Source of the DNA: a virus
Taxonomy: Duplodnaviria > Caudoviricetes
Strand: one strand, 5' to 3'
Length of the DNA stretch: 64,000 nt
Virus record (IMG/VR): IMGVR_UViG_3300013426_000017
Location: 1 to 64,000 of that record
Part shown: positions 1 to 64,000 of the stretch, in pieces
Numbering within the stretch: position 1 is the stretch's first letter
Layout of the letters: every line of letters starts with the position of its first letter
Translations under genes and position numbers: made by a program
Notes under the pieces: generated by a model
The model's input: only the letters and a program-made list of their open reading frames with translations
Databases searched by the model: none
Told to the model about the DNA's origin: nothing

Positions 1-498
1 GTTTGCGTCTAATCCTATGCGTTTACCTTGAGTAGAAAATATTTCATTAATTTGATTAGCAGAATACTCAACCCTCTATACATTATTATCTACATCAGTA
101 ATATAAATTGCATATAACGTGGGCTCGCCACGCAAAATGGTTAGAATTTCTTCAACGACCTAAAAACAAGCAATCTAATTAGTTCTAATAACTTGTAACA
201 TTTTAATATTAGCAATATTATCCTAAGCTTTGTTGTTAATTAATGTTTTAGATAACGACATGCCCATACGCGCTAAAGTATAATCATAAGTTTTAAATTC
301 TGCATCCACTGTTTTGCAACATTTTCTAATAAAATTTAATTTTTGCTAAATTAACTTTAATTTTTCTTGATTTATTTCTAACTATTCTGGGGTCAAAGCA
401 TTAACAACATCATCTACAATATTGCTACTGGTGACGCCGCCATCATCCCAGCCTATTGCCTTATTAAATGAGGTTTGAATTTTTTTCTAAATTTTCAA
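1..498 (-). CDS. Hypothetical late protein, partial (runs off window), TAG read as Gln
   Basis: RBS AGGAGG, TTG start at 498; frame open to position 1 except for about 7 TAG codons. Confidence 0.65.
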
Positions 499-526
499 AA
501 TCCTTCCTCCTTTCGTCACAATAAAA

Positions 527-559
527 AATAGGGGATGAGCATTTAACTCATCCCCTATT
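527..559 (-). terminator. Intrinsic terminator
   Basis: ATAGGGGATGAG/CTCATCCCCTAT hairpin plus T-tract after the tail tube operon. Confidence 0.8.
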
Positions 560-565
560 AAAATC

Positions 566-760
566 TTATATTTCTTTTTTTGCAAATAGCTCATCCAAAA
601 ATGCCTGATCCTCTGCAGTTACAGGAACTTCTTGAATAACCTGTTTTACTTGCTTGGGTTTCTTTACTTCAACCTTTTTTTCTTCTTTTACGATAGGCTG
701 TTCAACAACTACGGGCGAAGGCTTGGCAGTCTTCGCCACCTAACGTCTAGTAATTTTCAT
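566..760 (-). CDS. Small Lys/Val/Glu-rich protein (64 aa, one TAG)
   Basis: ATG directly after the tail tube stop; MKITRR(TAG)VAK...KKEI-TAA; missed by ORF track. Confidence 0.6.
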
Positions 761-766
761 TATAAA

Positions 767-2009
767 TTACTTAATTTCCGCTTCGTCATCTGCCAAGTGG
801 ACGGTCTGAGAACGCACCAACTCGCTATCTGCGCCGCCTTCTTCAATAATCTGAATAGCAGCCAAGACCTTCTTTTTCTTATTAAAACGAGTGTAATCAG
901 GGAACGCATCCATCGTAAAGGTAAAGGTAGAAGGATCACCACTAGACGCCATGGTAAAGGTAAAGTTCGACTGAATCTTGCAGTTAGGAATTATAAATTC
1001 AGCAGGCATGTCAACACCATCGGTATTACGGAACAGGGTCGAAGCCTCGAGATAATAGTTGCCGCCAAACTTATCAGGAGTGATATCAATTTGCTGAGCC
1101 TTAGAAGTCTTCTTGACATAATAGTCAACAAATACCATGGCACCCTCGGCAAAGCGCTCAATTTTATGAGCATCAGCATCATCCTTAGTCGCATACGCCA
1201 TTTCACGATCGCCCTTAGCGATAGGGGCAATCTGAATCCATTTACCGTCCTCAGCAACAGAAGTTGCAATATAAGGCTCAGTATTAATCTCACCACGCTC
1301 ATCCAAAAGCATTACATAAATATAATCCTCGGACTTGGAGGGCATAGCGGGAGCCTCACCAAGTTCTATCTGAATATTAGCGCCTTCCTGCTTAAAGTTA
1401 CCAGTGAGGTCTTGTTCATTATAGGTCTTGAGCTCAATTTGCTCAGTGGCATGAACATAAATAGGAGTGTCCTTAGAAGCATCAACCAGACCTGCGCCAG
1501 AAAGAATCATGAAGCCAGCGGGACTAATCAGTGCATCTTCCATAGTAAAAGTAACAGTACGTTCGCCTTCCCACGCAACCAAGCGAGCATTACCAGTACC
1601 GCCCTGCGCATATACCGTAGTAGCAGCACCTTCCATACTAGAGGTTTTCAAAGTATCAAAATAAATAACAGGCTCGTTTTTGTAAAAGATTTTATTACCG
1701 ACTTTCTGAGCGGCCTTTGCCTTCAGAACTACGTCGCAAATCTCACGTCATAATATATAAATATTACGGACTATCTTTTACTAATGGTCTAGCCATTAGT
1801 ACACCCATTTCGGCTTATTTATTAATAATAAGCCTACAATACCGATTAAGGTATCTAGTCTCTACATCGCTTCTAACAAATAATATTAGATATGACACGG
1901 GATTCTCTATATTCCTATAGCATTCCCCGTTAGCCAAATATAAAATATTTGACCCCTTTAATGACAAGGATAGGGTGTATTAGTGCAAGTGATTCACACC
2001 AAATTTCAT
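767..2009 (-). CDS. Probable major tail (tube) protein, spliced: exons 2009-1996 and 1748-767
   Basis: RBS AAGGAGGA; splicing gives MKFGV/REICDVVLKAK in frame with ORF 767-1651; C-terminal FTMASSGDPSTFTFTMD tube-like motif; gene order. Confidence 0.75.
1749..1995 (-). mobile_element. Group I intron (no ORF) in tail tube gene
   Basis: 5' exon ends in U, P1 GGTGT/GCACT, core AGAGACTA and AAGATAGTCC, terminal G, removal restores frame. Confidence 0.9.
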
Positions 2010-2022
2010 TCAATTTTCCTCC

Positions 2023-2808
2023 TTAGAAAATATTAAATTTGTTTCGTTTTCGCTCTAGAAATAGTTCTGGACTATTCTAGTATATATATTCACCAATTTT
2101 AATAGAATCCTTTTTACCAAATCTTAACGATTGGCTTGATGGGTCATAACTACCTCCTAGCACACCAGCATCTTTCTTTAATGTTTCAAGCAAACAATCT
2201 AAAAATTCCTTGCTGCCACTAGTAAAAGCCGAATTTACACGATTGCCTTTTAAATTCATTATACAACCGTCACCATCAAAATATCCTCTAATAAAATCGG
2301 GTAAATACTCAGTTGGAATATCGGGAAATTTTAATACGTTACTCTTTCGTTCACAGCCACCAAGATTAACAATATCATCATAAATTTCTTTACAACTAAA
2401 ATTAATTCTCACTGCTTGACGATCTACAGAATCATACAAATTTCCTTTGTATTCTAACTCTTTTGCAATTTTTTTTAAAATATATTTATCTTTCTTATGA
2501 GTGGTAATATCAAATATCTTTCCACTATAAATACATCCATCAGCACACCAAAAACCAAAAATATAAGCCATATTATGTGACCAAATCTTAAAATAATCCT
2601 TGTTAATGTTATATTTACGAGCATTCTAACTTTGAATCACACTTTTTTCTGATTGGCTTAATTTCTTAATCACCTTGTGATTGTGATAACAGAAACTATA
2701 AATCTAACTCTTGGTATACTAATTGTCAAAAAATTGCACCCATTCAGGCAAGGTTTTACTATCGCTCTAAGACAATAGAAGCTCCTTGTGCTCCGGTAAT
2801 ATTGGCAT
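2023..2808 (-). CDS. Free-standing LAGLIDADG homing endonuclease (5 TAG=Gln)
   Basis: AYIFGFWCADG and FIRGYFDGDG motifs; RBS plus ATG at 2808, frame open through TAGs to TAA 2023. Confidence 0.85.
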
Positions 2809-2828
2809 ATTACACTTCCTCCTTTAAA

Positions 2829-3551
2829 TTAATGGATAGACTTCATCCAATTGTCAGGTTCGCCATCTGGCTTACCACCAGCTAAGCGTGCCCTAACATC
2901 TAAATCCCAAGCTACATACATATTATAACGTTGTATCTAATCATATAATTGAAACAATGTCAAATCCAATAGCTCAGGCAATGGCACTCCCATACCAATA
3001 GCCAAAACAGAAATATATTGCGATATAACACTAGAATTGTCTTCGCCATTTTGCGCAGCCACTCTCTAACGCCCTCGCATCAATTTAGCGGCAATTTCTT
3101 TTGCTTTTTCAGACTAGGGATTAAATGTTTGCTAATCACCCATTCCACTACGCAAACAAAATGCTTCGCTAATAGCATCTTGAAATGGTTCAAAATTACT
3201 ACCATCAATCATAAATGTGGCGCCGCCGCTCGAACAAAGAATCGAGCGAGGGGTTAGCATACAATTATAATTGGGTAACAATAATTTTAATAATTCAAGA
3301 ACCTAACCTTTCTTATCTTTGGCTTCTGGCGATGCCATTATTGTCATAAATATCTAAAAATTAGATTGATTCAACAAATCACTTTCGTCCTCAGTTAGCA
3401 TATTTTTATTAACACATAAATATTGAGCACCGATTCTAAAAGTTTCTTCCCCTATATATGATAATTCACGAATAGTGGGTTGATGAATTGCTAGCTAACA
3501 CTCAGGAACAGGTAAATCCGTGCCAGCAATCAAATTCAATCTATAATCCAT
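2829..3551 (-). CDS. Hypothetical virion/tail assembly protein (several TAG)
   Basis: MDYRLNLIAGTDLPVPEC(TAG)LAIHQPT... 240 aa frame closed by TAA. Confidence 0.7.
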
Positions 3552-3553
3552 AT

Positions 3554-4129
3554 TTAGCTCATCTAATAAAAATTATTTATAATATCTTTATCATCGCTTG
3601 GATTAAGAGCACGTTTTTCATCTTCCCCACCATGAATAACATTAAAAAATATACAATATCCTGCTAGTTGTTCTGTGGCGATAATATCTGTGGCGCCGCC
3701 AAATTCAGTGAGTCCTGCACCAGTTAATCTAGCCCCATTAAACATAGAGTCTATCTCTGCCATAATCTTAATAGGACGCAAAGCATATCCATCAAGCTGC
3801 CAATTCTCATAATTACACAAAATATCAAATTCAATTGTGTTATTACGGAACTCGGGATTCATCCCAGTCAAGAAATTATCGAACTTAATAAATAGATAAT
3901 TGCGATATTCGTCCTCAACATAGGTTTTAGGCACAAGCTTAATATTATTTTTTAATACTTCACCCAGCTAGTCGTCGGATAGAGCGGGCTGCGCCAAGGC
4001 GTTCGGCACATTATAATATAACAATTTCAACAGCCTTTGGTTTTGGCAAATCTTAGAAATTATTATATCTAAATCCTTTTCTACCGACAAAAAACTTGAA
4101 TGGGGAAATTCAATTGTCGCTATTTTCAT
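3554..4129 (-). CDS. Putative tail completion/terminator protein (2 TAG)
   Basis: Extends ORF 3563-3934 through TAGs; position in neck module. Confidence 0.6.
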
Positions 4130-4147
4130 AACTCATACTCCTTTATC

Positions 4148-5230
4148 TCAAAACAATGATTCAACTACTATAGTCTTACGAGCAATGTATAAATCATCAC
4201 TATCATAGCCCAAATATAAATCAAATTGCCCACTATACGCACTTCGCCAACAGAGTTCAAGACTATTATCCTCGTCATTAATATACAAATCAAGAGGATA
4301 CTTTTTATCAACATACCACTCGCCATAGGCGGCGCCCACAAATTTATATTTGTATTTACGTTTAGGCTTGATAAATGTCTCGCCTTCTATTAGATCATCA
4401 TCCGTCGTAATATCATTTGGGTTTTCAGGGGGTTTAATCAACCCACCAACAATACCTTCATCTATATCATCTTCATCCTTATTAGCATAATATTCAACAG
4501 CAATTACCTCGAGAATACCCGGCATGCTAATAGGATCGATTGCTTCTACACGCCAACAGATGCGCGTATTAACATCATCAGAATCTTGCAAATAAAATTT
4601 AGCATAACGTTTAAAATATTTTAATGTGTCATTATTTTTTGGCATTAAAATACTAAGCGAATAATTTGGTGTATCTATACTAATATCATGTTTTTGAATA
4701 TAATTAATTTTTGTTTCAACTGGTCCTCGTACTGCCGCATATGTACTCTTTATTTTATCTTCATCTTTCCACTTAATTTCAAAACTACACTTTCTAATAT
4801 CACCACGAAAATATGCGGTTTCAGTAAGTTCCTATAAATATATTATCCAAAATGTATTAGTACCAATCCACTCAAATACATCACCTGGCGCATAGTCACA
4901 TTCATATCCAATTGAAATGATTTTATCATCATAGTCCTACTTTAATTTATTAGGATTAATCAGCGCTCTAACGATATCGTCTGAATCCTAATTAGGTTTC
5001 TTAACTTGCGCCGCTTGATATGAATACCACAAGGCGCGATCAAGTGTTTTTCGTTTATCACGAATCATTCGCTCTTGCTGAAGACTACCACCTCGCGCCA
5101 CAAGAGAGCTATACTAACTATTTACACCATCAATATCTTTATTCCCCTAAAATTGTTCCTTTTCAAAAATACCCATTCGACCCTTTAATAGGCCGAGCGT
5201 GTGGCGGCCACTTAAATCATAACCACCCAT
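4148..5230 (-). CDS. Putative head closure/neck protein (several TAG)
   Basis: ATG overlaps upstream TAA; 360 aa frame including ORF 4148-4645. Confidence 0.65.
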
Positions 5231-5526
5231 TATTTCATACCCTAAACTAGACTAATGCATTCAAATACGGTCTTGCGATATAGCGAAAAAGTGGTCTCTT
5301 CTACGAGCATACCTTCTAGCTTTGCCAAAAGCTGCAAAAAAAGTGGGTTGTGCAAGAATATCTCACTCAATCCACTAATTTCTAAAATAACCGTATTTAA
5401 TTGCTTCATCCAGTCTTCTTCATTTTCGCGCATTGGAATTAATTTCCAAAGCTAATCAGTTAACCGAGATATATTTTTAGCAATTACTTCAGGGGGGAAA
5501 TCAAAATCGTACTTAGTCTAAAGCAC
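5230..5526 (-). CDS. Hypothetical neck-module protein (3 TAG)
   Basis: GTG start, extends ORF 5242-5433 to TAA 5230. Confidence 0.6.
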
Positions 5527-6091
5527 TATTAGTTCCTAGCACAGACCAATTGGATGAATACTTACCATCGTTGCCTAATTTGCGGCGCTTGTATAAACGC
5601 TACATGTGAAAAGATTGGCGCTGAACCTCACTTAACAAATTCATCAACTTAGACAAATGATTGGCCTGACTCGTCATTTTAAAATCTGAGCCAGTAAATT
5701 TCATCCTTGTATTTTCAATTGACGCCACTTGGCGATTAACCCAAGCGGTCATCATCATTAATGCTAAAATATTAATCTCTTCATCAGTTAAATCAGCCGA
5801 AAATGATGATTGCTCGACTATAACTTCAGGTATCTGGGTATTATCATCTGGGATTTGGCCCCAGACCACACCCAAGACAAAATCATCCTCAGTGAGAGTG
5901 TCCTCACGCTTCTGAACAGTCTTGATTTCATAATCATTTAAATTCTAACGAGGGAACTCAAAATTGGGGATGGCGTCAATTAGGAGATTCTGCAAATCCC
6001 TAACCGTGTCTTCAGGAGTTAATTCAATATACATATCATCAGTAATTTTACCAAGGAAACGATTGTATACCTTCGTGAACATGGTTGCCAT
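5513..6091 (-). CDS. Putative head-tail adaptor (2 TAG)
   Basis: RBS AAGGAG; MATMFTKVYNRFLGKITDD N-terminus; downstream of capsid genes. Confidence 0.65.
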
Positions 6092-6118
6092 GTATCATAA
6101 CTCCTTTCTATGTAAAAT

Positions 6119-6685
6119 TTACTTCTTTACTGTATACTTAGGCGCTTCAGTGCGACGAACGGGCGCTTCAGCAGCAGCCTCTTGAACACGTCTGTGTGGC
6201 GCCTCTGATGTGGCGGGCGCGCCTTCGTCAATCAGCTCTGCCATCTTGTTCTTAATAGCAGCATCCACGTCAAGACCGGTCTTCTTCTTGAGAGCTTCAC
6301 GCTTTTCAACATCGTTCATCGGCAACTCAATTGCCAGTTTCTTTATAATTTCAAGCACGCCTTCGGGCGCAAAATCCAAACAGTCAAGGAACTGGTCCAA
6401 GGAACCATTCAAAATCAAATCCTTAACATTATCTGCATTCATATAATACTCAATCTCAGTATCAATATTCAAAGCATCAGTAACTGCCTGCTCACGAATC
6501 AAAAAATAATCCTGAATTAGAGTGGTGCCACCAGGCTGATAGGTCAGCTGTTCTAATTCGCTGAATTTAATCTTCTTAGTCTCGCCGGGTTGAAACTCAC
6601 GACGAATATTCAACTCAGGAATTGCGTAACCAACCATGCTAGAACTTCTATTTAATACATTATAAACAGTATCACCGTTAATCAT
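6119..6685 (-). CDS. Hypothetical protein following major capsid gene
   Basis: 188 aa ORF with RBS. Confidence 0.7.
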   Translation of the reverse strand: MINGDTVYNVLNRSSSMVGYAIPELNIRREFQPGETKKIKFSELEQLTYQPGGTTLIQDYFLIREQAVTDALNIDTEIEYYMNADNVKDLILNGSLDQFLDCLDFAPEGVLEIIKKLAIELPMNDVEKREALKKKTGLDVDAAIKNKMAELIDEGAPATSEAPHRRVQEAAAEAPVRRTEAPKYTVKK

Positions 6686-6784
6686 ATTTAATTTTCTCCT
6701 TTATCACCTAAATAAAAAATGGGGAAGCGGGGATATTTATCCCTTCTTCCCCTTAATTATATCAAAATTTTTCCAAAAAGTCAA

Positions 6785-7879
6785 TCAGACAGTAGGAACC
6801 TTACCGGTGTAGTCACGAATCTGATCGTTGGACAGCTTCCAAGTCTTCATCTGACCCTTCAAGCTGGTATCAACGTATGCGCAGATGTTATTAGCCATCA
6901 TTGCAACAACGCCGACCTTCTTATAAACCTGAATCTCACGAGAACGATCGTAGTTGGTATACTCGTCAACAATAGTGTCGCCCTCAAATGCAATCTTCAC
7001 AGGCTTGGTATCAGCGCCATTAGGAATAATCCAGCAGTAACCAGGGTCAATGACCTTCTCGCTGTTGGTAGCATCTTTGAAGCCTTGCTCAAGGATAATA
7101 ACTTTCTTGCCCTTGTAGTTGGCAAGGCGGCCAGTGCGCCACAACTCATCCTTCATGGCCTCAGTGTAACGCCATGCGTCCTTAGGAACCATCTTTACAG
7201 CAAACTCGTAGGTGCAGTAAATAGTAGGCTCGCCGTATGCAGAAGCAACAACCAGGAGCTGATCAAATGCAGCCTCATCAAAACCATTAAATGCATAGCG
7301 GTTTGCAGGAGGAAGTTGATTGATCGAAGCCTTCAGGGCCTTGCCGATTTCCTCATAAATGAGGTCATCCATGCCCTCCATAACAATGGCAGTGACCTCA
7401 GCGAAGTCAACACGACCATCGAGGAATTCCTCAAAGCCGATCTGAGCCGCGCCGCCGATAGCGCTGGTGCGGACCTCAAAGACCTCTTCACTCTTGGAAA
7501 GCTTGAATACTTCATAAATACCAGCTAAACCAACACGAGTGATGAACTGCTTCGCACGCACGCGAGAATTCAACTTACGACGGAAAATGGGCTTATCACC
7601 CTGAGCAAATGTCTTGGTCTCAGCAAACTGAGCATATTGCTCTTCAACTTTCTTAGGCAGAATCTCATTCAAAGTCTGCTCAATCAGGCTAAAAATCAAA
7701 TTCTTATTTTCACGATACTGAGCGTAAGTGCCGGCATACTCATTGAGCTCTTTGCGGAGAGTCTCATTCAACTGGTCATACGAAAAATTCGTGCCATTAA
7801 ACGAATAGGAAACAGGAGATGCAGGATCTGCCTTCGCCACAGTCTTCATAAGGGTCAGTAAATTAGCTTTATCTAACAT
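6785..7879 (-). CDS. Major capsid protein
   Basis: 364 aa, strong codon bias, no TAG, followed by terminator hairpin 6715-6756, canonical position after scaffold and decoration genes. Confidence 0.8.
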   Translation of the reverse strand: MLDKANLLTLMKTVAKADPASPVSYSFNGTNFSYDQLNETLRKELNEYAGTYAQYRENKNLIFSLIEQTLNEILPKKVEEQYAQFAETKTFAQGDKPIFRRKLNSRVRAKQFITRVGLAGIYEVFKLSKSEEVFEVRTSAIGGAAQIGFEEFLDGRVDFAEVTAIVMEGMDDLIYEEIGKALKASINQLPPANRYAFNGFDEAAFDQLLVVASAYGEPTIYCTYEFAVKMVPKDAWRYTEAMKDELWRTGRLANYKGKKVIILEQGFKDATNSEKVIDPGYCWIIPNGADTKPVKIAFEGDTIVDEYTNYDRSREIQVYKKVGVVAMMANNICAYVDTSLKGQMKTWKLSNDQIRDYTGKVPTV

Positions 7880-7901
7880 TCTATCTCTCTCCTTTCCTAT
7901 A

Positions 7902-8630
7902 TTACTTTATGCGCATAATCTTGACTGCCTTCTGGTAGTCAGGAAGGTTATACACTTTAACAACTTGCCACTCCATGGAACCGTCGCCGCTCTTGCTCAA
8001 GATACCATCTGCAGCAGCTGGGGACAGAACGTCGCCAAGGGCAAGCTCAGTCTCATTAACGGTATTGGTAGTGAAGATATCGCCAACCATAGTCTTGAAT
8101 ACACGAGGAACCATAGTGGCGCCAGCGGGCATCAAAGCGGGGTCAACCTTGGACTCGAAATGGAAAGGATCCTCTTCATAGTGAAGTTCATACATATCGG
8201 GGCCGGCAGTGACCTTCTCGATGGCAGGCTCGCCCTCAAGGGGACTATCCGCAACACCGTTAAAAGTGCGGGAACGACCAGTCCAGTTCTGAGGACCGAC
8301 CTTAAGACCATCAATAGGGCTGTAGACACGCGCCACATAATTATCCTTCAGCATTGCGAATTCGCAATCCAGTTGATTCTCACGATAAAGTTTAATCTCA
8401 TTAAATACGAGCATCCACTCGCCTGCGCCCGCGAAGTTCACCAAACCACTCTTGTAGTCATACTTCACGAACTGGCCCTGCTCAAGCTGATCAATAGCAG
8501 GATCGGCGGGGAGCTGTGCATAAATCTGGCCATTGCGCTGTGCAGACAGGTGGTTAGGCTCAACCTGACCATAGCCATACTCAACATAGCTAGCCTTGCT
8601 CTTGCCTTTAAGCATATCTTTCAAAAGCAT
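7902..8630 (-). CDS. Capsid decoration/structural protein
   Basis: 242 aa, GYGQVEPNHLSAQR motif, between scaffold and capsid. Confidence 0.65.
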   Translation of the reverse strand: MLLKDMLKGKSKASYVEYGYGQVEPNHLSAQRNGQIYAQLPADPAIDQLEQGQFVKYDYKSGLVNFAGAGEWMLVFNEIKLYRENQLDCEFAMLKDNYVARVYSPIDGLKVGPQNWTGRSRTFNGVADSPLEGEPAIEKVTAGPDMYELHYEEDPFHFESKVDPALMPAGATMVPRVFKTMVGDIFTTNTVNETELALGDVLSPAAADGILSKSGDGSMEWQVVKVYNLPDYQKAVKIMRIK

Positions 8631-8659
8631 AATGCAGTTTCCTCCTCAATAAAATTTTA

Positions 8660-10204
8660 TTAATCCATAGTTTCCGCAACAGCCTGAACAGCTTTAATCC
8701 AAGCTGGTGTAGTATCAATATCACCATTTAGATTAAATGTGGTGTTGCCTGTTTGATTATCATCATCAAGATCAAAACTGACCTTGTTGCGGACACAAAT
8801 AATCGACAATTTAGCTTCGATATCATCCAAGGAATAATTATCAATGTTAACGACAACGTCTTTCTTATCCTCATCTGACAACATATAAAAGCTATCAATC
8901 ATTGCCTCTTTTTCTTTACGCTCAACATTCATCTTATAAGTCTTGAGCGTATTAATTTCCTCAATAAGACTATCATTAGTTGCCTTCAGCTCACTATAAG
9001 ACTGCTGAAGAGTCTCATGCTCAGTAGCTAATGCACTAAATTTCTCATTGAGTTCTATATATTCTGGAATTTCATCCAAATTATATTCATCAACTTTGTC
9101 CTCGGGCTCATCAATTTTTTCTTCAATGGGCTCTTCTACGGGTTCCTCAACAGGTTCCTCAATAGGCTCTGCTTCGGGCTCTTCCTCCGGCTCTTCAATA
9201 GATTCCTTCAAACCATTCTCATAGGCTTCATAGGCTTCTAACGAAAACTGGGGACCTTCATCAGAAACAGGGACAAACTCCTTTTCGACCTCAACCCAAT
9301 CGCCAGTAACGGTGAATTCAGGCTCGATGTCGAAATTAATTCTGTAATATTTGCCGGAATCGCAATCGCGAACAATAGCAAACTTGCTACCGCTCTCCTC
9401 ATAGACACCCTCAATGCGCATAGTGGAACCCCAGCCATCTTCGCCAGGATACTTATCATGCAGATAACCATACAGGGCTTCCCAGAGACCATCGCCAATT
9501 TCGACAGCATAACGAACAAACATCGGCGTCTCTCCTCCATCATTTAGAATTTTTTTCATTTCGTTCATCATTGAGAAGAGCTGTTCCTTAAAGCTGTCCT
9601 CAAATGAAAATTGCACCTTGGTAATTTGACTACCCTCAAAGCAAGGTTCCACGTCATCGCCAAGAATACATAACTTCGAGATAATTGCCTCATTAATTAT
9701 AAAAAATTCAGGTTGTCCCTTATCATTTTTTGACCAAGTGGCATCTAAATTTTTTTCATCCAGTTCCATTGATTGGTTATTACCCTTTTTGAGTATACGC
9801 TCACATTCAGGGTATTGGCCTGTCCATAAATATCCTTCTGTCATGAGATATTCATGTTCATTTACACCATCGTCTAGAAATTTCTAAAACCAAACTTTAG
9901 CATTTAAATCAACGAATCCATAAGGACGAGTATCATCATTAATGACCCACTCGCCATCTTTCAAATTAATAATGCGATTATGCTCTTCATAATCTTCTTT
10001 GTATTCGTTCCAATGCCCAACAATCGGCGAACCGGGGAGACTATTCGCCATAGACCGCGCCACGTCTTTTGTGATTATGCTGCGGTTTCTATTGGGTTCG
10101 TCTCCCACATAGCACACCTTTATTTGGCATTTAGAAATTAGAGGATTAATTGGCGTTATATTTATCATTTCGCAAGGCGTTTCAAGTTTTACACTTGTGT
10201 GCAT
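8660..10204 (-). CDS. Prohead protease/scaffold (one TAG at 9884)
   Basis: ORFs 9884-10204 and 8660-9844 are one frame; NRNRS..SLPGSPIVG, GYLWT, NQSMEL, LCILGDDVEPCF motifs; acidic coiled-coil tail. Confidence 0.8.
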
Positions 10205-10224
10205 TCCACATCCTCCTCAATTTC

Positions 10225-11826
10225 TTACTTTTGTGCTTCTTTGTTGGCGATAGTTTTATCGCTCTTTTCATCGTCTGTCTTTTCAGGCCTACCGCCCTCT
10301 GTATTATCTTGATTTTGAGAGGTATTCCCCTAATCTTTTGTGCCCAAAATATCTTCGCCACTTAATGTAGAACTCATGAGTGGCGGCACCATTATCTGAT
10401 TTAGCTTGAGAATATCTTTTTCAAAATATGCAGCATTCAAAATAGCACTTTGAGATACACCAAGCGCAATCTGAGGAAGCATCATGGAATAACCAATTTG
10501 CACCTGTTCCTTGAACATCTTGGATAAATCTCGGTAGTTATATTGAGTAGTTTCAAGCATATAAAATCTAAAATTATATCTTTTTTTATTCTTACTCTCA
10601 ACTAAGTTCTATGTTATTCTATCAAAAAATATATGAAATTGCAAGAGTAGTGTCCGCACTTTGGCTTCATCGTTTAATATCGACTTCTCAAGTGCTACAC
10701 TGCCTTCTGTATTGAACAAATTCTGCGACACACCAAGAGAGTTGTAGACTGTTCGTTCCACCTTCGCCAAATCATCAGTGGTAGTTGTAGTCGTTTTATC
10801 AGACATATCTATTGACTCAACATCCGCAAACGTGGTCATAACGTCAACACCAATAGCACGTTTCAACATTTGAACAGCATTATTATGTATATCAGTTGCC
10901 TCATCAATATCAAAAATTAAATCGCCATTTTTATCAAGTGGCAACTTTTGGATAATAATCTTCAACAGCTTCTGCATTTGTTTGCGGCGATCTAGGTCTT
11001 GCGCGGCATCTAAATCCAAAATGTTAGGAATGGCATTAACAAATAATGGTTTATCGCCATTATTAAAACTAAACTTCACTGTGCTATCTGGATCCAATAG
11101 ATACCAATAGCCATAGATATCACCCGCATAATCTGGCGCCAACTTATGCTGCTTATACAAAACATAACCCTTCTAGAAATCTTTAGGAAATAATTTTAAT
11201 ACTCGCATACGATAATTGACATCAGGAAACGCATTATCAAAAAATCGCATATCAAACTCAATTGCAGGCTGCGTTCCAATGTTATAACGAGAACGACAAT
11301 AATTAACAGGCAATTGTTGCAATGCTACTTGATCCTTGGTTGCCACAATATATCCATAATACGCGCCATCGCGCACGACTTCTAAGGCAATATCGCCACA
11401 TAACTTTTTAATATGCGAATTATCCAAGAACGTCAAAATACGATTAAAATCTTGTATAACTTTTTTAATTTTAGTTTCATCTGTTTTATATGCTTCATCT
11501 ATAATGTCAGATACAACATACCAATCATAACGATACAAATTTGCTATATAATCACATACGACACTATAAATACCACTGGTATTGTAGAAATATCTAGATA
11601 TTTCACGCAATGTCGGCACATCATTATTCGCTAATTGTTGCAAAATATATATTTTATTACCATAATTGGTTTGCACATGTTTCAACGAGCCAAGATTTAA
11701 TGTGGCGTCCTCTAATGTCTTCGGCCCCACTTTAATTTTATTAAATGTGGCGCCGGGCAAATCGCGCTGCGACATATTAAAGCCTTTGCTGTGAATTTGT
11801 TCTTGTTTGTTGGTTATCTCTTCCAA
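10225..11826 (-). CDS. Portal protein (TAG at 11173, 10609, 10330)
   Basis: Three ORF fragments in one frame, 533 aa, C-terminal GGRPEK motif, between terminase and protease. Confidence 0.8.
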
Positions 11827-11844
11827 TTTCTCACCTCCTTATGG

Positions 11845-12201
11845 TTAATATCCCGCTCGATTCATAATATAGTCATAGTCAACTAAATTTTCCTCTGTAT
11901 AGGGAATTTCTATTAGATTAATACCATGTAAGGCACAATATCTACGTTTTTTATTATCATTAAATTGCTGCTAATACAAGCCACGTTTGCCGCCAAATTT
12001 ATTAGATGCTTCATAATGCTGGCGACCTTGATATTCAATTAAAAAATCAAGGTTGCCATCATCATCAAATACGGCAAAATCAAAACGTAATGGCTTGCCA
12101 TTGGAGCTATTTAACCCCGGAATTGTATATTCTTCTTTAAAATTTAATCCATTAGACTCTAGAATCTCATGGATGCGTATTTCGCCACGACTCGCTAACA
12201 A
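11845..12201 (-). CDS. PD-(D/E)xK restriction-like endonuclease (one TAG)
   Basis: LRFDF..LIEYQGRQHY..DNKKRRYC..INLIEIPY motifs. Confidence 0.75.
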
Positions 12202-12219
12202 TTAAATAGCTCCCTTCTA

Positions 12220-15200
12220 TTAGTTATATAATTTCGCCCAATCAGACGCTTTAAACTTTTTCTTTTTCTTGCGCCCAGAATCTTCAATTTGCTTAACATA
12301 ATACATCGCATATTCAAAACTTGAGAATTTATCCTTTTTGATACTCTTATTTGCTTGCTTAAGTATAATATTTAATCCTTCATTTTCTTCACGCAAATTC
12401 AACATTTCTTCTCTTAATACACCAGTCAGTGTATAGGGAATCAAGTATTCTTTACGTTCTTCTGGGCTCATATTCTTGCCTTTAGTTGTATTTAATAGTT
12501 TCTATTTCGCCACACGTTCATCAATTAAAAATTGAATTTTATTCGCATTCAACCATGTCTGAGTGATTGAATGGGCCTCCGTGTTAATCGGCGCATTTGC
12601 CTTAATTAAATACATGGCGTTATCTTCACAAATATCAGAACGATACTTCTTATATTCATCTTCCCAACCATCAAATGTCGCATCATACACACCAAAATCA
12701 GGTAGGGTGTCGCCAGTAATCGGGTCTAGCTGCGATTTAACCATGTAGTCAACCAAACCAACACCAAGGCCATTGGCGTCGATTACTAGACGTTGAGCTT
12801 TGTATTTATAGTATAGTTTCTTAAATTGGATAGCTTGATCTTCAAAATGCATATCATTGTAAGTATAAATATTTACTAATGATTTAATGGCACCGCCCAT
12901 AGATTGAGGTATTACCTTTACTACAGTCGCCACGCTATCACAACCACGTCGGCCCACGTCTATAGAAATTACATAATAACTCTAAATAGATGTGCGACCT
13001 GAATGTTCATACTCAGGCTTTTGCAATTTTCGACTGCGGTCAAAGATCTCGCCATCGAAGAATGCGTTCTCCGAAGTCCCTGACCAGACCGATTCCACTG
13101 TCTTACGACGCTTCGCTAGCGTCTCTCTGGCTTTCGCCAGAAGGTGAGACTATATCTTCAGCATATCTCCATATATAACCTTTATAACTTTTTATTTTCC
13201 CTCTACAGCATTCCCCAATATGAGAACTTGCTTTAACACCGATCGCTTTTGCGGCAATTCCAGTTGAAGGATACTGCATAATAAACTTGCCCTTTAGATC
13301 ATATTGATTAACCACTTTTGCTTTACCAGTATTTTTATAATCACGCGTGGCGCCAAGCTCTTTTTCACGCGACCAATAAAATCCGCCAGTTAATGCCTTT
13401 GTATCTTTATTGAGTTCTTGAAGAATTAAACCTTTATTCAAATTGACTGCCTTTGCAGCATCCGCTGCATTTAGATATTCTGCAACCAACTTTTTGTCTT
13501 TAGTAAAACAAAATACGTGTTCAAATTGACGCAAGCCCGTCTGAATGGCATGCTGCTGATTCTCTTCTTGAGATACCCACTCGAGATTATCTACGCAATT
13601 ATTTAGCTTATTGCCATCAAGATGATTAATCTAATTTTTCTTGGGATCACTATTGGGAATAAATGCTGCCGCAACTAATCGATGCGCCAAGCATCTTTTT
13701 TTACTCCCATCGGGCATGGTTAAATTATACGAAAAATATCCATTCTTATAATTTTCCTAGCCCTTCAAATACTTATTAGTCTTTGAATTATAGCATTTTC
13801 CCTCTTCGGTTATATAATACGAGGTCCGAATGTTATCAATAATAATTTCTTTCACAAATAACAATCACCTTTCTTTATAATGCTGTATTGCACTGGCCAA
13901 CGCATTGTTGGCTCTTAGTCGTTGAACTTTCCCCTATTCGGGGCTTAGCTGCTGATTGCCCAATTTGCTTGATTTTTAAACTTTCACACTTAGCTTTATT
14001 TCAAACTTATGTTGTAGTTCAGGCAACTCTCAGGGTATCCCAGCAATTCACAATATTTAATGAATACAAAATCTTATATTCTCGGTCAAACGACGCTTCA
14101 TTGAAGGTACCATCCTTTTGTTGGTCAGCTAAGAAGCTCCTCGGTTGCAAGCCCGCCAAAACGGGAATACGCCACGTTCCGCCGAGTATAAATGCTTTTT
14201 CTGGTTCTGTGACCATCCAAACTAAAAACTGTATTAATTTATCGTATGCATATGTGCTTTTCCAGCCCGCCGTTGTTCTTGTATGTTCTAGAAAGTTCGC
14301 TAGACTTTCTACGGAATTATATCCAGCTGCATATCCCTATGCAGAACAGACTATATCATACCCTTCAACATTATTTGGTCAGGGCCCTACTGCTTCGACT
14401 CGCTTGAGCCTACTCCCTTTCAGGATAGTCGTTGAACGTTCTTCTAGATAACAATAATCTAGAAGCTTCGCTGCGGATTACCTGTTCTAGGCCTCCCCGC
14501 AATTCAATAGGTTTGCTATATTAATTTCTTAATATAGTCACCCATTAGACTTCCTAATAATTTAGAAAATTATTTATTCTATATTATTATCTTTTGTCCA
14601 ATGTTTTTGATGAAAATTTGGCTCTGATTTAAAGGTTCTTCTGGATGCATACTACCATCCATACAAATACGAGAAACGTTCATAGTGGGAATAATAACCG
14701 ATTGCAAAATCTCACCATCAACGCCAACACACTCTTCTACTAGTCCAGCATGACGACGTTTACCACGAGAACTTTCTCTGGCGGCAATATTATCAAAAAA
14801 CGAACCATTTTTAAACATATAAATACAATAATCTTTTGATTTTCGCGTTCGACCCGGCCGCAAATCTAATTCACGCTCAAATGCCGGAACCAAACTACAA
14901 ATTTCTTCGACCTTTTCTGTGATAATACCTGCGGCTTGTTGCTTCCCGCCCGCCGTTACGAACAGCTTAGAGCGGGGGTATAAAATACATTTCAACATTA
15001 ATGTCAAAATAGATAAGAATGATTTAGAATAAGCCATTTTTCTTCCATTTAGGACGCTACTCCTAAAAGCGCTATAATAATTAGCTGCTTTATGTTACCA
15101 TAAAGATGAGACTATATCTTCACCCTAATAATTAGGGGCCTACCTTTTCGAGCATCAAACACTTATGCCCTACTCTCTTTCGAGATAGTCGTTGAACTTT

Positions 15201-15601
15201 TTTTATTAAAGGTATTTTTACACTCTGCTTTTCTCTCATATTTTTCTCCTTTAATAAAACTTAGCTGCTGATTGTCCTAAATAGGATGTCCCAGCAATTA
15301 GATAGGTTCTTATGTTACATTACTGTAACAACCCGCAACTTTTTTCACGGGGAAATGTCATATAGACATATTTATAGCGCATTGCAACCCTTATAAAACA
15401 TCTCTAATAAAAATAAAATTCAAGACGATGCTCTCTGGTGGGGTCGCCACCATCTTGTAAAAAGTCAACAAACATGTCAGGGTATTCACGCCAATAGGCA
15501 ATATACTATCGTAATATTGGTAAAATGGCGTGAATACGCTCTTCAGATAGGCCAACTTTTTTTCGGACTGAGGCGGAATCTAATAAATCTTTTAATGCCA
15601 T
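12220..15601 (-). CDS. terL: Terminase large subunit, 4 exons (15601-15347, 15034-14610, 14277-14076, 13095-12220), 3 TAG
   Basis: Spliced junctions give FPR/AYSKSF, SQIFI/TTAG, FDREY/ESVWSG; RNase H-like SIDVGR, IDANGLG, KDKFSS. Confidence 0.9.
13096..14075 (-). mobile_element. Group I intron 3 of terL carrying an HNH endonuclease
   Basis: P1 GAATAT/GTATTC, CAACGACTA and GAAGATATAGTC core, terminal G. Confidence 0.9.
13103..13855 (-). CDS. Intron-encoded HNH homing endonuclease with NUMOD1-like repeats (2 TAG)
   Basis: GTG start with RBS; AHRLVAAAF..INHLDGNKLNNCVDNLEWVS; GYIWRY repeats. Confidence 0.85.
14278..14609 (-). mobile_element. Group I intron 2 of terL (no ORF)
   Basis: CAACGACTA and GATATAGTC core; removal restores IFITTAG. 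Confidence 0.88.
15035..15346 (-). mobile_element. Group I intron 1 of terL (no intact ORF)
   Basis: P1 CCCGT/GCGGG, CAACGACTA and GAAGATATAGTC, terminal G. Confidence 0.9.
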
Positions 15602-17642
15602 TATGATTCCTCCTCACCTAATAACTTTTTAATAGTTAAATTATCTTGTTCTTCTAACTCGTCTTCAAAATCTTGAAAATCTTGATAATCTTCAGTGGTG
15701 CGATCATGCTTAACTTCTTGGAATAATTCATCCTCAAGCCTAGACTCATCGCCCGCAGCCTCGGCCGCGCCACTAGCTTCTTTAGCTTTATCTCGCTCAA
15801 TTTGAGTAATAGCGTTTTCCAGTAGGTTACTCAAATTGGTTTCTTCCATAATCAAGCGGTATGTATAGGATTGCATATCTTGTAATACGCGATCAACTTT
15901 ATCTTGAGGACCATCAGTATAATAACGAGGAATAAATCCTTGTGTTTCGCAGATGGCAACTAATTCAGAAATTGAGTCTACATATTCGCCTTTGTCTATC
16001 TTGTTTTGAGCGGCGGTGCATTTAAACCCAATGTTTCCACTGGAACTGACTATCTCTTACTTGATATAAAATCAAGGAAACCTTTTCGAGCTATGTGCCA
16101 ATAATAGCCCTACTCCTGCGCCCAGAAGGCAAACAGGATAGTCGATACAGCTTCAATTATTCTTCATATTTCCAAATATAACCTTGAGAAGTTCTACTTT
16201 TTCCCGATAAACAATAAGCAATAGCTCGATATTTATTTTCATTCCCTAAAAATCGAGCCGCCTCTCGTGTGCTTCCAAATTTTTTTTTTAAAATTTTCAT
16301 AGAAGAAATATCAATCATTAAAATAATCTTATGACATTTAGGGTTATTAATCCCTAAATTTGCCTTTTTTAATTTTAACTTTCCTTCTTCAGAAATGCCT
16401 TTATCAGAAAAGCCTGCTGTTGAAAGATTGTATCCATTAGGAGCTAAGGAATTGTAAAAATTAATATAATATTTTTCTTTTATGCCAATTTCTTTTTTCG
16501 GTAAATTATTTTCGATAATTTCTAGAGAAAAATTTTCTTTTCCATACTTTTCTTTAGCCTTATATAATAATTCTTTTTTGTTTGAAAAATGTTCATTAAA
16601 TCTAATTTTTGGATCTCTACTGGTTATTCCTATATAAATTTTATTATTAATTAAATTAGTAATTTTATAAACATAAAACATTTTATACCAATCTTACCTC
16701 CTTTTAAAATATAAAGAACAAAAGTTTACCACGGGATTACCATGCTCACACTAATGAGTTTAGGTTTCCCCGTTAGCCCACGCATAGCAGACCCCGGTGG
16801 CTACCGGCAAAGTTTTTCATACTCCACAAATCGAAGTTACCGCTCTTCATCAAGTCGTTATAGACCTTGCTCATCTTTTGGAATCCTTCAACATCTCCAA
16901 GATCGACTAATTGGTTACACTTCAATGATGTCTTACAAATCATCTTCAAAGTATCAATGTGTCCAGCAGTTTGAATATCATAGGATTCCATCATATCATT
17001 ATATAATTTTTCAAGCTATACCCATTCTTCAGGTTTATATAATTTGCCCCATTTAACTGACAAATACAACACGTCATCATCAGTTAACCCTAGTTCCGTA
17101 GCAGTCATGGCTGGTGCGCCCATGATCCCATCGTATGGAGAATTCATTTCAATTGGCGCGGCCGGTGGCGGAGGAGGGGTATCAACGCCGCCAGTAGGAG
17201 CGTCATAGATAGTTTTTTGCACCGCTTGGTCAATATCAGGGGCGCCATATCCTTGAGCTTTCATTTGGGTGCGCAACTCAGTTTCTGCTTTTTCTTTAAA
17301 ATAACTGGTGTCTGCCCATCTATAATCTGCATACTACTTTAACTTCATCTTAGACAGATAGCGCCCCACAATAGTGGTTCCAGTAACCTTGGAACGATCT
17401 TTAGTGTATTTCGCCATTAGGTCATTCCATTCTTTTGGAACCCAAGGGACATCGCAGTCCTCAAGAATCCACAAGTAGGTGTCGGGATTCCAATTATCTA
17501 CGTGCATTGTTGTGCATTTTTTGCACATACTTTGGTAGCCGTTTGGATGCTTTTCAAGATTATTACTTTTATAAAAATTTTCAGCACTTAATACCTTGCT
17601 ACATTTCTCACAATAAATTGACTTAGTAATTTTTTCAGCCAT
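15601..17642 (-). CDS. Zn-finger protein upstream of terL (possible small terminase), exons 17642-16834 and 16018-15601, 2 TAG
   Basis: Four ORF fragments join via TAGs and splice KSGNF/TAAQNK; N-terminal CxxC..CxxC. Confidence 0.7.
16019..16833 (-). mobile_element. Group I intron carrying a GIY-YIG endonuclease
   Basis: Exon ends in U, core ATCGACTA and AGAGATAGTC, terminal G, frame restored. Confidence 0.88.
16157..16681 (-). CDS. Intron-encoded GIY-YIG homing endonuclease
   Basis: YVYKITNLINNKIYIG..R..EH..E..PNGYN; C-terminal GYIWKY. Confidence 0.9.
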   Translation of the reverse strand: MFYVYKITNLINNKIYIGITSRDPKIRFNEHFSNKKELLYKAKEKYGKENFSLEIIENNLPKKEIGIKEKYYINFYNSLAPNGYNLSTAGFSDKGISEEGKLKLKKANLGINNPKCHKIILMIDISSMKILKKKFGSTREAARFLGNENKYRAIAYCLSGKSRTSQGYIWKYEE

Positions 17643-17700
17643 TTATTTTTCACATCCTTTCATATGGTAGTAAAAATGGCGCCGGCCGCTTTTCCGGGCA

Positions 17701-18780
17701 TTATATCTGCGGTTTACGATCTCTAGACCGGGCTTCGCCATACTTTTTATTTCGGCAAGTCTTACAGATAGAATAATAACCATCCTTGCTAGTTTTATTT
17801 AGGCTAAAATATTTAGGATGCGCCAACTTGATTTCGCCACAACGAGAACATTTTTTGTAGATGCCGGGTGCTTCCATGGTATAATACCAAGTGAGGTATT
17901 CATCTTCGGCACATGAGGCGATTAGATTAGGAATCTTTTTGCGCCATAGTGCGGAAATATATTCAAGAGAGTGTTTGATACCAAATTCTTTTTGGAGTGT
18001 TAACTATATCTCACTATTAGATTTACCATCAATTTTTTCTTCCACAAGTCGCATTAGCAGAGGGTGAGGCGCCAAAGCCTTATCGCATACTTTTTCAAAA
18101 TCATAAATTAAATACCATACATCGCCTTCAAAATCTTCATAGCTATCTTGTTTTAATTTCGAATAATTACAGAGGACAGCAGATACCACTTTGGGATCTA
18201 TTAGAGTAATGCCTTGTGGTATTGGATAGCCATCTTCGTCAAAATCTTTAGTTAGATCATCGAGAGCTATGCGATTTTTGCTACGTGTTAATTTCTACAT
18301 TACTATGGGACGACGATAGGCGTTTTTAATAATGTATTGGTCCTTGCGCAAATCGATGAGGGTTTGTTTGATAATATAGGCTTCCCGACCTTCTGCGGTT
18401 TTGGAGCGAGCTTCCCACATATTAATGGCTTGGCGCAGTTGGGCTAGTAAGGGAATTTCTTCTAGGTCTTTTTGAGTAATTGAGACTTTAGGTTGGAATA
18501 TTACATGCTTGTCTTCGGTAATTAGATTGTAGATGCCATCTTCGCCATTCTCAAATTGGCCAACAAGCCCTTCAAATGAAGTCTCTCGTTTATTTACTGT
18601 GCTCATGCGATTTTCAGTAAGGATACGTTTTTCTTTACGCTCTTGTTTTTCCATGCATAGGATGAGATAATCAGCTAAAATTTCTAAATATTTTTCAGTA
18701 GGTTCAGGCGTTTCCGCCAAAATCTATTTAACTAATTCGTTTCTATCTTCTGGATTCGCCAATGAATAGTCTAGCTTTAT
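17701..18780 (-). CDS. Putative DNA-binding protein with HTH-like region and C-terminal Zn finger (3 TAG, probable ATA start)
   Basis: GGAGGTGA RBS then ATA; one frame to TAA 17701; CSRC..CKTC. Confidence 0.65.
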
Positions 18781-18919
18781 TTTTCTCACCTCCTTAATTT
18801 TTTCTCATAATGCTATATTAACAAAAATTTTTTACTATGTCAAGCCCTATGGAAAGAAATATTGACAAAAAATAAAAAATTTTATATAATAATTATAGTA
18901 AAAGAAAAGAGGAAAAACA

Positions 18920-19348
18920 ATGAAATGGATTAATAAAATTAAAAACTGGTGGCGCCATCTGTTTAAAAAAGATAGTGTAGAGGAACAAGTAGAGCAGGCA
19001 TTAAATAAATTTGCTACTCAACTATTCCGCATGGCGAAACCGGTTAATACTTATAAAGATGCTATTGTAATACAAGATACTCTAGAAGGAGATTGGGGCG
19101 ATATCTGGGATTTTTCATTGTGGGAAAGCAAGGGAATTATTGGATGGACAATGATAGACCATTGGGGCCCATTTAATCCTGAAGATTATGAAGACCCGGA
19201 AAAAGCATATCAGATATATAAAGAAGCCATGGAAAAACCGAAGATTATGATTACTAATGTATATGAGTATGAAGATGGAACGTACGGAATAAATATGGAA
19301 AATAGAACAGATTTGTGGTTTCACGATGGACATTGGTATTTGGTTTGA
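18920..19348 (+). CDS. Hypothetical protein
   Basis: TTGACA/TATAAT promoter, RBS, 142 aa. Confidence 0.7.
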   Translation: MKWINKIKNWWRHLFKKDSVEEQVEQALNKFATQLFRMAKPVNTYKDAIVIQDTLEGDWGDIWDFSLWESKGIIGWTMIDHWGPFNPEDYEDPEKAYQIYKEAMEKPKIMITNVYEYEDGTYGINMENRTDLWFHDGHWYLV

Positions 19349-19425
19349 TTTTCCGCTACGCTACAAATCAAACCAAATACCTAAAAGTGGTTTGATTTTC
19401 CGCTATAAATTAAATCAAATACCTA
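19335..19425. repeat. Long inverted repeat plus partial direct copy
   Basis: GGTATTTGGTTTGATTT...AAATCAAACCAAATACC hairpin; GGTTTGATTTTCCGCTA repeated. Confidence 0.7.
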
Positions 19426-19862
19426 AAAGGAAAAATATAAATAATAATAATAAAGGAGAATAAAGATGATTTGGAGTATATTTTGTTTTGTATTCGTTAT
19501 AGTTATGGTAATTAGTTATACAACAAGATAAGAAATGATTTGGTGTTTATCGTATCTGAAAACTAAAAATTCATTTGGTGTTTTTTGTGACCAGACAAAA
19601 ACTTTCCTAATATTTCCATTTTTTTATTTCCCACAATACACCCCCCATTAACATTTTCTACCAAAAAATACTACCAACTATTGCCAGTGGAGGCTTCCAA
19701 TGTCTGCCAGCTCGAGCGCACACCGCGCCATAAACCCCCCAATAATTGCCAACATAGTCTGTTAAAAACTTGACAAAATAATCGTTAAAATTTTTCTTGA
19801 CATTTCACCAAAAGCGATTATAATGATAATTGTAAATCATTTTTTGTAAGGGAGAAATTAAA

Positions 19863-20021
19863 ATGTTAGCTTTTGTTATTCTATTCATTACTTTTGTGGC
19901 GGCGTTTGGTGCAGGTGCTTTGTGCGTGCTTTTCAGACATGATTTTAAAATCGCACGGTTCTTCGGTTTACTTTCATCAATCAATTTTATTGTGTCTATG
20001 GCAATAGGCGCATTTCATTAA
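19863..20021 (+). CDS. Small membrane protein (52 aa)
   Basis: Promoter, RBS GGGAG, two hydrophobic segments. Confidence 0.6.
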   Translation: MLAFVILFITFVAAFGAGALCVLFRHDFKIARFFGLLSSINFIVSMAIGAFH

Positions 20022-20438
20022 TTGAATTTGTTAATCAGGACTTGCCACAATTGGTAAGTCCTTTTTAAATGTCTTGTAATGCGTTGTAAGCGGTTTTTGA
20101 ATGTGGCGAGGGTAAGTATACCATGAGACAATAAAAGGGCCTGTGAAGGCGCTCAGTCGTGTGAGGCGTGATAAGCTGTCAAGACGCTAATTAGCTCAAA
20201 CAATACTATTGTAGATTTTTGCGCAACACACAAACGCTTGTTAAACATTTAACAAACATCCTAAAACCACAAGAACGCACATTGTTAGTTAATTAACAAA
20301 CAATCGCTAAAGTAACTATAATACAGCCACTAAAAAAACTTTAAAAAACTTGCAAAAAACTGTTGACAAATCGCCCGGGCGGTGCTATACTCTAACCATG
20401 GAAAACAAAAACACACCAACAATTTGGAGGTAACAACA

Positions 20439-20693
20439 ATGGAGCGTTGGACGATTAAATCATACGATGAGCGAGGCAAACAGATAGAATTTGCGCAGGC
20501 CTATTGGTCAGGCGATGCAAGAGACCTTGAAGAGACGCTCTATATACTTTATGAGATAGAGCCAAAGCATAGACATTGGATAGAGCAAATGCAGGCAATT
20601 AATTTTGCAGGGTTTACCTATCATGGATGCTATGATATGGGAGTGTATCTCGACTACAACACTAACACAATAAAGGTTATGGACATTGCCTAA
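20439..20693 (+). CDS. Hypothetical early protein
   Basis: GGAGG RBS before ATG 20439. Confidence 0.65.
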   Translation: MERWTIKSYDERGKQIEFAQAYWSGDARDLEETLYILYEIEPKHRHWIEQMQAINFAGFTYHGCYDMGVYLDYNTNTIKVMDIA

Positions 20694-20728
20694 TATAGGC
20701 AGTGTCCAGTATATGGGAGGATAACACA

Positions 20729-21037
20729 ATGATTAACATTCGCACTATTCGCAAGCTCACCAATAACGACGGTTTAACACTGAAAGCGGGCAAGCCCATT
20801 AGATATAAAAGTGGGTGGCAGGTAGCCACATATGGCATACAGTGCGCCACAGCAGAAGAGGCTATAAAGGCAGTGAGACGCTATAATGGTAATTGTGGCA
20901 TATGGCTTGAAAATGGCATCTACTATATCGACGAAAGTTTCAGAGTATCAACCAAAAGGGAAGCAATGGAAATAGGTAGGGCACACAATCAAATATCGGT
21001 GCTCAAGTGGGCGAATATGACACTTGCATATTGCTAA
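20729..21037 (+). CDS. Hypothetical early protein
   Basis: GGAGG RBS before ATG 20729. Confidence 0.7.
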   Translation: MINIRTIRKLTNNDGLTLKAGKPIRYKSGWQVATYGIQCATAEEAIKAVRRYNGNCGIWLENGIYYIDESFRVSTKREAMEIGRAHNQISVLKWANMTLAYC

Positions 21038-21073
21038 GTCTTTAGTGAGTTAAAGAAAATGGAGGACATAAAA

Positions 21074-21430
21074 ATGGATATTAATTTTGATAGCAAATGG
21101 ATAGAAAGACCGGAAGATTTTTACATCATGGCAAATATTCATTACTATGACAAATGGGATATGTGTAGCATTGAAGAAGATATAGAATATAATGATATAG
21201 ATACCTATATTGAAGAGCTGATAGAAAATGATTGCACGGTTAGCAATATTGATTATTACATGGTCGATATGCTTGCAAGTAATGAAGATAAACCAGAAGA
21301 GTTAAACGACGGCACAATTAAAGAAGTAGAAAAACTATTGTCCGCCTTACAATTACGGCGTTCAGTTAATATATGGAAGCATAATCATCCTAACACATAC
21401 ACAAAAAATCAACTTTATTCAATATTTTAA
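21074..21430 (+). CDS. Acidic hypothetical early protein
   Basis: GGAGG RBS; D/E-rich. Confidence 0.65.
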   Translation: MDINFDSKWIERPEDFYIMANIHYYDKWDMCSIEEDIEYNDIDTYIEELIENDCTVSNIDYYMVDMLASNEDKPEELNDGTIKEVEKLLSALQLRRSVNIWKHNHPNTYTKNQLYSIF

Positions 21431-22091
21431 TGAAGGTAATAAAAATGTATGGTGTAACATGGACAGAATTAGGAATATACCATGAACAAAATTTTTTCAA
21501 TCTTGATGCGGCAAAAGTGTTTGCCAAATGGGTAGATAATGAATGTATTATAGATGTAGCCAGTCTATATATACTTGATGATAATGATAATATAATTTGT
21601 AAATATTGAGCGGTAATAATAAAGCCGCTCAATATTTTATGTGGCGCGGCATCGTTCCAAATTGTAAATAACTGTCAGTTGCCGTAGTTTGTGAAATATT
21701 TAACAATAGCAATTTTTGGCGACGCCACATTGTTATTTTTTTGACAATCAAATGTCCCGAAACTCGGGCTTTGTTAAAAAATAAATTTATACAAAATTTG
21801 AATTGATTATTTGTGCAAATTAACGAATAAAAAAGTGCTGATTTGGAAGATTTTAGTCTTGCAATTGGGCGTATAGTATGGTAATATAGTATCATCAAGG
21901 AACGGAGGAAATTCAAATGGAATATCTAATTTATCTCAATAATGAGCCAGTTCGCCGTATAAATGGCGATGATGCCGCAGGTGCTATATATGCCGATATA
22001 TGCTCACTTGCTGATTTATTTCATTGTTCGGCAAGCATATGCAATGCAAGCAACAACATGATACTTGATTACCATAGGAGAGATAAATAAA

Positions 22092-22340
22092 ATGAAAAAA
22101 TTATATAAAAAATATCGTATTACAACTAAAATTAAAAACGGATTACTTATCGCTTTTCTTGTAGCTGCTGTGAGCTTAGCACTTTTCCGCCCTATCTTGT
22201 ATAACAACGGTGTATGCCTTAAGTGTGGCGGGCATTATGCAATTGTCCACGAATCGTTTATAGACGGTACTGCATATGTAAATGTAGAATGTAACAACTG
22301 CGGCAATGAAATTTATATGCTGCCCAATTTTTTTGTGTAA
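22092..22340 (+). CDS. Membrane-anchored Zn-ribbon protein
   Basis: TM segment then CxxC..CxxC. Confidence 0.6.
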   Translation: MKKLYKKYRITTKIKNGLLIAFLVAAVSLALFRPILYNNGVCLKCGGHYAIVHESFIDGTAYVNVECNNCGNEIYMLPNFFV

Positions 22341-22816
22341 CAAAGGGAATAAAAAATAAAAATGCCGATTGAAATATATCGGCATTTTTCATAAAAATTT
22401 TTTATTTTTTGTGCATTTTGCCTATTGACAAATATGGCGCGGCATGGTATAATTTGGCCGGTCGCGCGCGGCCCTTGCGCGACCGAAATTTGTTAAAAAT
22501 TTAACAATCCAATTTTTTCCAGCACTTTCACGTGCTAAAGTGCTAACATGCTAAATCCCTAAATAACGGTTTAAAATCATAGATTGTTAGTTATTTAACT
22601 AACTACTTCAACGATTTAAAGTGGGAAACAAGATTGTTAAAAAATAAATTTGCACAAACTCTTAATTCCTGATTTGTGCAATTTACACAATCCCCTTGTG
22701 AATGATGCACAAAAAAGCCCGTTCAAAAAAGCTTATTTTTGTGCATTTTACCGCTTGATTTCTGCGTAAATGCGAGTATAATAATAGATGTAATCAAGAT
22801 TAGGAAGTGACATTAA

Positions 22817-23248
22817 ATGCGTATTCAGAAATTCAGCCATGTATCTACTTTGTCAAATGCTGGTCAGGCGGCTCAGCAAAATCTGGATTTTGCCCTAACT
22901 GGTAAAATCCGCAAGCCCGACCATGTGCCGTTTGATATAGATAGTGATATACCGGAACATGGTATTTCTGTCAAGTCCGCCCGCTTTACGCTTGTGAGCG
23001 CAAGTGCATTGACTGCAACGACTTTCGAAGGTCAAATTGCCGAATACGCTGAACGTGTTCATTCTCGTGAAATAGCATATGTTACCAAATCTGATGTAGC
23101 ATATATTATGACTCTGCCAGAATTTGTAACTTTCTGCACTCTGTTTTGCACAATGCAGAAAGAAAGCGAGAAGAACGGCGGCGGCTATAAGGTTCGTTGC
23201 AAAAGTGAAAGCAAGAAAATGTTGGCATGGTTTGAGGCTCACATATGA
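22817..23248 (+). CDS. Hypothetical early protein
   Basis: Promoter plus 143 aa ORF. Confidence 0.7.
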   Translation: MRIQKFSHVSTLSNAGQAAQQNLDFALTGKIRKPDHVPFDIDSDIPEHGISVKSARFTLVSASALTATTFEGQIAEYAERVHSREIAYVTKSDVAYIMTLPEFVTFCTLFCTMQKESEKNGGGYKVRCKSESKKMLAWFEAHI

Positions 23249-23300
23249 GCCTTGACCACGCCCTACTAAATCAAAATATTAAAAAAGGAAGGTATCCAAA

Positions 23301-23582
23301 ATGTATTATGTAATTAATGGTTCATATGGCGGCTATAGTGTTCCCGCTGAGGTTCGTGCGATGCTTAATTGCGGTATGTTTGATGAAGATGCTCGTTCTA
23401 ATTTCCAGTTTGTGCGTTGGGTCATGGAGCATCCCAATGCAACTGACCTTGAAGTGGTAGAGATACCCGAATATGCCACTGATTGGGAGCTGGATGAATA
23501 TGACGGCTTTGAATCAGTCATTGCCGTTGTTAATGGGCATATAGTTCACCTTGACCCACTCAGTCCTGAGGACTTTATATAA
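23301..23582 (+). CDS. Hypothetical phage protein
   Basis: VINxxYGGY..VVEIP..EYDGFE pattern; RBS. Confidence 0.7.
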   Translation: MYYVINGSYGGYSVPAEVRAMLNCGMFDEDARSNFQFVRWVMEHPNATDLEVVEIPEYATDWELDEYDGFESVIAVVNGHIVHLDPLSPEDFI

Positions 23583-23828
23583 GTCCTCGGAAAAATAAAG
23601 CTTGACAAGCTCCCGCTCATATGCTATAATGAATAATGTCAGGAGGACATAAAAAATGGAAATTATCAGTTGGTTTCTCGCATTAGTTTTCGGAATATAT
23701 GGAATGGTAAAGCTATTTATAGGCTTGTATTACCATGACAATCCAAAAGCATATAAGGAATACCGTAAGCGTCAAAAGGAAAAAGACCCCGCAATATGGT
23801 GGGAAGATTAAGGAAGAAATAAATAACC

Positions 23829-24491
23829 ATGAGTAAAAAGAATATGTATATGACAATCGACACTGAGACTGTTGGCGGCGCAAGTCAGCCCACGGGGGCA
23901 TATAACTATGGGGGTGTAATCCATGACAAGGCAGGTCACATATATGCAACATTTTCCATACTTGTCATGGAGCATTATGATGAAATCGCCAAGGATGACT
24001 ACGCCAAGCGCAATTTCCCTATATATAGAGAACGACTTGACAAGGGCGATATAACCGCCGTGGCGAGTGAGGATGATGCTATGCAAATTATTAGAAATTT
24101 GTGCCGCTTCTACCATGTTGATTATATCATGGCATATAACACAGGCTTCGACTTCTGCAAGACCAAGTGCAGAGAATTACTTGATGAATTTGAATTTATA
24201 GACATCTATCTTATGGCGTTGCAGACTATAACACATCTCAAAAGTTACAGACAGTTTTGTGTGGACAATGAAAAATGGTCTGCAAGTGGCAAGACTTGTA
24301 GCACAACGGCAGAAAGCGTTTTTGGTTTCATTAATCAAAATGCCCAGTATGTGGAAGAACATACCGCACTCAATGACGCACTGATAGAGATGGCTATATT
24401 TGCCAGATGTGCGGCAATGAAAAAGCGATATACCAAGAATATACATATGTGGGATTGCAAGGAACGAAATAAATGTTTCCCCAAGAGGTAA
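23829..24491 (+). CDS. DEDDh 3'-5' exonuclease
   Basis: IDTET, AYNTGFD, EEHTALND motifs. Confidence 0.85.
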   Translation: MSKKNMYMTIDTETVGGASQPTGAYNYGGVIHDKAGHIYATFSILVMEHYDEIAKDDYAKRNFPIYRERLDKGDITAVASEDDAMQIIRNLCRFYHVDYIMAYNTGFDFCKTKCRELLDEFEFIDIYLMALQTITHLKSYRQFCVDNEKWSASGKTCSTTAESVFGFINQNAQYVEEHTALNDALIEMAIFARCAAMKKRYTKNIHMWDCKERNKCFPKR

Positions 24492-24718
24492 GAAATGGTA
24501 AAGGGTGTGGCGCAAACCATGCCCTATTCCGCTTCAAGGCTGGGTGCAACATTCCCCGACCGAGCCTGCGCCAAATTCTTCCAAGCCGCCCGGGCTGATT
24601 GTCAAAAACTTAACAAAGAAAATTCAATTTTTCACTTGACATTTGGCGCAGAACCTGCTATACTATAATTGTTCCAAGGAAAGAATAAAAACAACAAAAC
24701 AAGAAGGGACTTGATACT

Positions 24719-24919
24719 ATGAACGAAAAGTACAAAGACTATCTCAAATGGGAAAAGGTAATGGATGCCCTCGGAGTGTTCGGTGAAGCGGATTATGACC
24801 TTGATGATGCTACTGTTGAAGATATTCTTTGCGAGTGGATGAATGTCTGTTCTGACCTGCTGGATGAGATTTTTAAAAACCGCCCTGATGTAATCGAGTG
24901 GCTTGAGACTGGTAAATAA
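24719..24919 (+). CDS. Hypothetical early protein
   Basis: Promoter, RBS, 66 aa. Confidence 0.6.
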   Translation: MNEKYKDYLKWEKVMDALGVFGEADYDLDDATVEDILCEWMNVCSDLLDEIFKNRPDVIEWLETGK

Positions 24920-24954
24920 TATTGTAATTTAATAATCAAAATGGAGGAATAAAA

Positions 24955-25140
24955 ATGACATACCCTGAGCCTTATGCAAAAAACGTCTTTGAAGCAATCG
25001 CCTACACATTAACAATGGCATCCTACATGACTACCGGTAATGAACCCGATGCGGAAGATATTAATGTCGTTACTCGTGAAATATTCAATCTATTCATGGA
25101 ACGCAATAAGCATATTGACAAAATAGAGAGATGGGGTTAA
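24955..25140 (+). CDS. Hypothetical early protein
   Basis: GGAGG RBS, 61 aa, followed by terminator. Confidence 0.6.
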   Translation: MTYPEPYAKNVFEAIAYTLTMASYMTTGNEPDAEDINVVTREIFNLFMERNKHIDKIERWG

Positions 25141-25290
25141 TCCCCATTTTTCTATCCTGCTCATTGTGAATTATTTAACAAAAACCCGGGCATTTGTGAA
25201 ACATTTGTCAATCAATTTTGTAAATAATACTTGACAAATTAAATTATTTTTGTTATAATGAATACAGAAATAAGAAAGGAAATAAAGATT

Positions 25291-25746
25291 ATGAATAAAT
25301 CAATTAACTTCGATTTGGACGGTTCAATATGTGCCCTTTACTCTGTGCCTAACTGGCTTGAAAAACTGCGAGCCGAAGACCCTTCCCCCTATCTTGATGC
25401 TGAGCCTATGTGGAATATGGAAAAGCTTGCTGAGATTCTTCATTTGCTCAAAACGGCAGGCTGGGAAATCAATATAATTACATGGCTGTCCATGAATAGT
25501 TCGGAAGAATACAAAGACGCTGTTCGTGCCGCCAAACTTGCTTGGCTTGACAAGTGGGGCTTCGTGTATGACCATTTTCATGGTGTTCAGTATGGCGCAA
25601 CTAAGGCAGATAGCGTGCGTAAACGCACTGACTACGGCATACTCATTGATGACAATGAAAAGGTAAGAAAAGGTTGGTCGCTTGGTGCGACCATTGACCC
25701 CACTAAGGTTGATATAATTAAGGCTCTCACGAGCCTCTTGAAATAA
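25291..25746 (+). CDS. HAD-family phosphatase/nucleotidase
   Basis: FDLDG, IIT, K, LIDDN HAD motifs. Confidence 0.8.
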   Translation: MNKSINFDLDGSICALYSVPNWLEKLRAEDPSPYLDAEPMWNMEKLAEILHLLKTAGWEINIITWLSMNSSEEYKDAVRAAKLAWLDKWGFVYDHFHGVQYGATKADSVRKRTDYGILIDDNEKVRKGWSLGATIDPTKVDIIKALTSLLK

Positions 25747-25871
25747 CTGGGCTAACCCCCAGTTATTTCTATCTCGGCCTGGGTGCTTGTTAAAAAACTA
25801 ACGCTTGACAAATCCCGCTCAATCGGTTATACTATAGTTACAGAAAACAAAAAAAAAGGAGAATAAAAACC

Positions 25872-26546
25872 ATGGTGCTTAAAAAATGCTACTATGTTGT
25901 TTACCGCACTGCTGATTATTCCGACGAGAATAAAACCAAGGTGCATGAGGATGCCTACTTTGATTACACTAACGCCCTACTGGTGGCGCAAGAACTGACC
26001 AAATGCCTTGATATTATCGGCAACACATCTGTTATTGATGGTTTTACTGGTGAAGTGCTCGATGAATTTGAATGTGATAATATAGCGGCGTCAGTAGCAG
26101 AAAAGACGAAGGAAGAAGCCCCCTCTATTATCAGAGAAACATTCAAAGATAAAAATGGCGGTATTTGGTATCTTACTGATGATGGTAAATGGGATTATGA
26201 ATGCGCTAACCGAGATTGTTTGGACTGTATTTATTATGACAAGAGTAGATGCTGTGAAGTAGTTGCCCCACTTTGTGAAGAAGATAGAAATTATCTGATA
26301 GAGCTCGCTAAGGAGAGGATAACCAAAGCTAATAAGCTTGCTACAACTAATGATTCATTTGAAGATGGGCTTGGCGGCACGTGGCGCAAGAATAAAGAGG
26401 ATGAGTTGTGGAACTATGACTGTTCTACTATGCAATGCCCCGAATGCCCCTATAATTGTACTTATGGGTCTTGTGGCACTAATAGTTTAACTCTCCATGA
26501 AGTTGAAGAGCTCATTGCAGGAGTTCAAGAGAGAATAGGCAAATAA
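25872..26546 (+). CDS. Hypothetical protein with duplicated Cys-rich domain
   Basis: F.D..GG.W...W.Y.C...C..C repeated twice. Confidence 0.7.
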   Translation: MVLKKCYYVVYRTADYSDENKTKVHEDAYFDYTNALLVAQELTKCLDIIGNTSVIDGFTGEVLDEFECDNIAASVAEKTKEEAPSIIRETFKDKNGGIWYLTDDGKWDYECANRDCLDCIYYDKSRCCEVVAPLCEEDRNYLIELAKERITKANKLATTNDSFEDGLGGTWRKNKEDELWNYDCSTMQCPECPYNCTYGSCGTNSLTLHEVEELIAGVQERIGK

Positions 26547-26899
26547 TGCCTATTCTTTTTCTTATCCCTTGTTAAAAGTTTCACAATTCGCCCGGGCGCC
26601 CGCTCGTTAAAAACTTGTCAAACAAATTTAAAAATAGTTCTTGACATTTTTCCACCTATTTGCTATAATAATAATTGTCAAGAGGGGAAACACCCTGAAG
26701 CTGATACGGGAACCAAAGGCGCCAAAGGAAAAACAGAAACGACGCAGAAGAAGGATAATCCAAAAAATTTTTTCAAGGAAATCGAAAAAACCTCTTGACA
26801 AGCCGCACCGAGTGTGTTATAATAAAGATGTTCCAAGGGAAAAGGAACAAAATAAATTAGGGTGGCGACCAAGCGCCAATAAAGAAGGGAATTGATACC

Positions 26900-27259
26900 A
26901 TGAAGAACACCGACAAGATGACCAAAGTTAAGGCACTCGCATTTGTCCTTGAGAATGTAGAAGGTCTACCCGCAGATGTAACTGAGAAGCTTGAGAAGAT
27001 GCGTGAGAGCTACGAGAGGAAGTCCGCTACTCGCAAGCCGACTGCCGTTCAGATGGCGAACATCGAGCTAACCGAACGTGTCCTTGAGTTCCTTGCTACT
27101 GTAGAAAGCGTGCGGGCAAAGGATATTGTTAAGCCGCTTGACCTGACCTCACCGCAGAAAGCAGTCGCTCTACTGAACGCACTGGTTAAGGATGGCAAGG
27201 TGTTCAAGGCAACAGTTAAGGGTAACACCTTGTTCAGCCTAACCCCCTTTACCGAGTAA
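26900..27259 (+). CDS. Winged-helix DNA-binding protein (paralog 1)
   Basis: C-terminal wHTH pattern; similar to 28795 and 41819. Confidence 0.65.
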   Translation: MKNTDKMTKVKALAFVLENVEGLPADVTEKLEKMRESYERKSATRKPTAVQMANIELTERVLEFLATVESVRAKDIVKPLDLTSPQKAVALLNALVKDGKVFKATVKGNTLFSLTPFTE

Positions 27260-27465
27260 GCCAGTAGGAAATAGGATGGGATTTATTCCCATCCTTTTCT
27301 AACACTTTTACACTTTAGCGATTTAATGCGGCGAAGCCCGCTTGCCCGGGCATTGGTCAAAAAGTTAACAAAGAAATTTTCATTTAAGGCTTGACATACT
27401 GCGCCACAAGTGCTATACTATAATTGTTCTAAGGAAAGAATATTAAACCAAAAGGAAATAATAAA

Positions 27466-27945
27466 ATGTCAATACTCACACTATTCATAATCGGCACAAT
27501 GGTAAATGTTGTGTTGTCTACAATTAAATCAATTGCCACTGTCAAGGGGGGCAAATTTATTGCTTCTCTCATGAATGCCTTGACTTACGGATTTTATTCC
27601 TATGTCATTATTCTAACCACTGCTGATGGATTATCGGTCGGCGCAAAAATGTTAATTACTGCCGTTTGCAATTTTATCGGTGTTTATCTTGTTAAGTATT
27701 TTGAAGAAAAGTGGCGCAAGGATAGGTTGTGGCAGATTACAGCAACGGTTAACATGGATAGAGCCACCGAGCTTGTGCGCAGAAGTGAAGCTGAGGGCTT
27801 GATTTTCAATTACATTCCAATAGGCAAATACTGCATAGTAAATTATTATTCCTACTCAAAGGAAGATAGTGAAGCTGTGGCGCCATTGCTTAAAGAATTT
27901 GAAGCGAAGTATTTTATCAGTGAAGCAAAATCTATCTCGCTCTAA
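27466..27945 (+). CDS. UPF0316/DUF5698-like membrane protein
   Basis: Three TM helices (NVVLSTIKSI, NFIGVY) and soluble C-terminus. Confidence 0.6.
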   Translation: MSILTLFIIGTMVNVVLSTIKSIATVKGGKFIASLMNALTYGFYSYVIILTTADGLSVGAKMLITAVCNFIGVYLVKYFEEKWRKDRLWQITATVNMDRATELVRRSEAEGLIFNYIPIGKYCIVNYYSYSKEDSEAVAPLLKEFEAKYFISEAKSISL

Positions 27946-28274
27946 TTTGGGTGAGATAGAAAAAATTTTCTTGACAAAAGAAAAAATTTTTGGTATAATA
28001 TTTATAAGAAAAGGGAAAAGAAAGAAAAAATTCCCAAGATAAAAATACTAAAGAGAGGAGATAAATCTCGATGTTGTGTGTGCTGAAGATGGCGCTCACA
28101 ATCATTCGCGAATTCTGTTTAAAATAGAATAAGTGTTCTGATTGTCCGCTGAATGGCAAGTGCGGCAGATTACCCAGTGAGTGGTAATTAATGCCAGATT
28201 TGCCCGGGCCGTGCCTCAAAAGGGGACGGTTCGTATTATCGCGCACCATACCTCGCAGATTTTTGTGAAATAAA

Positions 28275-28517
28275 ATGGCAAGTTTTGAGCCAACGGAATA
28301 TTCCCGAAAATTAGATACAGTAGGTCGTTTAGTAATCCCCTCAAAATTACGCAGTGAGATGCGACTTGAGTTAGGCGAAGACTATCCATTTTACACCCAC
28401 GTTGATGAGCATGGCCAATCTTGGTTATGCATTCCATGCCCAGGTGTTGAAACAGAAGTCGACAAGGCCAAAAGGATACTGGAAGAAAATGGATACCGAT
28501 TTTTCGAAGAAGAGTAA
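28275..28517 (+). CDS. AbrB/MraZ/SpoVT-family DNA-binding protein
   Basis: RKLDTVGRLVIPSKLR motif. Confidence 0.85.
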   Translation: MASFEPTEYSRKLDTVGRLVIPSKLRSEMRLELGEDYPFYTHVDEHGQSWLCIPCPGVETEVDKAKRILEENGYRFFEEE

Positions 28518-28794
28518 TGAAAAAACAAGCGTTCGGGTAATTTCGCCCGGGCGCTTGTTAAACGTTTGACAAAGAAAAATGAAAAAAGTTCTTGACTTGT
28601 GCCGCCTAATCTGCTATAATAATAATTGTCAGGGGGCTGATGAGTCCACTAACAAAATTAAAAGGGTTGAAAAAAGTTTTGAAAAAACTCAAAATCCCCC
28701 TTGACAAACGGCGCCAAGTGTGCTACAATATAATTGTTCCAAGAGGAACAGAAAAATTAAGGGTGATGACCGACATCAGAAGGGGATTGATACC

Positions 28795-29160
28795 ATGAAA
28801 AAGACTGAAAAGATGACTAATGCAAAGGCTCTCGCGTTCATTCTCAACAACATAGATGGATTGCCTGAAGATGTTCGTGAGAAGATTGAGAACATCCATG
28901 CGACCTACACCAAGAGGTCTGCAAACGCGAGCGCCAAGCCTACCAAGGCACAGCTTGAAATGCTTGAGTATATGGAAAAGATTCTCGGCCTCATGGAGGC
29001 TAACAAGCTCTACCAATGCAAGGATATCGTGAAGCTTGCCGATCTGTCTTCTGTTCAGCGTGCATCGTCTATCATGAATAAGCTTGAAGCTCAGGGCGCG
29101 GTAAAGCGAGTTAATGAAAAAGGCAAGGGCATCAGCTATTTCCAGCTTGTAGAAGCATAA
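28795..29160 (+). CDS. Winged-helix DNA-binding protein (paralog 2)
   Basis: MKKTEKMTNAKALAF matches 26900; similar leader. Confidence 0.65.
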   Translation: MKKTEKMTNAKALAFILNNIDGLPEDVREKIENIHATYTKRSANASAKPTKAQLEMLEYMEKILGLMEANKLYQCKDIVKLADLSSVQRASSIMNKLEAQGAVKRVNEKGKGISYFQLVEA

Positions 29161-29325
29161 GGCGAGGGGCAACACCCCTCTCCTTTTTTTATCCTTTCAC
29201 TTTAGCGATTTAAATCGTGGCGCGACCCGGGTGCTTGTTAAAATTTTGTCAAACTTTTTTTGAAATTTTTCTTGACAAATGCGCCAAGAGAGCGTATAAT
29301 AGTCAATGTAAGGAGGTAATACAGC

Positions 29326-29727
29326 ATGACACAGGAACAGACCATTAACAATCTGATGAGTAAGTTATCTTGCTCAAGAGAGGAAGCGCTTGATATAATG
29401 GCTACCGATAAAGCAATTAATAGTGGCGCTGACCCTTTCCCGCAGACCGTTGAACAGAAAAAGGTGACGCAGAAAATGCTCAGAACCACGGGAACTCGTA
29501 AAACGAAAAATCCAACAATCTACAAGTTTGAAGATGGTCGGCAGAAAAAGGCAAATCCGCAGAAAGAAGCAATAATTGCCGAACTTGCACAGTTGCTCAA
29601 TGAAAGTAATCAAAATGATTACTCGAACATTGAAATAACTAACAAAAATCGACAAATTGCATTTTCAATCGGGGAAAAGTCCTTTGAGTTGACGCTTGTA
29701 GAAAAACGGAAAAAGAGCGGGAAGTAA
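29326..29727 (+). CDS. Hypothetical early protein
   Basis: Promoter, AGGAGG RBS. Confidence 0.7.
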   Translation: MTQEQTINNLMSKLSCSREEALDIMATDKAINSGADPFPQTVEQKKVTQKMLRTTGTRKTKNPTIYKFEDGRQKKANPQKEAIIAELAQLLNESNQNDYSNIEITNKNRQIAFSIGEKSFELTLVEKRKKSGK

Positions 29728-30068
29728 TTCCCGCTCCCAAAAGGAGGATAAAAATGGCTCGGTTGGAGAAATCTGACCGAGCCATTTTTATTTACATTTA
29801 ATTCTAATTGTCAATTTCTGAGAATTCTACGATTCCATACTCATTCCATTAATTTTCATGGGCAAAGATGGGACAATAGTTAAGTCTTGTGAGGAAATTT
29901 TTAGAAAGGTCGCCAACAAATTCCAATTTTACGCCCGGGCGCCTTGTCACACTTTTAACAAACTATTTTTCAAAAACCCCTTGACAAGTCACGCCACATC
30001 TGCTATAATTACTATTGTAATCAAGGGAACGATGGTAAACCCTTAAATACAAGGAAGGAATTTTAACT

Positions 30069-30650
30069 ATGGAAAAATCTGAAATCTTCGCCAAGGAAAT
30101 TGCCCTTATCAAGGATAAGACCCTTCAGCGCTTCACTCGCTACTATCTTGATAACTGGACACCTGACATCTTCTGGACTACTGGCGCATCTGCTTCAGGT
30201 AAATTTCACCCTGGCTTCGCCAAAGGTGAGGGCGGGCTGGTGCGCCACACTAAAGCCGTTGTTATGTTCTGCGATGAACTCATGAAAATGTCTCAGTGGG
30301 CATACATGACTGACGCACGCAAAGATATTGCAATCATGGCTTGCATTTTCCATGATACTTGCAAATACGGTATGACCAATGAGGTTAATACCGCCGAATA
30401 TAAGAACCACGCAGAAAATGCCGCTGTCAATGTAGAACTTGCCTGGAATGAATATTTTGATAGGTATAATGACCCTCGTGTAAAATGCCCCTACGAACTT
30501 ATGCAAGCTATTCGCTCCCACATGGGTCAGTGGTCAACCAATAGAGACGATAGACCTTTTACGCCTGTTGACCGCCTCGTGCATCTTGCTGACTATGTAG
30601 CGTCACGCAACTTCCTGTCTATTCCTGAGCTGGAGGTTACTGGCGAATGA
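30069..30650 (+). CDS. HD-domain phosphohydrolase
   Basis: GGLVRHT, FHDTCK, SHMG, HLADY motifs. Confidence 0.85.
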   Translation: MEKSEIFAKEIALIKDKTLQRFTRYYLDNWTPDIFWTTGASASGKFHPGFAKGEGGLVRHTKAVVMFCDELMKMSQWAYMTDARKDIAIMACIFHDTCKYGMTNEVNTAEYKNHAENAAVNVELAWNEYFDRYNDPRVKCPYELMQAIRSHMGQWSTNRDDRPFTPVDRLVHLADYVASRNFLSIPELEVTGE

Positions 30651-30994
30651 GAGGAACTGATTATGTCTATGTCGGTCATTATACCGACATAGACGGCAAT
30701 TACATTCTAAAAGTAGGAACTACCAATAATATTACTCGCCGCACCTATGAGCATACCGCCACTTATAAACAAAAGAAAAAGTATCGACTGCCAAAAGGTG
30801 AGCGATTTATAATGGACTGGTATCGACCTGTTAGCTATAAAAATTCCATTAGAACCGAAGATAGGACGCGCCAAGCTTGGAAGGATGAGGAAATAGGCCA
30901 ATTTATTCCAAAAGACAGGTTCAATTGCGGCGCCAACCCTCCGCGCCAAGTCAAGGTAAGAATTAGAAAGGAATGGATAGTAGACCTGAGTTAA
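30647..30994 (+). CDS. GIY-YIG-like (T5orf172-type) protein
   Basis: YVYV..LKVGTT..RR..E pattern. Confidence 0.55.
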   Translation: MRGTDYVYVGHYTDIDGNYILKVGTTNNITRRTYEHTATYKQKKKYRLPKGERFIMDWYRPVSYKNSIRTEDRTRQAWKDEEIGQFIPKDRFNCGANPPRQVKVRIRKEWIVDLS

Positions 30995-31237
30995 TTCTCA
31001 GGTCTATTTCATCTTAGAAAATTACAAGAAACGAACTCATACTCATTTTAGCCTATAGTCGTGGCAATGCGACCTAAAATATTAACAAATTGAATTACAT
31101 TTTTTAAAGAGAGAGCGTGAAATTTTTAACGAGCGCCCGGGCACCTGTTAAATAAATAACGAAGATTAGGGGTTGACAAATACCAAGAGTTATGATATTA
31201 TAATAACCGTAAGGAATAGAATAAAGGAGAAATAAAA

Positions 31238-31438
31238 ATGAAATGTATTAATTGCGTCTACCACTACATTACTCCCGAAGACAAATATCCTTGTTGTCAT
31301 TTCGAACCGATAGCCGATTGGGATAAAGCCCCATGTGAGTATAGCGATGAGGATACTGGCGAGGAAGAGCTGGAAGAATTTTGGAATGAGGACATGGGAT
31401 TCGATCCCTATACAGGTTGTTATACTGATGATTGCTGA
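31238..31438 (+). CDS. Small Cys-rich acidic protein
   Basis: C-terminal GFDPYTGCYTDDC; promoter and RBS. Confidence 0.65.
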   Translation: MKCINCVYHYITPEDKYPCCHFEPIADWDKAPCEYSDEDTGEEELEEFWNEDMGFDPYTGCYTDDC

Positions 31439-32218
31439 GGGTTAACGCTCTCAGCTAATCAATGGCGCCCCTTGTTAAAAGTTTCACAAATCGCCCGGGC
31501 CAATAGGAAAAAGCTGGTAGTTGGGGCCGGCCACCCTCGAGCGTCTTGGCCGGTATTTCTCCAAAATTTTCCATATCCACCATTTTTTACCAAATATACC
31601 AACTCCTTCCTTATTCCTCCCCATCCTGAAACCTCCCATATGCGCCAAATTCTATTGAACGCGCCGCCTACGCCCAATACAAGCGCCACGCCCCTATTAA
31701 CTAGCCTTTTGGTATTTTCTTCCAGTAGAACCAAGTATTACCAGTATCCTTCCATTTCCTGAAAACCCCGCTCAATAATTCACTAACCTGACCCGCGCCA
31801 TATGGCCTACCAAAAGATTGAAAGTGGCGAGACCCCGCTTTGAGATCCCCAACCTACCCGGCGCCATTTTTTCTCTTATGGCTCAAAACATATATCGAGA
31901 AGCCTCTATTTGTATTCCCATTACCTCGATAATATGAAAAACGAACATGAACCCGCTCGTTTAACTTTCATTTCCATCGTAAATACGTAGAAAATATAAT
32001 CATTTATTGTAGATTGAGCTATTAAATAACTCTTTTTTCGTATCTATTGGTTGCAAAATATAAAAAAATATGTTATAATATTAAAAAAAGATAAAAATGC
32101 AGGGCGCCAAGCTATAGGCTATGGCAATTTTATCTAAAAATATTATAAAAATAGGGCTAGTTTTAACTTTTTTATGGAAAATTTTTACTTTTTTGATAAT
32201 ATAAAAAATAGCGAGGGA

Positions 32219-33037
32219 TTAATCCTCGCTATCATCCTCTATTAAATCATCCCAAGTAATAAAATAGCCATTAATACTATCTCTTTTATTTAAAAACCAA
32301 TCTTTCATAGCCTACACTACTGAAAATTTAGTAGAAATGCCATATGTGCCGCAAGAAACAGGCTTGATGTGATATGACATGGTATTTCCTTCTTTATTCT
32401 CACAAGGCTGTAATGCTTTAATCAATGAATATTCTATAACCTAGAATAATTCAGGGTCTATTGGTGAATCAGTTCCCAATATTTCTTGTAAATCTTCCTC
32501 ACTAACTAATGGCTTAAATTCTATAGTAGCTATATCATACTTATGATACATAGGTTGCTGATTAGTGTGGCGAGTAAAGCCTTGGCGATGCTAGTCCCAG
32601 CGCCCTTCGTAACCGTTAGCAGTATAGCCTATATATATCAATTCACCCTTGGAGTAGATGCCATATACACCAGTGCCGCCATTAAGTGAAGCAAAAGTAG
32701 AGTTAAAATACATATCAGTAGTAGGTAGAGCATATACATTACCCTCACTATCTTGATAATGGTAATTATTAATTAGTGTTTTACCACTAGGAATATGTTT
32801 ATAAATATCCCAATAGATATTGGGTGGTAAATGTAGATAGATGACACTACAAGGATGAGTAAATAGAGTTATCTAATCTTCTATTGTGGCAACATAATGC
32901 CAAGCAATCTCATAGTTCTTCATAGTAGACTCACCTACGTTACCTCTAATAGTAGTGTAGATTTCTTTACCATCAGTAAATGTAATTATTAGCTTGTGAC
33001 CTTTAGTGTTAGGAATTTTTTCAAGTTTAACTTCCAT
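32219..33037 (-). CDS. GIY-YIG nuclease domain protein (TAG-recoded, absent from ORF track)
   Basis: AGGAGG RBS; 272 aa frame with GVYGIYSKGELIYIGYT..GR. Confidence 0.75.
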
Positions 33038-33361
33038 AATTTTCCTCCTAATTTTTATTTTTTTTATATTATAACATAATTTATTTTTTATGTCAAATTT
33101 TTAAATGAATTTTTGAAATGAAATTTTGGTCTCGATTTGGGATACGAATATGGGATGTTTATAGCTTCGAGGGATACAAAGCTGGTCACCTCATATCGCA
33201 GTTTTTAATCTCCATCAAAATTTTTTAATACTATACTATAATTCAATTTTTATTTATTTATAATTTACTTCTACTAATCTAATTTATCTTTTACCCTTCT
33301 ATCATTCTTCTTACTTCCTCAAAAAATTTTTTTAACACTTTTATCCACGAACGAGCGGCCC

Positions 33362-33542
33362 GGTAACTTTATTACTTAATTGGATGAGCCACTTTGCGCG
33401 ATAGCGCAAAGGGGATTAGACTATTAAGTAATAAAGTTACCATATACTTATAAAAGAAAATATTAACCCTAAATTATTCTATCGCATAGCGATAGAATAA
33501 TTTAGGAGAAAATTTATTCTTGCGTAGCAAGAATAAATTTTC
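33362..33542. repeat. Three consecutive long inverted repeats
   Basis: 33362-33441, 33468-33506, 33508-33542 with 16-19 bp perfect arms. Confidence 0.9.
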
Positions 33543-33685
33543 CTATTAAAGATAAAGTAATAATTATTAAAATAATAACCAAGTAAGGGTCACACCCCTC
33601 TATTGTCAGTTTCCCTATTCTATTTATAAGGATAAGGGTTTTTTAACAATTTAATTACTTCCACGCTGTCGTCTTTTTTAACAAC

Positions 33686-34300
33686 TCATTCTACAACATT
33701 CGTCATCCAATCTATCTAATAAATTGTCTTAATATTCTAGAATACATCCTTCTCTTGGACATAAGTAGTTAAAGAATATTTTATTAGCCCCAATTTCTCT
33801 AATACATACAATATATTAGTAATTGTATCATTAGTATCTCTATTCTTCAAACTTAATCCTACAAAAGCCTTAATCTAATCCAACTTAAACTAAAAAGGAT
33901 TACATCCATTAGCATAATAACAATTTAATAAATAAACATAAGTAGAAATAGTGCGTTCATTCAAAGTATCACATAAAATTTTTACTGTCTTGTTAGGAAC
34001 TAAAGCAGCCAAATTAGGTTCTAATTTAATTAACCAATAAGTATCCTTATCTCGTTCGGCTACTAAGCCTAACTCCTACAAATATTTAAATTTCGTAGAT
34101 AAAGTTTGGCGACTCATATTTAACTCATGAGCTAATTTAGAAAAATTAATCACTTTTTTAGAAAAATATCTCTTACCACTAATTTTCTCCATAACAGATT
34201 CATTCTATAAATAAGCATATAAAATATCATTATATTTTTTATTGGCACATATTTCTTTAGACTTAGGAATTTGCCGCGAATTCGGTTGAATCTCCAACAT
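33686..34300 (-). CDS. Winged-helix protein, candidate replication initiator (6 TAG)
   Basis: RBS; FSKLAHELNMSRQTLSTKFKYL(Q)ELGLV HTH; flanked by iterons. Confidence 0.65.
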
Positions 34301-34316
34301 AATTCTCACTCCTTTC

Positions 34317-34395
34317 ATATAGATGTCGTCTTTTTTAACTATTTATATAGATGTCGTCTTTTTTAACAATTTATATAGATGTCGTCTTTTTTAAC
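34317..34395. repeat. Three 28-bp tandem direct repeats (iteron-like)
   Basis: ATATAGATGTCGTCTTTTTTAAC x3; core also at 33667. Confidence 0.9.
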
Positions 34396-34561
34396 TTTTT
34401 AAATAGTGATGAGTTTTTTTAACACTTTTACTTAACATTTTTAATTACTTATAGATAATTCATCATACTTTTCCACCTTTCTTTATATATTATAAAAATT
34501 ACACCCAATACCTTAATATAACTTGTCCAAAATTTTTTAAATACATTATTAACAACTTTTT

Positions 34562-34774
34562 TTAACAACCCATAATATTCCACTCAGGCTATAGGATACG
34601 AATCAATTCTCTCTCCATTGCAAACAAATTCTTCCCCACATTGTCATACATAATAATAAAGTTATCATCAGTCAAATATGGTCTCTTCTCTTTATGTCGG
34701 CGCCGACGTGCCTCAAACCTATTAGAACAACCAACATACTTAATCTTACCTTCATACACAATAGCATAAACCAC
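34562..34774 (-). CDS. Minimal GIY-YIG nuclease (TAG-recoded; start uncertain)
   Basis: VYAI..KYVG..R..H..ERELIRIL(Q)PEWN. Confidence 0.65.
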
Positions 34775-34898
34775 ACTATGCGCTTCATGACAAATAGATG
34801 TCTAAAATCCCAGCAATTTATTCAAATGTTGATTTTTATAAAAAAATATTATATAATAATAATAGAAATAAAAAAATAAATAGAAAGGACTAATAAAT

Positions 34899-35720
34899 AT
34901 GAATGACCTTGAATCTATAATCCTCTCCCTCTTTGACGAAGGATATACCAAAAGCGAAATAGCCTCTCAACTCGACGAGACCTTGGCGAAGGCCAGCTCT
35001 GAGACCGAGAAGGCTAGACATAATGCGCTAGTAGCCAAGGACGCCGCCAATATCCATGCCGCAATAGCTAAGTATTATACCGACAAATATAATGACTCAA
35101 CTAGCCACTACTCCATCGAGGACATTACTGAACTACTGGATTCCCTTTATTCCGATGATATCTGTATCATTTGTGCCGATAACACTACTAATCCTGATAC
35201 CCTCGATGCCATAATCGAACGCATTAAAAGCGCATTTTACGACTATTGGTATTTCACTCATGATAATACTGAAATAGAAATCACTCCCGAAGAAATCACC
35301 TACATACTCGAAAGCTATTACAACCGCGACCATGATGAAACCACCCCTCAACTCCTCACCAACATTGCTGAACTTGTGGATGTCTACTTCACGCGCACTC
35401 GTAAAAATTATCATGGTCGAGAAATTTATAAATGGTTCCCCCATCCCGATGATTTCGCTGATTATCTTGATACCATTAATTTCCCTAACGCCAATCCATT
35501 CCACGATCCAAGTGAAACTTTGGCGCAGGCTATTGATACCTTCCTCGTCGAATCTATTGGCGATTATAAATCCGGCACTCTCGCTAAAATGTTTCCCGAG
35601 TCCAAGGATGTGGGCGATTATGTTCTCACCCTCTATAAATCATACAAATACCTTCAGACTCTTGGTCTCAATAATAAGACCAATTTCAGCGATATGCTCA
35701 ATGCAATATTCAATGCATAA
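34899..35720 (+). CDS. Hypothetical protein
   Basis: Promoter, RBS, 273 aa. Confidence 0.7.
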   Translation: MNDLESIILSLFDEGYTKSEIASQLDETLAKASSETEKARHNALVAKDAANIHAAIAKYYTDKYNDSTSHYSIEDITELLDSLYSDDICIICADNTTNPDTLDAIIERIKSAFYDYWYFTHDNTEIEITPEEITYILESYYNRDHDETTPQLLTNIAELVDVYFTRTRKNYHGREIYKWFPHPDDFADYLDTINFPNANPFHDPSETLAQAIDTFLVESIGDYKSGTLAKMFPESKDVGDYVLTLYKSYKYLQTLGLNNKTNFSDMLNAIFNA

Positions 35721-35744
35721 AGCCAATAGGTTAGTCAATTACGA

Positions 35745-36326
35745 CTAACCTATTTTTTCATATACACCCAATTTAAATAACCAACCACCGACATAATTAC
35801 CAATGGTGGCGACCAAAGGTATCCAAATACTGCCAAACCCACAATTACTACTAAACCAATAGAAAGTATCAGCAATACAGTGGTCAGCGCCAATCATAAT
35901 AAACCCAGTAACACAAGCAATAGTTAACAACCATCTACCTATCCTATCACCCCAACCAAGAGCATGAGGGACCGTGGCGCAGGCCATCATAAATCCGCAC
36001 AAGACCGCCGATACACCGACGCACAAAGCGCCCGTCGCCAGTCTCCCCTCAATAATTGCACTACTGGCCAATCCGATTCCTACCCAAGGCTTACTTAACA
36101 GCGAACCAATGGCGCAACCTACAAAATTACCTATCCAAATAATTCCCAAGTTCTTCACTTTTGGCTCCAATACCATTCTACCAGTGAACAATTCTACGCC
36201 AAGTATAATGACGCCAATCAATCCTACAGAAAATGCTACAGCACCCGCCATTCCGCCAATAGATAAATAGGCCATGGCGCCAATGCTTATCAATATACCA
36301 GCTATCATACTTCTATTAAACAACAT
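35745..36326 (-). CDS. Formate/nitrite transporter (FNT) family channel
   Basis: AGILISIG, FSVGL..ELFTG, WIGNFVG, HCIAD, GNYVGG signatures. Confidence 0.85.
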   Translation of the reverse strand: MLFNRSMIAGILISIGAMAYLSIGGMAGAVAFSVGLIGVIILGVELFTGRMVLEPKVKNLGIIWIGNFVGCAIGSLLSKPWVGIGLASSAIIEGRLATGALCVGVSAVLCGFMMACATVPHALGWGDRIGRWLLTIACVTGFIMIGADHCIADTFYWFSSNCGFGSIWIPLVATIGNYVGGWLFKLGVYEKIG

Positions 36327-36618
36327 TTAATCATCTCCTTTGTTTATATTATAACAAAAAAATTTAGATTTTTCAAGACCTATGGCGCGCTTCCAATTTT
36401 TATTCCCATTATTGGACAAATAATAAAAAATATTATATAATATTATTATAAAGAATAAAGGAGGCATTAAATTATGAACGAACGCAAATTCAAATGTAAG
36501 CTATCTAATGGTCGCACAGTAATTATCACTGCGCCAAGTCCCGGCTCATTAAGACGATTAGCTATTCAGAAATATAATTCAACAATAGAAAATTTGCGTG
36601 AAGTGGAGGAAGTAACTG

Positions 36619-37359
36619 ATGCCTGTAGCGAAAAGTTATCAGAAATATGAGATACTATGCGAACCATTCATTGATAATGGGCGCAACTATGTAAATATTA
36701 AAAAGGACGGCTCCTTGAAAACCGTCAGATGGTATACTGACAAAGAATACTCATCTATGTATAAATTGCCTAAAAGTGGCGGCGCCAGCCTTGAGATCGC
36801 ACCATCTGGACCCTCGGCGCCAATAGTCAAAGATATTCTTGGATTTAAAAATGGGTTTATTACTCTCATAACCGGCCCCATAGAAGATTGGGAAAATTAT
36901 CTCAATATGTCCAACGCACGGTATCATAGAATATGGGGTTGGTATATAATTTCGACCGAGACCGTTCCCTCAGATTTGCCTGACGACCTCACTACGATAA
37001 CCCTCTCTTGGTCTCTCGTGGGCAATGAAGATGGCACTCTCCTCCCTGAAGATAAAGTGGCGGAAGCAGTAGAAGCCCTCAAATATCCCGCAACTCCCTC
37101 GCATTATGTGGGCGAAGTCGGTGATCGTCTCTCCCTTGATCTAACCGTCGCCAAAGCCATCCCCATAGAAACTGTCTGGGGTAAGTCTACCCTCCATGTA
37201 ATGGTAGATGCCAATGAGAATGAGTTCATCTGGAAAACCAATAGCAAGTCATGGGAAGTGGGCAGTCAGCGCCACATTAAGGGCACGGTAAAAGAGCATA
37301 AGATCTGGCGCAATAGTCAACAGACCTGGCTCACCAGATGTCAGGAGGTTAAAAATTGA
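36619..37359 (+). CDS. Hypothetical protein with C-terminal OB-fold-like domain
   Basis: SHYVGEVGDR..KGTVKEH..QTWLTRC. Confidence 0.6.
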   Translation: MPVAKSYQKYEILCEPFIDNGRNYVNIKKDGSLKTVRWYTDKEYSSMYKLPKSGGASLEIAPSGPSAPIVKDILGFKNGFITLITGPIEDWENYLNMSNARYHRIWGWYIISTETVPSDLPDDLTTITLSWSLVGNEDGTLLPEDKVAEAVEALKYPATPSHYVGEVGDRLSLDLTVAKAIPIETVWGKSTLHVMVDANENEFIWKTNSKSWEVGSQRHIKGTVKEHKIWRNSQQTWLTRCQEVKN

Positions 37360-37721
37360 TAGCAGTATTTTTAATCGGCATCGCCACAATAGTTTCATTA
37401 CTATTGGACCTACCAGCATGGGTATTCGCCATTATAAATATGGCGGCCCTTATAGAGGCATGGTGGGCTACCAAACTCATGGAAGTCAGTGTTGAGGAAT
37501 TTAAAGTTCTATTGGATGAAACCACTAGTATAGTCCACAATAGTCTCCAAAAGACAGAGACTTGGTATAAATATCTCAATTCCACTGCTGATAAATTCAC
37601 GCCAGAAGAAATTGAATATTTCCATTTATTTACGGAAGAAGAGCTTGAGACGTTATATTATTTAGTAAAAACTCTACAAAAAGTAGAAGAGGTAGTAGAA
37701 GAAGAAAGCGAGGACGAATAA
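37356..37721 (+). CDS. Membrane protein
   Basis: N-terminal TM segments; overlapping stop/start. Confidence 0.6.
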   Translation: MIAVFLIGIATIVSLLLDLPAWVFAIINMAALIEAWWATKLMEVSVEEFKVLLDETTSIVHNSLQKTETWYKYLNSTADKFTPEEIEYFHLFTEEELETLYYLVKTLQKVEEVVEEESEDE

Positions 37722-37957
37722 TGGGTATTACCCCTCCTTGGTATGCTAATGATTATGATGCATTTAATTGCTACGCTATGAGCGAAGAAGCTAAACATAA
37801 TGTCTATCAATTAGGACTAGCTATACGTGGCGCCGCCAATAACTACCAAGAAGAAGTTCAAGAAGCCCTATGTCACACCTATTGTGGTTGTTCTATGGAC
37901 GATCTAACCGACGCCGAATTCGACTATCTCCAAAAGGTAGTAATGTATAGGGTTTGA
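37721..37957 (+). CDS. Hypothetical protein
   Basis: Translationally coupled ORF. Confidence 0.6.
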   Translation: MGITPPWYANDYDAFNCYAMSEEAKHNVYQLGLAIRGAANNYQEEVQEALCHTYCGCSMDDLTDAEFDYLQKVVMYRV

Positions 37958-38115
37958 CAAATAAAAAAATTTTTGATATAATATATTTATAACTAAAACC
38001 TCCATAATAATAAAGAATAGGGATAACTATACATAGGTATAGTTATCCCTATTTGATTTATATTAAAATATATTATATAATATTTATATAAAGTAAATGA
38101 AAGGGGCTTGCATAA

Positions 38116-39831
38116 ATGATTAATGATTTGACCCAACAGGACAAAGAACGAATTTTGGCGTGGGTGGCGAATTATGCGGAACTTGATAAAAACGCAAAGG
38201 GATATACTGTGGCGCCGGCCCCGATTAACGTGGAACCTATGCTGGTGGAATGGGATCGCGCCAAGCAATGGCTCTATCACCTGTTTGGCAACAAATTTAT
38301 TATATCAAAAAATATTGAATATTACAAGCCCTCTTACGATATTAGACAAGATATGTATCAGCGAGTAGTCAAAAATAACGACCTTCGTTACGCCATGGTC
38401 AAGAACTTCCCTAAGTATGAAGCTCAGAATCGCATCATTGAAATGTTCTTCGAGGAAAATCTCGTTGCTAACAAGTGCCCCTTCGATTATACCTTCACTA
38501 TACCCAACTCTGATGCCACTTATAGTGCCAAAAAGGGCATGAAAGTAACACGCGCCATAGCTAACCTCGCCAAAAAGCTAAACATTAATCATAATACCAT
38601 AGAAAGCTTCCTTATCGCTCAAAGTCAGGTAATGAACGATGCCAAGCTCACGGGCAAACTCTGCATTTCTATTCACCCTTTGGACTTCATGACCATGAGT
38701 GATAATGATTGCGGTTGGGATAGCTGTATGAAATGGCGCACCGATGGCTGTTATCGAGTGGGCACGATAGAAATGATGAATTCTCCTTGCGTAGTATGTG
38801 CTTATCTTGAATCTGAAAATCATAGTCTTAAAATACCTGGCGCCGACGCTTGGAATAGCAAAAAGTGGCGCGAGTTATTCATTGTTAATGATGACTTAAT
38901 AATGGAAATCAAGCCCTACCCCTACCACAATGACACTCTGACCAAGGAAGCTCTCAGTATGATTCGTGACCTCTATCCCAATGGTTATTTCAATGAACCT
39001 GAGTATATCTGCCCCTACGAATACCATAATTACTCGTGGGGTAAATGCAGTTTCGATTTCACTACGGATAAAATGTATAATGACATTTATGAGAATGATG
39101 GCGATGAGCATTGGGGCTGCGTGCGCAAGGAGGGCATAGACCCTAACTATTGTCTCAATTATAGTGGCGTGGCGACTTGTGCATACTGCGGCAAGCCCCT
39201 GATTGATTTGCATCATGAACATATTTTGCTTTGTGAAGAATGTCGCAAGCCAAATGTGATAGGGCATTGCGCAAAATGCGGATGTGATATTACTGACTTG
39301 AATCTGGGTATTCAGATTGGTGGGAAAATGTTTTGCGGCAAAGAAGCATGCCGGCCAAAAATACGGTCTGATTCTTTTATAGACACGACTAAAAATGATA
39401 TAGATGATCTAGCCAGTTATTGGTCGCACACTCGTCTATTAAAAGAGAATTGTAAACTCGTTTACCTTGCAAGGGAAAAAGACAACCCACAGCCTACTGA
39501 CGTCTCTAGCTATACTGAAACATCACGCCTATTTCTTGACCACAATACATTCCCTATTGGTTATCTGCCTCATTTCAAAAATGGCAAATGGTATTACAAC
39601 ATAGAAGATATAACCGAGTTTCGTCATTTATGCCCTTGGGGTCTCAGTGTGTCGTGCGCATCAAGAGATGCATACCTGCCTTACACTCATTTTATTGGAG
39701 ATAATGCTAATATGCCATTCTCTCTTGAAAATATGCTTAAATTATATTCCGAGGGAAAATTAGAGCGATTTATTGGATGCTATGATATAGATGTAATGGC
39801 ATATTTGGCAGCTAATAATGACTTTATTTGA
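38116..39831 (+). CDS. Uncharacterised HPLD/WxSC-family protein with Zn fingers (paralog A)
   Basis: SIHPLDFMTMSDN..WDSC..WNSKKWR; CxxC repeats. Confidence 0.75.
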   Translation: MINDLTQQDKERILAWVANYAELDKNAKGYTVAPAPINVEPMLVEWDRAKQWLYHLFGNKFIISKNIEYYKPSYDIRQDMYQRVVKNNDLRYAMVKNFPKYEAQNRIIEMFFEENLVANKCPFDYTFTIPNSDATYSAKKGMKVTRAIANLAKKLNINHNTIESFLIAQSQVMNDAKLTGKLCISIHPLDFMTMSDNDCGWDSCMKWRTDGCYRVGTIEMMNSPCVVCAYLESENHSLKIPGADAWNSKKWRELFIVNDDLIMEIKPYPYHNDTLTKEALSMIRDLYPNGYFNEPEYICPYEYHNYSWGKCSFDFTTDKMYNDIYENDGDEHWGCVRKEGIDPNYCLNYSGVATCAYCGKPLIDLHHEHILLCEECRKPNVIGHCAKCGCDITDLNLGIQIGGKMFCGKEACRPKIRSDSFIDTTKNDIDDLASYWSHTRLLKENCKLVYLAREKDNPQPTDVSSYTETSRLFLDHNTFPIGYLPHFKNGKWYYNIEDITEFRHLCPWGLSVSCASRDAYLPYTHFIGDNANMPFSLENMLKLYSEGKLERFIGCYDIDVMAYLAANNDFI

Positions 39832-39891
39832 TTTTTATTAAAAAATATAATATAATATATACATAAAGATGATAAAGGAGATGTCTGATTT

Positions 39892-41709
39892 ATGGATTTA
39901 AGAGACGTTCTGAGTGAACAAGACAAGACTCGACTGAAAAATTACATAAACATATATTCTGGCGCCAATATAGAATGCCAGGATGTAGACAAGGTTCTCG
40001 CAGAATGGGCCCGCGCCAAGGTAGACCTCTATCACATTCTTGGCGACCAGTTGATAGTAGATTTTCCATTTGAGTATCATCGTCTCCTGTCCGACATTTC
40101 CGATGAATGTTATATGGCCATCTATGGCTATGATGTGGTTAATCCTGCTTATTGTGAAATGTTCACAGCCCTCGATACCTATTGGAAACCATTATCAGGT
40201 GGAAAAGGTGCAATAGAAAATAATTCCATACATAATCATGAAGCATGGCCTAGCGCTATTTTCAACGATACCGAGATAATTGCAACTAATGTTCTCCCCG
40301 ACTGGATGGAAGGTTATAAGGTGCAGAATAAAGAAACTGGTAAGGAAGTCACTTTCCACAAGGGAGAGAAATATTTCCGTGCTCTTGGTAAGCTGATACA
40401 TAACTGCCCATTAAGTGATGAAGTATTTGAAAATTTTCGTATTAAGATGTCCCAGATTACTAATCAAAAGATTCTCAAGGGAACTATGTGTATTTCCATT
40501 CATCCTATGGATTATGTTACCATGAGTGACAACGATTATGATTGGGATAGTTGCATGAATTGGACCTCTGACGAAGGCGGTGACTATCGCCTGGGCACCG
40601 TAGAAATGATGAATTCACCTATGGTTGTGTGTGCCTACCTCAAGGGCGATAGAGAATTTCAGTGGGGTAACTATCATATTAGTAATGACCCAAATTACTG
40701 CTGGAATAGTAAGAAATGGCGTGAATTGTTCATTGTGCAGCCTGATTTTAATATTGAGGTTAAAGCATATCCCTATGATAATGAAGAATTTACTAAAGTT
40801 GTCATGGATAAGCTGGAAGAGTTGATGGGCAGCATCCACAAGGAAGAAATTTATTGGAATTATCAAACTTATTTTAATGATGGTAGTCTTGAGATTAAAT
40901 TTATAACTAATGACAATGGCATGTATAATGATTTTGGCACCTATAGGAATCAAAAGGGTCATCTTATGAGATACAATAAGAAGCTTGTGGGCGAGTGGAT
41001 GGCCAACAAATTTAATAGGAAATATATTAATTATAGTGGCGAGCCCCACTGTATGTGCTGCGGCACTCTGATTAATTCCTATGAAGCACAGAGTAATCAG
41101 GTAGTATGTGGTAATTGTGGTGACTATGTAGTTGAAACATGTTGTTGCTGTGGTTGTTCTATCTATAATAATGATGATGTCTATTGGAACTATGATGGTA
41201 GTAACCCTTATTGTTCTGAATGTTATAATGACATCTATATTCATGATGATATAACGGATGAAGACATCTATCGCACTGACGCAATCCAGTTCTGCCTCAT
41301 GGATCATGAAACGGCCCTTGATGATACTACTGTCGATACAGCTTTTGGCCCTAAATATAAGATAAATGATTACCTTAATCGAGCAGTAATGAATCATGCT
41401 ACCTATGATGAACTCATAAGTGAATTTGAACTCACTCCTCATATGACGGTTGACTATAGATGTATGAGTGCTTTTCCAGCTATTTATTACTATACTTTTG
41501 AGGAAATAGCACAGAATGATAATCTGCTTAATTTTTTTGGATTTGTCAAAGATGATGATAAATTCATTCAGGCGAGAGGTAAAAGTCATTATGCTGATGT
41601 CAGTGGGCAAGTTCTTAATTTTGAACAGCAAGTAGAAGCTTATAAAAAATATCATGAATTGGCTTGGTATCGTGAGCGCAAATCTTATATGGCGCCACAC
41701 AATACCTGA
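39892..41709 (+). CDS. HPLD/WxSC-family protein (paralog B)
   Basis: SIHPMDYVTMSDN..WDSC..WNSKKWR. Confidence 0.75.
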   Translation: MDLRDVLSEQDKTRLKNYINIYSGANIECQDVDKVLAEWARAKVDLYHILGDQLIVDFPFEYHRLLSDISDECYMAIYGYDVVNPAYCEMFTALDTYWKPLSGGKGAIENNSIHNHEAWPSAIFNDTEIIATNVLPDWMEGYKVQNKETGKEVTFHKGEKYFRALGKLIHNCPLSDEVFENFRIKMSQITNQKILKGTMCISIHPMDYVTMSDNDYDWDSCMNWTSDEGGDYRLGTVEMMNSPMVVCAYLKGDREFQWGNYHISNDPNYCWNSKKWRELFIVQPDFNIEVKAYPYDNEEFTKVVMDKLEELMGSIHKEEIYWNYQTYFNDGSLEIKFITNDNGMYNDFGTYRNQKGHLMRYNKKLVGEWMANKFNRKYINYSGEPHCMCCGTLINSYEAQSNQVVCGNCGDYVVETCCCCGCSIYNNDDVYWNYDGSNPYCSECYNDIYIHDDITDEDIYRTDAIQFCLMDHETALDDTTVDTAFGPKYKINDYLNRAVMNHATYDELISEFELTPHMTVDYRCMSAFPAIYYYTFEEIAQNDNLLNFFGFVKDDDKFIQARGKSHYADVSGQVLNFEQQVEAYKKYHELAWYRERKSYMAPHNT

Positions 41710-41818
41710 GCAAATTAATTCCCCAGTTGATTTTTATTAAAAAATATAATATAATATATTTGTAAGTTAAAGAAAGAAATAAAATTAATTAAAGAAATGA
41801 AAAAGGAGAAAAAAAATT

Positions 41819-42217
41819 ATGAAAAAGTTTACTAACAAGGATCGTTACACCGCAATTATCGCAACTCTGACTGGCGCTGAGGCTGAAATTTCTACCGATG
41901 AGCTTGTTGAGTTCTGCCAGAAGCAGATTGATGCGCTTGACCGCAAGTCTGTTAAGGCCAAGGAGAAGGCTGATGCCCGCAAGGAGGCACTCGACGAGCT
42001 GACCGATACCATCTATGATATTCTCACTGATGTGCCTATGACTATTGGTCAGATTCTCGAGATTCTGGACAATGACGAGCTGACTAACGCTAAGATTTCC
42101 AACCGTTGCTCGAAGCTCGCCAAGGCTGGCAAGGCCGTTAAGAGCGAGGTTTCCATCCCTGCTGATAAGGAAGCTGGCACCAAGGCTCGTAAGTTGGTTG
42201 CATACGCAAGGGCTTAA
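41819..42217 (+). CDS. Winged-helix DNA-binding protein (paralog 3)
   Basis: Strong codon bias; similar architecture to 26900. Confidence 0.6.
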   Translation: MKKFTNKDRYTAIIATLTGAEAEISTDELVEFCQKQIDALDRKSVKAKEKADARKEALDELTDTIYDILTDVPMTIGQILEILDNDELTNAKISNRCSKLAKAGKAVKSEVSIPADKEAGTKARKLVAYARA

Positions 42218-42315
42218 TTTAATATAAATAGTTGGGGGTAGCTATTTTAAGCTACCCTCTTGACATATTTATGGTAGTATGATATAATAAAAGAAAAAGC
42301 TATCGGAGTGATATA

Positions 42316-43089
42316 ATGAAATATTGTTTAAATAGTAATGTGGGGCCGGCCCTGCTCAATGAGGCAGACGAGATAGCTATCACCAAAGAGGATTTCGGTT
42401 CTGTCTACATGATCGCTGGACGTTATCCCAATGCCACTATAATTGTGCCGGAGCCTATTGATGAATTTGACTGGGATGGTCTCAAGGCGCTAAGCGAAGC
42501 GTTCCCCAATAGAATCATGGTTTGTGTGGCGCATGCCTATGCTTTGAAAATGTGCGCTGAGATGGAAATACCATTTTTCTATCGTTATGCAGTAACCTCA
42601 TTCCAAGAGGTTAGATCGCTAAAAGAACTTGGCGCCGCCTATATCGTAGTCGCGCCTCCGCTGTTCTTTCAACTGGATAAGGTCAAGGCGCTCGGCGTCC
42701 CTGTAAGAGCGTGTCCTAATAAAGGTAGCGACTTGGGAATTTTATCTGCCAGTTTTGCCCATGATTCATGGATTTTGCCCAAGGAAATAGATGAATATGA
42801 GGATTACATAGATACTTTGTATTTCGTGGGCAAGACACCTGATGCAGAAGCGACGCTATATAAGATTTATTCTAAGGATAAGCGTTGGCTTGCATCACTT
42901 GATATGGTAATACCTGATTGCCCTACGGATACATTTGAATCAGGTATTATTGAACCAATGGCGCCACGTCGCATTAAATGTGGTCAAGTATGCGAAATAG
43001 ATGGTCGCTGTCATTTCTGTGAGAACGCGCTCAAGACAGCCAGCGGCGCCACATTGCGATACTATAACGCGCAAAAAGAGAAAAGTTGA
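42316..43089 (+). CDS. Possible peptidase U32-like protein
   Basis: ADEI near N-terminus, barrel-like pattern, C-terminal C-x3-C-x5-C-x2-C. Confidence 0.45.
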   Translation: MKYCLNSNVGPALLNEADEIAITKEDFGSVYMIAGRYPNATIIVPEPIDEFDWDGLKALSEAFPNRIMVCVAHAYALKMCAEMEIPFFYRYAVTSFQEVRSLKELGAAYIVVAPPLFFQLDKVKALGVPVRACPNKGSDLGILSASFAHDSWILPKEIDEYEDYIDTLYFVGKTPDAEATLYKIYSKDKRWLASLDMVIPDCPTDTFESGIIEPMAPRRIKCGQVCEIDGRCHFCENALKTASGATLRYYNAQKEKS

Positions 43090-43137
43090 TTTTTTAATTA
43101 TTTTATGATATAATATTATTATAAAATGATATAGAAA

Positions 43138-44097
43138 GTGGGTAATAAATTGAGGACGTTTACCGAAGGTGAATTTGAAATATTCGAGAATATTTGTCGG
43201 ATGAACCAAAAGCAACTACACAAAGGATTAAAAGATATATTCTCAGATATGTATGGACAACGAGCAGTAATAAATAAAGAAAAGTATTTATATATTCAAG
43301 GCACAACTCCTGTCCTTTTGGTTGCTCACTTGGACACTGTTTTTAAAGTTCCTAATCGAGGAATTTATTTTGACCAAGAAAAGAATGTAATTTGGGGCGG
43401 CGTCACTGGACTTGGCGCGGATGATAGAGCTGGCGTATTCGGTATTATTTGGCTCATCTCATGTTACGAATTTCGCCCCCACATTCTATTCGTAGAAGAT
43501 GAAGAAATTGGCGGTCATGGTTCCATTAATGCGGTTAAAGACAATATTATAGACCCGAGGCAGTTTAAGTATGTTATTGAACTTGATCGTGCCAACGCCA
43601 AAGATTGTGTATTCTATGATTGCGTCAATGTGCCATTCGCTAAGTATGTAGAAAGTTTTGGATTTGAGACTGCCCACGGCACATTCAGTGACATTAGTAT
43701 TCTATGTCCCGCTTGGGGCATTGCTGGCGTTAACCTGTCTATTGGTTATCAGAATGAGCATAGCCTTGCAGAAATGCTCACTGTTCATTGGATGCTGGAA
43801 ACGCTTGACAAAGTGGCGCTGATGCTTGAAGATGCAGAGAATGCCGAGAGATATGAATACATGGCGGCGGCGCCTGAATTTGGGGCTTGTAATTGTTCTT
43901 ATTGCGGCGGGTTCACATCCTATTCAACTGCAATGATTATCCCTAAAGAGTATACCCAAGAGGGTAGAGAAATGAAAAAGGTGTGCCTCAATTGCATGCC
44001 TGATCATGTAGACTATTGCGACAATTGTCACGAGTTCTATGAAGTCGAAGTAGCTGGCGACAAATGTCCGGAATGCGGAGGTCGCCACATTGTATAA
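43138..44097 (+). CDS. M20/M28 zinc peptidase with C-terminal Zn finger
   Basis: AHLDTV, GADDRAG, DEEIG, ELDR, GYQNEH. Confidence 0.85.
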   Translation: MGNKLRTFTEGEFEIFENICRMNQKQLHKGLKDIFSDMYGQRAVINKEKYLYIQGTTPVLLVAHLDTVFKVPNRGIYFDQEKNVIWGGVTGLGADDRAGVFGIIWLISCYEFRPHILFVEDEEIGGHGSINAVKDNIIDPRQFKYVIELDRANAKDCVFYDCVNVPFAKYVESFGFETAHGTFSDISILCPAWGIAGVNLSIGYQNEHSLAEMLTVHWMLETLDKVALMLEDAENAERYEYMAAAPEFGACNCSYCGGFTSYSTAMIIPKEYTQEGREMKKVCLNCMPDHVDYCDNCHEFYEVEVAGDKCPECGGRHIV

Positions 44098-45376
44098 TGA
44101 GATTTGGGAAAATGTAGAGTCAGTAATTCGTTACTCGCAAGAGTATTGTGATGATATGAGTATCGACTTGACAGAGTTGCGAACCGAATGGGAGCAAAAC
44201 AAAAAGAAATGGCTCGATATGTGGGGCGGCCCCATGCTAGAGGCGCCACAACCTATGACATTTGGTTTGAGCCAAGAGAACAAAGATAAAGAAGTTCTCG
44301 AATTTTGCGAGTGGCTAGAAAGAAGATATCATGCTTATGACCTCAGCGATTTCGTATGGACAATCAGACATTCATTTTTTCAAAATAAAATTCCATTCAT
44401 TTGCGAATGGGATGGCTACCCCAAAGGAATCAAAGAGGGTATGAAAATAACTAAGGCATTTAGATATTTTATAGAGGATAAAGACAAGCTTGAGGAGATA
44501 AGAACTGAGGCAAGTCGTATTATCCAAAAGGACAAGATCAGTGGAACATTGGTGTTCTCAGTGCATCCACTTGACTATTTGTCCATTAGTGAGACAACAT
44601 ATAATTGGCGTTCTTGCCATGCTATGGATGGGGATTATCGGTTGGGCAATTTGAATTACATGACCGATGCTTGCACTGTTGTGTGCTATATTAGAGATTC
44701 GAGCGGTTCAAAATATAAATTGCCCAATTTCCCTGAATCAGTCCCTTGGAATAGCAAAAAATGGCGCGTTCTGTTCTATATGGGCAATGGCGCCACAATA
44801 GCAAGTCGTCAGTATCCATTCACCGCACAAGATATTCTGCCTATCATAGACCATGAGCTATCTCAGCCTTGGAATACTACTGGTTTTACACTTGGCGCTG
44901 CCCCTTGGGCGACCGATATAATTAATGATATGCAAAATCAAACTAAGAATGCGCCACATACCGGTCAATTTAATGATGCATTGATATCAAGTTTATACTT
45001 GAATGTGTGGCATAAGGGTTGGGCAGATAAGCCAATTGTAGTAGGTGAACCAATTCATTGTTTGCACTGCGGTAAGGAATATCCCGCTGGCGCAGATACT
45101 TTTCTATGCTTTAGTTGTGAATGCGATTATGGTATTCAAGTTAGGGAGGATATATTCGTGTGCGATTGTTGCGGATATAGAAAACCAATAAGTGAAGTAT
45201 ATCAGACACAAGATGGTAACTATGTTTGTGAGCAATGCATGGAGCAAGAAACTGTATTTTGTGCCAATTGCGGCGAACTGGTATTTTATGATTTAGCAAA
45301 ATATCGTCTCAGCTGTGATAGTTATTTCTGTCGTGATTGCTGGGATTGGATAGATGATTCGGAGGAAGATGAGTAA
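44090..45376 (+). CDS. HPLD/WxSC-family protein (paralog C)
   Basis: SVHPLDYLSISE..WRSCH..WNSKKWR; Zn fingers. Confidence 0.75.
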   Translation: MYNEIWENVESVIRYSQEYCDDMSIDLTELRTEWEQNKKKWLDMWGGPMLEAPQPMTFGLSQENKDKEVLEFCEWLERRYHAYDLSDFVWTIRHSFFQNKIPFICEWDGYPKGIKEGMKITKAFRYFIEDKDKLEEIRTEASRIIQKDKISGTLVFSVHPLDYLSISETTYNWRSCHAMDGDYRLGNLNYMTDACTVVCYIRDSSGSKYKLPNFPESVPWNSKKWRVLFYMGNGATIASRQYPFTAQDILPIIDHELSQPWNTTGFTLGAAPWATDIINDMQNQTKNAPHTGQFNDALISSLYLNVWHKGWADKPIVVGEPIHCLHCGKEYPAGADTFLCFSCECDYGIQVREDIFVCDCCGYRKPISEVYQTQDGNYVCEQCMEQETVFCANCGELVFYDLAKYRLSCDSYFCRDCWDWIDDSEEDE

Positions 45377-45708
45377 TGGCAGTAAGAGGTAGTATAGCAA
45401 AGGCTCATGTGGCAGAGGTCATGGCTAAGGCATTTGGCGAAGACTGGATTGGTGAATATAATGGCAAATATTATATTTGGGCCAAGGACGGTTCTCAGCG
45501 AGTGCAGATTGCTGTGGCGTTGACGTGTCCTAAGACACTTGTGGGCACGGTTGACAGTGTTTCTCAAGGCGGAGATTTTGATTGGTCTGTGCAGGGCGGT
45601 CTAGTTTCGGTCGCTAAGCCTGTTCTTAATACCACTGAGATAACCGAGGAGGAAAAGCTGAATATTGAGCGCCTTAAGCAAACATTTAATATGGATTTCA
45701 AGTATTAA
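45376..45708 (+). CDS. Hypothetical protein
   Basis: Coupled ORF followed by hairpin 45711-45741. Confidence 0.65.
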   Translation: MAVRGSIAKAHVAEVMAKAFGEDWIGEYNGKYYIWAKDGSQRVQIAVALTCPKTLVGTVDSVSQGGDFDWSVQGGLVSVAKPVLNTTEITEEEKLNIERLKQTFNMDFKY

Positions 45709-45799
45709 AAATAAGGGATGCTAATAATTAGCATCCCTTATTTGATTTTTATTAAAAAATATAATATAATATATATAAAGAATAAAGGAGGAAATAAAA

Positions 45800-46120
45800 A
45801 TGAGTGTTGAATATCGTGCTGTTGTTTCTTGTGGCTGGATAATCAGTAATGATGAAGTGCGCGAGTTGGATGGCGATATTTATGATGAGCTAGTGGATTA
45901 CGAGACGCTCATTTGTCAGAATGGGTGGGGCGGCCACAGCGATTATGTCTATGTCTATGGCGACTATGCATTTTCTTGTGATGAGGACACCATTTATACC
46001 CCCGGCACCAAAGCGCCGACCATTGAAGAGCACCCCGAAGAGATTATGAAGTTTTATGAATTGTTTCCTTCACACGTGGGCGAGCTACCTCAGTTGCATA
46101 TAATGGTTCAAGTATATTAA
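45800..46120 (+). CDS. Hypothetical protein
   Basis: Promoter and AGGAGG RBS. Confidence 0.65.
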   Translation: MSVEYRAVVSCGWIISNDEVRELDGDIYDELVDYETLICQNGWGGHSDYVYVYGDYAFSCDEDTIYTPGTKAPTIEEHPEEIMKFYELFPSHVGELPQLHIMVQVY

Positions 46121-46138
46121 TCGAAAGGATTTGATACT

Positions 46139-46342
46139 ATGAGAAATTACACCGAACGTATCCAGTGGTATAGAGACTATATGATAAAGAATGAGAATGC
46201 GGCTGATCGCCAGACTCGCAAATATGTCGATTATCTCAAAAGATGGTTTGGCGCCGGTTTTTGTGATGGTGTGCCTGACTTCGCCACGCGCATTAAGTGG
46301 AAATGTGAGCCGATGCCGATAAATATCTATTTGTATCAGTAA
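46139..46342 (+). CDS. Hypothetical protein
   Basis: RBS AAAGGA, 67 aa. Confidence 0.55.
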   Translation: MRNYTERIQWYRDYMIKNENAADRQTRKYVDYLKRWFGAGFCDGVPDFATRIKWKCEPMPINIYLYQ

Positions 46343-46352
46343 GGAGGATATT

Positions 46353-46583
46353 ATGGAACAATATATGATGTATTTTAAAGCAGAAATATACGATGAAGAT
46401 GCAAATTGTAAGCGCACCGAATGTGGTTTTATTCATGCAAAGACCATGAAAGATGCCGGCGGGTGGGCTGAAGCATGGTATGGTAATGAAATAATTAGTA
46501 TCTATTTCGAGCCACTGGATGAAAGCCCCATATTTACCACTGAGCGGGAAGCGACTGATATCATGGAGAGAATGGCATGGTAA
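46353..46583 (+). CDS. Hypothetical protein
   Basis: AGGAGG RBS, 76 aa. Confidence 0.6.
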   Translation: MEQYMMYFKAEIYDEDANCKRTECGFIHAKTMKDAGGWAEAWYGNEIISIYFEPLDESPIFTTEREATDIMERMAW

Positions 46584-47281
46584 CTGGACTGTATGATATA
46601 TTTAATGAGCGGTGGGGCGATCAGACTATCTGGCTGTTCTCAGATCCGCATTTTGGCGAGACTGAAGAAGAGTCAGGGCTAGTCCATAAGCCCACTGATA
46701 AGGAGCAGGTTCGTCTTATTAACTCAAAGGTCGGCCGCAAAGATACGATTATTTTCTTGGGCGATATAGGCGAACCTAGTTGGCTCAAGGATATTCGCGG
46801 CTACAAGGTTCTGATTACCGGCAATCATGACACAGGCAGGTCTAACTATCAGCGTCGGCAATTCCAGCGAACATTCGATGCTGAAGAGTGGACAAGGGAT
46901 GAAGTCTACATGGAAATGACGCAGAATTATCCTAACTACCGAGTCATCGTGGAAAAGGTCTACGATTTTCATGCGCCATTCACTAAGTGGGTGGCGACTA
47001 TGGACAATCAACTTTGCGACGAAGTATACCCTGGTCTTTTGATCATTGGGCCTAAACTCATTCTCTCTCATGAGCCAATAGAAATAGATGGTATGTTTTC
47101 TATTCACGGGCATATTCACAATCTCACGCCGCCGACTGATAAGGATTTGAATGTATGCTCTATGAATGTAAATTATACTCCTGTTAATCTAAATCAGCTC
47201 ATGAAGCGTGGACTCACATCTAAAGTAGACTCACTCCATCGCATTACTATTAATCATGCAGCAGAAAGGAAGAATAAATGA
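46577..47281 (+). CDS. Calcineurin-like metallophosphoesterase
   Basis: SDPHFG, LGD, GNHD, SH, HGHIH. Confidence 0.9.
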   Translation: MVTGLYDIFNERWGDQTIWLFSDPHFGETEEESGLVHKPTDKEQVRLINSKVGRKDTIIFLGDIGEPSWLKDIRGYKVLITGNHDTGRSNYQRRQFQRTFDAEEWTRDEVYMEMTQNYPNYRVIVEKVYDFHAPFTKWVATMDNQLCDEVYPGLLIIGPKLILSHEPIEIDGMFSIHGHIHNLTPPTDKDLNVCSMNVNYTPVNLNQLMKRGLTSKVDSLHRITINHAAERKNK

Positions 47282-47739
47282 ATTTACATAAATGCAAAAA
47301 TTGTGCTATGAAAGACCCCGATGTCAATAGTTGCAAGTTGACTAAGTGGGAAGTTAGGCCTGATACCGATAGTTGTCCTCAGTTTATTGATGCTAATCAT
47401 CTTGCAGTATGTGCTAGCTGTGGCGTCATGGGGCCTGAAAAGGCATTTATCTATCTGACTGATAAAGAAGTATTTGTATGCCCTCAGTGTCAGGCAGCAC
47501 TCGGCACTTGTAATGAATGTGACGAAGCTCAGGTCTGCGAGTATAAGACCAACGCCTCACCTCTCCCAAAGCTGATCCCGTGCCAAGTTCGCCAAGGTAA
47601 TATGATTATGACTACTCAGGCGCGCAATCCCGAGCGTGAGAAAATTACCTGCCAAGCAGGTTGTAAATGTTATGATAAAGAATACGGTTGCCAGCGCAAC
47701 GAGGGGTGTTGTGTCAATTACAATGAAAGGAGCGTGTGA
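47278..47739 (+). CDS. Cys-rich hypothetical protein
   Basis: Many CxxC motifs; coupled ORF. Confidence 0.65.
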   Translation: MNLHKCKNCAMKDPDVNSCKLTKWEVRPDTDSCPQFIDANHLAVCASCGVMGPEKAFIYLTDKEVFVCPQCQAALGTCNECDEAQVCEYKTNASPLPKLIPCQVRQGNMIMTTQARNPEREKITCQAGCKCYDKEYGCQRNEGCCVNYNERSV

Positions 47740-47945
47740 TAATGTCCCCCACTATTAGTCTACTGGTTCTGTGTGCTATACTACTGGTCACTTGGTGCGG
47801 CAGTATGATGTATATGTTTCACTATGGCAATTGGGAGAAAGTCGGCAAGATATTTACTTATATAGGTTGCGCTAGCGCAATCATTTGGTTTATTGTAAAT
47901 ATTGTTTCGGCTGTTCTCACAATTACCTTGACCTATGTGGCATAA
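47736..47945 (+). CDS. Small membrane protein
   Basis: Two hydrophobic helices. Confidence 0.55.
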   Translation: MIMSPTISLLVLCAILLVTWCGSMMYMFHYGNWEKVGKIFTYIGCASAIIWFIVNIVSAVLTITLTYVA

Positions 47946-48183
47946 GTTTATTATAAAATTCCCCATTTGATTTTTATTAAAAAATATTATATAATATTTA
48001 TAGAAAGTGAAAAGGGGAAATAAAAATGAAAATTTCAAATGAGGTGGCTATGAATGCTTGGGAGCGCCTGGATGCTGTCATTGACTCACTTGACTGGTCG
48101 GGTGTGTTTATTAATGACGAACTGGACATTGTAGAGCAGGCTATGAGCGTTCTTGAGCAATATATTATAGAAAGGAGTCGTTA

Positions 48184-48795
48184 ATGTTTCTAATAAGTTT
48201 CAAGTGCGGAAAATATAAGGGATTTCAGCTAATGTCGCAATCCATGTATGACAATTATTGCAACATAATAGATAAAGCACGCAAATATCTAGATCAGGGT
48301 CAGGGGAACTTTTCCCTCGATCCGGGAGATGGAACGAAGCCTATTACTATTAGCGGCTCCAAAGCCCTTGATAGTTGTTTTAGCGAGGAAGAGTTTTCAG
48401 CGAATGAGTGCTTGGCGACTATGGCACTTGTGGATTATAATATCCATGAGAGTTATGGATTTTTTCCATTGCATGAAATTCATGAAGTTGTTTGGGATTA
48501 TGATTTTGCACAAGCATCAATCCCTGACGAGTATGAAGAAGATTTGCTAGATCATGAGCTTGACATCCATCATATTTTATTTTGCGTAAACTGTCATCCT
48601 CGTTACTATAGTAAGGATTACTATGTGGCATTTACTCGTAATGAGACTGATGCAGAGCAGATAGAATATATTGATAGCAAGCTTGATGAATATATCCAAG
48701 AGGTAATTGATTCAGAATATAAGCATTATAATGCGCCGAAGTGGTTATCTGCTAAGAACATTGAATCCTCATGGCAGGAGATTATAAATGAATAA
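48184..48795 (+). CDS. Hypothetical protein
   Basis: RBS, 203 aa. Confidence 0.65.
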   Translation: MFLISFKCGKYKGFQLMSQSMYDNYCNIIDKARKYLDQGQGNFSLDPGDGTKPITISGSKALDSCFSEEEFSANECLATMALVDYNIHESYGFFPLHEIHEVVWDYDFAQASIPDEYEEDLLDHELDIHHILFCVNCHPRYYSKDYYVAFTRNETDAEQIEYIDSKLDEYIQEVIDSEYKHYNAPKWLSAKNIESSWQEIINE

Positions 48796-49888
48796 TTGTT
48801 GGCGATTTACTCAGGCGGATTGGCGTGCTATAATGGAGGATTTTCGCCAGAAGGCTCGCGATACTAATAATTATGACCGAATACGATTTTCAGAGTGGAA
48901 ATCGCTAATGACTGCCATTAATATAGAAATGAATTATGAAAAAGATACAGAGGATTTTTATATTAAATGCTTCGACGAGAATGGGGATTGTGTTGCGGTT
49001 TATTTATTTGGTGTTGATGAAACTACGGCATCTGGCAAACGGCAATTTGGTGACTATTTAGCCACATATATAGTTCATATTCCTGAGGAGGATGAGATAA
49101 GTTTGGCAATAAATTATGATACGGCTACTACTGCTGCTACTAATTATAATGGGCATACAAATACAGCTACCTGGAACCCTGGTGGTATGATAATTAATTC
49201 AAGCGATTTAACTACTAGTTATGCAATTAATGCATATGGTGTTATAGAAAATAAATCTGAAATCAAGGAAAATAAAACGATGGAGAACAAGATATTTAAT
49301 TTTGATTTTGGCCCGATCAAGGGAGATAGCGTTCGCATGTCTATGTATGGTCTTGCTATTAAAAACAAGGATGGCAACTATGTAGCATGGGACAAAGTTA
49401 ATGAGAATATTATGAATGTTGATATTCTTAATTTCAGTGGCGATGGCCTGATGTATAAGATGCCTGTGGCGATCAAGGATATTAAGGATGGCGATATTGT
49501 TATCCACAATAGGGTTCCTATGTTCGTTCTTGAGGTATTTGAGAAGTCGCTGGATGTCATTGATATCTATTCTGGCGAACGTAAGAGTATTATACCAGCC
49601 AAATCTCCTTTTAATTTTGATTTTTGTACAAAAATTATTTCTATTTTAGACACTGATTTGGTGGCCACTAGTTCTCCTTCCGAAGATAATCCTTTTGGTA
49701 GTCTGTGGATGCTTATGTTGCTTAGTGGTTCTATGGATAATGACTCAAATTTACTGCCTTTAATGTTAATGACAAATCGCGATTCAATTGACCCTATTAT
49801 GCTTATGTGCCTAATAAATAATAAAAATACTGACAATAATCTTCTGCCGCTCATGCTAATGATGAATGGGGGTAAATTCGGATGTTAA
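48788..49888 (+). CDS. Hypothetical protein with Met/Leu-rich C-terminal repeats
   Basis: NLLPLMLM repeats. Confidence 0.7.
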   Translation: MNNCWRFTQADWRAIMEDFRQKARDTNNYDRIRFSEWKSLMTAINIEMNYEKDTEDFYIKCFDENGDCVAVYLFGVDETTASGKRQFGDYLATYIVHIPEEDEISLAINYDTATTAATNYNGHTNTATWNPGGMIINSSDLTTSYAINAYGVIENKSEIKENKTMENKIFNFDFGPIKGDSVRMSMYGLAIKNKDGNYVAWDKVNENIMNVDILNFSGDGLMYKMPVAIKDIKDGDIVIHNRVPMFVLEVFEKSLDVIDIYSGERKSIIPAKSPFNFDFCTKIISILDTDLVATSSPSEDNPFGSLWMLMLLSGSMDNDSNLLPLMLMTNRDSIDPIMLMCLINNKNTDNNLLPLMLMMNGGKFGC

Positions 49889-50298
49889 TTACAATATTTT
49901 GTATAGTAGGCGCTATTCTATGTTTTATTATATCAGCTCATTGTCTAAATAGTAGGCATGAATGGTGTGATGCTATAGGTATAGTTTGTTTGTCTTTAGG
50001 CGCTCTTAGTATTATTGCAAGCATTGGATGCTGCATTGGAATAATTATAGCTCATGCTAATTCTGAGGGCCAATTGGCGGGCTATCAGGCAGAAAAAGAG
50101 ATACTTGAGTATCGTCTTGACCAAAAGGAGTATCTCAATGATAACAATATTGGTATGACCGAACTGATGGAGGATATTGCTGAGTATAATAGTAAGCTTG
50201 CAGAAGCTCAGCATGGTCTTCATAATCCTTGGACTAGTTGGTTCTATGCTGACTATGTTGAAGAACTCACGCCAATAGTTTTGGGCGATGTAGATTAA
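49882..50298 (+). CDS. Membrane protein
   Basis: Two TM helices plus coiled region. Confidence 0.65.
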   Translation: MLITIFCIVGAILCFIISAHCLNSRHEWCDAIGIVCLSLGALSIIASIGCCIGIIIAHANSEGQLAGYQAEKEILEYRLDQKEYLNDNNIGMTELMEDIAEYNSKLAEAQHGLHNPWTSWFYADYVEELTPIVLGDVD

Positions 50299-50369
50299 TT
50301 TTCCCTATTTGATTTTTATAAAAATATATGATATAATATATACATAAGAAATAAAGGAGTATATGTTAT

Positions 50370-50555
50370 ATGTATATTTGTCCTGAATGTAAACGAGAAT
50401 TTAATAGCGAGGAAGGCATTAGAAAACATTTCCTAGCGTGTTGGCGCGAACAACATCCTGGCCACAAGTCTAATGCCGCACCTCGCTCAGAAGATATCGT
50501 AACGCGCCAAGCCGATAATGATGTCTTTAACTTTTTCAGAGGTCTACAGCCATGA
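50370..50555 (+). CDS. C2H2-like Zn-finger protein
   Basis: YICPECKREF..H. Confidence 0.6.
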   Translation: MYICPECKREFNSEEGIRKHFLACWREQHPGHKSNAAPRSEDIVTRQADNDVFNFFRGLQP

Positions 50556-50911
50556 TTATTCAAGACACAGTAATGATTAAATCCCATTTGATAATTACTG
50601 ATATACATAGTGAGTATATTATCAAGTGGCAGGGTAGAATCATAGATACCAATCCAATACTCAAAAATGGTGCCCCTATATTCATTATTATAGGTAGCGA
50701 GAGTCGTATAGAATTGAACACTTGTGACATGAAGCAGATTGAGGAGACAGCCAAAAGAATTACTAGACCTAGAGGACGTGGCGCAGTCAGCACTGACACC
50801 GCACGAATCTATATTAAAGAGGTCGATGGCGCAGAAATCTACATAGGTAGTGTTATTCATAATAGTGTGAAAACATACGCGCCAATGTTCGATCCTGTTG
50901 GCTATAAATAA
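50552..50911 (+). CDS. Hypothetical protein
   Basis: ATGA overlap with upstream gene. Confidence 0.6.
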   Translation: MIIQDTVMIKSHLIITDIHSEYIIKWQGRIIDTNPILKNGAPIFIIIGSESRIELNTCDMKQIEETAKRITRPRGRGAVSTDTARIYIKEVDGAEIYIGSVIHNSVKTYAPMFDPVGYK

Positions 50912-51019
50912 AATTCTTAATTGACAAAATTAAAAATTTATAATATAATATATACATAAAGAAAAATGATTTTTTAATAATTATCCTCCTCTTGGGGCGC
51001 CAAGTAAAATACGCAATAT

Positions 51020-51104
51020 GCGCGAGTGATGGAATAGGTAGACAGCATTCTCTTAGAAAGAATGGCCAAAAGGCGTGTGGGTTCAAGTCCCACCTTGCGC
51101 ACCA
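51020..51104 (+). tRNA. tRNA-Leu(UAG)
   Basis: Cloverleaf, loop CTTAGAA, long variable arm, encoded CCA. Confidence 0.92.
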
Positions 51105-51362
51105 ATATTTGGGCAACGGTAGTCCATAACTGTGCAGCGAGGTTCGAGTCCTCAAGTTAATCTGGTTCGACTCCAGTAGCGCAAGGTGCAAAACAGCGGG
51201 TTGGTAAACCTCCTTTCGAGGAAAGCTTTCACTTAATTGACAAAATTAAATTTTTATTATATAATATATATATAATAAAGATTTATTTCCCTAATATGTT
51301 CTGTGTTTTTATTCCTTTCTTACAAGGCGTTGAGGGTCCGCCTCATAGACCCTCATGAATAT

Positions 51363-51449
51363 GGAGATGTGTTGTAACCGGTAGCCAAGTTGGTCTCAAA
51401 AACCAATGCGTTAATTCGCGTGTGGGTTCGAATCCCACCATCTCTACCA
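51363..51449 (+). tRNA. tRNA-Leu(CAA)
   Basis: Cloverleaf, loop CTCAAAA, CCA end. Confidence 0.92.
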
Positions 51450-51798
51450 CGGGTTCTCGGCCTTCTATCCACAAAGAGGGTTCCAAGAGGTCTAACGCGA
51501 GGGTATCTCTTGTAAATAATATATACTTCGCGAGGCTAGGAGTGGCGACCTACCTGCTATATAAATATCGCTTCGATCGAGCGCTTAGGCACGCGCTATA
51601 AAAGATATTGCTTTGACAACGGAGATGAGCGGTCTCACCTAGTGAATAGAACAAAAAGATGCCCGCCTAGAATGCATTCAGAGGTTAACCGATTTCCCTC
51701 AAGGAGTATGTCCTTAAAAAATCGGGCTAGCTTAAAAAACCATTTGACATTTTTAAAAAAATATTATATAATATTTATAGAAAGTGAGAAATGGAAAA

Positions 51799-51939
51799 AT
51801 GAACAAACGAATAAAGAAAAAGACTGGCGATGAGCTTCAAGACTTCTTGATGTGGCGCAATCGGGGATCGATAATCGCGCCAAAGAGAGGCAAAGGCTCA
51901 TTCAAAAGAAAAGCAAAACATAAAAATAAAGAATGTTAA
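51799..51939 (+). CDS. arfA: ArfA-like ribosome rescue factor (46 aa)
   Basis: PKRGKGSFKRKAKHK matches ArfA KKGKGSYxRKxKH; own promoter at 51744. Confidence 0.65.
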   Translation: MNKRIKKKTGDELQDFLMWRNRGSIIAPKRGKGSFKRKAKHKNKEC

Positions 51940-51943
51940 ATAT

Positions 51944-52023
51944 GGTGCCATCGACTAAAGGTTAGGTCCTCACCCTTTCAAGGTGAAAATGGTTTTTGGG
52001 TTCAAGTCCCCCTGGCATCACCA
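51944..52023 (+). tRNA. tRNA-Glu(UUC) with atypical T-stem
   Basis: Loop CTTTCAA, CCA end; TTTTT insertion in the T-stem 5' strand. Confidence 0.8.
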
Positions 52024-52199
52024 TGCGTATAGCGCAACTGACATAGAGGATGGATTTCCTTGTGGGTTCCTTAAACTACCACCAATCATTATTGAGTATG
52101 TGGCTTAGTCATTTGCAGTCAGTATAATAAATAAAAACGAAAGTAAAGCGAATCCTCATTTGATAAAAATAAAAAATTTTGTTATAATAATTATAGAAA

Positions 52200-52827
52200 T
52201 TGAACCTTGAAAAATAAACACTTGATAACTCAGTGCAGAATGGATGCGATGTCCATGCTGAGAAACATCGAAAAGCGCTCGGAGGTGCCCGAACGAAACA
52301 AGGATACTTGTGGAAACCTGACCGCGGTATGCAAGGCGACTTGTATGCTGAACACCATTTGTGTGGAAAGTAAAGATGTTGTGCTGGCGTTGTCGCATGT
52401 AAAGGATGCCGTGGACAGGGGTGTGCAATAGAAAGCTATCTTGACAAAAGATGGCCTCTCCTAGTTAGGGTGAAACGAGTGGTGTCGTCATTAAACCTAG
52501 GAAATACCAACAAACACCTGTGCCGTGATGTATCAGAAATGATACTATAACTGTCTACAAGCGAACGAGTAGCGGAAGGCAAAAGAATAATGAAGAAAAA
52601 GTATGATATTCTACTTGCGAAGAATAACAAGTAAATTCTGAATATCCCGTGAAAGTTAGAGGTAATCAATCCTCTAGGGGCTTGGGCTCGAAAGAGTGAG
52701 GGCAAAAAGTTTAGTTAAGACGTTAGCTAAGCTCAGATTTGTTTTCTCCCGTGTCTGAATATGCGTGAAGATATACGTTGCAGTAAGGCGAAGGCCTATC
52801 AATGAGTGTTTATTTTTCAAGGCTCAA
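52200..52827 (+). ncRNA. Large structured ncRNA, probably ROOL
   Basis: About 628 nt closed by a long terminal helix CCTTGAAAAATAAACACT/AGTGTTTATTTTTCAAGG; GAGTAGC, GTGAAAGT, GGTAATCAATCC motifs; own promoter; within tRNA cluster. Confidence 0.8.
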
Positions 52828-52974
52828 ACCTTGAGTAATTGGATGGAGGTATGATTATGAAAACTATGTTGAATAAATGTGCGTCCATGAGAAGTCCAGA
52901 TATTTCTGGCGATGAGACCTAACTCATCTAAATACAAGGCGTAATATGGCGTCGCGTAAGAACGCCATATATAT

Positions 52975-53048
52975 TGCTCGGTAGTGTAAAGGTAGCATAT
53001 CGGATTCATGCTCCGAAGATTTGGGTTCGATCCCCAACTGAGCAACCA
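52975..53048 (+). tRNA. tRNA-Met(CAU)
   Basis: Loop TTCATGC, U1-A72 pair, CCA end. Confidence 0.85.
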
Positions 53049-53243
53049 GCGCTTTGGGCGCCCAAGACCGCCGTTCGGGGAACCTAAAATGTATTGTGAA
53101 ATGGATTTAGGCTGGCGTAATATCCTACCCTTTCTATATATTTAGTAAATATATGGAACAAAAACTATTAATTGTGAGGAGTTTTTACACCTGAGCCAAG
53201 TAATTGGTTTTGTTTTTTACCTCACAATTTTTTATTTAGATAT

Positions 53244-53334
53244 GCCCGATTACCCAAGTGGTTGAAGGGGTCCGCTTGCTAAGCGGATAGGGGTCGTAAG
53301 ACCCGCCGAGATTCGAATTCTCGATCGGGCGCCA
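53244..53334 (+). tRNA. tRNA-Ser(GCU)
   Basis: Loop TTGCTAA, long variable arm, GCCA end. Confidence 0.9.
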
Positions 53335-53355
53335 TAAATCCAAAAGGAGAACAAA

Positions 53356-54387
53356 ATGGAAAAGAATTTATCTATTATAATTCCCGTATATAATGGTGAG
53401 AAATATATTGGAACCGCATTGAGTTCCCTCGTAGATGCAAAGAATTTTCTCAAGGAGGTCATTATTGGTTGTGACCACTGCACCGATGGAACCAAGAGTG
53501 TAGCTGAGAAATTTGCTGAGACATTACCTATTAAGATTGTTGACGTGGCGCTGGACCTGCCTAATGGCCCCGGCAACGCTAGACAAGCGGGTCTTGATGT
53601 GGCGACTGGCGAATGGGTTGGTTTTCTTGATGTTGATGATGTTATTCCTACTGGCACTGTGCAGGCTGTAGCGCATACTATAGACGAGGTTGAGAAGAAG
53701 GTTGCTGAAGCTAAGATTGAAATTCCTATGATTATTGGTAATTTCACTGAGCGTAATGGGCTCACTGGTGAGACTGGTTTTGTCCATAAGAATGATAGCA
53801 CTTGGGTGCATGGCAAGTGGTATAATCGTAAGTTCCTCGTTGATAAAAATATACGATTTGACACTGAGTTGTATACTCATGAGGATGTATATTTTAATAA
53901 TCTTGTAGTTTCTCATATCATCGGTTGCGGCGGCTCCTATTGCACCATGGATCAGAATACTTACTTTTGGAATCAAAACATAGGTTCCATGACTAGCTCC
54001 CCTCGCTATACCGAGGAAAATTTTGCAGATTACGCATTTAGTGTCATGGAAGCGGGCTTGGCGATGCGTGAAAAATACCCCGCCAAGAAGAGTGAGTATC
54101 TCAAGATATTGTTGAATAACTATTGTCTGATGTATTTGTATTATATGAATTTCTTGTATTATCATCCTGAAGATATTAATCCTGAGATTAAAAATATCAT
54201 GAATGATTATTATCAGAGAATTTGCAATACATATAACGCGAAGACTGGGGACATTTGGGCATATTATAAAAATATGGTTGCTCAGTATCCCGCCTGGAAG
54301 GAAAATGTGGCACGTTCCTATCGTCCATTCTTTGAGAAGTGGACATTGGAAGATTTCTTATTCGATAAGGTTTGGGTTGGTGATTAA
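53356..54387 (+). CDS. Glycosyltransferase family 2
   Basis: SIIIPVYN, DHCTD, ARQAGL, FLDVDD, HED. Confidence 0.9.
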   Translation: MEKNLSIIIPVYNGEKYIGTALSSLVDAKNFLKEVIIGCDHCTDGTKSVAEKFAETLPIKIVDVALDLPNGPGNARQAGLDVATGEWVGFLDVDDVIPTGTVQAVAHTIDEVEKKVAEAKIEIPMIIGNFTERNGLTGETGFVHKNDSTWVHGKWYNRKFLVDKNIRFDTELYTHEDVYFNNLVVSHIIGCGGSYCTMDQNTYFWNQNIGSMTSSPRYTEENFADYAFSVMEAGLAMREKYPAKKSEYLKILLNNYCLMYLYYMNFLYYHPEDINPEIKNIMNDYYQRICNTYNAKTGDIWAYYKNMVAQYPAWKENVARSYRPFFEKWTLEDFLFDKVWVGD

Positions 54388-54403
54388 TCATCAACCCTGA
54401 TAT

Positions 54404-54566
54404 CCGGGTGTAGCGCAGTTGGTAGCGCGCCTGATTTGGTAAAATGGCAGAATGGGATTGCTTGAGGGGTTCGCCTTGAGGTCAGTTGAATCTGTTGCAA
54501 GTTCGAATCTTGCTTTTACCACTAGGGTTCAGGAAGCCGGGGGTTCAAGTCCCTCCACTCGGACCA
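54404..54566 (+). tRNA. tRNA-Pro(UGG) interrupted in the anticodon by an 87-nt insert
   Basis: 54404-54437 plus 54525-54566 form a canonical tRNA-Pro with loop TTT/GGGT. Confidence 0.85.
54438..54524 (+). ncRNA. Nested tRNA-shaped insert without a normal anticodon loop
   Basis: GGTAAAA/TTTTACC stem, D-arm, variable arm, perfect T-arm GCAAGTTCGAATCTTGC, ACTA tail. Confidence 0.8.
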
Positions 54567-54569
54567 TAT

Positions 54570-54644
54570 AGCCTCGTCGTATAAAAGTGAGTATGCTGGG
54601 CTTTGAACCCAGAGGAGGTGGAGCGTTACCACCCGAGGCTGCCA
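54570..54644 (+). tRNA. tRNA-Gln(UUG) with non-canonical T-loop
   Basis: Loop CTTTGAA, AGCCTCG/CGAGGCT stem, GCCA end, T-loop AGCGTTA. Confidence 0.8.
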
Positions 54645-54695
54645 CTATAGCCTATATAGGGCTGTATACATTCATTTTTGTTCTCCAATTTCAAG

Positions 54696-54728
54696 AAATA
54701 GTGTGGTTAATCGCCACACTATTTTTTT
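54696..54728 (+). terminator. Terminator of the tRNA cluster
   Basis: ATAGTGTGG/CCACACTAT plus T7. Confidence 0.8.
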
Positions 54729-54932
54729 ATGCCATGGCGCCGGCTCGCTTTGAGTTCTCATCACCTAGCCATGATGCGCATCAAGGCACGGTTCGCGCCA
54801 CGCCGTTTTCCCCTTGAATCGCGCTATAGGAATTTTTTTGGACAAAAGAGGCTCATAGAACATGATTTATTTTCAAAAATACTAGAAAGGGTTATTTCTA
54901 TAGCCCAAAAGATTAAAGGAGGTTAATACGTT

Positions 54933-55199
54933 ATGTATGGTATGACACGAGAACATAATGAGCGCGTTTATGGTTTAAAGCAATTCGTGGTAGATACTGA
55001 AAGCGAAATCGCCACATTGCCTACTGTTGATCCTACATTAGTGCCCGGCAGCACAGCGTTTGTTATAGCTACATCTAACACATATATGTTGAACAATCAA
55101 CGTTCTTGGGTTAAATTAGCTCGTAGCTCATCCGGTTCTGACACTCCTGATCCTAGCACCGATAATACCTACATTTGGGATGGCGGTAGTATTGGTTAA
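54933..55199 (+). CDS. Small putative virion protein
   Basis: RBS; C-terminal WDGG motif shared with neighbours. Confidence 0.65.
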   Translation: MYGMTREHNERVYGLKQFVVDTESEIATLPTVDPTLVPGSTAFVIATSNTYMLNNQRSWVKLARSSSGSDTPDPSTDNTYIWDGGSIG

Positions 55200-55216
55200 A
55201 GAAAGGAGTTGAGATA

Positions 55217-56467
55217 ATGGCTGATGTATATATGAAATCTAAATTCTATTTCAAACGTGGTGATTCCTCGGCTTGGACAGAACAAAATTTGGTTCTTGGC
55301 CCAGGTGAACCAGGATTTGAATTAGATACCGGAAAATTAAAAGTTGGTAATGGCACAACACCTTGGAATGAATTACCTTATATCACTGATAATATAACTC
55401 TTCCCGCTGACGTTGTTAAATATTTGGGTTCGGTAGGCGTATTGCCTGAAACCGCTATTGAAGGCGAGATATGCGAAGTAGATGATATGTTCTATATTTA
55501 TAGTGGTGGTCAGTGGAAACAAATAGGGGGCGGCGCCAAACCTGGCACTGTAGAAGTAATTAAAATTCGTGATGATGGCACCTCTAATCCAATTGTTGAA
55601 TCGAATGGTATTAAATATAATTCTATAGAAGATGCTCTTGCTAATATAAGCGACGGCGATTTAATTATTATTCCTGCTAATTTTAATTCTGTGATTAAAA
55701 TACCAACAAACACAAATGCAGGCATTGAATTAAAAAATATTAATATTAAGAATGATAAAGAAACGCCTTTAACTAATGGATATCAATCTACTCTTACTGT
55801 AAGCGGCACAGGCACTATGGAATGCCAAAAGCATGGTAATCCTACGGTTATGAATAGTGGAAATATGTATATTGCTGGAGGAAATTATATACGAACATTA
55901 GATTCTAAAGATAATGGTTATTATACAATCGTTAATCATGGCAATATGACATTTACTGGCGGGTTGGTGAGTTGTGATAAAGCATATTCTAGTCTAATTG
56001 AAAATGGTTATTGGGATTATTCCAATAGCGATCCTGCAAAAGGATTTGTGACTGGTCAAAATGAAGCGACTCCTAAACTAGTTATTAATGATGGAACATT
56101 TTTAGGTGGATTGTATGTTGTCAAAAATGATGATAATGGTTAGGTTGAAATTAATGGTGGTAATTTTTATGGAACAATCTATACTTGTGGTAAATTGCTA
56201 ACTATTAATGGAGGTAATTTTAATTGTGATAATTACTATAATTTACGAGCAAGAAAATTAAACGATAATATTAATATTGCTGATGTCGTAATTACCGGTG
56301 GCACCTTTTATTGTTCTACACCAAGATTTAATATTCTTGTGGAGCAAGAGGCCAATGTGATTATCAGAGGTGGCAAATTTAATTGCGAAGTACCTACTGC
56401 TTTATTAGCTGAAGGCTATCAATCTCAATTGGTAAATGATTATTATGAAGTAAGTGCAATCGGATAA
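55217..56467 (+). CDS. Tail fibre/spike protein with beta-helix-like repeats (TAG at 56141)
   Basis: RG..W...L..GEPGFELDTGKLKVGNG..W..LPY N-domain; IxGGxF repeats continue across TAG. Confidence 0.75.
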
Positions 56468-56478
56468 GGAGGAGCGCA

Positions 56479-56817
56479 ATGGCTTTCAATGTAGTGTATA
56501 GCGACAAAGACCGTATCCAAGGCGCCATTGAAAGTGGCGTTATTCCTCGTGAGAGTCTAGTATTAACTAGTGATGACGCAAAACGGTCTGAAATGTATTA
56601 CTATGACGATAATGGTCAATTAAAGACTATTACCAAAAAAACCCAATTTAATTCTATGGTTGGAGCACGAACCTGGGCTAATAAATATGATTATATCGGG
56701 GAAGTGATTTCAATTAACATAGATGGTCAATGGGCCCCCTATTTAGTCGATGATAATAATGATTTTGTCTGTTTAAAAGACGAAGGATATGAAATCGTCG
56801 ATGGCGGCGACCCCTAA
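56479..56817 (+). CDS. Putative fibre-associated protein
   Basis: RBS, C-terminal VDGG. Confidence 0.6.
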   Translation: MAFNVVYSDKDRIQGAIESGVIPRESLVLTSDDAKRSEMYYYDDNGQLKTITKKTQFNSMVGARTWANKYDYIGEVISINIDGQWAPYLVDDNNDFVCLKDEGYEIVDGGDP

Positions 56818-56842
56818 TATTTTTTAAGGAGGAAAAATATTT

Positions 56843-58087
56843 ATGGCTAACAAAACTTTAACCACCCAGATTATCTTGCGCAATGGCACGACCGCTGAAT
56901 GGGAAGCTAGCACCAAGATACTCAAGAAGGGTGAGGTTGGTATTGATACCACAAAAAATGAAATTCGCATTGGCGATGGCGAGCATACTTGGAAAGATTT
57001 AAAAATCGCCGGCGCCGATCAAGCTGCTATTCAGGCTTTGATTGATAAAGCAGAAGATAAAGTTTCCGTATTATTGGTTGAGGATAATGAAACTGATACT
57101 GAGATGCTCGCTACCGTTGCTAATCCTGCGCAAGGAGATATGGCTATAGTTGAGCGTGCAGTAGCTACAGGCTCAAAAGTCAACAGTCACACAGCTTATG
57201 CCTATGATGGTGAGAAATGGTGCGCGATGGATGGCAACTACAATGCTAAGAATGTTTATTTTGATGATGACTTTACCTATACTAATGCGATTGGCGCGAT
57301 TGGTGCCCCATCCGGCGGTTCTGGCACTCTCGCAGCATCGGGTAAGAGCGTTGAAGAGTTTATGGCTAGCATCTTGGCAAAGGAGGCTAACCCCGCCACA
57401 ACTCTGCCTGCCGCATCTGTGGAGATTACTAGCGGCAGCGGCACATTTGAAATCGGCACTCATAAGAATATTTCATATTCGGCATCTTTGTCTACTGGCT
57501 CCTACACTTATGGTCCTGCCACTGGTGTTGTTGCCGGCACTATAACCGCTAGTTTCGATGGTAAGACTAAAGATGGCGCTACTGGCACTTTTGAAAACGT
57601 TGTTGCTGATGGCACCAAGGAATTGAGTGTTTCTATCACTCACAATGAAGGTGCTGTTCCTAAGACCAATTTGGGTAATGCCTATGCAACTGGTAAGATT
57701 GCTGCTGGCACTAAGACTGCTACGGCATCTGCTAAGCTCGTTGGCGTTCGCCACATGTTCTATGGTCCTATGACCACTGACGCAGAACTCAATAGTGAAA
57801 ATATCCGTAAGCTCAGCCATGAGGAAGCAAGTAAGAAAACTATTACTACATTTGGCGCAGGCGCTGGCGCAGTGAAGGTTGTTGTTGCTGTTCCTACTAG
57901 CATGTCGGTTACTCAGGTGCTCATGCCTAGTGCAATGAACGCAGACGCAACGGCTAGCTTCGTCAAGCAGGCTGGTAGTATTCAGGTTGAGGGTGCTGAG
58001 AGCTTTACCGCTGCGGCCTACAATGTTTGGGTCTACAAGCCCGCATCTATTGATAGCACTGAAAAATATGCTGTCACAATTGGTTAA
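56843..58087 (+). CDS. Tail fibre-like protein
   Basis: Same N-domain (LRNGTTAEW..GEVG..IGDG). Confidence 0.7.
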   Translation: MANKTLTTQIILRNGTTAEWEASTKILKKGEVGIDTTKNEIRIGDGEHTWKDLKIAGADQAAIQALIDKAEDKVSVLLVEDNETDTEMLATVANPAQGDMAIVERAVATGSKVNSHTAYAYDGEKWCAMDGNYNAKNVYFDDDFTYTNAIGAIGAPSGGSGTLAASGKSVEEFMASILAKEANPATTLPAASVEITSGSGTFEIGTHKNISYSASLSTGSYTYGPATGVVAGTITASFDGKTKDGATGTFENVVADGTKELSVSITHNEGAVPKTNLGNAYATGKIAAGTKTATASAKLVGVRHMFYGPMTTDAELNSENIRKLSHEEASKKTITTFGAGAGAVKVVVAVPTSMSVTQVLMPSAMNADATASFVKQAGSIQVEGAESFTAAAYNVWVYKPASIDSTEKYAVTIG

Positions 58088-58108
58088 TAAAAGGGGAGGA
58101 TAAATAAT

Positions 58109-60781
58109 ATGGCTACTATTTTAAATAATGCTGCCTATATGGCACTTCCTATGAATATCAAACGCGGCAATCCTATTCCTCTCGATACGACTGCTGTATG
58201 GTATAATAAAACAGAATTAGAAACTTATGCCGCATCTGGCGCTACTGCTTATGTTGGTCAAGTTCTGACATTAGTTGCTGATGGCAAGTGCGAAGCTTAC
58301 ATGATTAGCAATGAGAATGGCGATCTTGTTAAATTGGCACAAACCACCGCATCTGGCGACCTTGCATCTGATGTAGCAAATTTACAAACTCAAGTAGGTA
58401 ATCTCACAAAAGCTGTTGGCGCGGCCGCTGAAGGCGAGAATGAGGCTACCGGTCTATATAAGTTAATTGCTGATGTTGAGGCAGTGGCGAAGGCCCGCCT
58501 CGAGAGCATTGAAGCTGGCGATGCAAGCGTCACTATAGCTGGCAGCGCCACCAAGCCTAGCGTAGCAGTTAAGATTTCTGAAGCAGAAGGCAATGCGCTG
58601 TCCCTTGCAACTGATGGTCTCAAGGTTGAAATTCCCGATGTCAAGGTTCCTGTTTATAGCTTGGTTAAAGATGGCGAAGCTGCTGAAGGCGACGTCGCCA
58701 CATACCATTTAACCAAGGATGGCGTAAATGAAGGCGTAGCAATCAATATTCCCAAAGACTTGGTTGTTGCATCTGGTTCGGTTGTTGAACTCGCTGATGG
58801 CAATCTCCCTGAAGGCGTTGAAACTGCTGGCACCTACATTCAGTTGAATCTCGCCAATAGCACCAAGCCCATTTATGTCAACGTTGGCTCCCTAATTGAG
58901 TATGTCACTGGCGGTTCGGGCGCAGATGACGCCATCCAAGTCAACGTCTCTAGTGATACTCACAAGGTAACCGCTAGTGTCAAGGATGGTTCTCTCACTA
59001 AAGAAATGCTTACTGAGGGTATTGTTGTATCTCTTGATAAGGCCGATAGTGCAGTTCAGAAGGTTGTTTCTGGCTCCAATAATGGCACCATTAGTGTTGA
59101 TGGCGCAGAAGTTGTAGTTGCTGGTCTCAAGAATGCGGCATTCGCCACTGTTGAGTCTATAAATGAAACTGCTCAGGGTTATGTTGATACCGCTAAGGCA
59201 GCATTGGAAGGCAAGGTGGGCGACGAGGCTAGTGCGGCAACAATCGCCGGTGCCAAGAAGTATGCTGATGATGCGGTCGCCACAGTTAAGACCAATCTCG
59301 AGGGGCAGCTCTCCAATAAGGTTGCAGACCTCAAGAATGACGATGTGGCAGTTGATAACCAATTTGTTACCGCAGTCAAGGAAGCAAATGGTATTGTAAC
59401 TGTTGAGCGCAAGGCCCTCGGTGCGGATGACATTCCTGAGCTTGGCGTAAGTAAGATTACTGGCCTGCAGGGTTTGCTCGATGGTAAGCAAGATAACTTA
59501 ACATTTGATGGCTCCTATAAAGCAGGTGTTAATAATGCTGCTACTGTATCCACTGTTAATGCAGCTAAGACCGCATTGATTGGCGACGCAGATGCTGAAA
59601 CCACTGATGGCAATACTATTGCTGATGTTCGTCGTTATGTCGATGCCAAGACTAAGGGTATTGCATCTGATGTAAAGCTTTCTGAGCTAAGCGATAAGGT
59701 CACCGCTAACTCCACTAGTATTAAAGACATTCAGGATTCTTTGGCGGATGGCGGTTCTGTTTCTAACAAGATTGCTGACGCTAAAAAGGCGGGCACTGAT
59801 GCCGCAGCCGCTGTAACCACTCTTGAAAATGGCAAAGTTAAGGATAATGCTGATGCGATTGATGCTATCAACAATGCCGAAACTGGTATTTTAAAGCAGG
59901 CTAAGGATTATGCTGATGGTAAGGATGCCGCAATCTCCAATGCTAAGAAAGCTGGCGATGATGCCGCCGCTGCAGTCAAGGCACTTGAGGATGGTCAAGT
60001 AAAGACTAATACCGATGCAATTAGCGCTATCAATACCAAGCTTGGCGCAATCCCTGCTGATAAGACGGTGGCAGAAGCGATTGAGGACGCTAAGACTGCA
60101 GCTACCTATGATGATACAGCGTTGTCTAATCGCGTAAAGGCTGTTGAAGATGATTATCTCAAGGGTGCTGATAAGACCGAGCTCGAAGGCAAAATTACCA
60201 CTGAGAAAGAGCGTTTGGACGCATTCTTGAACGCTGCTGAAGTTGGCGATGCCGCAGTAGATACCTTGAAAGAAATTCAGGACTATATTACTACTCATGG
60301 CGAAGCCGCCGATGAAATGGTCAAGAATATTGCTGCCAATAAGACTGCGATTGAGACCGAAGCATCGACCGCACGCGCCAATGAGCAGACATTAACCAAC
60401 GCTATTACCAAGTTGAATGGCGCGGCTAACATCGAAGGTTCTGTTTCTAATAAGATTGAGGCTAGAATTACTGACCTCCAGCTTAATGATACCTACGTCA
60501 AGAAGGAATTGGATAAACGCTTAATGTCCAACAGTGAGGGTAGTAAGCTCGCCGATATTGCTAAAGGCGCACAAGTCAACGTTATTGAGACTGTTAAAGT
60601 CAATGGCGCGGCACTTGATGTTGCAGATAAGGCTGTTGATATTGCGGTTCCTGTAGCAGACGATACTAGTATTGCAATTACTGAGAATAAGATTGGCGTT
60701 AAAGCTGTCGATGTTCAAAAGTTATTCATTGCTGAGGGCGATGTATTGATAATTGATGGCGGTAATGCTAATAGTTTCTAA
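58109..60781 (+). CDS. Long fibre protein
   Basis: 890 aa, AKxYAD repeats, DTLKEIQDYI, GAQVNVIETVKVNG. Confidence 0.75.
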   Translation: MATILNNAAYMALPMNIKRGNPIPLDTTAVWYNKTELETYAASGATAYVGQVLTLVADGKCEAYMISNENGDLVKLAQTTASGDLASDVANLQTQVGNLTKAVGAAAEGENEATGLYKLIADVEAVAKARLESIEAGDASVTIAGSATKPSVAVKISEAEGNALSLATDGLKVEIPDVKVPVYSLVKDGEAAEGDVATYHLTKDGVNEGVAINIPKDLVVASGSVVELADGNLPEGVETAGTYIQLNLANSTKPIYVNVGSLIEYVTGGSGADDAIQVNVSSDTHKVTASVKDGSLTKEMLTEGIVVSLDKADSAVQKVVSGSNNGTISVDGAEVVVAGLKNAAFATVESINETAQGYVDTAKAALEGKVGDEASAATIAGAKKYADDAVATVKTNLEGQLSNKVADLKNDDVAVDNQFVTAVKEANGIVTVERKALGADDIPELGVSKITGLQGLLDGKQDNLTFDGSYKAGVNNAATVSTVNAAKTALIGDADAETTDGNTIADVRRYVDAKTKGIASDVKLSELSDKVTANSTSIKDIQDSLADGGSVSNKIADAKKAGTDAAAAVTTLENGKVKDNADAIDAINNAETGILKQAKDYADGKDAAISNAKKAGDDAAAAVKALEDGQVKTNTDAISAINTKLGAIPADKTVAEAIEDAKTAATYDDTALSNRVKAVEDDYLKGADKTELEGKITTEKERLDAFLNAAEVGDAAVDTLKEIQDYITTHGEAADEMVKNIAANKTAIETEASTARANEQTLTNAITKLNGAANIEGSVSNKIEARITDLQLNDTYVKKELDKRLMSNSEGSKLADIAKGAQVNVIETVKVNGAALDVADKAVDIAVPVADDTSIAITENKIGVKAVDVQKLFIAEGDVLIIDGGNANSF

Positions 60782-60794
60782 TAGATAATTAATA

Positions 60795-60828
60795 AGGGTT
60801 AGGCTCGTGGAGTCTAACCCTATTTTTT
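60795..60828 (+). terminator. Intrinsic terminator
   Basis: AGGGTTAGGCTC/GAGTCTAACCCT plus T-tract. Confidence 0.8.
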
Positions 60829-60948
60829 ATTTTGGGCAAAAATAGTTAGTCCCACAATTTAATTTTTCATAATTAGATGAAATAAAAATTTAAATAATTG
60901 AGTATCGAATCATGTGTTCGGTATTTGATTAAAGAAAGGGAGTTAATT

Positions 60949-61998
60949 ATGGCAAATAAAACATTATTAGCGCAAATTAAATAGCGTAGCGATACCGCCA
61001 CTAACTGGACGACCGCAGATCCGGTAATTGGCGATGGTGAAATTATTATTGTAGAAACAAGTGCTGGCGAGAAACGATTCAAAGTCGGCGATGGGGAGAA
61101 GACATTTACACAACTCCCTTATGCGGATGAGAACATACTTAGTAAAATAAAGAATTATACTGCTGGCGATGGAATTAGTATCAGCAATGAGGGCGTTATT
61201 AGTTCTACTGGTGGTAGTGGTAGTAGTGATGTGTTTGTTATTGAAATAGATGATGACAGTGAAAATATTACTACTTCATTCGATGATATAAAAAATGCTA
61301 TACAAAATCATCTTGGCTTAATATCAAATTTTGGTAGTGGCACAGCATTATTGGTTGGAAGCTATATTAGTGATGCTACTACCGATCATGATGAATATAT
61401 TGAATTGATTTGTCCATTAGGAATTGGATATATAGTATATGTGTTACTTCGAGCCCCAGGATCAACTACCGTTAATCAATCGCATGAACGATTTAGTACG
61501 CCTTATGCAAGCTGGTACAATCCACCTGCATCTGGCGCTGCTTATTGGAATGCTACCAATAAAAAATGGGAAATAAAAGATATTGTATCTGGTAGTGATA
61601 CGTTTTATTTGGAGATGGAAATAGATGGCAATGGTAATATCACTAGTTTATCAAAGACATTTGCAGAAATTCAATCGGCGGTTGAATCTAATAAAATTAT
61701 GATGGTTATTGTCGCTGGTGAAGGAAGATTTTCTACATCAGCATGTGCAAGTAATTCAAGTGTGATTTTAATTTATACAACATGGATTGACGACGGAAAA
61801 AGGTTGTTATTTAATATTAATAATGACAATACCGGTAATTATCAATGGGTATCTATTTACACAGCAGGCAACGGTATCTCAATATCTAACAATGGCACTA
61901 TCTCAGTAACCGCATCTAAAATATATTCTGGAACAAGCAATGCGCCGAGCGCCGACTTAGGCGAGAATGGCGATATCTATATACAAACGGAGGGTTGA
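60949..61998 (+). CDS. Tail fibre-like protein (TAG at codon 12)
   Basis: MANKTLLAQIK(Q)RSDTATNW..GE..KVGDG; YTAGxGISIS repeats; in frame with ORF 61231. Confidence 0.75.
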
Positions 61999-62001
61999 TA
62001 A

Positions 62002-62259
62002 ATGGATGAATTAGCAACATTGACTTACAAAGACTTCTCGGCAGGCTATACTGCTGGAGATGGCATGGCGATTCTTGACTCTGATACCACAGTTGACGAA
62101 CTCATAAGCTGGGTATTCAGCGATAAACCCCTCTGGTTCTATGATGGAATTAAATACCGCTTAGTAATCCATTTCCAAGCTCTTGAAGATGGGGGTATTA
62201 TATATTACTTTGATGATGAGGGTAATATTGTCAATCATCAATTTGGTGGTGAGAGCTAA
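62002..62259 (+). CDS. Hypothetical protein
   Basis: RBS GGAGG, 85 aa. Confidence 0.6.
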   Translation: MDELATLTYKDFSAGYTAGDGMAILDSDTTVDELISWVFSDKPLWFYDGIKYRLVIHFQALEDGGIIYYFDDEGNIVNHQFGGES

Positions 62260-64000
62260 TGGCTACAACAGTCACCAAGAAACTCAGTCTAACTAAAAGC
62301 AATATTGAGAATTATTGTAATGCACAAGATGTGTCGTTTGACGTTAGTGACCACGCATGGCGTAAATGGTTAAATGGTAGCACCGATGGCTATATAATTC
62401 TCAAAGACAACGCTAAGAGTGAGCTGTATCCAACCGCTACGGCTCACCCATATCAAATTGATTCATTAATTTCGGCATCTCGTTCTGCAGGCACTTGCAC
62501 TGTCGACTTGCAATTTGCAGGAACTAAAGTCCATGAGGAATCGTATACATCAGGCTCTCAAAAAGAAAAATCTAAATCGGGAATAACTAATAATGCCATT
62601 TCTAATAGTACTCGTGTCACTGAAATAAAATGGCACGTCTATGGTAAGAATGGCGATAACCAGCGTGGTGATAAACTTGAACTCACCCTATATTTTAATC
62701 AATACACTATGATTGCTAGTGTAGGCAATGATATTCAAGGCATTAAATCAGTTAGCGCATCAGTTGCCAATCCCTATCAAGGCGATAGCGTTACATTTAG
62801 TGCTGAATTAATTAAAGGAGCAACATGGGGCGGTTGGTATAGCGATGCGGCATGCTCCAACTTAGTGAGCAATGACCAAAATTATACAATCACCGCTGCC
62901 TCAGACCTAACACTCTATGCTAAGGCAACTGTCTCAGCCGACATCTATACTTGTGCCGCGGTGGCGAAGGATGGTATAGCGAGCGCCACAGTCAGCGATG
63001 ATCAAGTGTTATCCGGCGAATCTTGCACCTTTGCCGCTACTACGCAAGATTATTATACATTCACCGGTTGGTATATGGACGCAGATTGCACGATATTAGT
63101 ATCCACTGACAACCCATACACAACGCCAATAGTAAGCAATGCGACATTCTACGCCAAGGGAGAACTCGTTAAACATAACATTAGTGTGGCGCAGCCCCAG
63201 GATGGTAGCGCCAGTGTATCTGCAAGTTAGGTATCGCATGGCGCCAGCGCCACATTCACTTGCACACCTACCAAGGCCAATAGAGAGTTCTATGGCTGGT
63301 ATAAAGATGCAAATCACACACAACTAGCAAGCACTAGCGCCACTTGTACTGTAACAATTACTGGCGATCTCACACTATATCCTGTAATTGGCAAGACAAG
63401 ATATACCAAAGTTATCCATCCTGTCAAGCTACTTGATCCCTTGCCTTATCGTGGATTAGTCAACGGCGCCACGCCCTCACAATCTATTCCAGTAGATGTG
63501 AATAAAATATCCAACATAACCTTAGCACAGGCTACATCTTCAGTCTACGCATATCAACCTCACGTAACTTCGGCCCCACACACCTATGGCATGTCGATGT
63601 GGTTTGGCGCAGATCCCTTGCCCGATATACCTGACAATGCCACAATAACTGGTATTCATGCCGAATTCGGCTATTCACTTGTGGATGCTAATTATGATTC
63701 GATTAAAATTGGCGCCGGTCGTATGGAATATATATCAGATAATGATGAAACGCCAATTACTGATAATGCATCATTTGCCTATGTGGATGAGACTGAGGAA
63801 GAGCGAAGTGCGGATGATGTTCAAGTGCTGGCTACCGAGTTCTTGTTCGGCAATCGAGTAAGCAATTATGAAGACCCAATGGTTCGTAGTGACGATACTA
63901 AGTCTCTGAAGGTTCAAGCGGGTAGTAATATTATCACCGATTCGTTTACCTTGGCCGTTGGCAATTCAACCTCGTATCCATCTAGTGTGGCCGAACTCAA
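62259..64000 (+). CDS. Adhesin-like virion protein with InlB B-repeat-like domains, partial (TAG at 63228)
   Basis: Three GWYxDA..LY repeats, the third after the TAG; frame continues to window end. Confidence 0.7.

What the first reader, a model, noticed from the sequence alone, without database searches (positions are those of the whole stretch)
54404..54566. tRNA inside a tRNA: tRNA-shaped insert splitting the anticodon of tRNA-Pro
Seen: both flanks form an undegraded tRNA-Pro(UGG) with encoded CCA, split inside the anticodon (TTT|GGGT; junction can slide 2 nt because both sides begin GG). The 87-nt insert is itself a class II-like cloverleaf: 7-bp acceptor stem, D-arm, variable arm, perfect T-arm, a degenerate anticodon arm with a TTCG loop, and ACTA where ACCA would be. 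It is far too short for a group I or II intron, the types known in bacterial tRNAs. Inference: a tRNA-mimic intron that RNase P and a 3' nuclease could excise before ligation, giving timed tRNA maturation, or a decoy/shield against host anticodon nucleases. Cutting after A54521 instead would leave CUA in an enlarged loop, notable in an amber-recoding phage. I do not know of a described example.
Basis: partly seen in the sequence, partly recalled or inferred. Interest (0 to 1): 0.92.

Follow-up and report, generated by a model that had tools for sequence, protein, structure and literature searches.

The report
tRNA-shaped intron inside phage tRNA-Pro
The only proline tRNA gene of this large gut phage is split in its anticodon by an 87-base insert that is folded like a tRNA. 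Selection keeps both parts intact, so the insert is probably cut out by ordinary tRNA-trimming enzymes and the tRNA resealed by the phage's RNA ligase, a splicing route that no experiment has yet shown.

Summary
Positions 54404-54566 are a tRNA-Pro(UGG) gene interrupted after anticodon base 34 by an 87-nt tRNA-like insert (54438-54524). It is not a misassembly. The same nest occurs as six haplotypes in 14 contig or genome records. Every stem of both the inner and the outer cloverleaf stays paired (264 of 264 cells, three compensatory double changes). Close relatives carry an uninterrupted tRNA-Pro at the same spot, which fixes the insert boundaries.

Three more nests follow the same rule in this phage clade: Lys::Asn, Glu::tRNA-like and Gln::mimic. 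The insert always starts at +1 of a 7-bp acceptor stem and ends 4 nt after it.

The phage encodes a DRB0094-like RNA ligase. It has no RtcB, RNase Z, CCA-adding enzyme, reverse transcriptase or archaeal splicing endonuclease. My best reading (about 0.55) is that host RNase P and a 3' tRNA endonuclease excise the insert and the phage ligase joins the halves. The 3' cut is unexplained, and I found no RNA evidence.

This is not unprecedented. Lak megaphage tRNA introns that "may encode a tRNA" were noted in 2019 (PMC6784885). This scan has also reported tRNA-shaped introns in other phages. I class it as a new variant of a barely described kind.

The parts
54404..54437 (+). 5' exon of tRNA-Pro(UGG): acceptor 5' strand, D arm, anticodon-stem 5' strand and loop nt 32-34 (TTT)
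   Evidence: ARAGORN intron mode. Aligns with uninterrupted orthologues L020, L017 and L062.
54438..54524 (+). 87-nt tRNA-shaped insert (intron). It starts at G+1 of its own acceptor stem and ends 4 nt after that stem.
   Evidence: Rfam tRNA 40.6 bits. ARAGORN. Boundaries fixed by comparing filled and empty sites. Six haplotypes, all stems kept.
54438..54444 (+). Inner acceptor stem, 5' strand. It pairs with 54514-54520.
   Evidence: 7 bp. The third pair is T-A in three haplotypes and C-G in three.
54497..54513 (+). Inner T arm (5-bp stem, canonical TTCGAAT/TTCGAGT loop)
   Evidence: Rfam alignment. One compensatory A-T to G-C pair in G001.
54463..54479 (+). Degenerate 'anticodon' arm of the insert: a short stem with one G-G mismatch and a loop holding TTCG, without U33
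   Evidence: Read from the sequence. Rfam skips this arm. One G-U to A-U change keeps pairing.
54521..54524 (+). Insert tail ACTA, where a tRNA would have discriminator plus CCA. Invariant in all six haplotypes.
   Evidence: Alignment A2.
54525..54566 (+). 3' exon of tRNA-Pro(UGG): loop nt 35-38 (GGGT), anticodon-stem 3' strand, variable loop, T arm, acceptor 3' strand, A73 and CCA
   Evidence: The spliced loop TTTGGGT fits the family pattern TTTGGGN of five uninterrupted orthologues.
54570..54641 (+). Neighbouring tRNA-Gln(UUG), 3 nt downstream, probably on the same transcript. In relative L026 the homologous tRNA carries its own tRNA-shaped insert.
   Evidence: Rfam tRNA 46.2 bits. The L026 nest was read by hand.
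53356..54387 (+). GT2 glycosyltransferase gene, 17 nt upstream. Used as a synteny anchor and as a neutral-rate yardstick.
   Evidence: pS 0.52 and dS 0.90 between G000 and G001.

Best explanation
The 87-nt element is a true intervening sequence of the phage's only tRNA-Pro gene. It is removed at the RNA level because it mimics a tRNA. Inferred steps: the gene is transcribed as one 163-nt nested precursor. Host RNase P cuts 5' of the insert's G+1, which leaves a 3'-OH on exon 1. A tRNA 3'-end endonuclease cuts 4 nt past the insert's acceptor stem, which leaves a 5'-phosphate on exon 2. The outer acceptor and anticodon stems hold the two exons together. The phage's ATP-dependent, DRB0094-like RNA ligase then seals the nick in the anticodon loop and gives tRNA-Pro(UGG). 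Shown here: the anatomy, the exact boundaries, selection on both cloverleaves, filled and empty alleles, three further nests obeying the same boundary rule, and the presence of the ligase. Not shown: any cleavage, any ligated product, and the identity of the 3' nuclease. I give about 0.8 that it is a spliced intron of some kind and about 0.55 that this particular pathway removes it. At the DNA level it behaves like a mobile or recombining insert.
For: (1) Boundaries. Uninterrupted orthologues at the same site (L020-L025, L017/L018, L062) have the loop TTTGGGA. The filled allele has TTT[87 nt]GGGT.

(2) The insert keeps what RNase P, RNase Z and CCA-adding enzymes read: G+1, U-1, a 7-bp acceptor stem stacked on a canonical T arm, and a D loop with GG.

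(3) Six haplotypes in 14 contig or genome records. On the nested cloverleaf, 264 of 264 cells pair, there are three compensatory double changes (outer acceptor, inner acceptor, inner T stem), four wobble-compatible changes and none broken. Slid controls pair at 36-53% with no double changes.

(4) Between G000 and G001 the adjacent gene has pS 0.52. The outer tRNA body differs at 1 of 73 positions and the insert at 6 of 87, four of them in two compensatory pairs.

(5) It is the only tRNA-Pro in the genome, and every relative examined but the most distant ones (L028-L031) keeps a tRNA-Pro(UGG) after the GT2 gene.

(6) The same rule (insert from +1 to 4 nt past the acceptor stem, 7-nt loop restored, anticodon matching the outer tRNA's identity) holds for three other nests. 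tRNA-Lys::tRNA-Asn is in G000, L069 and L071, with an empty allele in L070. tRNA-Glu::tRNA-like and tRNA-Gln::mimic are in L026.

(7) The ligase is phrog_968 (E 2e-61) and TIGR02306-like, and its homologues carry PF09414. A PNK-like kinase and two metallophosphoesterases lie beside it, and the genes are also present in G001. Known biochemistry: RNase P and RNase Z leave 3'-OH and 5'-P ends, which is what ATP-dependent RNA ligases join.

(8) G000 has no RtcB, no archaeal splicing endonuclease, no metallo-beta-lactamase (RNase Z) fold, no CCA-adding enzyme and no reverse transcriptase. The region has no ribozyme or intron family match in Rfam.
Against: There is no RNA evidence, because the phage was barely present in the RNA runs laid.

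The 3' cut is a problem. Canonical RNase Z cuts after the discriminator of CCA-less precursors. That would leave CTA on exon 2 and a 10-nt loop. A cut after position 76 is known to me only for CCA-ending precursors (Thermotoga RNase Z, E. coli RNase BN; from memory).

The ligase is present throughout the clade, including in phages with empty sites (L069 is the L017 genome). It is therefore permissive, not diagnostic.

The published Lak introns have a 5' hairpin before their tRNA-like part. An RNase P cut would not free their exon 1 cleanly, so the wider class may use another enzyme.

The insert core (1-2 changes in 52 nt) is more conserved than mere excision seems to need.

Alleles recombine at this locus, so part of the outer tRNA's variation may have been imported from uninterrupted alleles.
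Confidence: 0.55

Rival explanations
1. It is a spliced intron, but the cuts are made by something other than RNase P plus RNase Z. Candidates are a dedicated phage nuclease (for example the PIN-PhoH protein or an unrecognised enzyme) or structure-assisted self-cleavage. The ends would then be healed by the PNK-like kinase and phosphoesterases before ligation.
For: The 3' boundary, 4 nt past the acceptor stem whatever the tail sequence (CCA, CTA, CTG), does not fit canonical RNase Z. The ACTA tail is invariant. A kinase, two metallophosphoesterases and a PIN-PhoH gene lie near the ligase. Lak introns have a 5' extension.
Against: The 5' boundary is exactly +1 of the acceptor stem in all four nests. 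G is at +1 in all four and U at -1 in three, which is the RNase P signature. No ribozyme family matched. The healing enzymes are common anti-anticodon-nuclease equipment of large phages.
Confidence: 0.2
2. The composite RNA is not spliced into a tRNA. The conserved insert is released, or acts in place, as a functional tRNA-like RNA, for example a decoy for host anticodon nucleases or tRNA-binding defences. The tRNA-Pro halves would be scaffold or by-product.
For: The insert core (D arm to variable arm) has only 1-2 changes in 52 nt across lineages whose neighbouring gene has pS of about 0.5. That is more constraint than shape alone requires. Three of the four outer tRNAs in the clade (Lys, Glu, Gln) are classical anticodon-nuclease targets (from memory).
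Against: The outer anticodon-loop halves, the anticodon stem and the identity elements (C1-G72, A73, G35, G36, G37) are all kept, and it is the only tRNA-Pro gene. In the Lys::Asn nest the insert is an ordinary tRNA-Asn. A decoy need not restore a perfect 7-nt loop.
Confidence: 0.12
3. A tRNA-like mobile element has landed in the gene and killed it. The outer tRNA-Pro is a young pseudogene that looks intact only because the insertion is recent or spreads by recombination with co-conversion of its flanks.
For: The filled state is patchy on the neighbouring gene's divergence. L063/L064 (filled) are closer to L062 and L020 (empty; dS 0.30-0.41) than to G000 (filled; dS 0.84). The bases next to the insert (A31, T38, T39) travel with it.
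Against: The insert itself has diverged (6 of 87 positions between G000 and G001, two compensatory pairs). Over the same period the outer body shows no disabling change in any of the six haplotypes. There is no second tRNA-Pro in the genome. Three other nests are kept the same way, one of them across three divergent phages with a compensatory change in the outer T stem.
Confidence: 0.08
4. It is an archaeal or eukaryal-type intron cut at a bulge-helix-bulge motif, or a miniature self-splicing intron.
For: It sits in the anticodon loop, as those introns do.
Against: No bulge-helix-bulge can be drawn, because the insert's acceptor helix starts at the junction. The junction lies at 34|35, not 37|38. 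The genome has no tRNA_int_endo and no RtcB. At 87 nt it has no group I or II core and no Rfam match.
Confidence: 0.02

Closest known systems
'Enigmatic' tRNA introns of Lak megaphages (Devoto et al. 2019, Nat Microbiol, PMC6784885; Fig. 4, Table S6)
   Same: These are phage tRNA genes split in the anticodon loop by short ORF-less inserts containing an acceptor-like helix and a T arm. One (in tRNA-Thr) was said possibly to encode a tRNA. They occur in gut phages with a recoded stop codon, and alleles with and without the insert exist.
   Different: Lak inserts begin with a small hairpin and an A-rich linker before the tRNA-like part, and by my reading of the tRNA-Gly example they sit at about 37|38. 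Here the insert is tRNA-shaped from its very first base and sits at 34|35 (or at 36|37 in the CCA-ended nests). No mechanism, covariation or ligase link was given for the Lak introns.
Group I introns in bacterial and phage tRNA anticodon loops (e.g. cyanobacterial tRNA-Leu(UAA))
   Same: Anticodon-loop position, presence/absence polymorphism, and phenotypic silence through RNA-level removal. This genome also has a 342-nt insert in tRNA-Leu(UAA) at U34|A35.
   Different: At 87 nt the insert has no catalytic core, no guanosine-binding helix and no Rfam match. It would depend on proteins.
Archaeal and eukaryal tRNA introns (bulge-helix-bulge, splicing endonuclease plus RtcB or Trl1), including the archaeal tRNA-Trp intron that carries a C/D box RNA
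   Same: Protein-dependent cut-and-ligate splicing of a tRNA. The intron can itself be a structured, functional RNA.
   Different: There is no bulge-helix-bulge, no endonuclease and no RtcB here. The predicted ends are 3'-OH and 5'-P rather than 2',3'-cyclic phosphate and 5'-OH.
T4 Pnk/Rnl1 repair of anticodon-loop-cleaved tRNA-Lys, and DraRnl (DRB0094)/Rnl5-type nick-sealing ligases
   Same: A phage ligase sealing a break in a tRNA anticodon loop that the tRNA fold holds together. The same enzyme set (ligase, kinase, phosphoesterase) is encoded here.
   Different: In T4 the break is damage inflicted by a host nuclease. Here it would be a programmed step of maturation.
tRNA punctuation (mitochondrial transcripts; T4 dimeric tRNA precursors)
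   Same: RNase P and RNase Z use a tRNA fold as the signal to cut a longer transcript.
   Different: In those cases the flanking pieces are separate products and are not rejoined.

Membership tests
tRNA fold (Rfam RF00005): the insert | Score above the gathering threshold with acceptor, D and T arms | tested here: met
   40.6 bits against a threshold of 29, with the anticodon arm skipped. ARAGORN also calls it.
Decoding tRNA: the insert | 7-nt anticodon loop with U33, intact 5-bp anticodon stem, and a CCA end or a CCA-less end fit for CCA addition | tested here: not met
   The loop lacks U33, the stem has a G-G mismatch, and the tail is ACTA. A class II shape with 'UUC' fits no known isoacceptor.
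tRNA-Pro(UGG): the two flanks joined | Cloverleaf with a 7-nt loop, UGG anticodon, G37, and C1-G72/A73 as in bacterial tRNA-Pro | tested here: met
   ARAGORN intron mode. Aligned with five uninterrupted orthologues that share the loop pattern TTTGGGN and have covarying stems.
Group I / group II intron | Catalytic core (P3-P8, or domains I-VI), length of about 200 nt or more | tested here: not met
   The insert is 87 nt. Nothing but tRNA matched in Rfam at E up to 1.
Bulge-helix-bulge tRNA intron | Two 3-nt bulges around a 4-bp helix at the splice sites, a splicing endonuclease, and an RtcB or Trl1 ligase | tested here: not met
   The junctions abut the insert's acceptor helix. PF01974 and PF01139 are absent from the genome.
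tRNA-shaped introns of phage tRNAs (Lak type, and those reported earlier by this scan) | ORF-less insert in the anticodon loop of a phage tRNA gene, containing an acceptor helix stacked on a T arm | tested here: met
   Compared with Table S6 of PMC6784885.
tRNA-shaped introns of phage tRNAs | Removal from the RNA and ligation of the exons | not testable with these tools
   RNA runs held almost none of this phage. No experiment is published for any member, as far as my searches reach.
Rnl5 / DRB0094-type RNA ligase: the genome's ligase (78552-79889 of the record) | N-terminal OB domain plus nucleotidyltransferase domain with the KxxG lysine motif; family score cut-off | tested here: inconclusive
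   phrog_968 'RNA ligase' at E 2e-61. TIGR02306 at E 1.8e-9, but 36.9 bits against a cut-off of 151. A KMHG motif is present. Homologues carry PF09414. No structure was predicted.

The most novel reading that the evidence does not exclude
tRNA-mimic introns would be a mobile-element class that uses the cell's tRNA end-processing machinery as its splicing apparatus and depends on a phage RNA ligase for exon joining. Maturation of the phage's own tRNA-Pro (and of Lys, Glu and Gln in relatives) would then be gated by phage ligase activity. The excised, unusually conserved mimic would itself be a functional RNA, for example a decoy against host tRNA-targeting defences.
Probability: 0.2. Interest if true: 0.9.

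Novelty: new variant of a known kind. Interest (0 to 1): 0.7.

Why it matters
If the proposed route is right, this is a third way of splicing tRNAs, alongside self-splicing and endonuclease/RtcB splicing. It would be built wholly from enzymes that every bacterium and many phages already have. It would also give phage RNA ligases a routine job beyond damage repair.

This locus is a good test bed for three reasons:
- It has natural filled and empty alleles, and six covarying haplotypes.
- In the same genome it has both a degenerate "mimic" insert with a non-CCA tail and a nest whose insert is a working-looking tRNA-Asn ending in CCA.
- The outer tRNA is the phage's only tRNA-Pro.

There is a practical point too. 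Standard tRNA finders miss or mis-name these genes: ARAGORN called the insert tRNA-Glu and a related nest tRNA-SeC or tRNA-Pro. Phage tRNA inventories are therefore biased.

Tried and rejected
RNA evidence: I laid one DNA-like holder and three RNA runs on 51000-54700. The RNA runs held only fragments of relatives and bacterial tRNA-Pro 5' halves. The one joint across the insert (54439 to 54530, with GAG between) is an uninterrupted tRNA-Pro of another organism or relative, not the spliced product of this gene. This gives no verdict either way.

GenBank phages: blastn of 54300-54700 found only a 40-nt match to the tRNA-Pro 5' half.

IMG/VR and JGI metagenome pattern scans with insert-core words found only G001 and chance hits in protein genes.

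Parent tRNA of the insert: the best global identity to any tRNA in about 25 related loci is 0.64, to class II tRNA-Leu. That is generic tRNA similarity, and there is no stand-alone copy.

CUA-anticodon idea: rejected, because it needs a 10-nt loop and the relative's insert tail is CTG.

Trimming exon 1 back to the stem, giving the loop CTAGGGT and anticodon AGG: rejected, because the same rule would give His in the tRNA-Gln nest.

ARAGORN's reading of L026:6413-6556 as tRNA-Pro with a 62-nt intron: rejected by hand. The true 3' stem strand lies further on, and the outer tRNA is Gln(UUG) with G73.

Literature searches for nested tRNA, tRNA-like intron and related terms found nothing beyond Devoto 2019.

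The promoter and terminator scan gave nothing above background next to the gene.

Full report
**What is there.** The window is the first 64 kb of a 175,406-bp IMG/VR phage record that is 96% complete. The phage reads TAG as sense. It carries a tRNA(CUA), and several genes of relatives translate only with TAG=Q.

At 54404-54566 the sequence is a tRNA-Pro(UGG) gene cut after loop base 34 by 87 nt. Without introns it calls the insert itself a tRNA. Rfam's tRNA model scores the insert at 40.6 bits, above the threshold of 29, aligning its acceptor, D and T arms and skipping the middle arm. The minimum-free-energy fold of the 163-nt RNA gives the nested architecture on its own.

- a 7-bp acceptor stem starting at the first inserted base;
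- a D arm with GG;
- a long variable arm and a canonical T arm;
- a crippled anticodon arm (one G-G mismatch, no U33, a loop holding TTCG);
- the tail ACTA;
- a junction that can slide by 2 nt because GG stands on both sides.

**It is real DNA, and it recurs.** A complete relative (G001, 174 kb, terminal repeats) has the same nest. Through the 88-aa gene just downstream I fetched 12 more ENA/Logan contigs that hold the nest. One 12.8-kb Logan contig runs through it. Together they give six haplotypes (alignment A2).

**Filled and empty sites.** Relatives found through the upstream GT2 gene carry an uninterrupted tRNA-Pro(UGG) at the same place, 17-18 nt after the gene. These are L020-L025 (pig gut), L017/L018 and L062. 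Their loop is TTTGGGA. The filled allele reads TTT, then 87 nt, then GGGT. The spliced outer sequence fits the family pattern (loop TTTGGGN, perfectly paired but different anticodon stems, C1-G72, A73) of five uninterrupted orthologues.

**Selection.** On the nested cloverleaf that I wrote down, all 264 cells of 44 pairs are standard pairs in the six haplotypes.
- Three pairs changed on both sides: outer acceptor 2:71, the third pair of the inner acceptor, and one inner T-stem pair.
- Four pairs changed on one side through wobble, and none is broken.
- With the 3' partners slid by 1-3 columns only 36-53% pair, and no double changes appear.

Between G000 and G001 the adjoining GT2 gene has 52% of synonymous sites changed (dS 0.90, dN 0.04), and the spacer after the tRNA is unalignable. 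Yet the outer tRNA body differs at 1 of 73 positions and the insert at 6 of 87, four of them forming two compensatory pairs. Both cloverleaves are therefore under purifying selection.

One caveat applies. Alleles at this locus recombine. By GT2 divergence the filled L063/L064 are nearer to the empty L062 and L020 (dS 0.30-0.41) than to the filled G000 (dS 0.84). The bases touching the insert (A31, T38, T39) travel with it, while distal outer positions match local uninterrupted alleles. That pattern is what co-conversion or allele swapping would give. It means the insert behaves as a mobile or recombining unit, and part of the outer variation may have been imported. Even so, no haplotype shows a disabling change, and this is the only tRNA-Pro gene of the genome.

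**The same rule in three other nests.**
- In this genome, outside the window, tRNA-Lys(UUU) (record 73484-73635) holds a complete tRNA-Asn(GUU) between bases 36 and 37. It runs from G+1 to CCA with no extra base.
- That nest recurs in two divergent relatives (L069, L071), with a compensatory change in the outer T stem and covariation at inner pair 50:64. L070 has the uninterrupted allele with loop CTTTTAA. G001 has lost the nest to a GIY-YIG endonuclease gene.
- A more distant relative (L026) has tRNA-Glu(UUC) with a 75-nt, CCA-ended tRNA-like insert at 36|37.
- L026 also has tRNA-Gln(UUG) with a 70-nt mimic whose middle arm ends in a TTTT tetraloop and whose tail is TCTG, at 34|35. ARAGORN mis-called both.

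In all four nests the insert starts at +1 of a 7-bp acceptor stem (G at +1 in all four, U at -1 in three). It ends four bases after that stem. Removing it restores a 7-nt loop whose anticodon agrees with the outer tRNA's identity elements.

**Mechanism.** RNase P recognises the acceptor/T-arm stack and cuts 5' of +1, leaving a 3'-OH upstream (established knowledge). The 5' boundary fits this exactly. A tRNA 3' endonuclease leaves a 5'-phosphate downstream. These are the ends that ATP-dependent RNA ligases join, and the two exons would stay together through the outer acceptor and anticodon stems.

The genome encodes the following:
- a 445-aa RNA ligase (phrog_968, E 2e-61; TIGR02306 DRB0094-type at E 1.8e-9, below its cut-off; a KMHG motif; close homologues carry PF09414);
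- a PNK-like kinase;
- two metallophosphoesterases;
- a PIN-PhoH protein.

All of these are also present in G001. The genome has no RtcB, no archaeal splicing endonuclease, no metallo-beta-lactamase RNase Z, no CCA-adding enzyme and no reverse transcriptase. The cuts would therefore be made by host enzymes and the joining by the phage.

The weak point is the 3' cut. Canonical RNase Z cuts CCA-less precursors after the discriminator, which would leave CTA on exon 2. The observed rule of four bases past the stem, whatever the tail, and the invariance of ACTA suggest either a ruler-type cut or another nuclease. The ligase occurs throughout the clade, including in genomes with an empty Pro site, so it is permissive rather than diagnostic.

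**RNA data.** The RNA runs contained relatives' fragments and bacterial tRNA-Pro halves, and the only joint across the insert belongs to an uninterrupted tRNA-Pro.

**What is known.** Devoto et al. 2019 (PMC6784885) reported "enigmatic" introns in Lak megaphage tRNAs and noted that the tRNA-Thr intron "itself may encode a tRNA". Their Table S6 shows inserts made of a 5' hairpin, an A-rich linker and an acceptor/T-arm module that ends two or three bases before the exon. They offered no mechanism, and I found no later paper that does.

Earlier agents of this scan have reported tRNA-shaped introns in other phage genomes and proposed the same RNase P plus ligase route. Those are unverified notes, not independent evidence.

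The present case differs from the Lak type in three ways. It is tRNA-shaped from the first base. It sits inside the anticodon. It comes with population-level proof of selection and with filled and empty alleles.

**Verdict.** The finding is a new variant of a barely described kind, and its mechanism is still untested.

Noticed in passing
window 52205-52817 (+): Full-length ROOL RNA (Rfam RF03087, 301.9 bits) in the middle of the tRNA array. A relative's ROOL reaches a word depth of about 10,000 in one gut metatranscriptome run (X19), far above its surroundings.
   Followed up: partly
G000 record 73484-73635 (outside the window; L013:385-536): tRNA-Lys(UUU) with an intact tRNA-Asn(GUU) (73521-73595) inserted between bases 36 and 37, from G+1 to CCA. 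The same nest is in L069 (around 1777-1929) and L071 (around 5259-5410). L070:2737-2813 has the uninterrupted allele. In G001 a GIY-YIG gene replaces the nest and only the tRNA-Lys 3' end remains (L016, about 1500-1530).
   Followed up: yes
L026:3209-3360 and L026:6413-6556: Two further nests in a distant relative: tRNA-Glu(UUC) with a 75-nt, 21% GC, CCA-ended tRNA-like insert, and tRNA-Gln(UUG) with a 70-nt mimic ending in TCTG. ARAGORN labels them tRNA-SeC and tRNA-Pro.
   Followed up: partly
G000 record 69750-70179 (L014:251-680); G001 20415-20845: tRNA-Leu(UAA) with a 342/343-nt ORF-less insert at U34|A35, the classical group I site. Rfam gives no group I match even at E 10. A P7-like pairing can be seen by eye, and its class is not settled.
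   Followed up: partly
window 54570-54641 (+): tRNA-Gln(UUG) with a non-canonical T loop. Rfam finds it (46.2 bits), but ARAGORN misses it in this genome.
   Followed up: no
L049:11302-11833; L069:212-1083: In relatives, tRNA-Asp(GUC) and tRNA-Phe(GAA) carry 455-nt and 787-nt anticodon-loop inserts. The tRNA-Asp insert holds a small ORF and the tRNA-Phe insert a called 175-aa gene. tRNA genes of this clade are hot spots for several kinds of insert.
   Followed up: no
window 51105-51230 (+): tRNA-like debris after tRNA-Leu(UAG): a D-arm-like hairpin and two T-arm-like hairpins. In L020 an 86-nt class II-like tRNA-Trp(CCA) stands between tRNA-Leu and this element.
   Followed up: no
L002:6761-6764 against window 54563-54566: The outer tRNA-Pro has an encoded CCA in G000 but not in G001. 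The host must therefore add CCA and trim CCA-less 3' ends.
   Followed up: no
L047:14783-14877, L051:15387-15481, L028:4329-4423: 95-nt tRNA-Ile(UAU) with a long variable arm in some relatives, against a 76-nt form in others.
   Followed up: no
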